DNA of 64,000 nt from Octopus vulgaris. Lineage: Eukaryota. The stretch spans positions 17,608,001 to 17,672,000 of the forward strand of contig OX597818.1 of NCBI GenBank assembly GCA_951406725.2. Reading direction: 5' to 3'. Numbering within the stretch: position 1 is the first letter of the stretch; each line of letters opens with the position of its first letter. A program made the position numbers and the translations under genes. This document shows, one piece after another, positions 1 to 64,000 of the stretch. Under the pieces are notes generated by a model. The model had not been told where the DNA came from. It did not search any database and saw only the letters and a program-made list of their open reading frames with translations.

Positions 1-988
1 AATGTGCACACATTTTGGATTGTGTATATGTTGATGCATTTGTGTCTGCTTCTTACATGTTCTGTGTGTGTGTGTGTGTGTTTTGTTTATTTTCCATTTG
101 TGTCTATCATCATCATCTTTTAACATTTGTTTTCCATGCTGACATGGGTGGGACTGTTTGACAGGAATTGGCTAGACAGAAGACTGCACTAGGCTTCACT
201 GTCTGTTTTGGCAGGGTTTTTACAGCTGGTTGCCCTTCTTAACACCAACCACCTTACAGAGTGTATGTATGTATTTATGTCAGTACATGTATTCATGTGT
301 GTTTATGTATGTTTCTGTGTGTATGTGTGCGCACATGATTATGCATGTTTTTTTAGTATATTGATGTGTATGTTTATGCAGTAAACTCCTCTTTACGCAG
401 CACCACTGGGACCAGGAGGCAAGTAGATAACTGAGTTTTCCAGATAAGTGACCATGCTTTAAATTACTCTAGTACTTTACAAAGCTCATTAAAGAATTAT
501 ATATACATTAAAACTCTATATATTATCATTAGAATTTGAATTATAGAGAAAATTAGAGAAACAGGAAGAAATAAAAATTAACTCAAGTAAAGCATAAGTT
601 TTATTATTATGGAGGAGCATGACTTAATGGTTAGAGTGATAGACTCATGATTGTAAGATTGTGGTTTCGATTAATAAACACAAATTAGCACAAATTCTTG
701 AAGGGTTTTAGTCAAATGAATCAACCCCAGCACTTATTTTCTTTCAAGTTTGATACTTATTCTCTCAGTGCCTTTTGATGAACTGCCAAGTTACAGGGAC
801 AGAAACAAACCAGCACCAGTTGTCAAGCAGTTGCTTGAAAGTCCTGGGTATTTGAGTACTAGAGAAGAGGGAGTTTACTGTATGCTTGTTTATGAGTGTT
901 TGTGTGTGTAATATGTTTTTATACATTCATGTTTATAAATATCTGTGTGCTTCCTAACTGAACACCTGTCATTTCCATCTCTTTGCAG

Positions 989-1154
989 TGTCTGATAGAA
1001 ACTGTGAACATTCTAGATGCTGTGTGTAAAGTTGACAAGGAACAGACCCCTAGGATATTTACGGAGATGAAGAGACTCTTTACTAATCTGACAACAGACA
1101 ATAACCGAACACCAAGAATCCTTGTTAACCTCCTACAGTTTTACATTAACCACA
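989..1154 (+). CDS. AP5Z1: AP5Z1 coding exon (first in window; gene continues upstream)
   Basis: Acceptor ctttgcag, donor gttagt. Translates CLIETVNILDAVCKVDKEQTPRIFTEMKRLFTNLTTDNNRTPRILVNLLQFYINH, resembling recalled human AP5Z1 CLVEAVLVLDVLC...HFFLSH. The phase-1 end fits the next exon. Confidence 0.9.
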
Positions 1155-4127
1155 GTTAGTATCGTTTCTTTTATTTCATCTTCATTCATCATCATCATCA
1201 TCATTATCATTTGGCATCTGCTTTCCATGCTGGCATGGGTTACAGGTTTGACTGAACCTGATAGCTGGAGAGCTGCACCAAATTCCAGTCTGGTTTGGCG
1301 TTTTTACTATTAATTTTGAGGAGACTGCACTGGTCTGATCATGTGATGCAGCTGGATGAGGGCAGCTGCTTAAAGAAGTGATGATCTCTTAAAGTGGAGG
1401 GAAGCTGTGAAATAGGGAAACTCAGGAAGACATGGGGTGAAGTATTATGACTGATCTCAAATGGCTGAACTTTACAAAGATGGCAGAGGTCTGAGATATG
1501 CAGCACATTGTTGTACTTCAGAAGAGCCACCCACCACAACAGAATTGAAATCCTAAAACCAAGGGGTCACATAAAAAGCATTGGTGTGGGTGCTGGTGTC
1601 ATGTAAAAAGCACTCAGTACACTCTATAGAGTGGTTGGTGTTAGGAAGGGCATGCAGCTGTATACACCAAAACCAAAACAGGCAATGGAATCTGGTGTGA
1701 CCCCTGGCCTTGCCAGTTTCTCTCAAGCTGTCCAACCCATGTGAGCATAGAAAACAGTTATTAAGTGTTGATGGTGATAATGATGATGAGTTTCTTTAGA
1801 CATTTTTTACATTTCCTTGTTTTTTGGTAATTGGTTGGATAAGTGTTCGAATTTAGACTTTTGTTTGAGCTTTTAATTGCTAACCTTTCTTAACTGGCTA
1901 CTCATTTGAATGTTATACCTTAACCATGGTAAGATTTGAACTTAGCATAAAGTTTCTTCTCCCAATTACAAGCATCTCATTTCAGTTAGATTGTGATCAT
2001 TTTTTACCTTTTACTTGTTTCAATCATTGGACTGCAGCCATGATATGAGGCATTGCCTTGAAGGATTTCAGTCAAATGAATAAACCCTAGTACTTGTTTT
2101 CTTTTCAGTTTGATACTTATTCTGCTGGTCTCATTTGATGAACTGCTAAGTTACAGGGACAACAAACCAACACTAGTTGTCAAGCAGTGGTGGGAATGCA
2201 CACACACTCTCTCTCTCTCATTCACATGCATACACACATACACACATAGATGTGACAAGCTTTTAGTTTCCATCTACCTAATCCACCCACAAAGATTTGG
2301 TCCACCCAGGATTATAGTAGATGGCACTCACCAAGGTGCCATGGTATGGAATGAACCCAGAATCATATGGTTGAGAAGCAAGCTTCTTACCACACAGCCA
2401 CATGTGTGCCTATTCACGTCGCCACATATATAAAATTCTTGTAAAAAAATACACAATCACCACTTATTCTCTGTTTCTTTTTCCCATATCAATTTGAAGT
2501 GTTTTGCCCTTGAAGGAAAACTGTCATCATCATCATCATCATTCAGGGACAGCAGCTTAATCATTAGAGCAACTAATAAAATTTCTTGCAGTATTTCTCC
2601 CTCCACTTTTCAGTCTGGGTTCAAATCTTATCAAGCTCAACTTTACCAATCATCTTTTTGGAGGTTGATAAAATCAAGTACCGGTCAAGTGCTGGGTTGG
2701 GTTCAGTGTAATCCACTATCACTTTCCCTCTCAAATTACTGGCCTTATGTTTAAACCAGAAAACATTATTATTATCATCGTTTTTTATCTATGGACCGCT
2801 TTGAGTATTATTTTAATCTGATGGGCCCCCATAGTCATTCGTTGTTTACAAACTAGTTTTATAGATACTTCTTTCAAAATTCCTATTTTATTTTTCACAC
2901 ATTCACTTGTTTAGGTTGAACTATGTAAAATGTTAAAGAAAGAAACTGAGCTGCTTCTAGCAATAAATATGTTTAAATCAAAATTATTTCCTAGACCCTT
3001 AATATACTACTGTGTATACCCAATTTACTACTTTGTTGCATGGACCCCCAAAAATCTTATATGGGCCCTCATTAACCATATGGACCCTGGCTGAGAACCA
3101 CTGTAGATGGTTCTTCTTCTTCTTAAGCCCTTTGCTTCCTATAGAGCATCAGTCATCAATGACTTTTCTCTACAGCTCTCAACTATGGGCTGCCTGTTCC
3201 ACATCAATCCAGTTGGACCCCTGCTTTGAAGTTTCCTTTTGGATCTGGCTGCACTGTGTCCTTGAGGGAAGGCTTTGTTCTTCCAGATCTTGTTGGTTTT
3301 GAATTGTCATCTATGCATCTGTACCTTTGCTTTTTATATATATATATATAGAAGTGTTAAGTAAGGTAAAGGTACCTTCTTTAGTCATACCAACTCATTA
3401 GGGCTGGTTTCCCAGTTTCATAGCATATATATAACCCACCTGAATGGGACGCTGGTTCATCGCAGGGATACTCATTTTTGTCAGTTGAGTGGACTGGAAC
3501 AATGTGAAATGAAGTGTTTTGCTCAAAAACACAACATGACACCCAGTCCAGGGATCAAAACCACAATCATAAGTCCAACACCCTAATCAAAAAGCCATGT
3601 GCCTCTACAGGGGTGTTAGCCCTATGCAAACCTACTTTTACCTCTGGGAAGAGTTCATTCATATTAGTTAAGGCTCTATCCTTTGACATGTCCATTATAG
3701 AAGGCTCTAGCAGTGGCTTACATTCTGTCGGCATAGCTCACAGAGTCATTGGAGACAGACTAGACCTTTTGGTTTATCATCAAGATGGTGGGGTGACAGA
3801 ATTGTTAGAGCGATTGACAATATGCCTTTGCAGTATCTCTTCTGATTCTGTGTTCTGAAGTCATCTTTGTCTTTTCATCCTTCTGAGGTTGATAAAATAA
3901 AGTATCAGTCAAGTTCTAGAACTGACAGGAAAGAATGTGAGGACTTTCAAGTCTGCTTCTCTCAATGATGAAGGAGGAGGAGGAAGAATGAAAGAGAGAG
4001 AAAGAAAGACTTTTGTTCAGGTCATTCATTCATTGTCTTTACTGTCTTCACATGCCTTTCCAGTCAAATGTTAATGTTCTGAGTTTAAACCCTCTCCTAG
4101 TAATATGCTTATGTGTTAGGAATAAAT

Positions 4128-4640
4128 GTACCATAAATCCTCAAGTATAGTCCGCCCTTGAGTATAATACGCAGGGGATTTTTAGGGGGCTGTACCTCTC
4201 AAAAGCATAAACCTTGTGTATAATACGCAACCTTTCTCTAACTTGAGTTAAGGAGGTCTATATAACGTCCTTGGTTTGTAAAAATGTATACGGTAACGTC
4301 CTTTATTATTATTGTATATATAACATAATGCAAACGTGTAGCATTTTTGTGCATTTTGTTTGCAGAAAATAAAGAAATAACAGTAATAATGTTTAATATA
4401 TGTTACTTACTGCAAATTATGGATGATTCTTTTATGACTTCATTGCTTTCTGGCTCAGCTTTAGGTATTTTCACGCCCGACATCACAAAATGCGTCTGAA
4501 TAAACATTGCCGGACAGCAAATAGAGTCCCGGACATGCTTAGAAAATATTTTTCATTTTTAACCTCGTATATAGTACGCACTAGGGATTTTGGCCTTTAA
4601 ATTTTGGGGAAAAATATGCGGATTATACTCTGAAGATGCT
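4128..4640. mobile_element. pogo/Tc1-type MITE (similar design at ~44732-45040)
   Basis: Imperfect terminal inverted repeats (taccataaatcctcaagtatagtccgc / gcggattatactc) with internal sub-repeats. Confidence 0.6.
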
Positions 4641-4723
4641 TTGAGAATTTAACATAGAAACAAAACACATGATAGATAATGTTGACTTATGTTGTTGTTG
4701 TTTTTTTTGTTTTGTTTTTGCAG

Positions 4724-4902
4724 GTAGCACCATGGTGCATGACCCTCAGTCTGCATATGACTTGTTCTTTGGACAACTCCTCAGCCAGAAATACAACCAG
4801 TGTCATTTTGTGTTCGACACTGTTATGTTTTTACGAGACAACCTTGAAACACTGTGTTATAAGACAAACATCCTCTCAAAGTACTTCCCCAATATTTTTA
4901 AG
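4724..4902 (+). CDS. AP5Z1: AP5Z1 coding exon
   Basis: Acceptor tttttgcag, donor gtactg. (S)STMVHDPQSAYDLFFGQLLSQKYNQCHFVFDTVMFLRDNLETLCYKTNILSKYFPNIFK matches the AP5Z1 F.RDNL...FPN.FK motif; frame consistent. Confidence 0.93.
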
Positions 4903-5108
4903 GTACTGTTACTACTACTACTACTTCTACTACTACTAACACTTTTCACTCCTATGAATTTCACCTCTTCCTCTACCATCCTCAACATCACTACCAACCA
5001 TCCACCAATCCACCCACCTACCTCTAGGTGACTGTAATATGCCATGTGTTGACTATTTTATACCACACTGGACTGTAATGTATTAACTGAGTAAATTTCT
5101 CACTGCAG

Positions 5109-5192
5109 ATCCTTGCTTGGAATCCTCCAACATTTGTCAAAGAATTTGAAGACCTTTTACCTGCCATGATTACTCAGAGTACAGCACTTGAG
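5109..5192 (+). CDS. AP5Z1: AP5Z1 coding exon
   Basis: Acceptor cactgcag, donor gtataa. ILAWNPPTFVKEFEDLLPAMITQSTALE matches conserved LAWN.P....EF..LLPA.....TALE. Confidence 0.95.
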
Positions 5193-5534
5193 GTATAACT
5201 CACTTTTGTTTGTTTGTTTATTTGTTTTATATAAAATGGTAATGTGGTTGAGGATACTGTAAAATTGGGGATATTTGTTCTATTTTTTATACTGAATTTT
5301 GTTATTTGCATACCAAAGTTAGATAAAGAAATCATCAAAATGGTATCATAAGCCAGATTTGAATAATGGCTTCATTTCATATTTCCCCTAAAGCCACAGT
5401 TTCCCTCATTCAACCTCCAGCAATGTTTTCACTACAATTCATGGCAAAAAAAAGTATATATAATTGATGGCAAAAAAATGCTTTAATTAAAAATAAAACA
5501 AGCTGTTTCTGCAGTTTTGCATGTTAATGGTTTT

Positions 5535-5737
5535 AGCCCCGTCCGGCACCTGTGCCGGTGGCACGTAAAAAGCACCCACTACACTCACGGAGTAGTTGGC
5601 GTTAGGAAGGGCATCCAGCCGTAGAAACATTGCCAGATCAGACTGGGCCTGGTTCAGCCTTCTGGCTTCCCAGACCCCAGTTGAACCGTCCAACCCATGC
5701 TAGCATGGAAAGCGGACGCTAAATGATAATGATGATT
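5535..5737 (+). mobile_element. SINE-like family C with (GAT)n tail (representative copy)
   Basis: ttaggaagggcatccagc...ccaacccatgctagcatggaa...gatgat. Other copies near 110, 1185, 1545, 9197, 10085, 22800, 25145, 50565; some carry tandem gcacgtaaaaagcac units. Confidence 0.8.
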
Positions 5738-5860
5738 CTATTAAGCTAGACTCAGAAGATATATATAACATTTGCCTGGTGTAGAATGTACAACATGAAT
5801 ATATTTTCCCAATCTGTTTACTCTTATATGTTCTTATTACATCCTGATGTCTGTTTCCAG

Positions 5861-6051
5861 GTATTCCACCGTCTTTTAGAGCTTCCATGTTTGACAGCAC
5901 TTCTTGAAGCAAGTGAGAAATTGAAGAAGGGTGATGTAAACAGCATTGAACCCGATTCTTCTTCTGTCCAGGCCTTACAGAAATCTGCATACAACCCATT
6001 ATTTAATTTCATCATGAGTCCAGACAGTGGCCATGGGGACACAATCAACAG
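5861..6051 (+). CDS. AP5Z1: AP5Z1 coding exon
   Basis: Acceptor tttccag, donor gtaaat. VFHRLLELPCLTALLEASEKLKKG...YNPLFNFIMSPDSGHGDTIN(R) contains the conserved LL.LPCLTA motif. Confidence 0.94.
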
Positions 6052-6502
6052 GTAAATAAAAATTCACCTGCCTGTTGAGATTAGGATCCTTTTCGATGAT
6101 GACTAACCATTGGCAATTTTGACCTCTAACATGGGTACAAGATCTTGAATTTGGTGGGGATCTATAATCACAAGCTGGCAGAATCGTTAGTATGCCAGAC
6201 AAAATGCTTAGCAGCATTTCGTCTGTCTGTATGTTTTGAGTTCAAACTTCATCAAGGTTGACTTTATCTTTCAACCTTTTAGGGTTGATGAAATAAGTAC
6301 CTGTTAAACACTGGGATTCAATATAATCAACTAGCTCCCTCCCACGAAAATTTCATGCTTTGTGCCTATAGCAGAAAGGTATATTATCAATCTATTACAT
6401 AACTGGTGCTTTATTTTATATACTCTGGAAGTTGATCTTAATAGAATTTGAACTCAAAATGTAATCTAAATATAACAAGGTATTATTTCTGATACTCTAA
6501 CC

Positions 6503-6859
6503 CAGTGTTTCCCAACCTGTTTTCTCCCAGGCCCCACTATAACTTTCCAGAAAAATGTATGCCCCACCAGTGGCATATGCAAAAGGATTAATAATTTATT
6601 GACTTCTAATAATTATATACTTTCATTAAAGCCATATCCACACTAGGGTATTAGAATAGCACTATACTGTAGCTAACAGTCTTCACACAGTATGCTTGGC
6701 TGGAGGGAGTTGTTTGGTTAGGCTGAGTATAGGATGTAGTATGTTTGCTGGGTAAAAAAGATTTTCATAATTCCATGTCCCACTTAAAAAAAAAAAAGAA
6801 AAATATTTGGGCTCTCAGGCCCCACTGGTGGGGTGCATGCTCTATGTCAGGAATCACTG
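6503..6859. mobile_element. hAT/Charlie-like MITE
   Basis: Ends CAGTGTTTCCCAAC...GGAATCACTG flanked by 8-bp ctctaacc/ctctaact. Confidence 0.7.
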
Positions 6860-7349
6860 CTCTAACTATTCTGTGAATTAACTGGAAAGTATTATTGAAA
6901 CTTAGTAGATGAGGTAGTTAAGGTTGTTGACTTTAATTGTTGACTCAAACTTTGCAATAACTTACTGTCTGCCATACTTGTGTTAGGTATAGTTCACTGC
7001 TTGGTTGGGATACTGTCTCAATTGCATACTTTCTCATTGATATGTTGTGCTTTCAAAATATGGTAGCCCATTCAAGTTAGAAGCTGTGCTCCACATCCCA
7101 TATTAAGAGTGTAAAGCACATTACTTTTGGATTTCCAAACATAGCATTTGTATCTGAATCAGTAATGTGACCTGGATTACAAAGGAAAAGTGTGTGGTTG
7201 CCACATGAGAAGGTACAGCATGTACTTTCCACATGAGAAGATACTGTGTTGTTTCCACATGGGTAAGACAATTTATCAGTGCCACATGGAAAAATACTAA
7301 CTATTCTACATGTATATAAATGTAAACTTTGTGTATGGGGATATGATTA

Positions 7350-8505
7350 CCTACTATGAATTTCCTAATTAGTACTGGAGATGTTTCATACTCCTGTATT
7401 TGTCTGAGTGTTGGGTCTTTGGGTGCTTGGATGAAATGTGGATATCAAGTTGACCCAGGCTGTTTCCACGTTAGGTCTTGGCATGTTGGTAGAGTGTGGA
7501 GGACTGTTTTTTGTCATCATATTGTCTCAAATGGTCATTTAGTTTTTCTGTAATGCACCTAGATGTCTCCCCTATGTATGTCGTATTTATATCTTTACAA
7601 GCACCTTCTATGCATCTTATGCTGTAGACTACATTTCTAGTTCTACAGTTAATGCCAGGGCTAATCCTACATACGATGCAGTTATCATTGGTGCATATGG
7701 TATTCTCAAAGGGGTTCATTCTACATAATTGTGATCTGATGAAGTTCTCTGGCTTTTTCAACAAACTTAATGTTGAGTTTGGTCTCCTTCAGAGCTTTTC
7801 TAAATCTACAGGCTAGTTCTCCATGGGCTGTGGCCTCTACAAACATCACTCCTTGATATTTGTCAGTTTTATATGTGTTCACCCTGTTTGCTTTGTCACA
7901 AGCTCTTTGTATATCATATTCCAGTCGTTGTTTCTATATTTAGGGCAGGTACCACTGGTTTCATTACATATAATGTTATCTAACTTCTTTCTAGCACCCC
8001 TATATACTCGAATCCTATCTTTCTGATCATATCTGGAGAATTGCATGCGGTGCATGAAGTTCTGTACATGTTTCTTCATTTCATAGGGTTTGCTTAGTGG
8101 GGACACATTGTTCATTATCCTTACCAAGTCTGCTATCAGTATATTAATTTTCATGTTGTGTGACAAAGCTGAGTTCTTGTGAACAACATATTTTGAAGTT
8201 ATGGGTTTCATGTAATAGGAGTGGAGGAGCTGCACTCTGTTCACAGTCTCTAACCAAAGTTCAGTATCAAGGATGGGGAGTCTATTGTTGGGGTACCTAG
8301 TGGGGTAATTTATAGTTACCTTGATACTTTGGTGGATGAAATTAGCTACTTGCTGGATGCTCTCCATTATGTTCCTCTCAGTTTCTACATTACCGTTACT
8401 GGAGTTGGTCTTAACTAGGCTATCAATGTCATCTACATACCTACTGTAAAATAGAAGAGTTGTGGACTGTTCTGCTAAGGATTGCTTAAGTTTTTTGTCC
8501 CATCA
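7350..8505 (-). mobile_element. 5'-truncated Penelope-like retroelement (RT C-terminal half plus GIY-YIG endonuclease), decayed
   Basis: FYSRYVDDID near 8430; thumb region LPILD...YYMKP (ORF 7879-8367); C..C...NVVY...YIGETSR (ORF 7471-7764). Intronic and antisense to AP5Z1. Confidence 0.88.
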
Positions 8506-8903
8506 GGTCGTCATGCGCTCACACACTGACCCATATGCTTACACACAAACAAACAAAAAGAATGCAGCTCGGATAATGGACAGTCAACAACTATTGAAAA
8601 GGTTGCAAAACGCAACAAAAATTTTAGAAGACTAAATAAGTAAATGAGTGGAAAATTTACCAGTGTGTGTGTTAAATTATAAGGCACTAAAAGAGAATGA
8701 CCCTTCCTAGACACAACAGAGTGTTATTTTCATTTTTGCATAATTTAGACAACAATTTATTCACCACACCTTGTATGTCAACTTGGCCAAAGATATGATT
8801 ACTTGTGTGTATCTGTAGTTTCATAATTCTGTTTTCATCGTTTACATGAGTAACTATTATATGCTGCTGTTACCAGTTTTTTTTACCTCTTGTATTTTAT
8901 CAG

Positions 8904-8990
8904 ACTTGATGAGCTGTACGAGGTCTTACATGACATGAGGGACCACCCACGTGTGATCAACTGTGCTGAGGTTTTACCTAAATTATTAGG
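8904..8990 (+). CDS. AP5Z1: AP5Z1 coding exon
   Basis: Acceptor ttttatcag, donor gtgagc. LDELYEVLHDMRDHPRVINCAEVLPKLL(G) matches RV..CA...P.LL; phases fit both neighbours. Confidence 0.92.
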
Positions 8991-10997
8991 GTGAGCATAT
9001 CTCATTTACTAACTCAATGTTTCATAGCAACAGTCTACTGTCCCTGCCACTACATGATTAGCTACATTTATGTAATTGTATACACTTGTGCACACTCACA
9101 TACATACACTTAGACTAATTATGATACCTCCTGTGGAGTACATATATGCCTTATTACTGAGTGTATTATATTTATATAATATTTATATAATAACCACGGA
9201 GTGGTTGGCATTAGGAAGGGCATCCAGCTGTAGAAACACTGCCAGATCAGACTGGAGCCTGGTGCAGCCTCCTGGCTTCCCAGACCCCGGTCGAACCGTC
9301 CAACCCATGCTAGCAGGGAAAACAGACATTAAACGATGATGATGAATATATTATATTTGTATATCAGGCTTGGCTATGTGGTTAAGAAATTTTCTTCCCA
9401 ACCACATAGTTTCAGGTTCAATCCTACTGTATGGTACCTTGGGCAAGTGTCTTCTGCTATTGACCCAAGCTAACCAAAGCCTAGTAAATGGACTTGTGAG
9501 ACGAAAACTGTATGGAAGCCCGTTGTGTGTGTGTGTGTTTGTGTCTCCTTGTCTTGACATCACATAATAGTTGCAGATGGCTCTCACTGTCATACAAGCA
9601 GTGGTATTTATTTCCAATACTCTGCAAAAAATTTGTCTGGCTATAGGGAAATATTACCTTGCTTGGAAACAGGTAAGGGTTGGTGACAGGAAGGGCATCC
9701 AGACATAGGAAACTTGCATCAATAAAGACAATCTGACCCATACAAGCATGGAAAAGTGGATGCTTAAAACAATGATGATTATAATATGTGCTTATACATA
9801 CACATACATACACACACATACACATTTATCAACAATCCAGTTCCTTGGTGAATTCTTGGAGCAGCATTCATTGAGGAATTGGATCATTGGTAGATAATTG
9901 GAATTGAAAATTACCTAAAAACAGTATCCAGTCAGTATAATTGACACTGATTGATGATGATGGATTATTTCACTGTTTGCTCTCTGTGGTTCTATCTAGC
10001 CAGTTGGTGGCATCTTACATATTGATGTGTCTTGATTCTTAATGAATCTGTCAAACTAACATATATATTGAGACATTGCTGTACTCAAGAAGACCACAAC
10101 AGAATTGAGATCCTAAAACCAAGGTGCCACTCAAAAAGCATTAATGTGGGTGCTAGCGTCGCATAAAAAATACTGGTGCTAGTGCCACGTAAAAAAGCAC
10201 TGGTGCTGGTACCACATAAAAAGCACAGGTTCTGGTACCACATAAAAAGCACAGGTTCTGGTGCCACATAAAAAGCACAGGTTCTGGTGCCACATAAAAA
10301 GCACTGGTGATGATGCCACGTAAAAAGCACCCAGTACACCCTGTAAAGTAGTTAGCATTAGGAAGGGCATCCAGCCATAGAAACCAAACCAAAACAGACT
10401 ATGGAACCTGGTGCAGCCCCTGGTCTTGCCAGTTCCTGCCAAGCCATCCAACCCATGCCAGCATGGAAAACAGATATTAAATGATGATGATGAGATATAC
10501 ATAGATATATATACATACATACATACACTAATGCTTTATATTTATTGTTTTTGTATTGATTATGATAATTTTTACTATTAATATCAGCACTGCCTTTGTT
10601 ATTACCATATAACAACACTACTGCACCCATCTCTGCTCATGACCACCATCACCATACATCAACACTGCCACCACTATCACTGTACATTACCACTACTCCA
10701 CCACCACCTCCAAAACAACAGTAATTTTCAGCACTGTAACCATGACTACCTTCATACACCAAGAGCAGCTAAATCTCCCTTAAATCACACCCTTCAATCA
10801 CAAATACAGATGGCTCAATTGGAGATACATTGGGAAAAAAAGTCATGGAGAGAATCATGGCTGGAATGTCTTTGATTATGTAGCAACAACACACTTTTAT
10901 GTATCAACTACATATCGCCACCACCACCAGTATCAATGCTATCATCATCACCATCACCACCGTTCTCATAACACTCTGTTTTCTTTTTCTATTACAG

Positions 10998-11120
10998 TGT
11001 GTATTTTTCTGTGATTCTGGAAGACGGCAGCGAAGAGTTTACATCCTGTTTGGTATCAGTCCTTTTAGAGAGGGTCTCATTGCTCTACGATGTTCCTGGA
11101 TACAAGAGAAATGTCAGGAA
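10998..11120 (+). CDS. AP5Z1: AP5Z1 coding exon
   Basis: Acceptor ctattacag, donor gtaaga. VYFSVILEDGSEEFTSCLVSVLLERVSLLYDVPGYKRNVR(K) matches LL.R...LY..PGY. Confidence 0.9.
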
Positions 11121-11169
11121 GTAAGAAAACTTCATTGCTTACATTTGTTTTTAATGTTCTTTGTTTTGA

Positions 11170-11890
11170 GAATGAGAAGCCTGAGGAAAAAGTTTGGAGC
11201 CAAGGTAAAAGCTGGAAGTAGGATTGGGAGAAAGCATGAGAGAAAAAAGAACTGGAAGCAGGGCTGGTTGGAGGGGCTAAAGGCAGGGCTGGATGGAAAT
11301 TACTGGAGGAAACAGCTGAAGGTAGAACTGAGTGCAGAAGCTGGAGGCATGAACTGGTAGAAAGTAGTAGAGAAAGAACTGGAGATAGGGCTAAGTGTCA
11401 AATCTGGAGACATGGGCTGGTGAAAAGTACTAGAGGCAAATGCTGGAGTTCCAACTGAACGCAGAAGCTGGAGGTATAAACTGGTGGAAATTACTGCAGG
11501 GAACAGCTGAAGGTATGACTGAGTGCAGAAGCTGGAGGCTGGGCTCCTAGAAAGCAATGGAGATAAAGCCTGCAAGTAGAGTTGAGTGCAGGAACTGGAG
11601 GCAGGGCTGCTAAAAAGTACTGGAAGAAAAGAGAGCAGGCCGGGCTGGTGGATGTAGGTGGGTGAGAACTGCTGAAAAGTTTGGCAGATGATTGAAACAG
11701 GTGTTATGGTGGGGTGCAGAAATGACTGCTGGAGGATGTGGTGCCAGCTGAGGATGGATAAAAAAGCTGGTTGAAAGGGACTCAAAGAAAAGATGGAAGA
11801 AATACAGAAAGGATCAGGCAGGAAGGTTACTGAAAGGGGCTAGAGCAGAGCTGATAAAAGACAGAAAGATTGAAGGCAAAGTTAGTAGAA
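11170..11890 (+). repeat. Diverged purine-rich minisatellite
   Basis: Recurring gaactggaggcagggctggtggaaa-like units directly after an AP5Z1 exon. Confidence 0.6.
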
Positions 11891-12224
11891 AAGTTATTAT
11901 ACATATGGTATCTTCCTACGATTGAGTTTGTGTTTGCAGAAATATGTTAAATTCATGTTTGTCAGCATTTTTTATCTAGAATCATGTTCTGGAGAAATCA
12001 ATTTTGCCAATAACTGTCTTGGTTCACTGGTTATTATTGACCGGTTCTCACCTCTCACTTGCAGTCTTTTAAATATCCTCAGTGTGTGTGTGTGATTACT
12101 TGGTATCTGGGCATTTAGCCACTAGATGTATGCATGTTTAGTCATGATGTGAAAGTGTTAAATCACAAGACATAAGAATGTTTGACCTCTGGCTACACCT
12201 AAATTATCTATTGTTGTATTTCAG

Positions 12225-12354
12225 ATTGTTTGCTGACTACATAGTGAAGCTGCTAAAACTTTATCCTTATATCGTGATCAAGCAGAGAGGAGAAATTATT
12301 GATTACCTCATCAATACACACAATATGAAGGATGACAGATTCTTTATGCACCTG
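12225..12354 (+). CDS. AP5Z1: AP5Z1 coding exon
   Basis: Acceptor tatttcag, donor gtaaaa. LFADYIVKLLKLYPYIVIKQRGEIIDYLINTHNMKDDRFFMHL; position and phase fit between the neighbouring exons. Confidence 0.87.
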
Positions 12355-12964
12355 GTAAAACAACTTTATTGTAATCGACACATATGGACACACGGACACA
12401 CACACAAACATATAATCTTACCATACTATATTGGCACTCCATCTGTTACAACAAGGGTTCCACTTGATCCAATCAACAGAACAGCCTGCACATGAAATTA
12501 ACAAACATATATACCCTTAATGTAGTTCTCAGGGAGATTCATCATGACACAGGGTGTAACAAGGTTTGTCCTTTCAAATACAGATACAACTCATTTTTGT
12601 CAACTGTGTGAACTGGAACATGACAAAAAGTGTCTTGCTCAAGGACACAGCTCGTTGCCAGGAATCGAACTCACAACCTTATAACCATCAGCTAAATACT
12701 CTAACCACTGAGCCATGTGCTTTTGATCTAATATAACAATGTTGTAGCATATGTGTGTATATACTCTTTTACTTGTTTCAGTCATTTGACTGTGGCCATG
12801 CTGGAGCACCGCCTTTAGTCGAGCAAATCGACCCCGGGACTTATTCTTTGTAAGCCCAGTACTTATTCTATCGGTATCTTTTGCCGAACCGCTAAGTTAC
12901 GGTGACATAAACACACCAGCATTGGTTGTCAAGTGATGTTGGAGGGACAAACACTGACACACAA

Positions 12965-13010
<46 letters not shown>

Positions 13011-13284
13011 GACGGGCTTCTTTCAGTTTCCGTCTGCCAAATCCACTCACAAGGCTTTGGTCGACCCGAGGCTATAGTAGAAGACAGTTGCCCAAAGTGC
13101 CACGCATTGGGACTGAACCTGGAACCATGTGGTTGGTAAACAAGCTACTTACCACACAGCCACTCCTATGTGAAACTCAACCACTGTTATTGTCATTCTT
13201 GAAATAATTGTTGCCACCACCATTGCTCTACTGTTATTGCTGTTGCCATTTTTGTTATCAGAATATTCTTGAATTATTGGTCAG

Positions 13285-13470
13285 GTTTGGAGTGTTGGAG
13301 AGTTCTGCAGCTGTAGTCTGGATAACAACTGTTCTGCTAAAATCATATCAAAGTACTATGAAGTTCTAGAGACACTGATGTATGAGTGGTCCAGTACCAC
13401 ATTGACATTAACCACAGATGAAGAATTCCCACCACGCCTCATGTCCATTCTTATGTCGGCCACAGCAAAG
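13285..13470 (+). CDS. AP5Z1: AP5Z1 coding exon
   Basis: Acceptor ggtcag, donor gtttgt. VWSVGEFCSCSLDNNCSAKIISKYYEVLETLMYE...PPRLMSILMSATAK matches the adaptin-type VWAIGEY and LE.L..E motifs. Confidence 0.92.
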
Positions 13471-14237
13471 GTTTGTTTGTTTGTTTCTTTCTTTCCCTCC
13501 TTCTTTCTTTCCTTTTCCTTACTCTCTGCTTTTCTCAAGACTGTGTCAAAGCTATTTACTTCAGGCACCAGGCATGGCTGTGTCGTAAGAAGTTTGCTTC
13601 CCAACCACGACATGGTTCCAGGTTCAGTCCCACTGCTGTGTGGCACCTTGGGCAAGAGTCTTCTACTAAAACTCAGGCCAGCCAATACTTTGTGAATGGA
13701 TTTGGTAACATGGAAACTGAAAGAAGCCTGTCTTTCAACACTTTAAGCCAAGAACTTATTCTTTTACAAACCAACACTGGTTGTCAAGTGGTGCTGTGGT
13801 CAAATACACACACACACACATACATACACTCATGTATATATACACATACACAACAGATGTCTTCAGTTTCCTTAAAACCACATCCACACAGAAGGCTTTG
13901 GTCAACCTGGGACTATAGTAAAAGACACTTGCTCAAATTGCCATGCTGTCCAAAACCATAAGGTTGGAAAACAATCTTCTTACCACACAGCTATGCCTGC
14001 TGTAAATTTAAATATTGATAAATCCTTACTTTCCTCTAGGCTAAATAGAAACAAGAATGTAAATATGTAAAAATATATAGTATAGGCACAGACGTGGCTG
14101 TGTGGTAAGAAGCTTGCTTCCCAACAACATGGTTCCAGGTTCAGTCCCACTGCATGGCACCTTGGGCAAGTGCCTTCCACTGCAGCCTCAGACCAACCAA
14201 AGTCTTGTGAATGGTAGACGGAAGCTGAAAGAAGCCT

Positions 14238-15389
14238 GGGTGTAAGAGACGAACTCTATAACTGGTTAAAATCCTTTATTTTCGGCCGAAAAGAGGCTGT
14301 CACAGTTCTAGGACAGCACTCTTCGCCCTATGAGATGACATCTGGTGTGCCGCAGGAACTGTTCTTGGCCCCCTTTTATTTGTTGCATATGTTAATGACA
14401 TAGATGCCAACTTAAAGAATGCCACAGTGCTGAAATATGCAGATGACATCAAGCTGTACCTCGAAATAAAGAGGTCAAATCATGTAAACTATGGATCTCT
14501 ATTGCAAGCAGACCTGGACACAATGCAGCAGTGGATCATGGACTGGCAACTCAAGCTGGCTGTGGACAAATGTACCACCATGCATTTTGGGAGGTGAAAC
14601 CCAGCGTCCACCTACTCCCTCCACAACACTAGTCTCAAAAAGTCTTCAAGTGAACGTGACCTGGGTGTTATTGTCGACAGTGATTTGCGTTGGACAAAAC
14701 ACATCGCTAAAATTGTCAAGAAGGCTGAGGGTATCTTGGCATCACTCACCAAATCCTTTGTGAGCCGCTCTCCGGCTATCTATCTGCGGCTTTATATAGC
14801 TATGGTAAGACCTCACCTGGAATTTGCATCACCGGTCTGGAACCCCTATCTTGCCCAGGACATCAATCGTCTGGAAGCTGTTCAGCGACGTGCAACCAAA
14901 AGAATACCCTCCATCAGGCATTTGCCATATCCTGAACGCCTTACTTCCCTGGGCATGGACACATTGAAACTCCGACGTCTGGCAGCTGACTTGGCAGACA
15001 CCCATAAAATTATCAACCATCACACAAACAATAACTCTGAGCACCTCTTCAAATTCCACCCATCTAACACCCGTGGACATAATTACAAAGTAAGAAAACA
15101 GCACAGCTCCCATGACTTCAGGAAACATTTTTTCACGCTGAGAGTTGCTGAAGCATGGAACAAACTGCCGGCATCGGTTGTTAGTTGTCGGAGCACTGCA
15201 TCCTTCAAAACTTCCATGCTTCCTGAGATTCGCCAACACTACACTTGATTTTCTCCCCTCCATACACACACAAGCATGTATCTGACTCATACACTGTTCA
15301 CTTTCCAGACATTTCTACATTACTGCATGTACTTTATATGCACTTTCTGACAAGTTGTGGTGCACCTGAGCACTGTATACAATAATTTC

Positions 15390-15405
<16 letters not shown>
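14238..15405 (+). mobile_element. 5'-truncated CR1/L2-group LINE
   Basis: GVPQ and KYADDIKLY RT motifs; ORF 14685-15248 with VRPHLEFASPVWNPY, LEAVQRRATK, RGH, FF..RV..WN.LP; (ATT)n tail. Abuts a truncated SINE. Confidence 0.9.
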
Positions 15406-15436
<31 letters not shown>

Positions 15437-15487
15437 TATCTTACTAACTCTCATTTTTTACTCTTTCTTTTTTCTTTTGCTTCCCAG

Positions 15488-15642
15488 CTGGCTTCTCGGT
15501 GTCAAGACCTCATCCCTCGTGCTGTTCTTTGTCTAGGTAAGGTGTACAGCCAACTGTGTACTCCTAATAACCTACCTAGAGATACACGTAATTCACTGTT
15601 GAGTACTGCACAGGAATATATTAACTTATTCAGCTTTACAAA
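15488..15642 (+). CDS. AP5Z1: AP5Z1 coding exon
   Basis: Acceptor ttcccag, donor gtaagt. LASRCQDLIPRAVLCLGKVYSQL...AQEYINLFSFT(N) carries the diagnostic LASR.QDLIPRA motif. Confidence 0.95.
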
Positions 15643-15713
15643 GTAAGTCTCTAATTTTTTTTCATCTCTCTACATTCTGTTTGGTACTCTGTCTATATCT
15701 ATCTCTTTGTGTG

Positions 15714-15780
<67 letters not shown>

Positions 15781-15784
<4 letters not shown>

Positions 15785-16116
15785 TAAATAATTAGGGTTC
15801 AGCAAAGATTTGCTTTACCACATACCGAAGTTTAGAAATAGCAGCCAAAAAACGTTACTTCTTCCTCTCTGCCTGTGTGGATTGTTTTCAAGTATTTTGG
15901 TTTTTCTGGGAGTCCCTTTTTAAAGTAAAAGAAATAGCTAACGTTTTTTGGCTGCTATTTCTAAACTTTGGTATGTGGTAAAGCAAATCTTTGCTGAACC
16001 CTAATTATTTAGTATTACTTAAGTTTACCATGAAATGGTCCTTTTTTCATGCTGAATTCTACTTGGTGAAATTATTGATTACTTCTTAATTAATTAATTT
16101 TACCCTTTGTTATTAT

Positions 16117-16118
<2 letters not shown>
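15781..16118 (+). mobile_element. Fold-back insert in (TA)n, different family
   Basis: Inverted arms ~15781-15857 and ~15939-16015, then an unpaired tail, with (TA)n on both sides. No hammerhead core seen. Confidence 0.65.
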
Positions 16119-16163
<45 letters not shown>

Positions 16164-16718
16164 TATTTATTGTCTCTTTCTACCCCTCACACTTTCTCTC
16201 TCTCTCTCTCTGCCTGTTTGTATGTATTTGTTTATTTCTACCTCCCTACCTGGCTGTCTGAATCTCTACTTACCCATTTGTCTGAGTCTCTACCCACATG
16301 TCTGTCTGTGCCTCTACATACATACCTCTCTGTTTGAGCTATCTATCTACTTATCTCTCTGAGTCTCTGCCTCTCTATCTGTCTGGGTCTCAATATCCTT
16401 GTTGTTTTGTTGAGCCTCTATGTACCTACCTGTCTGAGCCCTCTGCTTACTTGTCTGTCTCTGCTCCTACCTACCTCTCTATCTGTTTATTAATATCCAC
16501 CATTGTTCCTTTCATTTTTACCTTCCTTCGGTGACACAGCTTTAAATATCAATAATCATATTTCCACTCACATATATCTTTAGTTTTCTATGTACCCACA
16601 CACATACCTACCTACTTTCTCATGTTCCATCTTGATTCTCTCTCTCTCTCTCTCCCTTCCAGTACAACTGAGATCAACATAGTAATATTTACTTATATAA
16701 TTTATCTCTCCTCCACAG

Positions 16719-16766
16719 TTTTGCCTCTGTGATATTGAACCCATCCTCTGAGATTCAAAATGGAAG
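16719..16766 (+). CDS. AP5Z1: AP5Z1 coding exon (48 nt)
   Basis: Acceptor ctccacag, donor gtaagc. FASVILNPSSEIQNG(R) resembles VAQFVLTPSTEV; phase 2/2 fits. Confidence 0.88.
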
Positions 16767-18583
16767 GTAAGCTTTACTTTAGTCTTCATATTAAAACTAT
16801 CATACCTACATTGCACAAGAGTAAAGCTTAGTAAAGGTTAGGTTGCAGGCAAATATATCTTTTGCAAGGGTTTGGCTAGTGAGTCTAGAAATATACACAG
16901 CTCATCATGAACTAATCACATCTTTCTCCAACACCTTATTTTATTGCTCTAGCCATTGACTTCCTAGCTGTACCTTTTTAGCCTAGTAACCCTTTTATTT
17001 CTGGGGTTCTTTTTTCATCAAATGTATGTTTCCAGTGCTACCATAAATTTAACTGTGAAAGTGCTTGGCCCAATTGTTAGCATGTTGGACTCATGATTGT
17101 AAGACAGTGGTTTTAATCGCTGGACTGGATGGTGCATTGTATTCTTGAGCAAAACACTTCATTTCATGTAGCTCCAGATCATTCAGCTGGCAAAAATGAG
17201 TGATCCTACGATGGAGTGGTCTCCTCTTCAGAGGAAATGTTATTATCTAGGTCATTTATACACCATAGAAACCAAGCAACCAGCCTTATGAGTCTTAGGA
17301 CTTAAGACAGTAATTTTCATAGCTTTGACCCTTTTACATTGAAACCAACCATATCCAGCCCAAATATTTTACTTGTGTTATGTTCAAGCCAGCCAGATCT
17401 AGCCTCTTACATCTACCCTACAATATCGTTCTAAAAATAAACAATCACGTCTTCAAGATAACGATGATTAATTCAGAACAATGTGAATAAATAAGCCTTT
17501 TATTTGACAGAGCAACCTGAATACCAAAGGGTTAAAAAATATATATTTTCTCTTTGAACAACTTTGCTTAAAAGCTGAAGATTCTCATTTCTGCACATTA
17601 TATGAACTTAGCAAAATTATCTACAAATCACAGTCATGTGTTCAGATTTCACTCTAACCATTGCATTGCATTACTGTGTTTCTTGTTAATGAGCACAAGT
17701 CTACCTAAATTAGTTTGCCTGAGTCACTTTAGACTAATGAGACTCAGTTTTTTTTTGACAGTATGATCCACTGGAGATATAAAAAATTTCTGATGTCCTT
17801 CACTTGGAATGTTATTTAAAAAACTAGTTTAAAGTTTAATAATTTTGAAAAAATCAAAGTTTTATTAATCAAACTTTATGTATAGCAAAATTTGAATAGC
17901 ATATGTTTCAAGATGCACAAGTATTATTAGTATGTTGTTATATTTTGGGATGGTCTTTTTTTTTTTGCCAAATAAGAACACATGCTATTTGGCAAAAAAA
18001 ATTACTGTCCCTAAAGAGAACATTTGCTCACAGACAACATGCCATACATTTTTATCGTGACAAAGATTATTTTTAAAAATGCTATTTAAAGTATAAGTAT
18101 TATACCAAGTTTAATTAATTTATTTCTAAGAAAAATAATTACTCTTCTAAGCACTCAGTATCTCTTTGATATTCATTGACCCTTGAGAGCTGACTATGCC
18201 TTCTCTTTCTCTTATGCAAGGGAGTTACCATTCTGGCTGAGGGATACTGGATTAACCATTTCATATTATAGATATTTTTTAATGTTGGTATTAAAAGGCT
18301 GCAAGCTGGTAGAATCTTTACCACACAGGGCTAAATGTTTAGTGGCATTTTGTCTGTCTTTACATTCTGAGTTCAAATACTGCCATGGTCAACTTTGTCT
18401 TTCATCATTTCAGGGTCAATAAAATAAGTACCATTTAAGCACTAGAGTCAATGTAATCAAGTATTGTCCTCCCCTAAAATTTCAGGCATTATGCCTGCAG
18501 CAAAAAGTATTATTTTCTGTATTAATTTTCCATTTTTCTCTCTCTCAGAATTTAAACCAACTGCTTTTTTTTTTTTTTTCCAG

Positions 18584-18659
18584 GTGTCATCAAGACAATA
18601 TGTGCCTACCTGTCATCATGAGAGCCACACACAACATGGTGATGACCGATAAAAAATGA
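18584..18659 (+). CDS. AP5Z1: AP5Z1 last coding exon with stop
   Basis: Poly-T ccag acceptor. (R)CHQDNMCLPVIMRATHNMVMTDKK then TGA, resembling the AP5Z1 C-terminus RYHRD...LPLALR. Confidence 0.88.
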
Positions 18660-18781
18660 AATGAAGTCATTAACTTTCATTCCCTTTGTTCTACCACCAA
18701 CTTCACCCTTACATTTTCTTTAATGAACAACAGTATACGCCTCACACCTATATCTATGTATGCATAACTGTGTATGTATAT

Positions 18782-18821
<40 letters not shown>

Positions 18822-19549
18822 GAATGTGTGTATAACGACATTGGCCAGTTTTCATTGAATTTCATTCATCTTCTCCTCAAGGCCAGTTTTAGTGGTCTCG
18901 CCTTCTCCTTCATCTACCATCACTTCCAAATATGTGATCCTTATTTACCCATTATACAGTATTCATACTTGCTTTTCCTCTACAGTATTTTGATGACACC
19001 ATCTCTGTTCTATTTCTTACAGTTTCTGCTTGTGGAATTACAGTTTCTTACCCACATTTTTTTCTTTTTTACTTATGGTATTGTATTTCCCACATCTTTA
19101 ACTTGTGATATTGTATTTCTCACACATTTTCCAGTTGTGACAGTATGTTTTCTATGAATGCCCATGACATTCTGTGCTTCCCACAAGTTTCTCTTTTGGT
19201 CATGTCTGTATGAATTCCATTACATAAAACACCGTTTTACACCTTTATGCATTCCCCTTCCCATGACTTTACTTCCTCCCACCATTCCTCACACTGGGTG
19301 AACCACAAAAAAAAAAAAATAGGTGCAGGCAAGGTTATGAGGGTAAGAAGTTTGCTTTCCATCCATGTAGCTTCGGGTTCAGTCCCACTGTGCAGCACCT
19401 TGGACAGGCCTTCCACTATAGTCTTCTACTATAGCTTCTGGTTGACCAAAGCCTTATAAGTGAATTTGGTAGAGGGAAACTAAAAGTCTGACATGCGTAA
19501 ATGTGCATGTGTATGGAAGTCTTTGTACCCCTCATATATACATATGTAT

Positions 19550-19754
19550 AGTTATTATTCTTAAACAAGAATGTTGTTGGCAGACTTCGAAGTTTCAACC
19601 AGCTATGCCATTGTAGGCAGGTCAAAACTTCAAAGTCACTGTCAGCAACATTCTTGTTTAAAAATAATAAATTTGTTCTCTAGAGACATATAAAGTAACC
19701 CACCAGATTAATGTAAAATTATATTTATTTTGATTGAACATAAAGACAAACATT

Positions 19755-19757
<3 letters not shown>
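19550..19757 (+). mobile_element. Small fold-back insert with a hammerhead 3'-half remnant
   Basis: Imperfect inverted arms (ttaaacaagaatgttg / caacattcttgtttaa) and a tail ending at (TA)n. The - strand reads GAAAC-UUCGAA-GUC; no CUGANGA box. Confidence 0.5.
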
Positions 19758-19783
<26 letters not shown>

Positions 19784-19785
<2 letters not shown>

Positions 19786-20190
19786 CAAAATAAGCAACAA
19801 GAATGACTCCGGTAATTTGGTACGATCGTTTTGTACTACATCATTTTATTAAATGTTGTAAGTATTAAAATGCTGAGCACTCATCAGCCAATTATAGAGG
19901 TTTTCCATTAATACAAAAATTTTCATATCAAATGATATGAAAATTTTTGTATTAATGGAAAACCTCTATAATTGGCTGATGGGTGCTCAGCATTTTAAAA
20001 CTGTTGTAATACTTACAACATTTAATAAAATGATGTAGTACGAAATGATTGTACCAAATTACCGGAGTCATTCTTGTTGCTTATTTTGATTATAATCACC
20101 CCACGGATTTTTATGGATAATACCATACAGAATTCTGGTGCATCTAAATTAAGTACCATATTCATTTGAATCTAAATTTTTGCTGAACTT
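19784..20190 (+). mobile_element. Shorter fold-back copy of the 36-kb element family
   Basis: Same arm and tail sequence as 36090-37094, hairpin centred on a 2-nt loop (19931-19932), (TA)n flank. Both hammerhead cores are mutated (CUGAUGG on +; CAAAA instead of CGAAA on -). Confidence 0.85.
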
Positions 20191-23100
20191 ATATATATGA
20201 ACTCCTCATGGAAGGAAAGCTTCATAAGGACAACCTAGTTTCCTTGACATTTTTTTTGCCACAGTTCTTGTCAACCACTATGACAGCTTGTGTCATGTGT
20301 CAGTCATTTATTTAAACAGCACATCAACAAAAGGAGGGCAACAAACTGTTAATGAACATTGACATAATTTTGTGTAAATGTTTGATTTGACAACTGCTTT
20401 AGTCAGAGTCATATTGCAACCATTTCAGGCAATATAATGTTCTACACATTACCAAACAACCCTAAAATGTCTTACACTAAATGAAACTATATTACACCAA
20501 ATAATACTATACTATCTCTAAAATTTTATATCTGGCTTTCTGTTATAATATCCTAGTTCCATTACAGCAGCAAGTATGTTCAAGAAATTTAATATTTGGC
20601 AATCTTTCAGAGAAATTATATGAAAAGTGAAATTATTTGTTTGATAATTTGCTTAAAAATTTTTTATTTCTTAAAATTTTTTCAGCTGATTAGCTTGTTT
20701 ATGTATTTTTTGTGTATGTATGTATTTATGTGTGTGTTTGTATATATATTTGTGTATATAAGTATGTGTTTATGTGCATGTATGTATGTATGTATGCGTG
20801 GCTGTGTGGTAAGAAGCTTGCTTCCTAACCACATACCTCTGAGTTCAGTCCCACTGCATGACACTTTGGGCACATGTCTTCTACAATAGCCTCAGGCCAA
20901 CGAAAGCTTTGTGGGTGGATATGGAAGACGGAAACTTAAAGAAGCCTGTTGTGTATGTATATATATACATATATATATATATTTATATATATATAAAGAA
21001 TAAAATTATTATTATAAAATAATAACAATAATGTCAGTGGCTAACATGCTTTAAAACCATAGACGGAAAAATTCATATAAGTCTATAATATACAACTATA
21101 ATGAAGGGTACTGGGAAAAGTACCAACATGCTAGAAATAGAAGTCAAAACAACTGTAAATCATTTAAATCACTCCTATGCACAGGTGAAAGTGAGGAAAT
21201 GAGCAAAAATAGAAGATTAGCATACCTTTTGTAAATGAAATTCACAAGTAATATACAGATGATCCCATATCAATCAATTTCAGGTCCTGCTATTAATGCT
21301 CAATCATTATCAGTGAGATTTACCATGGTAGTGACAGATTGAGTTGTTAACAGTATTTAGTTTTTATTCCTTGTTCATCTAGCTCAGTATTTCCCCTGGA
21401 GGGAAGTGGAAGGATCAGTAGGGTGATGGTGGGGTAACCAAACTGAAGCAATGGATTAAAATCAACAAAAAATAATGGGTTAATTAGATTAAGTTTTATT
21501 AATGAAATACAGTTGTTTTGAATTTGTTTCAGAAAGTGGTCTATGTTTGTGATGGTGGTAGGAGGGGAGGGGAGAAATGCAACCTGGTTGTCAAGGGGTA
21601 GAATCCCAAAAGTGCCTGGGGACCACTGCTCTAGTTTGTAATTGCTATAAAGTTTAGTTCTCGTAATTACTATATTACATTAAGGTTTTTATGAGTGGGT
21701 TTAGTAGATGGAAACTGAAAGATCCCTTTCACATGTGTATATTTGTATTTGTGTGTGTAAGAGTGTTGGGTTTGTATCCTCTTCTCTTGACATCATGCAT
21801 TAATTGTAAACATGCACTATCTTACAAGCTGTGTCATTCATTTTCAATCTTCGGTGAAAAGATACCTGACCAGGGCCTAATATTTATTACCTTGCTTGGA
21901 AACAAACCTGTTGACAACTGGAAGGGCATCTGGCCATAGAAAAATCTGCCTCAACAAGTTTCATCTGACTCATGCAAGCATGGAAAAGTGAGCATTAATC
22001 CAATAATGATTATGACGTTGTTGAATTACACTGTGTAACACGATTTTTATCCTTAGGTAGCATGTTTCCTATTTGTGTACCCCTAGAAAATATGAAAAAT
22101 GGCTATTTCCTTCAAACTTTGCTTTCGTTATGATATTTATTCAAGCCTCAACACATGGCTATGATGCTGCCCCACTATTCCTGCTCATGATCACAAATGC
22201 GCATATTGTTAGCCACTAAGGAACATGCTCAAGTGGTTAATGTCAAGCAACTGACAAGCAAATCTGTGGTATTGAACAGAATATTTGCTATAGCAATATT
22301 TCTCCTTCAGCAACTCAGTACTGAATCTGTCTGAAATGTAATGGAAAATAGATCAGCTTGTAAACATTGATGTTGATGTCACAAAAGCAAAGTTTGAAGG
22401 GAATAGTAGTCATTTCCTTTGAATCCTAGATAGAATCAAATAAGAAATAACACTTACTGACCAAAGACAAAAAAAAATTGTTATACAGTGTTATTTATGC
22501 AATTAATTATACAATATTTCATATTCTGTAATTTTTCTGAGAGTCCTGTTTTGAAAACAGTATGTATTAATGGGTGAATAAAGCAAGTACCAACAATATA
22601 CTGATGTTTCTTCCTTTAATTATACAGCCTCTCCTTCTTTCTCTCTAATCTACACTAGTTTCTTGCTATATGATAAAGAGAAAAACTATTTAAAAAAATC
22701 AAGTAAAAATTCTCACTGAAGAAATGACAAGGGACCAGGAGTTGTGGTGATTTGTTGTACCTGAGAAAACTCATGAAGCTAAGTAAAATTACAGTCATCC
22801 ATACATACAGGCATGTCCATTGCAGGTGTGCTGGTGCCATGTAAAATGCACTCACACTGGTCCCACATAAGATGCACTTGTGCTGCATAAATGCACCCAA
22901 TCAGTGACACATAAAGAAGCACCCAGCATACTCTGTTGAGTGGCTCACATTAGGAAGGGCATCCAGCCATAGAAACCATGCCAAAACAGGAAATTAGAGT
23001 ATGGACAGCTCCCTGGCTGGCCAGCTCCTGTCAAACCGTCCAACCCATGCCAGCATGAATGATGATGATGGTGATGATCAATGCTGATGGACATATTCAT

Positions 23101-24502
23101 TCATTGATCTCCTATGTGTGTGTATATGTATGCAAATATGTCTGGAGATGACTGCCTAGATAAGTAGGTATGAATATGAATGCTTTCTTAGATGTGTGTG
23201 TATGCAAAAGTATTCAATCAAATCAGGTTAGATATAGGCTTGTGTGCCACATAGCAGCACATCACCGTATCCACCACTTACCAGTATTTGCTTGGGTCAT
23301 CCTGAGCAACTCTTCAACCAGTGTTCCAGTAAGATACTTCCTCATCTGCCATGACCATGAATCATGTGACAAATGCAATCCATGCAATTAAATCCTTGGG
23401 ATTTCTTGCAATAATACACAGACTTCCTTTCATTGATTACATAATCTTTTTCATTTGTAGTTTCGATCCCTGAAAACTACTCATTTCTTTGCAAATGTAT
23501 TACTTGATATGCTTACTTTAGTCTACAGTCCATGTTATATTAAACTTATCACACACAAACATCCATATATTACACTATGTAACATGATTTTTGTCCTTGG
23601 GCAATAACTTATTTTCTATTTGCTTACCCCTAGAAGGTATGAAAGATGGCTAATATTTCCTTGAAATTTTGCTTTTATTACATTTATTCAAACCCCCAAA
23701 GAATCCCTCTCAATATATGGCTGTGATGCTCCCCCACTACTCCTGTTCATGATCAGAAATGCACATATTGTTTAGCCCCTTGTGGGCAGTAAAGAAATAG
23801 ATGTAGTAGGATGCAAATAAACACAAAAGCACACACAGTTGTATGATACATACTATAGGCTTCTTTCAATTTCTGTCAACCAAATCCACTGACAAGGCTT
23901 TGGTTGGCCTGAAGCTATATTAGAAGATGCTTGCCCAAAGTGCCATGCAGTGGGACTGAACCTGGAACCATGTAATTGGGAAGCAAGCCTCTTACCACAC
24001 AGCCATGCCTGCTCCTATATTTTAAATAAGTTTCAATAACTGGTCAGCTTAAGCCTCTTATTTCTTTATTGCCCACAAGGGGACAAACAAACAGATTAAG
24101 TCGATTACATTGACCCCAGTGCATAACTGGTACTTAATTTATCAACCCTGAAAGGATGAAAGGCAAAGTCTACCTTGGCGGAATTTGAACTCAGAACGTA
24201 GCAACAGACAAAATCCCTCTAAGCATTTCACCCGGTGTGCTAACGATTCTGCCAGCTCACCGCCTTCTTACCACATGCTTGCCCTTATATTCTAAATATA
24301 TTTTAAATAAGTTTCAATATAAACTAGTCAGCTTATTGGAAATTTTTTTTTTAAATCAGAAATTTAAATTATGAAAATATTTGTTTTTAGCAAAATGAAA
24401 TGACAAACTAAAACTTTTATCCTTTTTTTAATAAACTGGACAGTTTTTTTATTTTAATTAAAAATTAATATTTTGTTGTTTTTACTTCTTTTGTTATTAA
24501 TT

Positions 24503-24508
24503 TTTATT
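24503..24508 (-). promoter_or_regulatory. Candidate polyadenylation signal of the OGFr-domain gene
   Basis: AATAAA on the - strand about 85 nt after the stop; the region is AT-rich, so specificity is low. Confidence 0.35.
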
Positions 24509-24592
24509 TTCTTCAAAACAATATCATCATCCAGATATCTTCTGTTCTTCTGAATAATATGTGACAGTCTATTTGTTCAAATTCATTATCTC

Positions 24593-24758
24593 TTATATTT
24601 TTAACCAGCTGTTAGAATAATGATCTTTTGCATCTGCTAAAAATCCAATGTTAATAAGGTTAGTGATGAATTGTACCCATTTCTTCTGTAATTTACTGTA
24701 ACCCAGACATTTCAAAGAGATCATGATTCTTGTAAAGTGTTCATAGTTGTGTGGGTTC
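24593..24758 (-). CDS. OGFr-domain gene, last coding exon with stop
   Basis: Acceptor gtatacag. NPHNYEHFTRIMISLKCLGYSKLQKKWVQFITNLINIGFLADAKDHYSNSWLKI then TAA, matching HN...TRI..SL..LG. Confidence 0.92.
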
Positions 24759-25966
24759 CTGTATACAGCAAAGAAATACATTTGTAAAAATCTTTTGTAT
24801 GTATATATATACATATAAGACAAGGTATGAATAATGGCCTTTGCATATTCACTTATTCTTTCACATTTGACTTACAGCTGTCTCTGATAAGCATTATATG
24901 TTCACTCTTTGATGTGTTTACTCAATCGGTCCATTGATCAGCTTCCAAAGGAGATGACAAAGGAATACACTAGTTGTGAAATGTTGTGTCATCAAGGACT
25001 TATCCAACCCATGCAAACATGGAAAAGAAAACAAAAAGTACAATGGCTATGATGGCAATTTTGTTACTCCACAGAGCACTTGTCATTGAGATACATATGG
25101 ATTTAATAGATTGTTGTCCATTTTATTGGGGTTCATAAATAGAATATAATGCCGGTGGCACGTAAAAAGCTCCAACTGAATGTGGCCAATCCCAGTACCC
25201 CCAGACTGGTTCCCATGCCAGTGGCGCATAAAAAACACCATCTGAACATGTTCGATGCCAGATCTGCCTGACTGGCTCCTGTGCTGATGGCATGTAAAAA
25301 GCACCAACCTGTCATGACCAATGCCAGTACCCCTTGACTGGCTCCTGTGCTGGTGGCACATAAAAAGCACCCACTACACTCTCAGAGTGGTTGGCATTAC
25401 AAAGGGTATCCAGCTGTAGAAACTCTGCCAGACCAGATTGGAGCCTAGTGCAGCTGCTGGTTCTCCAGACCTCAGTCAAACCGTCCAATCCATGCCTGCA
25501 TGGAAAACGGACATTAATCGATGATGATGATGTTGTTAATATACCATCCTTCCTTCTTGCAATCACTAGAGTCTATGAGAGCCTGTATAAGGTTATTTTA
25601 CGAGCGAAAAATAGCAGCCAAAAATTTGTTAAATAAAACCATACCATCTTAAACAAGGAAGAACATATTAAATAATGATAAATAAGAGGGAATGGTGTTG
25701 GATAGAATGCCTTATTGATCAAATTGGTTAACATGGAAGAATTAAACAACACTAATGACTGGTTTAGACACTGGAGAAATCGGACTTTTGAGAGGACACA
25801 ATATTCTAGGCTGCGCCTTGCACCCTCACCTGATAAACCATTGCATGGTATGATTGACACTTTGGTTAGGCCTCCATTGAATAGACATGGGGAATATTTG
25901 AAACAATAAATCTAATGGCTTGTACTAAATCTCTTGATTTATTACATATGGTCCTTACATGTGGCT

Positions 25967-26182
25967 TAACCCTTTAGCTTTCAGATTTCATTGTCAAATG
26001 CATTGCTTATTTATTCACATTGTTTTGAATTAATCACACATCTTGTAGCTTTGAGATTTCAATGATGTGATTGTTGAATTTTAGAAGGATATTGTAAGAT
26101 AGGTGTGAGAGGTTGGATCTGGTTAGTTTTAGCATAAAACAGGTTGAATATTTGAGCTATATATGGCTAGATTAAGGGTTAA
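25967..26182. mobile_element. piggyBac-like MITE (related copies ~17325-17535 and ~26586-26810; another family ~33869-34093)
   Basis: TTAA-CCCTTT...AAGGG-TTAA termini and shared internal sequence. Confidence 0.6.
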
Positions 26183-27451
26183 AGGATTAAGGATCTGCTG
26201 TCTTAGGACTGAGCAGCAACACAATGACCTTGTTCGTCAGGTAGACAATTTATCAGAGGATCTTTTTATGCACTTCACCTATCCAATGAGAAAGCCAGTA
26301 TATGGTTACTCAATCTCCTAGAAGTAGCAGCTCTGATGACTCTTCTTTCTGCTAATTTTCATCCGTTTGCCATTGTCATTACCTCCATGTAAGAAGTGTT
26401 TCTAATCCAGTAGCTTCTTTCTTCAAACAGCTATCTTATAATGCTCTCCTTCTTATTTTCTTGGTAAATATGATTGCAATTCCTTCAAATTTTGCATTGA
26501 TCATTTTATGATTCTTAAGACAGTTTCTCATTACTTTCCCCTCCCCCATTTTCTTTTGTAACTTCCAACTTGCTAATTGGTTGTTTAACCTTTTACCATT
26601 TAACCAGCCATGTCTGGCCAAAATATTCTATTTCTTTTATGCTCAAACTGGCAAAATGCAGTGTCATACACCAACCCTACAATGAGATACTAAAAGTAAA
26701 CAATATCAAAATCGAAATCTTGTAGCTATGAGATAATGCATGATCATCACAAAACAATGTGAAGAAATAAGCATTATATTTGACAAACTAATCTGTATGC
26801 TAAAGGGTTTTATTTCTGTTTTATTCCTGGTTGCTTTCTGTCTTATTAGAAGTGGCAATCAATAAAAAAGAATTCTCTAAATCCCACCCTATAGTTTTAA
26901 AAAAAATTGAGAAGGACACATTGGATAAATTAGTTCTTGATACTCCTAAAATCTACTGGATATTCCTGACTGCAGTGCCTTGTTAATCATGGGTCTGCTT
27001 CACTCAGGGCTAAAAGATAATGACAATTCTTTGGTAAATAAGCAGGAATAGACATGACCAGAGGAAGATATATCATAGTCAGGCCAAAAGACAACGAAAT
27101 TATATCTGTAGTAAAACAAGATAAGGCATGTCTAGATGTAGACAAAACATGGTCAGGCTAATAAACAACAAGTCTGTAATGAAACCGGATGGGATTATGT
27201 CTTAGTAGAGTCATAATATAGATGGGACAAGAGATTTGTGACTCACACCTAGTCATTTGACTGATTACATACCTTTGTGATAAAAGACTTCATTTTGTTT
27301 AGTCTTAGTTTGACCTTGAACAAAGCAATAAAATGCTGTATATTGTGAGACAAGTGCTAGATGAAACTTATGGTCATTACCAGTAGGAAAGTATTTTAAC
27401 TGCACCTTTGCTCACCCCTATTCATTCTTAACAAAATATTTTTTTACATAC

Positions 27452-27594
27452 TTTTGTAAATGACAGAATCTTTGATTAACTTCTGGAGTGAGAACAATCT
27501 GCATAGACTTTGTTAATTGAAAACCAAAAAAGTTTAGCATCATTCTGAAACTGCGAAGGTATCTTTTTTGGATATTAATGTTATTTTGCATCAT
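27452..27594 (-). CDS. OGFr-domain gene exon
   Basis: Acceptor ttttccag, donor gtatgt. MMQNNINIQKRYLRSFRMMLNFFGFQLTKSMQIVLTPEVNQRFCHLQ(K) matches IQ.R..R....ML.F.G..L...RF..L. Confidence 0.92.
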
Positions 27595-28070
27595 CTGGAA
27601 AAAACAAAAAAAAATGAATTTATAAATAAATAAAGTAATGGCTAGAAAATGTCAGTGATATTAGAGCAATATTTGTGTGTTAATGTGGCTTTGGACGATG
27701 AAAATAAGTGAAGTGGAGTAAATCTGTGTGTGACATCTGTTGGGTGATTTACTGATCAGGTTTTATACATTAAAGGCTTCTGTCGTTGGACTGCAATCAT
27801 GCCAGAGCACCACCCGCAATAGTTTTATTTAATTATATCAACCTTAGTACTTATTTCAGTCTGGTACTTATTTTATTAATCACAATATGAGACAATGTAG
27901 ACAACAATGTTAATTTCTATTAAGCTTGTTGTAAACGGACATGGACACAAAAAAACACACACATATATACACAAAAACATACATACATATGTATATATAT
28001 ATGACCTCGTGTGTACCGTTGGCGATTTTTTTCCTCTGTCTTCCCTTCTCTGGATCTTTCCTTCTCCTAT

Positions 28071-28105
28071 GTTTCCAACGAAGAGCTCCGCTCGAAACGT
28101 TAAAC
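28071..28105 (+). ncRNA. Decayed minimal hammerhead motif
   Basis: guuu-CCAACGA-A-GAGC-ucc-GCUC-GAAA-CGUU-aaac: stems I and II pair but the first core box is degenerate. It lies in a ~200-bp insert flanked by TA repeats. Confidence 0.6.
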
Positions 28106-30670
28106 CCTCCTTCTTTCCTGAGCATCCAGTAATACTATATTTGTTCCATGTCCTCGCGTTGTTGTGTTTTTTTGTGCTTTCTTGTTTGGATTAACTATAT
28201 ATATATATATACACACACACATATCTTTTATCTTTTTTGTTCTATGTGTTTCAGTATTAGACTACAGCCATACTGGAGCATGCCTTCAAGAATTTTATTC
28301 AAATGATCAGACCCCAGTACTTATCTTTTTCATCTGGTACTTATTCTATTAGTCTCTTTTGCTGAACCACAAAGTTACCAGGATATAATCACACTAACAC
28401 TGGTTGTCACCAACAATGGTGAGGGACAAACACAGATATACAAAAAAACATGTGTGCACACACACACACACACACACTCACACATGCACACACACATACA
28501 TACACACATACACACACATATACATATATCTACAACAGGCTTCTTTGAGTTCCCATCTACCAAGTCCACTCACAAGGCTTTGGTTGAACCAAGGCTATAG
28601 TAGAAGACACCTGTCCAAGGTGTCACACAGTGGGACTGAACTTAGAACCATGCAGTTGGGAAGCAAATTCCTTACCACATAGCTACACCTGCACTTATAC
28701 ACAACAACGTGTGTAAATTGATTACTATTGGATAGTTCCAATTAAATAAGTCCAGAAGTTAGGTTAAATATACATACATGCATAAATACCATGAATTCCC
28801 ATTCTACAAACTGGCTAACAATTTCGTGAATACTTTACCAGGCAACACTGGGTAGTAAGTCTCGTTTTATATAAAAATAATGGTTTAGCAAACAACAACA
28901 CATACCTAGTTTTTTCAACCAAATCCCACTCACAAAATAATGACCAGTCTGAGACCATAGTGACTCACTTCTGACTGAACCTAGAGCTACATAGTACTTA
29001 ACTACACAGCCATTCCTGAACCCATTAAGTTTGTGATATAAGGAAAAAAAGAGGTTCACATATATCTATGTGTGTGTGTGTCTTTGTGTCTGTGTTTGTT
29101 CCTCACCACCATCATCACCACCTGTCAACCGGTGCTGGTGTGTTTAGATCCTCGTAACTTAGCAACGCAGCAAAAGAGAACAATAGAATAAGAACTGCAC
29201 ACTTTTATTCATTTCCACATCTAAGCTACTCAACTCTCATCATTTTTATTGCATCAGAATATACATAAACATGTATAATGTGTGTGTGTAGAGAGAGAGA
29301 GAGAAGAGAGAGAAATATATATTTATATCTATAGACATGTATATGTGTAGATATACATATCTACAGATACACATACAAACACATACATGTACGCACACAC
29401 CCATTTTAGTTTTAGTCTTATTTCATCCCTCTCTTCATGGAGCAATGTGCAAGGAGAGATCGCCATTTAGTGCAGTTCCATGCCATATCATGAACTTGCT
29501 CTTATACCAGGCCATTATCTGCCTGATCCTCCTCAATTAGGTATTACAGGTCTGTTTTACCTCCTGTAATCCTTCCCTAGCTCCCAATTGAGAGAAGATT
29601 TCACTGGTTTCTTCACAGACAGGTATAGCATATGGCTAAGCTTCATGCACTGTCTCACAGTGATAGTATTCTACAAGTTACTCAGCCCCGCCTTTCCATC
29701 ACTTCATTTGTGATGTGGTCACACCAACAAATATTCAGTGTGCCTCTCAGGCAACATCTACACAAAACATCTGCAGTTGCATAGATTCTGCTAGTCTCAG
29801 CAACAGCAGCTCAAAGCTTAGTCTTCAAATCAACAATAAAATAATGAAAGTGATGGTTATTGGTGAGTAACAGCAGCGATAAATCAGCTGAAAAGGTAGA
29901 TACTGGAGATCATTGGTTCAAACCAAGGTAATAGCAATGTGTGAAGGTGCATAGCTTAGTGATTAGGGTATTTGGTTCATGATTGCAAGATCACAAGTTC
30001 GATTCCCTGTGGTGCGTTGTGTCCACGAGCAAGACACTTTATTTCACTCAGCTGGCAAAAATGAGTGGTACTTGTAGTGCAAAGGATCAGCCATCTCACT
30101 CTGTGTCACACTGAATCTCAGAGAATTACATTAAGGGTACGCGTGTCTGTGGAGTGCTCAGCCACATGCATGTTAATTTCGCGAGCAGGCAGTTCCATTG
30201 ATTGGATCAACTGGAACCCTTGTCATCATAAGCAATGGAGTGCCAATAACTATGAAAGGAATGAATTCTACTTCTTACAGAACTAAAACGAATGGGCCAA
30301 TTAAATCGGCGCATATAGAAAGGAAAGATCCCCAGACTACTTAACACATGTAGAACTGCATTTGGTGATTGATGGCAACTATCATCACTTATTCAGAGGA
30401 GTTAACAGAAGTCAGAAGAATGCATGCAATGAACCCAAAAAATATTTTCCTTGCCTTAAGAGAAACACCATGGCTGTTGTGGGGGTGGCAGCGACGGTGC
30501 TGTTGATTACTTAATCTGTATATGTAAAAGACCTTTAAAACGTGACCAGCTCATTTTCTCATATATCAGAAACTAAGCTGCATTGTCCATTATACCCAGC
30601 ATTATTTAAACCAGTAGAGTTTTATTTGAGCTAACTTTATTACATGAAAAATGTTAATTTCCTTACTTAC

Positions 30671-30740
30671 ACGAGATTCATAACAAGTGAGTGGTGAAGA
30701 ATATTTGTGAGGTGTTGCATCTTCTGGAGTTGGAAATAAC
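30671..30740 (-). CDS. OGFr-domain gene exon
   Basis: Acceptor ctattgcag, donor gtaagt. (W)LFPTPEDATPHKYSSPLTCYESR matches WLFP..E......PLT..E. Confidence 0.92.
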
Positions 30741-31781
30741 CTGCAATAGTAACAACACAAAAGAATTGTGGCTGTGTCAGAAGCATTGTTCTTTGTTGCA
30801 ATACTTTCTGAACAAAGTTCTGATCACTTTAGAAATAGAATACAGCACATCGTATTCTCTAATTTCAAGAATGCTAAAACTCTAGAGATGTTTATGTGTA
30901 CCTGAAATATCTCAGAATAGTATATCTCAATAATGCTAAAACTCTAGAGATGTTTGTGTGTACCCGAAATATCTCAGAAATAGTATATTTTATCTTAATT
31001 TATTTTCATACTTACCTTCAGCAGAGCAGTACAAATTTTTGTGATTTTTGGACCTCTATTTAAATGATTAAACACAATTTTTGTTTATTATTTCTTGACG
31101 AAAAATAAAGCGTGGCTTCCATGATGTCAACCACATACACACATACAGAATATACACACGTATAATCAATGTCATGCCGTGTCAATCAACACAAACACAC
31201 GTCCGCTATCTGTGACATATACACACACATAGTCTTCAACTCTCTAAGAAAAAACGGCGACTTTTTGACGTACACAATATTTTAATCATTTAGAAATATT
31301 TTTAACTGAATGTGATTTCATTATCCGGAGTTCGTTAATTTTCGTAATTTTTTATTTATTTATTTACTTTTGTTTAAAGTGAAAGAGAGGAGAAGGTGAA
31401 AGATGTATGTGCGTGTATATGAAATGGACGTGTGTGTGTGTGTGTGAAAGAGAGAGAGAGAGTAGGAGAGAGAAAAAGAGAGAGAGTGAGTGAAGGGGTG
31501 TGTTCTCATGTATACGTACATATATCATTACATACTCGTACATCTTTTTTGTATGTACGTGTGCATGTGTGCGTGTGTGAGAGACAGAGAGTGAGTGAAC
31601 GTGTGTGTTCTCATATGTGTAAGTGGTACACTCTCTCCCCGCTCTCTCTCTCTCCCTCTCTCATACATACGTTCATTTCATATACACGTTCATACATCTT
31701 TCACTTTCTCTCTTTCACTTTAAAACAAAAGTAACAGGTGACTTTCAAGATAAAAATTGTTTAAAAAAAGGCTTCTACTGA

Positions 31782-31963
31782 TGTAAATTGATTACTATTG
31801 CTTGGATAGTTCCAATTAAATAAGTCCAGAAGTTAGGTTAAATATATATATATGCATAAGTACCATTCTACAAACTGGCAAACAATTCCGTGAATACTTT
31901 ACCGGGCAACACTGGGTAGTAAGTCTAGTTTTATATAAAAATAATGGTTTAGCAAACAATAAC
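31782..31963 (+). repeat. ~180-bp direct repeat (other copy 28712-28899) containing a Helitron-like 3' end
   Basis: High identity between copies; accgggcaacactgggt hairpin followed by CTAG|T at 31925-31929. Confidence 0.7.
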
Positions 31964-32094
31964 TGATAGTTCTATAAAGATTCTATTGACTGACTACAGG
32001 TGCAGCCTACACCTCCATGTCTATTATACCAGCTCCAGAACTCCACTGGTAGCTGACACGTATTAGGCATATTAGGGAATGTACTGTAGATATA

Positions 32095-33382
32095 CAGGGG
32101 TTGGACAAAATAATGGAAACACCTTAAAATTTCAAACAAATTAATTTTAATATGAGGTAGGACTGCCTTTGGCAGTAGTTACAGCTTGAATTCTACGAGG
32201 TATGGACTCATACAAAGTTTGAATTGTTTCCAAAGGAATTTTTGTCCATTCTTCAGCTAGAACAGTCTCCAGTTCTTGTAGTGATGATGGTGGAGGCTAT
32301 CGACTCTTTATTTGTTTTTCTAAAATGCACCATAAATGTTCAATGATATTGAGATCTGGGGGCTGTAGTGGCCAGATAAGATGTTCAACTTCACAAAAAT
32401 GTTCCTCGTGCCATTTAGTAACCACTTTATCTGTGTGAATTGGTGCATTATCATCCTGAAAGATTGCGTTTCCCTCCGGAAACAGTTCCACAACCATAGG
32501 ATGAATTTGATCAGATAAATGCTTAAACAGTCTTCACTATTAATTCTGCCATGAAGCGAAACCATTGGGCCGGCGAATATCCAAGATACAGCCCCCCCCC
32601 CAAAAAAAAATCATCACAGATCCTCCACCATGTTTAACAGTTGGAAGTAGGCAGCCTGGGTCAAATGCTTCTTTTGGCTGTCTCCACACGTATACTCGGC
32701 CGATGGTCGGAAATAAGGTAAAGGATGACTCGTCCGAGAAGATAAGATTCTTCTACTGCTCTAGGGACCAATTCTATAGGTTTTTTACTCCACTCTAAAC
32801 GCTTTGCAACGTTTGTTTTTGAAAGCAGCGGTCTTCTGATTGCAGCCCTCCCGTGAAATCCGACTTTGTGCAGCTCGCGGCGAACAGCTTTTGTGGAAAC
32901 TGGGTTCTCGAGGTGGTTATTAAGCTCTGAAGTAATTTTGGGAGCAGTACGCTTGTGATCCTTTCTAACAATTCGCGTAAGAGTCCGACGGTCCTTATCT
33001 GAAAGTTTTGGTTTTCTGTCGTTGTTTTGTTTCGACGAGGAGGTTTTCCCTCTTTCTCAAAAGCTGTCATTACTTTCGAGACAGTACTTCTTGATACACC
33101 AAACATTTCGGCTGCTTTCGTTACGCAAGAGCCTGCCATCCGAGCACCAACAGTTTGATCTCTTTGAAAGTTCGATAGATCTGTCATTTTAAGGAATTTT
33201 AATTACCTTTTTCTGATGGTATTTGAAAAGAAACAGCAATTTTAGCAAAACATATTAAGCAACATTAATAATAAACTTTAAAAAAAAAAACATAAAAATA
33301 AACAAGCTTTTGACGGTTTTATAGATATTTCAAAATTATGATGCTATGATCTAGATGTTTCCATTATTTTGTCCAACCCCCG
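32095..33382 (-). mobile_element. Full-length but frameshifted Tc1-like transposon
   Basis: ~27-bp TIRs CAGGGGTTGGACAAAATAATGGAAACA with TA target duplication; HTH region (ORF 32795-33187), FSDES, QDDNAPIH and WP.Q.PDLN.IEHLW. Confidence 0.93.
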
Positions 33383-34159
33383 TATAAGACAGTTGTTGGT
33401 ACGAAGGCGGTGAGTGCGCAGAACCATTAGCACATTGAGCAAAATGCTTTGCGGCATTTCGTCCATCTTTACGTTCTGAGTTCAAATTCCACCGGAGTCA
33501 AATGACTGAAACAAGTAAAAGAGTAAAAGAGAGTTTTCAAAATGAGGCAAAATTCACAGTAAGATGGAAAATATTGTTTATTTTTGTATGCTTCAATTTT
33601 ATTTATATTTGAAAAGTTTTCTCCGTTTTTTTCTTTAATTGCAAAGTCTTCGATGTTATCGTTAAAATTAATCTTACGTAAATTCTCTGCTTCTATACTT
33701 AGTAGAGATAAGGCATTACGAATATTATTTTAACAAGTTCAAAGTGATTTTTTTTTTTTCATGTCGTAAACCATTTTCATTACTGTGGTGTCCCCATCCC
33801 TTGACAACCCAAGCACGTGCTTATTTTGCTTAATTGGTTAATACACCGGTTGCAGAGCACTGACATATTTAACCCTTTTGTTACCAACCCGGCTGAAACC
33901 GGCTCTGGCTCTGTAGTACAAATGTCTTGTTTTCATAAGTTTTGAATTTAAGTCTTCCACTAAACCTTAGTCACAATTTATGTTCCTAACACTAGCTTAA
34001 TGATAACCAAGTTATTTTACTAAATTCTTTGTTATATCCAAAATAATTTAGAGAAACACAGAACATCTCAAAATAAATACAGTAACGAAAGGGAACACGT
34101 ACGCACTAATCAGCATTTTCCTGATATGAAATACAATCATAATGTAATCAAGCTCTTAC

Positions 34160-34238
34160 CATTCAACATAACCTGCTTTCTTCTCCAGACACTCATAATT
34201 CTGAGACCATTTACGTAGAATATTTTCAATGAAATCAC
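34160..34238 (-). CDS. OGFr-domain gene exon
   Basis: Acceptor tttttag, donor gtaaga. (G)DFIENILRKWSQNYECLEKKAGYVE(W) matches OGFR GCFIEDILQNWTDNYDLLEDNHSYIQW. Confidence 0.92.
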
Positions 34239-35116
34239 CTAAAAAATAAAAAAAAGTAAATATATAAAGTTGATGGAATGCCCAAAATTTGAGTGTATAT
34301 TCTTGCACTCGAAATCATATTCTTCTATGATTTACTCTTTTACTCTCTTTTTTAATCTTTTGCTTGTTTCAGTCATTTGACTGCGGCCATGCTGGAACAC
34401 CACCTTTTAGTCGAGCAAATCGACCCCAGGACTTATTCTTTGTAAGGCTAGTACTTATTCTATCGGTCTGTTTTGTCGAGTCGCTAAGTTACGGGGACGT
34501 AAACACTCCAGCCTCGGTTGTCAAGCGATGTTGGAGGGACAAACACAGACACACAGACATATACACACGCACACATACATATATAATTGTTATGCGTGTT
34601 GTTTGTTGTATTGGGAAAGACAACCAGTTGAAAACCATTGTTATTATTTAATGTGTTTATTGACGTTGCTTGATTACACGGACGACGTTAGCGTAGTGAT
34701 ACATTGTTTACTTAACACACAGTTTGTATTGTTCACTAACAAATAGTGCCAAGAGTAGGGAGTAGTTTGGCAAACGCAAACACACAGATATGAATGTGTA
34801 ACAATAATATATACGACGGGCTTCTTTCAGTTTCCGCCTACCAAATCCACTCACAAGGCTTTGGTCGGCCCGAGGCTATAGTAGAAGACATTTACCCAAG
34901 CTGCCACGCAGTGGGACTGAACCCGGAACCATGTGTTTGGTAAGCAAGCTACTTACCACACAGCCACTTCTGCGCCTATTTCTTAGTAATATCAATTTAT
35001 ACCGGAAACTATATGTAATGAATATAATAAAATTTTTTAGCTTATATTTATTTTGTAAACAAATAATACAATATTACATAGACACTTTATAAGCATTTCA
35101 TAATGTTTTTCTGTTT

Positions 35117-35338
35117 TCTTATTTCTTTATTGCCCACAAGGGGCTAAACACAGAGAGGGCAGACAAACGGATTAAGTCGATTACATTGACCCCAGTGCGT
35201 AGCTGGTGCTTAATTTACCGACCTCGAAAAGCTGAAAGGCAAAGTCGACCTCGGCGGAATTTGAACTCAGAACGTAACGGCAGACGAAATACGGCTACGC
35301 ATTTCGCCCGGCGTGCTAACGTTTCTGCCAGCTCGCCG
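35117..35338 (-). mobile_element. SINE family B (representative copy)
   Basis: ggcgagctggcagaaacgttagcacgccgg...gagttcaaattccgccgaggtcgactttgcctttc. Other copies near 6170, 18295, 24058, 33406, 41310, 45740, 60333-60740. Confidence 0.85.
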
Positions 35339-35699
35339 TTTTCTTTTCTGGAAACTCGCCGTGAGCTAGCAGCTGAGGGCTCGCGGACCGACACCGGTCC
35401 GCGGACCACCACTCTGAGTAGTACTGTCCTAGAAGACATCTAGAAAAGAGCCACCCGATTGATCTAGTCCGTCAAAAGCATACTCTAGCTTCTTGTTCAC
35501 AGGTACATGTGGTTCCTTTCTCTCTCTCCCCATCTCTCTCCCTCTCACTCTCTCTTCTCTCTCCATCTACCTTTTCTACTGTGACTACAATGGAATCTGC
35601 TAATCGGAGCTGGTTAGACTCATGACGTCTCCACTCAGAAATACCTGATTCTCTCGAAAAATCATCTTTGTTGTGTTCACTCCGCGTCACACCTTCGGG

Positions 35700-35751
<52 letters not shown>

Positions 35752-36051
35752 CCGTGTGTGTGGTTTAGTGTTTCTGTCTGTTTATTGGTTAGCTGTTCAT
35801 ATTTATTGAATGGGTTGTTTTCTGGCTTCTTCATTGATTGTTTGTGCTATTTTGTGATATGGTGTTGCGACTGTAGATAGGATGATGTGATATTATTTTG
35901 TTTAGAATTTGTGGATGAGTTCGTGCTGGCGTATTCTTTTTTTCAATTTCTCTTCTTGTGATTGTGCGCGCGCACGTGTAAGATTTTAGATAAATACTTT
36001 TAAGAAAGTTTGTTTATTGAGTTATTTGAAGCAAAATAATTAAGGGCATAT

Positions 36052-36095
<44 letters not shown>

Positions 36096-36122
36096 CAAAA
36101 TAAGCAACAAGAATGACTCCGG

Positions 36123-36215
36123 TAATTTGGTACGATCGTTTCGTACTACATCATTTTATTAAATGTTGTAAGTATTACAACAGTTTTAAAATGCTGAGCA
36201 CTCATCAGCCAATTA
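36123..36215 (-). ncRNA. Minimal type-I hammerhead ribozyme (PLE type), apparently intact
   Basis: The - strand reads taattgg-CUGAUGA-gugcu...(long stem II)...aguac-GAAA-C-GAUC-GUA-ccaaauua: both core boxes, paired stems I and II, palindromic loop III and a GUA cleavage triplet. Confidence 0.85.
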
Positions 36216-36873
36216 TAGAGGTTTTCCATTAATACAAAAATTTTCAAATCAAGTGGCAACATTATAGAGAAGGTAGATATATAGACAAAGATGTGGATTT
36301 AAATTTTGAGAACATTTGAGGTAGTGGAGCCCATCAACTGACTGACTAAGATTCAGTTGTTCCAGACTACTGTAAGGTTCTGAGAGTGAAGAACAAATGA
36401 AAGGAGACAATAAAGATTTTCTAATTATAGAAATGGGATAAACCCTATGCACATCATCACAACTGTTGTGATGATGTGCATAGGGTTTGTAAGGTCTCTG
36501 CATTCTCTGTGAATGTTATTGTGACCTCTTGACATTGACCTAGTTCTCCTAACGCTGAATCTGTTCATCAAATAGTAGTAATTGACATCTAGTTGTGACA
36601 ATGTTGTTTTCTACATAAATTCCTTATATGGAGCTCTGACATCTCCTTTACCCCATTTCTATAATTAGAAAATCTTTATTGTCTCCTTTCATTTGTTCTT
36701 CACTCTCAGAACCTTACAGTAGTCTGGAACAACTGAATCTTAGTCAGTCAGTTGATGGGCTCCACTACCTCAAATGTTCTCAAAATTTAAATCCACATCT
36801 TTGTCTATATATCTACCTTCTCTATAATGTTGCCACTTGATTTGAAAATTTTTGTATTAATGGAAAACCTCTA

Positions 36874-36966
36874 TAATTGGCTGATGAGTGCTCAGCATTT
36901 TAAAACTGTTGTAATACTTACAACATTTAATAAAATGATGTAGTACGAAACGACCGTACAAAATTA
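36874..36966 (+). ncRNA. Hammerhead ribozyme motif, second arm copy
   Basis: CUGAUGA (36881-36887), GAAA (36947-36950) and GUA are intact, but loop III is GACC and stem I has a mismatch next to the core. Confidence 0.7.
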
Positions 36967-37092
36967 CCGGAGTCATTCTTGTTGCTTATTTTGATTATAA
37001 TCACCCCACAGATTTTTATGGATAACACCATACAGAATTCTGGTGCATCTAAATTAAGTACCATATTCATTTGAATCTAAATTTTTGCTGAA

Positions 37093-37135
<43 letters not shown>

Positions 37136-37525
37136 TGTGTGTGTGTGTGTGTGTGTGTGAACTAAGAGAAATTATTTGATAACTCAGTGTGGCCATGGCT
37201 TTAGACAACAAAGACGGATAAAAGACTGAGAACCCTACAAGATACGTTATTTATTTGTTGAAATTATCTTCGCTTCAGAACATAAAACGAATGCCTTGTG
37301 ATAGTTGCAACTAACTCCGAAAGAGGAAGTGATATAATCCCAGGAATCAAGTATTTTTCGAAACTGACCTACCATAAAGGAAAAGACAGTTTTTTTTTAT
37401 GGTCTTGTGTAATTCGTATAATAGAAATAAAAATCAGCTACGAGAAATAATTCAGTGTGGTTAGTAACTCCGTATAATTTTTGTTAGTGCAAACCACCAC
37501 CAGTTTCCTCTGACTCTGTGTTTAC

Positions 37526-37643
37526 CGTTGGGTTCAGACTTGATTCTATTTTGGTAAAAATCCAGATTCGGATGTGATACTTTGTTGAGAGCGTATAATA
37601 ATTTATTGTCCTCTAGATTTGTCCCGCAATGCATTATCAGAGG
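37526..37643 (-). CDS. OGFr-domain gene exon
   Basis: Pyrimidine-rich acceptor tctcacag, donor gtaaac. PLIMHCGTNLEDNKLLYALNKVSHPNLDFYQNRIKSEPN(G) matches OGFR PNLSFYRNEIRFLPNG. Confidence 0.9.
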
Positions 37644-38807
37644 CTGTGAGACAGAGAGAAAGAGATAGAAAAATGTGACATAAATAAATAAAGCATAACT
37701 GGCTTGATAACAATATTTTTTGGATTTTAAATAAGAAGTACAATTTGAGAGAATGTTAACATATGTGGCAATGGATATTTGCCAGACAGTAAACTTTTAT
37801 TTGAAGAGATGAGTGACAGGTTCCTTCAGCAGGCAAGCAGCCTATTAAAAAGGTTCTCATTCCAGGATTTGGTCAATGCAAGATCCATCTGTTTGCAGAA
37901 TAGAATGTTGTATTGATAGCCATTATGTTTAAGAGACATAAGACTTGTCAATCCGCCTCATGGTCCCAGTGGGCAAAATGGAAAAGGCTTTAGTCCCGGA
38001 AGATGGTGAGAGAGACGCGCTGGAACAGCCACTCTGACTCACGGGGCTCGACTTGAGGAAAGTCATCTCTTCCCTGATAACAGTATACAGGTATGTAGTC
38101 TGAGAGCCAAGAACGTCGGAGGTCTCCTTTCTGATGGAAAGAAAACCTTTGTTTTGCCTAATATTCGATATTATTTTTTTGCCCCTTATGTTAAGGAATA
38201 TCCTTTGACGTTACACCTCTAACCAGGAGGTCTTGCAACAAGTAAACAATGCCGAATGTTGAGTCTCCCCCACTGAAATTACAGTTGTACTGGGTGGAAC
38301 ATGTGATACCTACGGGAGACAATAAAACCTCCACGACTATACAACCAGCTAGAATTTGGAAGCTATCGAAGAAAGAATGCGAAACTCCGTTATAAGGATG
38401 TCATCAAAAGCTGAAATAGGTGGCCCGATAACGAAATCTTTTTTGCCACGAGAGTTCTGGACGGCAGTAATGAACTCATTTGCATACAGTCAATCAGAGC
38501 TTACCTTGAAAATCCACATACTGCTACAGTACAGCCAGTCAGGAATAGAATGGTGTACACTACTCTGTGAGTACAGCATAGCAAGTCTCACATAAACACC
38601 ACATTCCCCTCTACACAATCCTCGTAGATCAATTGAGCACCATCTCTATATGGAGCTAACATTAGGTGCCTATGCTCAGACTGAGATTAGCAATACTGCA
38701 TGTACCCATTAATATATGCAAGGAGAGCGCAATACCACACAACGCCAAATTGATTACGATGTTTCCAGACCAACATCAACATTTTAAATTAGGAAACTAT
38801 CCTCATA

Positions 38808-39205
38808 GGCGCAGGAGTGGCTGTGTGGTAAGTAGCTTGCTAACCAACTACATGGTTCCGGGTTCAGTCCCACTGCGTGGCATCTTGGGCAAGTGTCTTC
38901 TGCTATAGCCCCGGGCCGACCAATGTCTTGTGAGTGAATTTGGTAGACGGAAACTGAAAGAAGCCTGTCGTATATATGTATATATGTGTGTATGTGTGTG
39001 TGTTTGTGTGTCTATGTTTGTCCCTCTAGCATTGCTTGACAACCGATGCTGGTGTGTTTACGTCCCCGTCACTTAGCGGTTCGGCAAAAGAGACCGATAG
39101 AATAAGTACTGGTCTTACAAAGAATAAGTCCCGGGGTCGAATTGCTCGATTAAAGGCAGTGCTCCAGCATGGCCGCAGTCAAATGACTGAAACAAGTAAA
39201 AGAGA
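38808..39205 (+). mobile_element. tRNA-derived SINE family A (representative copy)
   Basis: Head ggcgcaggagtggctgtgtggtaag...ggttcagtccc, central (TG)n, tail cagtcaaatgactgaaacaagtaaaag. Other full or partial copies near 2000-2410, 9365, 12763-13168, 13570, 14085, 19320, 20798, 23855, 28240-28695, 34330-34977, 53306-53715, 58910. Confidence 0.85.
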
Positions 39206-39403
39206 GAGAAAGAGATATACATTTTCTAGTAAATTATGCAAATTGACCGCACTTAGGGCATCATCGGTGAGCAACTCTCCATTCACTTTATACTCTAAAT
39301 TTCACATTTGTCACCCTTATTAACCCGTTTAGAACAGTTAGATTTTGCTATAACGCACATTTTTCATATTTTCAACCTGAATATTTTCGTAACTAGGTGG
39401 ACA

Positions 39404-39645
39404 CTACATTATTTACATTATTTACATTTGACGGATATTTGTCCTCATCTTGTTTGTCGTTAACACAACTTTCCAGCTGATATACCCTCCAGCCTTCATT
39501 AGGTGTACTGGGGAAATTTCGAATCTGGATTCCCATTCCTAAGGTATTTTTCGATGTTGTATTAACAACAAACAAGATGAGGACAAATATCCGTCAAATG
39601 TAAATAATGTACATAATTCATCATCTCTTAAATAAGGAACTGTAT
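39404..39645. mobile_element. Fold-back PLE-like insert with 10-bp target-site duplication and decayed hammerhead
   Basis: TAGGTGGACA direct repeats at 39394-39403 and 39646-39655; inverted arms ~39414-39469 and ~39556-39611. The - strand 39463-39506 reads acac-CUAAUGA-aggcug...cagcu-GGAAA-GUU-gugu. Confidence 0.7.
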
Positions 39646-41496
39646 TAGGTGGACATTAGTTTGATGGTTGAGCTCTGATTGGCTGTATGCAAATGAGTTC
39701 ATAACTGGGGTCCGGAACTCTCCTGGGAAAAAAATTTCGCGGCCCGATTGTAACTGAATGAAACGAAACAGTTACAGGTTGTCGCAAACGGTAGTAGAGA
39801 GCTACCAAGAAAGAAGTGAAATTTTCAGAGTTGAACTGGATGAAAATATACACGAGAAAAATCAAGAAAAATATTTACTAGTCTTACGTTTCTAATAGGA
39901 AAGAGGGTTGTGGATGGTGAAAAAGGGTACCAACAAACTGCTATGTTAAATAAAATTATAAATTAAGATGATGTCAAACTTCTAAATTTTTAAGAAATAA
40001 GAATTATATGGAAGCAAACTCTATTTTGTCTTCTCATTAATAAGCGGGAGGCGAAAAATTCTCGAGAATATTTTCTTATCGTGTGTGTTGTTCTGGTATT
40101 TATTAGTGTGAGAACCAGTACACTAGAGCAGGCCTGCCAATAATGTTCTAATATATCTGAGATCAGGGCTGTACCAGTGCCTTTGGCTTACAATCTTATG
40201 AAAGAGCAAAACACCGTTGAAGTTTATTCATAATATTTGAAAAATATTTTTTGCTGTTCAAGGCAAAGTTGTTACGGATAGCGAGAGAGGGAGAGAGAGA
40301 GAGAGAAGGAGGTGGGGAGAGGTCCTTTCATTCTTTTAATAGGTTCAGTCACTAGAGTAGATATCAGAAGGCAAACGTTCACGTTACGTGTTCTGATAGA
40401 AATATTCTGCTAATTGTACCAGAATTGTGCTAAGTCTATTTTTTGAAGACGATACTCGCATATTCGTTCTTAATTCGTTCCAGTTGTTCAAACGTGATTT
40501 TGCTAATCGTTATCGCACACATATTCAGACGAATCTGTGTTCGTAACACACTCGATTCATTAGCGTAAGGAGATTGTGGGACACACGGTGTTTCGGCATA
40601 GTTTTGCCTGTTCAGTCAAAACTATCACGGATTTATAAATCTAACAAGAGTTTGTGGCTCTTGTTCATAATTATAGCAAACAAATTATTTGCTGATGCAT
40701 ACTGATATCTGCCAACCGATAATAAATTACCATATGCACGAGAATCTATTCTTTTTACTATTTCAGATTTTTTTTCCTGTTTTCACATACAAGAATCCCA
40801 AACTCTTTGTTTTAATGATTTGAGAAATAATGCAAAGACTTTTTAACAACAAAGACATTGAGCTGTGGCCATGGTGGGAACTATCTTGAATGTAACCAAA
40901 TATTCATTTCAGTCTTGTATGTATTTTATCAATCTCTCTTTACTGAGCGGCTAGTTAGCCATTTGACAAAAAGTGTCAAAACTCGATACTCTATTTATCT
41001 TTATGTACACAAATATAGACACACAACCACACATATACACAATCCTTTGTCTTATTCTTATTACCCTTGAGATGTCCAATACCTCCCAGGCCTCTCACTA
41101 ATCACTACGCTCAGTCTTTCCTTTCCTCTAGAATTAGCCCACCCCTACTTTTATATGTTGATTTACAAAGATTCAAGGAAAAACATTAATGACACCAATC
41201 AAGGAGGGCGTGGAAAGGTCATGGACACTGCCACCTCCTCCAGACTCAGCATGTAAAATACTACTACTACTACTACTACTATTAATAATAATAATAATAA
41301 TAATAATAGTAATCCTTTCGACTATAGGCAAAAGCCTGAAATTCTTGGGGATGGACTAGTCGATTGCATCAACCCAGTACTCAACTGGTACTTATTTCAT
41401 CGACCCCGAAAGAATGAAAGTTAAAGTCGACCTCGGCAGAATTTGAACTCAAAACATAAAGACAGGCGAAATACCGCTAAATATTTTATGCCTGCG

Positions 41497-41553
<57 letters not shown>

Positions 41554-42159
41554 GTATGTATGTATGTATGTATATGAATAAGAAAGGAATAGAATGACTT
41601 GACTTGGTAGCATGTGCCATGCTAGTGCTAACTATTTTTGGGACTCGTGACTTGCAAGCACACAACGACACAGATGCGTTTGGCCCAGTGGAACATTCAG
41701 CTGGAAGATGAGCAGCTTCCCAAGCTCCGGTACAGGGACTTTTTATCGACGCTGAAAGAATGAAAAAAGTCAAGTTGACTGAGATGGGATTTGAAGTCGA
41801 AGTGCGGAGAGCAAGAACAAATATCGCAACTGACTGCATTATGTATATATGTATGTATTTACGTATACATATATCCGTGTATGTGTATGTGCGTTTGTAT
41901 GTGTGTATGTATGTATGTATGTATGTATGTATGTATGTATGTATGTATGTATGTATGTATGTATGTATGTATGTATGTATGTATGTATATGTGTGTGTTG
42001 CCTAATATTGTATTTTCCTCACCGCATAATTATTTCTAGTACAAGTACAGCATCGATTTCCCGGAACCTTTGGTTCCAAAGTCATTCCAGATTACTAATC
42101 TTTTCGAACCAAGGCTGGTTACACTCTAAATTAAGCAAATACTAAATTTACTGAAATAC

Positions 42160-43055
42160 TGTGTTGAGTCAAAAGTTTTGCGATATTTTAGTATCTTATT
42201 TGCTTTATTCTCCAATTCACAACAAAATCAGCCTAGCATTCAAAGTGTTGCACTGTCTGAAGCCATTTTTCTGCCAATTCTTTGGCCCCCATGTTGATAC
42301 TAGTTCCTGTCTTAAAGGCGAAGACCTCTTTCACAGAAGCTTCCACTTCCTCGTGGTTGATGAAGCGTCACGAGTGTAAGAAGTGGACCATGGATTGGAA
42401 CGAGTAATAATCCAAGGGAACTAGATCCGGACTATGTGCTGAGTGTGGCATCAGTTCGATTCCCTCAAGTTCCTGGGGTTTGTTGCGAATCATTCGGGCG
42501 GTATGAGGTCTTACGTTGTCTTGCTGTAGAAGAGTTCAACTTTTGTTAAACCATGCTGGGCATTTTTGCCACACGATGGCATACATCTGTGAGATGCCAA
42601 GCTCACCTGATACTCTCCGAGAGCTACTCATCGGATTTGCCACTTTGGCTTGGAGCACGGCTTCGAAATCTACGATTTTAGGCCTATCTTATATTGTCTG
42701 ATCATCGAGGCTTTCGCAACCCGGTCGAAATTTCTTGAATTATATGGTTATTGTACTGTGATCAACTACGCCTTCACCTTTCGTTGAACAAATGCTTTTG
42801 GTTACTTCTGCGGCGTTATGACCCAGTCTGAACTCGTAAAGCATAAGTTTCCGAATTTGACTACGTTGCATGTTCATCAGGGCGTCTTTCGAATCACATA
42901 CAGAGTGAAACAATGCACGTGTCAGCGCACCAACTACCACGATACTACCAACCTTAGCGGCTACTTTTCACGGCTTTAACTACTTCGGTCACATGATATA
43001 CACGCCGCAAATTAGAACGTATGCAAATATTGCAAAACCTTTGACTCGCCTCAAT
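42160..43055 (-). mobile_element. Internally deleted mariner element
   Basis: Imperfect TIRs (gagtcaaaagttttgcgatattt / aaatattgcaaaacctttgactc); IRKLMLYEFRLGHNAAE N-terminus; LLQQDNVRPH near 42510. Confidence 0.8.
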
Positions 43056-43292
43056 AATTAAATAAAATTCAGGCACTTGTACACTAGTATAAATGCTACA
43101 AATTTTATTAGAAGATACTAACACGTCTGTGAAAGATACCAGTAAATAAGTCTGGCTTCCACAGAAATTTGAGGTTCCTGATCGTAAATTAGTGCGGAAT
43201 ATAAGAACCATTAGTGTCTGGAAAATCGCTGTTGTATCTGTCCTCCTTTGCATCAAATACGTTAACGTGATTATAACTGAAAGTTGTCTTAC

Positions 43293-43352
43293 CAAGGCAT
43301 GTACGTGTTGACAACCTTTACAGCAAGAGAAAATATCTTTTTGTATATCATC
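43293..43352 (-). CDS. OGFr-domain gene, putative second coding exon
   Basis: Acceptor ttttatattacag, donor gtaaga, 60 nt, phase 0/0, open: DDIQKDIFSCCKGCQHVHAL. No homology support. Confidence 0.6.
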
Positions 43353-43707
43353 CTGTAATATAAAATAAAGACAAATGAAGAAACAAAGCTTTGGAATCAG
43401 TGAAATGTATGTGATGCTATCTCGGAACTAACAGTGAAGTTTGATAGTGTCGTTGGCCTATCTGTAAAATAGCCCATACCCGGACTATGAAAGTATAGCT
43501 GATTTACCAATATAGTGTGATGATAGCATTGATTTATAAATCGAGTATGATGCCATTTGTGATAGCATGGTTGACTTATTAATGAAATATAATGACATAT
43601 TTGAGCTATGAATTAATTGTGAGTATATAGTTAACTTTCCAGTGAAGTGTAATAATAGGACGGCGAATTGACCGAAGCTCTAGTGCGTCGATTACATTGC
43701 TTTAGAG

Positions 43708-44645
43708 CAGTGACTCTTTACCATTTTTTTATCATTGGGCCCCTTTGAATCCTACTTTACTCTGGTGGACCCCCATAGCCTCTCCGTGTTTAAAAACTAG
43801 TTTTATGGATACTTCTTTTAAAATTCCTATCTTGTTTTTCAAACAGTAACTAGTGAAGGTTGAACTATGTAAAACATTAGAGAAAGAAACCTAGCTGTTT
43901 CTTCCAATTAATATTGGGTTGTCCGGAAAGTTCGTGCCGATTTATAGTAGCTTACCTTTCGACTTATTTTAGAACATGTTTGGGTCAACAAAATAGGATT
44001 TGACTACACCTCCATTTAGAGCACAGTTTAAGCTATCTTTCGTGGAAGAAGGTTTATGTTCCTATAACCTGTGTTAATTCTGTAACTCTTTAAAATGGAA
44101 GATAAGAAAGTTCATTTTCGGCACTTGATGCTTTTCTTTTTCCGTAAAGGGAAAAATGCCTCACAAGCAACCAAAGGAATATGCACAGTTTACAGTGATG
44201 TTTCTTTATCCGAAAGAACTGTATGGAAGTGGTTCGCAAGGTTCCGAGCTGGAGATTGTAGCCTTATTGATAAAGAGCGATCAAGCAGACTATCCACTAC
44301 AGATGATGACCAAATCAAGTCATTAATTGAGAATAACCCACGTTGCACAACCTGAGAATTGGCAGAAAGCCTCAACCTATCAAAATTCGTCGTTCGTGAG
44401 TACCTGGTAAAGCTTGGGTAATGGCAAATATTTATTGACCTTTTCCTTCCCTTTAAAAATCGGCACGAACTTTCCGGACAACCCAATACATCTAAAACAA
44501 AATTTTTTCGTGGACCTTTAAAATACTACTGTGTGTCCCAACTTACTAATTTGCTTCTGTGCCCCCCCCCCAACCACCACCACCACCCAAAAAATATCTT
44601 ATATGGGCCCTTAATGGTCATATGAACCTCAGTTGAGAATCACCA
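43708..44645 (+). mobile_element. hAT-like MITE hosting the mariner; related copies at ~2770-3103 and ~53739-54016
   Basis: Shared internal sequence and an end resembling gttgagaaccactg; the 2770-3103 copy lacks the mariner. Confidence 0.7.
43914..44486 (+). mobile_element. Mariner deletion derivative nested in a hAT-like MITE
   Basis: Perfect TIRs TTGGGTTGTCCGGAAAGTTCGTGCCGATTT with TA duplication; ORF 44095-44355 is a mariner HTH (HFRHLMLFFFRKGKNA...WFARFRAGD); no catalytic domain. Confidence 0.93.
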
Positions 44646-46148
44646 CCTTGCAGTATTCGTTCTTGCACTCCGAGTTCAAATACCACTGAGGACAACTATG
44701 TTTTTCATCCTTTCAGGATCGATAAATGATGTACTGTATTTGCCGATGCATTCTCGCACAAGACGTACCCCTAAGATACAAGTATATGTTGTGGTAAAAA
44801 CAAATTTAATATGTTTCACCATTCACTATCCCGTCCATAATACGGACGCATTAGACGCATGGTAAATTTTTTATGTAAAATTACTTTTCCTATAATTCAA
44901 CGTAATATCAAACATTACTACACACACACACACACACATTCCATAAATTAATTTATAAGATCTATTTTATAAATGACACATGGTATTAGATTTCTCCATA
45001 TAACATAACAAGCGCATCTTATACGCCGCCAAATATAGTACCAGTCTTATTGTGGGGATCGTTTCTTGTCTGTTCTCTATCTCTCATTGACTGGTCTGAG
45101 TCCTTAAATGAGATGGGCTGTGACTATATCTAAAAATAGCCAAGACAAGCCTGGTGTCATGACAACATCCCAACCACTCCACCAGATGTTAAAGGCCCCA
45201 TGACAAGGCAAGATGAGAACAACCCGCATAACTTTTCTGCAGAAATGTACCGTTTTGTATCTATCCATTATACGTATGCACAGATATAATATCATGATAT
45301 CTCGGTATTGATATGTGGACTATACGCTGCCAAATAAATCAGATAGATTGAACCCTTCATGAACCTATTTCTAGGTGCTAGATGGACGGAACTATTGAGT
45401 ATAGCTTCTTTTTTTTCCTTATTTCAATCATTAGACTGCGGCCATGCTGGGGCACCGCCTTCAAGAATTTTATTCCAACAAATTGACCCCAGTACCTTTT
45501 GTTTTTTAAGCCTAGTACTTATTCTATCTGTCTCTGCGAAACCACTAAGTTACGGGGACGTAAACACATAAACACCGAACAATTCTGCAGGTCCACATAT
45601 TGCCCTAGACTGCAAATCTATTCATTGAATGAGGAATGCTGAAAGGTAAAGTTGATCTTGGTGGGATTTAAGATGAAATAAATCACTTTTAGAAAGCCTA
45701 TCGATCTCAGAGAAATTATAGACAAAGTCGAAACCAGAGTAACATTAGTTTCAAATTTCGGCAGAAGGCCAACAAGTTGGGGGCACGGGGGTAAGTCGAC
45801 TCCAATGCTCAACTGGTACTTATTTTATCGACTCCATAAGGATGAAAGGCAAAGTCCACCTCGGCTGTATTTGAACTCTGAACGTAAAGATGGATGAAAT
45901 GCCGCTAAGCATTTGACCCGGGGTGCTAACGATTCTGTTAGCTCGCCGTCTTACAAACCTGAGAAATATTAACTATGAGTGTACAGAAATGGAACTGAAT
46001 GCTAAAAGATGTTTATCTTCCAGCACTCTATCATTTCTGCCACTCTATTATCTTTACACCTGTCATTTTTCTATATGTTATATTAAACATTTAAAAATTT
46101 TTTGTGACTGGGCATTTTTCATATTACAAACAGAAACTTAACACTCAC

Positions 46149-46214
46149 ATTAAACAAATATTTGTATACTAATCCAACTAGCAGAAATATCAAGAATAAT
46201 AAAACTGCGATCAT
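46149..46214 (-). CDS. OGFr-domain gene, putative first coding exon (hydrophobic signal/anchor)
   Basis: ATG at 46214 with an in-frame TGA four codons upstream; MIAVLLFLIFLLVGLVYKYLFN ends at a consensus donor gtgagt, phase 0. Linkage to the downstream exons rests on phase and position only. Confidence 0.6.
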
Positions 46215-46253
46215 TTCGAAAATTCAGAAGTCATGTATCAGAACTTGTAAAGC

Positions 46254-46287
<34 letters not shown>

Positions 46288-47543
46288 TTGTGTATATGTG
46301 TGTGTGTGTCGTGTATGTTATCAGTGTGAGGATGCGTGTGATGTGCTTCTGACACACTGTGGTATTGAAGATCACTCTTAGAGGTTCAACTAAGAAATGC
46401 CGTTGACAGAACTTTAAAGGATCGCTGCTTGCATATTGTCCGAAAGAAAAGCCTGCGTGCTGAATGTCTATGGAATAAATTCGCGGTAAAACCAAAAACA
46501 CGATTTTCCTTTTATCTTGGAAATCCTTTAGGAAATGGGAATCCTACTGTAGTGTTGAAATCTCAATTATACAGTCGAAAATGGCAGCAAAGAAAATTTG
46601 TAAATAATATTTCCAATCAGTCAGCATTGGCAGCAACAGCAATAGCAGCAGAAAACGAAGGTAGCATCTCCTTTGATTTTTAGTTCTGCCGTGGAGTCTT
46701 AGAAAGCGAAAAATATCAGTCCAATGGCTTAGGGAAAAAATGTGACATCTAGACTTTAAACTAGCTTTGGAAAGTTAATCATTGCCATTCCTCTAACTTC
46801 GAACTACGAAGTCTAGAATTATAACTTTTTTTTAACACTTCTTTTCCATTTATCGTTTGAACACAGCGTTGTTACCTTAGTTACGTCAGTTCTTCCTACA
46901 AAGGAAGCTTTTGTCTTCTTCATCATTCACATGTTTGCCAGTTTGACAATATTATATTCTATTACTAGTGTAACCGTACTCAAGACATTTAATTACCAAA
47001 ATCTCGAAGACAGAACCATGGTTGACGCTAAACATTTTCCACACCTCGTTATCCGTATATATGAGAGATATGTGTGCGAGTGTGTGCGTGTGCGTGTGAG
47101 TATGTGATTGAGTGTGTGTGTATGTATTTGTGCGTGTGCGCACATGCATACGTTTATAAATAGCATGTGGTCAAGTATTTTTGAATGTTGACCTTATGTT
47201 CTGCAGGTCGTGGGTTCAATTTTCTGAACAGAGTATGAACCGTTGCGTTATGTTCTTAAACAACGCACTTCATTTCACGATACTTTAATCTATGCAATTG
47301 AAAGTCAATACCTGCGACAAATGGTAGGAGTGGCAGACTGGAGTCCAATCTGCCACTGTCCAGACTGGAGTCCAGTCTGGAGTCCATAGAATACAAGGAG
47401 AGTCTTGTACTCTATGACACTTAAACACTATGGAAACTGAGATCAGGTCCGGCCTAATGAGTTTTTAGGCTCGAAATATACATTTTTTTAAACTCTATAT
47501 CGTAATCATTGTTCTGACCGCTCCCTATAGAGCAACGGATAAG

Positions 47544-47927
47544 GAGAGACCTCGGCACTACTTAAATACAGAGGTCCCGATGCATTTACGTAACGGTATG
47601 TTTTTACAGTGCGCACTCATTAGGGAGTTAGGGTTAGTTTTAGGATTAGTTTGGGTTAGAGATAGGGTTAGTTAAGGTTAGTGTTAGTTTTAGGGTTAGT
47701 TAGGGTTAGGGTTAATTTTAGGATTATATAGGGTTAGAGTTAGGGTAAGTTAAGGTTAGTGTTAGTTTTAGGGTTAGTTAGGGTTAGGGTTAGAGTTAGG
47801 GTTAGGGTTAGTTTTAGGGTTAGTTAGGGTTAGGGTTAGGGTTAGTTTTAGGATTAGTTTTTAGGGTTGGGGTTAGGGTCACGTAGATGCGTCGGGACCT
47901 CTGTATTTAAATAGTACTGAGATCCCC
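47544..47927. mobile_element. Inverted-repeat element enclosing a degenerate (TTAGGG)n array
   Basis: ~50-bp imperfect inverted repeats (47544-47594, 47878-47927) around a ~260-bp telomere-like tract. Confidence 0.75.
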
Positions 47928-48704
47928 ATCTAACACAGTGGTAAGCCGTTATGAGCCTGCTCCCAGGTCCAAATCTTGATTAAATGTATTCGTCTATGAA
48001 TTGATGTATCTCTGCTTATTTATTTCTTACACCTGCCTGCTTTTTTTCTTCTTTTTCATTTGCCTATTTCCAACTATTAGTCCAGTTTTTTTTTTCTATA
48101 CTTCTCTGCCTGTACTGCCGCATTAAAATTGATTTAATCTCTGCTTGTATCTTTCAATGTATCCTGCTCTGGTATGTGTTGCACACCTACAAGGTTATTA
48201 TCCCATTTGTACATCTGTGTGAAACTCTGTGTGTACTGCCATGAAATGTTACAGTGCTTTTCAAAGTGTAATATTTTGCATTAAAATTCATTTAATGTCT
48301 GCCTGTATTTTTTCAATGTATCCTTATTTTGGTGTCTGTTCTCTAAATGATTTCGTTACATGTATTCATACTGTATTTAAACTTTTTTATTTCCGATTGG
48401 TTTGCTAAGGGAACGAGCCCAAGATAACGTAGCTGTACACATGTAGATGCACACACACACACCTGCACATACATACATACATACATACATACATACATAC
48501 ATACATACATACATACATACATACATACATACATACGTACGTACGTACGTACATACATACATACATACATACATACATACATACATACATACATACATAC
48601 ATACCTGTGTGTGTAATACATATGTATATATATAATATATTGTGCCATGATAGATCGTTAGCTCCTACACGCATTTTTTTCTCTCCTTGTTTTTTTTCTG
48701 TGTA

Positions 48705-48742
48705 TCTTTCTGTCGAAGAGCTTAGGCTCGAAACGTAAAAGA
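48705..48742 (+). ncRNA. Minimal hammerhead-like motif (core variant)
   Basis: ucuuu-CUGUCGA-A-GAGC-uuag-GCUC-GAAA-CGUA-aaaga: stems I and II pair, with one deviation (A to U) in CUGANGA. The insert ends at (TA)n. Confidence 0.65.
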
Positions 48743-49379
48743 CTTTTTCTATTTCTATTCCTCAGCGCTATACTAATACATTTGTTTGTTTGTAATCCAC
48801 CTGCCTTTGTCTTTTGTTTGTTTTCGTAAACCTTCCCGTTATATATATATATATATATATATATGTTGTATGTATACATGTATACATGGAGATGCATACC
48901 TACATGTTCATATATATATGTTGTACGTATATATTTATATATGTATATAGAGATATACATACAAGCATGCATACCTACATGCATACATACATGCATGCAT
49001 GCATGCATACATACATACATACATACATACATACATACATACATACATACATACATACATACAAAATACATACATACAAACAAAATACACATATGTGTAC
49101 ATACGCGTACACATCTGTGCATTTGCATTATGCATTTTGTTCGTGTTTGGGTGTGTACAAATGATTGTGTAACTTCATGTATCTTACACATATTTTGACG
49201 TCAAGTTTGATTTATTGGAATGTAAAATTATGGGATCGTTCAATGATAAGTTTGTGTATATCATATAATATCCTGAGTATGTGTAACACTCGTATATTTG
49301 TGTGCTGGAGGAGCTCAACACGAGGGCATGCGTCTTCTGTTAATAAAGTTCATATGCTGTATATAGTTAATGTTCAGAG

Positions 49380-49900
49380 AAGAAAACCTATCCAGGTTGG
49401 AGGAGTAGCAAAGTAAGTGAGAGTCCTCTTTGAAATTTCGGAGTGTAATATGTTGCTTATGCATGCAAGGAGAGAAGGAAAGAAGGTAACATCCCTAGTA
49501 TTTAAAATATTAACTTTTGATTGGATGATGTTTAGTTTTTCAGTGTTGCAAAGCTTACATCTTTTACCCTGTCCCCTGTATTTATTGGCTTTAGTGATAA
49601 TGATCCGAGTTATAGGGGAGTTGCTACACCCGTTTCTTTCAGTATCCATACCATATTGGATATATATATCGTGTGCTTTTTAGTTTTGTCTCTAAATGAC
49701 GCCAAATGCAGTGTATATCTTTCTTTGAAGGAGTTCCATGTCGGTCCGATATATGTATTTGTTTCTCCATTAAAATCCGTGATATTGGCCTTGTATAGAT
49801 GTGCTTTTTCTTGGCACATCTTATTCAAGGGACAACTGTCCGGGAAAATACAATTACATTGTCTTTTGAAAATATTCCTAGCATTGTTATTGTGGTTGAG
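49380..49900 (-). mobile_element. Penelope-like element GIY-YIG endonuclease fragment
   Basis: CNC...CPLNKMC, LYKA...TYIG.T..SFKERY..H..SF and CKLCNTEK motifs across frameshifted ORFs 49610-49828 and 49374-49649. Confidence 0.82.
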
Positions 49901-50724
49901 TATAATTGGGGCAACAACTATAGCTGACTCTAACCGTATTTCTATTGAAGATATTTTGGTATTTGTGTGAGTGTGGGGAGTGGTTATCTATTATTTTTAG
50001 GAATTTTCTAGCTATGTTAGTGGCTACATTCGTGCCATTCGGGGGGAATCTACATGTTGAGTGGTAGAAATCTATCTTCTGATCGAATTAAGTAAACTAT
50101 TTTCATTGGTTTTCTTTAATTGTTGATGCTATCTCTCACGGATACGGTCTGTTACATCGTCTTTCGGTGATATGGCAGGATTTACATCGTCTTTCGGTGA
50201 TATGGCAGGATTTGCTCAGAGTCGGACAAGACAGATAGCCCAAGGCATTTCCCGTTCGCCAATCTACAACCAAGGGTTGCTAGTTTTTCTATCGATCTCA
50301 AAAGAATGAAAGGCAAAGTTGACTCTAGCAGGGTTTGATCCCAGAGTGCAGAGAATCGGAAACTAATACTACGAGGCATTTTATTCATACTCTAATGACT
50401 CTTCCAGTTCGCCCTCTTGACCTCTAGATAAATATAGCAGATATGGTGGGTAAGCCATGTGTTCACCTTTTCAGCAAGACACCTGCTCCTCTCTCTCTCT
50501 ATCATACTTTCTTATTCCTCCAGTCTATATCCCACTCTTATCTTACAGGTACATGGCGACATCACTAGTGTTGGTGCCATGTAAAAACAATATACTCTGT
50601 TCATTGGCTGGTATTAAGAAGGCCATCCAGTAGTAGAAACCATGCCAAAGCAGACATAGAACCTGGCTCGTCTCTTCTAGCCAAACAGTCCAGCTCATGC
50701 CAGCATGGTTAAAGGGACGTTAAT

Positions 50725-50760
<36 letters not shown>

Positions 50761-51945
50761 GAAATCAAAATGTTAGAAGCATTGCGTTTAGAACACAAAT
50801 GAGTGGATGTTAGCATATAATGGAAATGTTCTAACTACTAAAAACAACAACAAGGTAATCAGTTTTATGGTTTATATTTCACACTTTCGCTTGAGCTCAT
50901 CATAAATGTGGTCGTTGCCGTCTTATAAATGAGAGATCATCATTCACTGCAAAGTAAAATATAAAATATAGTGTTACATAGTGGTAAGTACTGTAGAGTA
51001 AACAAGATGAACTTCAAATTAATAGTTTCTACAACCTGGTTTCGATTCCTCGGTAGTAAGCTATTTCGTTTCGCTTACATCCCTAATGTAATAAAGAAGC
51101 GAATAAATGTCACACAATTATATATTTTCTATAAATCTGCATGTGTGCTGTTGTTTGTTCCTTCTCGAGCCATTCTTGGCTCATAAGGGCCAGTTTCCCG
51201 GTTTCATTGGTGTAAAGGTTCCCACCTGGACGGGACGCCGGTCCGTCGCAGGTGAGCTGCTAGATGCAGGAGGAATGAGTGAGAGAAGGTTGTGGCGAAA
51301 GAGTCAGCAAAAGTTCGCCATTACCTTCTGCCGGAGCCGCGTGGAGCTTAGGTGTTTCGTTCATAAATACACGCATCACCCGGTCTGAAATTTGAACACG
51401 CAATCCCTTGACCACAAACCAGCATTTATAGAATCAATATTGTAGAGTTGCTATTGTCGCACATATAATGTACGTATGCACGAAGGCATGTACGTATGTA
51501 TGTATGTATGTATGTAGTATGTATGTATGTATGTATGTATGTATGTATGTATGTATGTATGTATGTATGTATGTATGTATGTACTTCTGTCTGTCTGTAT
51601 GTATGTGTATGTATGTATCTGTGTATATATGTGTGTGTGTGTATGCTATGAGTGTATATGCGTGTGTGTGAAAAAATAAAAGGAGAAAATGTTTTGAGAA
51701 CTTTATCCTGAATAAACGTAAGAAAATATTTACATCTTTAACAAAACATGCTACGGGTTTCAATTGTTTAATCGAATTTAGTCATGCTATAAGAGAAGGA
51801 AAAATAAATTGAAGAAAATTTAATAAATCATTCATGGTATCAGTTTTGTAACCTCATGTGTTTTTTACGAAATGCACACGGTAGTAGATGCTGATTTTCT
51901 GATGGCTGCTGGCTAATAATAACAACAGTAACAGCTTTAAGACCA

Positions 51946-52073
51946 TAGAAGGACAAAAATTAATTTCAGAGAATAACTATGTTATGATTGATAAGAATTT
52001 TCATTGACAAAAATCTGGGACAGCGATGAGGATGAAAACAGACCCCTCATTTGCAAATTTAATTATGAGATAT
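51946..52073 (+). mobile_element. Penelope-like RT motif-B' fragment
   Basis: IEGQKLISENNYVMIDKNFH*QKSGTAMRMKTDPSFANLIMRY resembles PLE NNYF...Q..GTAMG...AP.YANL.M; one in-frame stop. Confidence 0.7.
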
Positions 52074-54215
52074 CAATCAGAATGTGCTGCAGAGTAGAAG
52101 GCCCAGCCGCTATATGTGTAGTAGAAAGGATCACTTAAAAAATTTTATCAGAAAGAAGAAAAAAAGCGAAAGAGAATGCAGTTGCCGTCATTACATACAA
52201 TATTTATAGTAACAACACACAAAGATAAAGATCTTAGATGCAGCTGTCGTTATTTTCAAAGCACCACCAATCGCAATGTTCGAAGTGTACCATTGTCGGA
52301 ATGTTCAGAGTGGAAACAAGTAAAATGTTGCATTGTATTTTATCATGAAACCACATAGATGGACGTCTTACACTTTTCCTAAGTATTTGCTCTTTGAGCA
52401 AGTTACTTTTTTATAAATAACAATGAGTTCGTCATTGCAGAAACTTTTATTTTGTTTGCATTTTTCAAAATGGCAAATTTCACTGACGCCCACTCGCTTC
52501 AGCATTTGCGGTTTTACACCCAGTGCAATGCATTTTTTCGACGCCTTAGATAAATTTTCAGCATCTAAAGATGAAAGCGATCTTCCATTCAAGAGGGATA
52601 AAAAAATTGTGGGAATAATTTTAGTATACTTGGAAGTATGCATGAATGTTAATCAGAGTTTCTAGCGTTCCTTCATACCCTTTTCAAGGACAATACTTAC
52701 ACTTTTTTGTTCCTAAGAAAACATTTTCACCTTCACTTTTTCTTTCATGAGGAAACTGACAGTAAGACAGAAAGAAGCTATTATAGTTTCATGTTTTTTT
52801 TAAATATCTTTTATTATCTTTTCACACTTCTGAAATATTTTTGCACTGTAAATTTTATTCTCACTTCACATTTATGAAACGAAATCGAAAATTTGAAGCG
52901 ACAAAACAAAAGGATACAGACAATGATGAAGAAAGAACAAAGACGAAAAATATGAAAAAGTTTAAGACAAAACCAAATGTTAAGAAGAGCCATTATGACT
53001 CAGCACGAATGTGAAAGTTATTGTACCTGCTGTATCAATGTAAAAGCTAGAAGATACAAAGACAGCACGGACGGTGAACAATGAGTTTGTTATGTGGTAA
53101 CATCGAGAGAAAGTGCGACAAAATAACATGAACGAAGCACAGCATGAAGAATACCAAGAACTTCAAAGAAGAAATCGAGTAGAACACGAACGAAGAAGAG
53201 TTGCTGAATTTGAGAACTGTTCATACAAAAGAACAAAGCCAGAAGCAGTTTGGTGCGGTTTGATAAACCAGAATGAAAATCTGTATTTTATCTTTTTCAA
53301 TATTAGGCGTAGGTGTGGCCATTTGGAAAGAGGGTTGCTTTCCAACGAAACGGTTCCGGGTCCAATCCCACCGCGAGGCGCCTTGCGCAAATGGCTTCTA
53401 CAATAGGCTCGGGCCGGCCAAAGCCTTTTGAGCGGATTTGGTAGACGGAAACTGAAAGAAATCCATCGCATGTGTGTGTGCGTTTGTGTGTGTCTTTGCG
53501 ACTGTGTTTACTCCCCACCACCACCGCCACTACTGCTTGATAATCATTGTTGGTGTGTTCACGTCCTCGCGTCTTAGCGGCTCGGCAAAAGAGACCGATA
53601 GAACATGTACCAGACTTAAAATGAATAAGTACTGGGGTCGATTCGTTCGACTTGAATTCTTCAAGATGATGCCCCAGCATGGTTGCAGTCTAATGACTGA
53701 AGCAAGTGAACGATAAACCTCAAACCTTTGTCTAACTCAATGTTTCTCAGTCATTTTTTTACCTATGGTCTCTTTGATTCCTATTTTACTCGGATGGACC
53801 CTCCTGGTGATTCAACGTTTCAAAATCCTCACCATTCAATGTTTCAAAAACCCTATCATATTTTTATAACTAAATATTATTAAGAATTGTATAAAATAAT
53901 TTTTTAAGGTATTTTGTGTATTGTAGAAATATTACCGGTTTACTGCCGATAAATTTTGACATCAAAATCTTATGTGGACCCTCAAGGGGCCATACGGACT
54001 CCTGTTGAGAACCACTAGTCTAGCCCATTATCATAAAAACGTTTAACATCGTGAAGCATGTTTATGAAACTAAGAAAATGGATCCTGATAGTAATTATGT
54101 AAGTATATTGCAATCCCAGTGAAAACATTGGTTTCAAATTTTGGCACAAGGCCAGCAATTTCAGGGGAGAGGGAAAGTCAGTTACATCGACCCCAGTGCT
54201 CAACTGGTACTTATT

Positions 54216-54672
<457 letters not shown>

Positions 54673-54719
54673 CTAACATCATTTCTTAGGAAAATTTCAG
54701 TATAGTAAAACAATATGTT

Positions 54720-55380
54720 CAAAGAGCCTAATCGCTTGAGACAACTCAACAGTAAGTCAAAGGCTGGAGTATGTCTGCGAATGACTCGATGCTGCCTCAC
54801 CTGAGCTTTGTAGCATGTTAATAATTGTTGCGTGTTGATGTATTATCTGGCCCTGAAGAGAAGGACCAGTGGGTGGGATGCGATCCAAGCTATGTTAAAG
54901 ATGAAATATTTAGTGGTGATCCTTAGTGAAATCCTTAGTGGTAGGGAGGATCAACACTTGGAATGATTGTGAGGGATCAAGATGATTGTAGCTCATGTTT
55001 ATGAAGGTGGATGTTGCGATAAGGGTCTTATTGATATAAATAGCATCTGTGTTTTCTTGCTGTTGAAAGAAAAGATTGACATGTCTCCATCGGTAGATCC
55101 CTTTTTGAAGTCGTTGTTCCTAGAATCGTAGCCAGTCTAATATGCTGCGTCTAGGATACGAATGTATGGTGAATGAAGATGAATACGAGTGTATGGTGAA
55201 TGTTTGATGAAGGGTAGTATCATCTACATAATATTGGGTGTTTTGAGATGAGATGGCAAGCAGGTCACTGAAATAGAGATGAGAGAAAATGGGAGACAAA
55301 ACCAAACCTTGGGGGCACACTCTAAAGAAGATAGGACACCGTCAACGCACGTTGGAATAGTGCGACCTGACAGGAAGCTA
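54720..55380 (-). mobile_element. Decayed LINE RT fragment
   Basis: ISSFLSGR, PQGLVLSP and YVDDTTL motifs in ORFs 55224-55442 and 55120-55320. Confidence 0.75.
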
Positions 55381-55489
55381 CTGATGAGAGAGAGAGGGAA
55401 AGTTGCACACACACATACGCACATTATCACAGACCTAAACATTCATACATGCATTCATACATATGTACGTATACATACGTACATACATT

Positions 55490-55818
55490 ATGGCTGCCCC
55501 CTCGTTATCGAGTATGGCCATTGCACGAAGCTTAACTGTTACTGGTGCTGTGATCGAATGTGACTTTTTAGCCCAGCTAAAGATCTACAATGTCTTGTAC
55601 AGAACTGGCAACTAATACCTTTACCGGCTGTAGTTGTAACTGGCCTTCATGTACCTTTGCAAGTCGTTTAAGTCCTCCTGCCGAATTACACTCTCTTCCA
55701 CATGCCGGACAGATATGATTAGTATGGTGTGTTACACCACCACCAGTGGCCAGGTTGTCACTCATCTGTCTCGCTTTATGACTACGAAGATGACTCTTGA
55801 GTCCAGCTTTACTGAGGC
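55490..55818 (-). mobile_element. RTE-type LINE 3' fragment with C2H2 zinc fingers
   Basis: CLSKAGLKSHLRSH and CPACGRECNSAGGLKRLAKVH, embedded in (TATG)n repeats. Confidence 0.65.
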
Positions 55819-55823
55819 ATACA

Positions 55824-55854
<31 letters not shown>

Positions 55855-56182
55855 TAAATATATATGAGCATGTCTAGATATGTAACGATATCCTGAAAAA
55901 ATATGCATAAAACATACAAATCTGCACATACATACATACATACATACATACATACATACATACATACATACATACATACATACATACACACACACATACA
56001 TACATACATACATACATACATACATACATACATACATACATACATACATACATACATACAAGCAAAAATACCCTGTTGCTAATGTTGAAATTCCAACGAA
56101 GGAGCCTTGGATCTAGGTTAGAAACCAGTTCTTTCTCTATTGGCAGGAAATCTTGAAATAAACTGAATAATTACATACATAT

Positions 56183-56703
56183 GGTGGTTGTCTACTCCCT
56201 ATACAGAGTTTGATCACCTCCTGTACCTACTCCTTAGCACCATCATAGCGTCTGATGTGGTTTTTTAACCAGACAATGTTCTGAAAAGACACCCACATAG
56301 ATTGCACCTCTCATTTGGACCACCAAGATCTGCACGATAAGTTCTGCTCTTTGTGGATCTTAACATGTCTTTTAAGGCCGCCGTTGGATTTGCAAACTTT
56401 CTGGCATACACTACATTCAAAGGTGGGCACAGACATATAGTCAGAATCGTTGGTGGAGGTTTGTTTTCCATGCGTTCGCAGATGAGATTTGAGGCCAGCA
56501 AAAGACAGGCATGGTCTGTCACAGATTGTGCACACAAAAAGGTCATTGTCATTAACCTTCTCGATCAATACATTCTTCCTTAGATCTCTTTTGAGTCTTA
56601 CTTGCATTATTATGGCCTCTTCAAATGCTTTCACTCCTCTCCACACCTTTGTTCGCCATCCAACTCAATCCAGAGCAAGGGTTTCTATATATTCTGGAAC
56701 CAT
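56183..56703 (-). mobile_element. RTE-type LINE 3' fragment with tandem C2H2 zinc fingers
   Basis: E.LALD..GW....WRGVKAFEE (RTE C-terminal pattern), then CTIC...SHLRTH, CSVC...RHVKIH and a frameshifted CNLC finger. Confidence 0.72.
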
Positions 56704-56707
56704 TTTT

Positions 56708-56709
<2 letters not shown>

Positions 56710-56739
<30 letters not shown>

Positions 56740-56981
56740 CATACATACATACATACATACATACATACATACATACTTGCATACATACATACGTATATGC
56801 CTTCGTGCATACATACATACATGCTTGCATACATTGATACATACATACATACATTCATTCATTCATACATACATACATACATACATACATACATACATAC
56901 ATACATACATGCATACATGCTTGCATACATACATACATACATACATACATACATACATACATACATACATACATACATACA

Positions 56982-57010
<29 letters not shown>
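56710..57010. repeat. (TACA)n microsatellite (others near 41905, 48467, 48960, 51490, 55925, 57440)
   Basis: Direct reading; source of the MYVC/HTYI ORFs. Confidence 0.95.
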
Positions 57011-57012
<2 letters not shown>

Positions 57013-57472
57013 GCAATCAGGTAAGCACTAAAGTGAAACGCGTATCCACCACACAAATATAAGTTATCTCCAAACAGAAACATGATGCGTATATACACGC
57101 ATCAACCTATTTAGACAACCACAAACACCCAACACCTGACTGAACTGAAACAAAAGAGTCTTGCCCCTCGGTTAGCGGCCAGCTTGAACCCTCCAAATGA
57201 AAAATCTTAAATAAATCCCGAAGAAAATTCGGACTGTCCATATTTTAAACTCTAATTTTTTTAAAGATTCGAAAAATTGAAATTTTTTTTTAATTAAAAA
57301 AAAAATGAAAAAATTCTTCTTTCATAACCGTATGAATTCCCGTGAGTGGAACACAAATTCGCAAAAATTCTCTGAAAATTCCAGAAGATAAAAACTTATG
57401 AGGGGTTGTATGGAGTACTTAAACCAGAATTCCACCCACATACATACATACATACATACATACATACATACA

Positions 57473-57533
<61 letters not shown>

Positions 57534-59159
57534 ATGTATAAAAAATATATAAAAAAAACAAAATAGGACAAGAACGCAAAACACTCAAATAGACGACACA
57601 AAAAACGGACGGGTCATTCGAAGCCTCTAATCTTCAGTCAAGAACCGGATCATCCTCGCAATTTCGGCTGATTAATCTTGAGATCGCTCCGGCATGCATG
57701 TATGTCCGTATGTATGGGTATTATAATGTACATTTCTGTGGAACACATACAATAAAAATTACAGTTTTACAATATATAGGTGATGGAGTAGAGATGCAAA
57801 CTGATCTGATTATTAGCAGAAGACAATAGACAACCTAGTTAATCTTCTCTGTCACTGACATAGATTTCTAGTTAAATACTCACTCAACGTTATTCCTTCT
57901 TGCCCCAATATTTTACCGACATAATGACTACGAGTATAATCATAAAGATAATAACTTCACCGACATAAAACTGCATTCTGGAAATTTATGTGTATGAATG
58001 GGAGATTACTTGCGTTAATACTTTTTTGTATTGCAGCGTGTGTCTTTTGCTATGGCTGACTTCTTTCTAAGGGATAGAAATGTTGTATTTTAGTGTCAAA
58101 GTAAGAAAGAGTAACTTTAATTTAAGGCGTGTTTTTCTTAACTTTTGAGAGTAGAGAAATTTTTAAGTGCCGACTTGCAATAGATTTGTGTCCATGCTAT
58201 GATTAAATGTTGAGATGGCCACAGTGTTTAAATGTTAACGAGATGGTCACCGAGTTAGGAAAGGATTGGGTAAGTACTGTTTGCTAGATAAGTGAACGTG
58301 TTATTATTTAATGGCTGATCCCAGCGTGTGTTGACTTCATAGTCAGAATGTATAAAGGTTGGATAAGACTGATACAGATTGTAAATCTTAGATGAATAAT
58401 CTCCGAATGGATCTTGTCAGCATAGTCAAAATCTTCCCTCCTTTGTCGACAGATTGTCTTTCAATAAAACAAGAGTTAAAAAGGATTTTCTCTGTTTCGT
58501 CAGTTGTTAGAAATAATGCAATAGTCCAGATTTATAAAGTGTTTACAGAAAACGTCCTTAACTGGACAATTCGAAACTGCTTCGGTACCAATTCTAAATA
58601 GGAAAGTTTAATCCACTGACTATTGAAATAATTACTAGCATGGAAGTAATAACTGGAGAAAAGAATATTGTATCTTCTGACATTGGAAATTAACACGAAA
58701 CTTAGGATTTCGCTTAAGTTGTTTCTCTAGAATTGCTTAAACTGAATAACTTGGATTAGTTTATGCAAGAGAGAGAAACATGCATATGAAAGAAGCTAGA
58801 ACCTTCAAAAATGGTGTTGTGTCACCATCGTAACAGCGTCGTTGCCATGGTCACCATCTGTATCGTAAATACTTCGTCTTTCTTTTTTTATTTATTCTTT
58901 CGTTCTTTTCTTTTACTTGTTTCAGTCATTTGACTGTGGCCATGCTGGAGCACTGCCTTTTAGTCGAGGAAATCGTCCCCAGAACATATTGTTTGTAAGC
59001 CTGGTACTTATTCTATCGGTCTCTTTTGTCGAACTGCTAAGTTACAGGGACGTAAACACGCCAACATCGGTTGTCAAGCGGTGGTGGCGGAGGAAAACAC
59101 AGACTCAAAGACACACATACCTAAATATATATACATATATATAAATATAAATATATACA

Positions 59160-59306
<147 letters not shown>

Positions 59307-60999
59307 GTATTATTTCTAAATTTCTCAGAGAGAGACATACAGTAGCATTTCTTTATAGTAAAATTTAATTGTCAACATAATATGGCTGTCCTACAAGGGA
59401 CGATGTTACTGTTGTTTTAGCCCCGAGAAACACCGTTTTTAGCTGGTCCTTATATTTTCGAACCGGGCTATAGTAGAAGACACTTGCCGCGCACTGGGAC
59501 TGAACTTGGAACCACGTGGTTGAGAAGCTTCTTACCAATAGAAACATTGATATTTGTGACGATTCATAACGCTAATTTTTTAAATGAGAGGAGAATAGTA
59601 ATTAGAATGATGTCATGATGTCTCATGAAAGAATCACAAGACAGCTTTTTCAAGTCAAGCCAACCGACAGGAGATTTAGGATAGACCAAGAACGAGGTGG
59701 CTGGATAATATCCATAGTCTCAGTAGGTCACGTTTGAGAATCCAGCAGGAAAAGTGTAACGACGGTTGCTTCTGATACGAGCCTATGAAGAAGGTGTCTG
59801 AAAACTTTACCCCCACAATGCTCCTAAGAATAGCGAACGGAAAAGATGGATGGATGGATGGATGGATGGATGGATGGATGGATGGATGGGTGGGTGGGTG
59901 GGTGGATAGATTCTGACTGCTTTTTATTTTATAGATTCAATACACAAAATATGACATCGACTCCTTAAGTATGATTTAAACTCCAAACTTGCAAAGTATT
60001 TTTATTTGTTTAACCATAAGGACTTGTATTTCACTTGGAAGTTCAAGTGAGAAATTGTATCGTCTATAAAACATCCTGAATATATTTATTAGAAGCTTAG
60101 GTGCAGGGAAAATTTTTCAATCGGGAATCGAAATCTGCAAAAACTTTGTACAAAATACATTAAAGTTTTTATTACTGCATTTTAAAACCACGCCGAAATC
60201 AAATCTGCCTTTCATACTTCCGGAATTGATAAAATAAAGAACTGCTCAAGTAACAGGGTCGATAATCGAGTAACCCCAGTCTAGAAAATTCTGGCCTTGA
60301 ACAAATGTGAGAAATTATTATCAGTATTAGTAAGGCGCTGAGCTGGCAAAATCGTTAGCACGTTGGGCAAAATGCTTAGCAACTTTGCCTTTCGTCCATT
60401 GGAGTGTCGAAAAATAAAGTACCAGTAAAACACTGGGGTCAATGTAATCGACAAGTCCCCTCCTCCAAAGTTTCAGGCCTTGTGCCTTTAGTAAAAAGGA
60501 TTATTATTAAGAGAACTTAAAGCAGTGAATTGACAGAAGAATTAGCGAAGCCAGCAAAATGCTTAGCGGCATTTCTTACGGTTCTTTAAGTTCTGAGTTC
60601 AAATTTCGCCGAAGTCGACTTTGAGTTTCAACCTTTCAGGATCGATAAAATAAGTACCAGTTGCGCACTGGAGAGGATGTAATCAACTAGCGCCCTTCCC
60701 CAAATATTTCAGGCCTTGTGTCAATAGCAGAAAGATTTATTATTATTTTGTAAGTGAAACTACGGATAGCTGTTGTGTCCAGTTTTGGAATTAATACTAG
60801 CGTGGAAAGCAAGTTGTTTTCTGCTGATAGGCGAGTTTCTTTTCGTGTGTTGTTTGCCAGTGTTGGGAGACATCTCGATTTAATTTTGTACAGTGAATTT
60901 TTTCGATTGTCCATGAAGAAAATTTCAATCGATTCGATGATGCTCGTAAATAAGAGAGTGAGGAGTGTCATCAGAACGTGGTGAAAGGGGAGTGAGCGT

Positions 61000-63050
61000 G
61001 ACGTGCTATATCACCCCCATCCCTTAAAAAAAGGAGAAAAACCAGACGACAAACCAGTATTTAACACGAGTGACGTTGAAATTGTTCACAAGTTGGGATA
61101 TTTCAACAAAAAATTCTTGAAAACCAACTCTATCAACAACTGCAGTAACAACAATAGCACCCAGTTTGAAGCAGAATAAACTAGAAAAAATGTGGAAGCC
61201 AACAGTAACAGCAGCAGCAACAGCAACAACAATAGCAACAATATTAACACATTTCAGGAAAAACAGGAGAAAATTTATAAGAAAATGAGACCAAGTCCTC
61301 CACTAAGAACAACTACAACAACAATAATGACAACAACAATGAGAAATCTAGCACATCTTTCCCCAATATTACTGAACAGAGATAGGTGGAGCATTCCTTC
61401 GATAGTTATTTTGGTAAAAATCTTCGAAAATGCCTACTAAAAACTAATCATCTAGACCAAAAATATCAGGTCCCCAATCGTTCTCTTAATAAGAAGATCG
61501 TAAATCCGACTCCAGCACAGGCAGACAAATGCCTGAAAGATATCTAGGGTTCCATTTGGCACGTCAAAAGAGCGAGAAAGTTTGAATATTTTGTTATTAT
61601 ATGCCTTGGCGAAGAGGCAACGATAAAGATGACCTTGTACACTTACTCCTCAGATGAAAATATTTTCATTTCGTCTTATCTGGTGTGACGAGTGAATAAG
61701 CTTACTTTTTACGAATGTGCTTCCGGAATCTGACATCCAGTATTTCAGGATGATTGTGGCTGGGTATGGTGATATTTTAACTTAGAAATCCAGCCGGAAA
61801 AAAAAAACTTGTTGATGGTCCAGGTGGAAGTAGAAATGTTGGTGACTGTAGAAAATTTCCATGGGATTCCTAGCATAATTTATATGTAAGGTGTGGAGCC
61901 CATTAGAATTGTGGTGGAGAGTAGGAAAGCTAAGTGTTACACTTGCAGAAGCACAACCAATGAAAAAAGCTTTCTATCCTCAATTAAAGAAACCGAAACC
62001 AACCCTCTTGACAACTCCACGGCCGCATTTACAACAACCTTATGAGCAGATCCTGACTCCTACACCAAAACCAATTTCCCTGCTGTGCCAGTGTGGACAT
62101 GGGGCAACCACACCGGGTTATTTAGATCGTATCTAGATAGAGTATTCGTTAGGTCAGTAGATACGGGTAGCGTAGGTTGTCCACAATTCAAATTGATCGG
62201 CTACACAGAACATAAGTCTATGATCTGCACAGTCAAATTAGCCAGGACCCGTAGGCAGGTACCCGGTTACATGAAGCTGAACGCGTCATTACGCAGAGAT
62301 TACAGGGATCGGATTAATGAAGAAGTTAAGCGGCAGTTGACGGGGCAATTGTCAACAACCGGTAGTGTGTCACTCTGAAGAGAGAGATTAGAGTAGAATC
62401 GATAGCGTTTATCAAAGAGCTAGCTATAGAAAAAAATAGATTAGAGAGAGAACAAGTTAGCAAACTAGAAGAGGCGATTAGTAAAGGCATCGAGACCGAC
62501 GTGCTAGCGGTGAGAATGACACTTGTCCATTTCTTCGAGGCGAAATACGAAGGCTGCGTTGTCGACCGTGGTGGAATTTGAGCGTAAAAAGCAAAGAGCT
62601 GGAACAAATTCAAGGCATCAAGCCCGACATTCTTACAGTTCCCCAACCCATTGTCCTAGGACGAAATAATAACTGGTACCCTCACCCTAGTGTCTCATTT
62701 TTTATCCCATTTAAAAACAAATAACAGTTGTGGATTGGCTGAACCATTAAAGCGTCAGATAAAATACCTTGCGGTATTTTGTTCCACTTCTTTGCATTCT
62801 TAGCTCAAATCTTTTTATTGTCGAGCTTTTTCAACAGAAAGTTAAATTGACTTAGGGACATACTGTACAGACTAAGATACAGTGACACGGTGTCAGGAGA
62901 CGCAGACGACTTCGCCGTCATGATGTCGGCTAACTCAGAAATCGAAGTGTTCTGCAACAAACTGAAGTATGGGATAATCGAAACAAGTCAGTGATCTTGC
63001 AGTTTGGCATCGGGAAAGGTAAGTCGCTGCTAGCCAGCATAGCATTTTTC
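61000..63050 (+). mobile_element. Highly decayed L1/Tx1-type LINE
   Basis: APE C-terminal motifs WTW...SYLDRVFV...H...GY.KLNASL (62085-62378) and ADDFAV near 62903; large deletions; boundaries uncertain. Confidence 0.65.
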
Positions 63051-63386
63051 ACTGAGCTGAAAGATAGGTTAAAAAGCACGAAAGATAACCTGAAAAAGAG
63101 CTTTCACATAATGTTACGTAAAGTGATCAGCCAGGGAACTCAGAACGTAAAGAACCGGGAGAAAATACCATAATGCTCTAACAATCTGCGAACCCACAGT
63201 ACTAGACTAGTATATATTATCGAACTCGGAAGGATGAAAGGCAAAGTTGACATCAGCAGGACTTGAACTGAGACCGCAGAGGAGTGAAGTAAATACCACA
63301 GTTGTTCTTACGTCCCAACGAATCTGCTACCTGTCCCCTTCATATCTCTCTCTTTCTCACAGTATATATATATATATATATATATA

Positions 63387-63452
<66 letters not shown>

Positions 63453-63463
63453 TATATATATAT

Positions 63464-63513
<50 letters not shown>

Positions 63514-63515
<2 letters not shown>

Positions 63516-64000
63516 CTTAGAAAGGTTTTTGGCCAGTATTGGCCCAGGCCATGTCTAACTTAATAGCACCACCTGGCGAAGTCTTTCAGTTCAGGATTTG
63601 GGCACCAAGGCCCATTCGAGCAGAGAGTTATTGTTTGCGGAGACATATCCGGGTGTGGATGGTTTGTCCGGTACTGTTTGAAGGAATTTGTCCAAAGACT
63701 TCTTGAATTTTGTGTGGTCAGTTTCTTTTTTGACGTGTCCTGGTGTAATGTTGAAGAGAGCGGGTCCAATTGAGGTGAAATAGTTGTGCCGTATTGTCGT
63801 TATGTGATGCGATTTAGATTTTTGTTGTGGACGGATGGCACGTGGTCCAAGCCTTGGATGCATTTTGAAGGTGATGCCAACATCATTCGGACAGTGCTGA
63901 TGGAATATTTTCCACATCATACAGATAATGTAGCGTTCACGGCGTCGTTGGAGTGAATACAATTTCAGCTTCTCTAGTCTACCCCAGTAGTCAAGGTCTG
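63514..64000 (-). mobile_element. 3' end of a CR1/L2-group LINE (runs off the window)
   Basis: ORF 63591-63962 with YSLQRRRERY, GPALFN..P and FK..LDKFL..VPD.P; ends at a (TA)n tract. Confidence 0.82.

Follow-up and report, generated by a model that had tools for sequence, protein, structure and literature searches.

What kind of insertion folds back on itself at 36058-37128 of this Octopus vulgaris DNA, and could the hammerhead ribozyme that it appears to carry be a working one? We analyzed the whole 64-kb stretch (the window) together with public sequencing contigs, following up a preliminary description of the locus as a young fold-back retroelement. Our main reading, to which we give a probability of roughly three in four, is that the locus is a single insertion into (TA)n of the 3' end of an endonuclease-type Penelope-like element (PLE) that is abundant and probably Hydra-like or from another C-terminal GIY-YIG clade. 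By itself, such a single locus is an ordinary truncated transposon copy.

The locus is built around two inverted arms, 36090-36442 and 36647-36999, of 353 nt each; they are identical at 350 of 353 positions, the three mismatches falling at 36129/36960, 36135/36954, and 36438/36651, which bears out the near-identical arms of about 350 bp first reported. The 204 nt between them had been taken for a loop of about 200 bp; the interval is real, but it consists of family sequence rather than spacer, and the center of symmetry lies at 36464, inside the head-to-head junction at 36440-36488, a perfect 24-bp hairpin with a 1-nt loop. This centering on 36464 makes the element a head-to-head palindrome with 161 nt missing from its mirror arm. 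The missing segment, 36489-36649 (plus strand), is found in the direct copy only, is covered by family contigs in all four runs compared, and corresponds to a jump in the left (mirror) arm that shows TTT microhomology; an intron was rejected as its explanation, since the segment has a GT start but no AG end. At five positions within 36527-36608, the locus differs from nearly all compared contigs, with few such differences in the arms, which may reflect subfamily structure or arm-to-arm repair.

The direct copy, 36465-37094 (plus strand), is a 5'-truncated, non-coding 3' end of 630 nt. The left arm, 36090-36442 (minus strand), is an inverted, tail-less copy that starts at the element's inner end, equivalent to 36995-36999. 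The tail is present on one side only, at 37000-37094 (plus strand), where it measures 95 nt (about 95-99 nt) and opens with an AC-rich run; a conserved hairpin within it found no support, as z was -1.3 for the tail in its entirety and -2.1 for a local hairpin whose pairs 3 of 6 variants preserve. Target tracts of (TA)n lie to the left, at 36058-36093, where tract and arm end have a TATA microhomology as their overlap, and to the right, at 37095-37128. The 95-nt tail, the (TA)n flanks, and an inverted insertion within (TA)n were therefore all placed correctly in the preliminary description.

A second family member lies at 19785-20189 (plus strand) and consists of an inverted arm (19785-19930), a 2-nt loop (19931-19932), and a direct copy (19933-20189) that is 97% identical to the first copy over 257 nt. 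Its inner end and tail end are those of the 36090-37094 element, it has (TA)n on both sides, and its mirror arm carries an 11-nt deletion at a TAA microhomology. The two independent copies thus share their ends and their flanks and differ in fold-back point; the 3' end is fixed (37094 and 20189 correspond), and arm length varies from 353 nt to about 146 nt. In both insertions, which are the only two available for this comparison, both arms end at one base and the deletion lies in the mirror arm. A short imperfect palindrome at 19552-19670 is situated about 110 nt to the left of the second copy.

The earlier remark that no open reading frame (ORF) is visible holds for the full 630-nt element: all six frames are closed, with 11 to 19 stops each, the listed family variants touch 0 to 3 stops per frame, and codon-position bias is absent. 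Upstream of the ribozyme, non-coding sequence extends for at least 410 nt, and the 630-nt stretch is, judging from its sequence, a non-coding 3' end; plain 5' truncation could explain the absence of an ORF. Neither a reverse transcriptase (RT) nor a GIY-YIG domain is present in the 630-nt copy, and a protein search with the PLE remnant at 49.6-50.0 kb among the longer proteins gave 0 of 51 candidates. Endonuclease-bearing (EN+) PLEs have a single ORF for a telomerase-like RT and a GIY-YIG endonuclease. Four of six features of EN+ PLEs were found, namely a fixed 3' end with 5' truncation, an inverted head-to-head copy, a one-sided tail, and a sense hammerhead near the 3' end. The inverted, 5'-truncated head-to-head copy and the one-sided tail each occur in both window copies, and the hammerhead is recognized by sequence and folding only. 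No partial-tandem pLTR was seen in the 64-kb window. With these four features present, membership is probable; we consider it very likely that the element is PLE derived and would place it in the Hydra clade in particular only tentatively. The ends, the (TA)n flanks, the fold-back anatomy, and the modeled cofold described below agree with the original proposal of a Penelope-like retroelement end bearing a putative dimer-type hammerhead.

The window holds two further decayed PLE remnants. A decayed, frameshifted PLE remnant at 49480-50100 (minus strand) has a GIY-YIG-like portion and a CxCX5C linker; it resembles the Hydra clade when compared by eye with a published alignment and has no DNA similarity to the fold-back family; a further feature was flagged at 7380-8502 (minus strand). 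Other repeats are plentiful. At 15781-16015, next to (TA)n, there is a MITE-like element whose terminal inverted repeats are long and nearly perfect. A 15-mer in its repeat agrees in 14 of 15 bases with the final part of the fold-back family's tail, a resemblance (E 0.033) that is probably due to chance. An open frame of 216 aa at 14598-15248 (plus strand) carries what we take to be a motif of the RT end of a CR1/L2-type LINE, with no Pfam match. A frameshifted Tc1/mariner transposase remnant lies at 32661-33202 (minus strand; PF01498, E 2e-16), and a degenerate TTAGGG-type array at 47627-47878 is possibly an interstitial telomeric repeat. A dispersed, SINE-like repeat family of 200 to 400 nt with internal (CA)n occurs at 12764-13168, 28247-28700, 34353-34995, 38805-39204, 53287-53713, and elsewhere, and at least two more dispersed repeat families are found around 10255-10500 and 18295-18520.

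Part of the element was found in 20 of the 24 public runs listed, which carry four organism labels and come from nine studies. Four runs with three organism labels were compared over 36464-37094, and contigs matching this stretch numbered 4068 (run X1), 162, 2424, and 1320. Depth climbs toward the tail in all four, with Spearman coefficients of 0.91 to 0.96 in X1, X7, and X18 and 3'/5' median depth ratios of 31 to 105 (about 30- to 100-fold). Since summed contig depth gives no copy number and cannot rank gene parts, our reading is limited to which way the trend runs and to the number of distinct contigs, in the thousands; both are signs of an abundant, 5'-truncated family. Contigs that pass from the tail end into (TA)n number 29 in X1, 20 in X7, and 1 in X5. 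A change of strand was seen in 11 of the 15 joints listed (of 16); these joints are asymmetric, but contigs of this kind would probably have collapsed any symmetric joint. The contigs revealed no defined 5' end, and the two window copies stop at different points.

Identity to the locus in X1 spans a wide range, with 810 of 4068 contigs at 99% or more and 506 of 4068 under 90%, so activity appears to have been both recent and old. The description of the element as young holds for the copy at this locus, and the 97% identical second copy also speaks for recent activity, but old copies exist too. The family majority has the intact form of the left arm at 36954 (about 100% of depth) and 36960 (92 to 97%). 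Some contigs leave the element at 36974-36978 into other common sequence (9 in X1, 2 in X5, 11 in X7), which hints at a sister family or a diverged subfamily with the tail in common and offers a lead to an autonomous partner. Contig groups also exit at 37054 in X1, X5, and X7, and one low-depth X18 contig joins 37091 to 36964. In X5, one 149-nt contig covers the hammerhead with 0 differences and depth steps at 36970; neither was taken as evidence of expression, as this run is only guessed to be RNA. An exact-motif scan of metagenomes gave 0 loci, the motif spanning common family variants, and the two loci returned from metagenomes by a gapped hammerhead pattern (L001 and L002) are bacterial gene regions without the stems and were dismissed as chance matches.

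The left arm contains, on the minus strand at 36123-36215, what sequence and folding indicate to be an intact type I hammerhead with a full core and a three-way junction. Stem I is formed by 36215-36209 with 36130-36123 (7 pairs, one bulge); CUGAUGA follows at 36208-36202, stem II at 36201-36143, GAAA at 36142-36139, and a palindromic stem III, a self-complementary 8-mer from A15.1 to U16.1, at 36139-36132. The predicted cut follows the GUA triplet, with A17 at 36131, and falls between 36131 and 36130, where the preliminary description had put it. Core positions C3-A9, G12-A15, and U16-H17 are all present on 36215-36123, so this copy keeps every core position together with the G10.1-C11.1 pair and a perfect 8-nt palindrome, and every part named in the original account of a complete minus-strand hammerhead was located. 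The stem II that had been called unusually long (about 60 nt) measures 59 nt with 22 predicted pairs; its energy is -15.9 kcal/mol (z -3.7), and equally stable shuffles numbered 2 of 500.

A hammerhead descriptor run on both strands of the window returned 1 locus against a mean of 0.06 in 100 dinucleotide shuffles, none of which (0/100) gave a palindromic stem III of at least 8 nt. Model searching did not recover the ribozyme: Rfam gave no hammerhead match at E up to 10 on 35500-37700 (16 rows, hairpin-type chance matches) and 0 matches at gathering score across the whole window, the long stem II being a likely reason for the miss. The other window copies are damaged, leaving 1 of 4 hammerheads intact. 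In the right arm (36874-36966, plus strand), the palindrome is broken at 36954 and the second stem I pair at 36960; in the 19785-20189 element, one hammerhead has A9 changed to G and has lost the palindrome, and the other has G12 changed to A and an 11-nt deletion in stem II.

In the best fold of the monomer, the core pairs with the palindrome; stem III would have 2 pairs, and the 15.2-16.2 pair has a probability of 0.001. Two left-arm copies, when cofolded, have as their minimum a double hammerhead with both stems I and II, unpaired cores, and an 8-bp intermolecular stem III (-48.8 versus 2 x -21.0 kcal/mol), and none of the three damaged copies (3/3) gave this structure. The energy gained on dimerization is unremarkable, as it was equaled by 35 of 180 permutations of the 6-nt insert. 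We lean slightly toward the view that the family form of the hammerhead cleaves as a dimer. Variation within the family gives mixed signs: across the four near-identical window copies, two-sided changes were found in 0 of 28 pairs, and the 40 of 144 variant rows listed included no variant at the 12 core positions, with 0.76 expected by chance (not significant). Among the same rows, six variants fall inside the ribozyme, of which 2 keep a pair, 3 break a pair (G10.1 included), and 1 is unpaired, the pair-breaking call depending on the register chosen in our analysis. Stem II contains a degenerate copy of the stem III box, matched in 463 of 20,000 shuffles (post hoc) and by alignment in 299 of 5,000; as a sign that stem II arose by internal duplication, this is weak.

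These observations fit a scheme in which the RT/GIY-YIG protein of a full-length copy would nick (TA)n and prime cDNA at the tail end (37094). Synthesis would stop early, at 36464 here and at the equivalent of 36838 in the second copy. The mirror copy could arise if the same RNA were primed once more, at the inner site (36995-36999), or by snap-back copying; either route would leave head-to-head arms, a loop of 1 to 2 nt, and a tail on one side only, after which microhomology jumps would shorten the mirror arm. Published work describes comparable steps. In the anole PLE, the protein cleaves both strands of AT-rich DNA and extends each of them, and reverse transcription starts at two sites bracketing the tail (PMC11167929); such two-site initiation would yield one direct copy with a tail and one mirror copy without it, the arrangement found at 36090-37094. 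Self-priming was proposed earlier for palindromic junctions, and palindromes at inverted junctions and microhomology deletion were described in PLEs (PMC3846280), as were an inverted 5'-truncated copy, an optional tail, and a (TA)n bias (PMC8557442).

The ribozyme, in the same scheme, would not fold alone, its stem III having 2 pairs and its core mispairing with it; two copies would pair via their 8-nt palindromes, and each would cleave the other at GUA. This mutual cutting would probably be slow or helped by an element protein and would process tandem or read-through RNA. A palindromic helix III, dimer use, and weak cleavage in vitro are reported for PLE hammerheads in PMC4209133, and PMC11167929 states that the anole PLE hammerhead needs protein and that its mutants leave insertion in vitro unaffected. 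At the present locus, a modeled transcript across both arms has the ribozyme core buried in the 350-bp duplex, so the locus copy is probably inert as a ribozyme.

Two other explanations of the fold-back itself strike us as very improbable. A MITE or foldback DNA transposon that has long inverted repeats at its termini and inserted at TA would account for the long near-perfect arms, the lack of an ORF, and the TA flanks, but the inverted repeat is not terminal, having the 95-nt tail beyond it; we rejected this class because of that tail, the arms that vary between copies, a center that is palindromic in internal sequence, and the strongly polar depth. Perfect palindromes with loops of 1 to 2 nt are also a familiar kind of sequencing or assembly artifact, arising as hairpin reads or amplification chimeras. 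An artifact is hard to reconcile with arms that differ by point changes and deletions, with element-specific boundaries at two separate loci, and with strand-switch joints in independent runs.

The remaining alternatives accept the PLE connection and concern what kind of element this is. It is possible, although we do not favor it, that the copies belong, as the preliminary description suggested, to an ORF-less, ribozyme-bearing, non-autonomous family, which would have its own fixed 5' end and be mobilized in trans by a PLE sharing only its tail. Non-autonomous PLE derivatives are described in PMC8557442 and bioRxiv 10.64898/2026.07.22.740005, and the ORF-less 630 nt, a depth that is roughly flat over 36486-36640 in X1, X7, and X18, and the contig exits at 36974-36978, as if from a sister family with only the tail in common, all point the same way. 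Against it, 5' truncation alone accounts for the missing ORF, head-to-tail arrays are absent from the window, and instead of a fixed 5' end we see window copies that stop differently and 196 X1 contigs that overrun an end (either one) of the compared stretch. We think it rather unlikely that the element is PLE derived with a hammerhead that is a relic, its long stem II the scar of an internal fold-back duplication, and that it has spread without cleavage. The indifference of anole PLE insertion in vitro to hammerhead mutants (PMC11167929) would fit such a relic, as would the degenerate box copy within stem II, the common variants that break pairs in the register used, and the fact that no short loop 2 would remain for the usual loop 1-loop 2 contact. 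However, the left-arm core, G10.1-C11.1, and the 8-nt palindrome are intact, with the family majority agreeing at the two positions checked, and the duplication signal is weak; moreover, the G10.1-to-U change matches natural Hydra-clade hammerheads with U at both 10.1 and 11.1, and a U-U pair at 10.1/11.1 is tolerated (PMC3088659).

The layout, including the palindromic junction, the tail, and the microhomology deletion, is already published for PLEs; what is new is the predicted 59-nt stem II, outside the published search descriptors examined, and a tail of about 95-99 nt. No publication on the fold-back family was found in the literature searched, which included few subscription journals and did not extend to Repbase or Dfam, where it may be cataloged, and the phrase "long stem II" was absent from papers among the matches listed. 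We judge it unlikely on present evidence that a hammerhead with a 59-nt stem II works as a dimer in an animal PLE family of many copies and recent activity; if it were true, some PLE families recorded as hammerhead-less or as having "half cores" (Naiads) may hide such ribozymes. An active ribozyme would also widen the structural range of PLE hammerheads, would mean that searches assuming a short stem II undercount them, and would bear on whether PLEs need the ribozyme or it is only a passenger. A family in which head-to-head copies are numerous and recent lends itself to studying how PLEs make inverted insertions and tails, and many symmetric fold-backs would permit a genome-scale test of double priming on one RNA versus snap-back synthesis. 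A transcript crossing both arms would be a source of long double-stranded RNA.

Several groups of known elements share part of this anatomy, and we compared the locus with each. Animal non-LTR retrozymes (PMC7229834; bioRxiv 10.64898/2026.07.22.740005) are likewise non-coding, with a type I hammerhead and a link to PLE pLTRs. They form head-to-tail tandem units giving circular RNA, whereas the copies here are 5'-truncated and head-to-head; a tandem non-LTR retrozyme was rejected, as both window copies are head-to-head. Naiad PLEs (N-terminal GIY-YIG) resemble the element in their (TA)n target, inverted 5'-truncated copies, and long non-coding 3' ends. Naiads are described as lacking canonical hammerheads, some having "half cores" with two boxes 35 to 50 nt apart, and the short hammerhead core motif was absent from the supplement holding the 3' parts of octopus Naiads. 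Naiad_Obim, Naiad_Ovul, Naiad_Omin, and Hydra-1_Obim were set aside as parents, showing no likeness (by eye only), and the Hydra-1_Obim hammerhead differs in sequence from that of the fold-back element.

The ribozyme itself resembles the metazoan PLE hammerheads of Cervera and De la Pena 2014 (PMC4209133) in being type I with a full core, G10.1-C11.1, a palindromic helix III, and predicted dimer use. Their descriptor caps stem II at 7 bp and the loop at 10 nt, compared with 22 pairs over 59 nt here, and unlike those hammerheads, the present one has no extra base between 9 and 10.1; the search in PMC8557442 limited the core spacer to 17 nt. Precedent for a long stem II among PLEs nevertheless exists in the plant elements PLE-X1_sMoe and PLE-X1_sTam, with stem II regions of about 48 to 52 nt (File S2, PMC8557442). 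These are endonuclease-less spike moss elements, marked as deviating, that have a large loop in place of a long helix.

Hydra-clade PLEs, with a C-terminal GIY-YIG and the motifs RWK, DKT, and CxCX5C but no CCHH (Penelope-13_HM, Hydra-2_Amil, Hydra-1_Obim; Craig et al. 2021, PMC8557442), share with the locus the (TA)n target, which occurs in other clades and is thus not diagnostic of Hydra, and a type I hammerhead in sense orientation close to the 3' end, its stem III short and self-complementary; an inverted 5'-truncated copy is reported for Penelope-13_HM. From stem I to the element ends, we count 29-33 and 128 nt, and these distances fall within the two groups among 24 Hydra-clade consensuses, whose ends lie beyond stem I by 25-42 nt in 10 cases, 58-148 nt in 13, and 350 nt in 1, assuming that the tabulated position and size include 20-nt flanks (one entry checked by eye). 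In this spacing, the element comes nearest to the Hydra clade. Hydra rows in File S2 have a stem II of about 10 to 24 nt as opposed to 59 nt here, and because this short stem II is lacking we have not filed the element in the Hydra clade; the non-coding sequence upstream of the ribozyme also exceeds that at the Hydra-2_Amil 3' end (by eye).

Penelope/Poseidon PLEs of Adineta vaga and Anolis (PMC3846280, PMC11167929) join their copies in a similar way. Their pLTR and tail include the ORF start, their tails measure 30 to 40 nt compared with about 95-99 nt here, and the fold-back element is without a readable target-site duplication. Like it, they show head-to-head copies, a palindromic junction, a one-sided tail, and microhomology deletion, and the two sites of RT initiation that bracket their tail (PMC11167929) would correspond to the tail end and the inner end at this locus.
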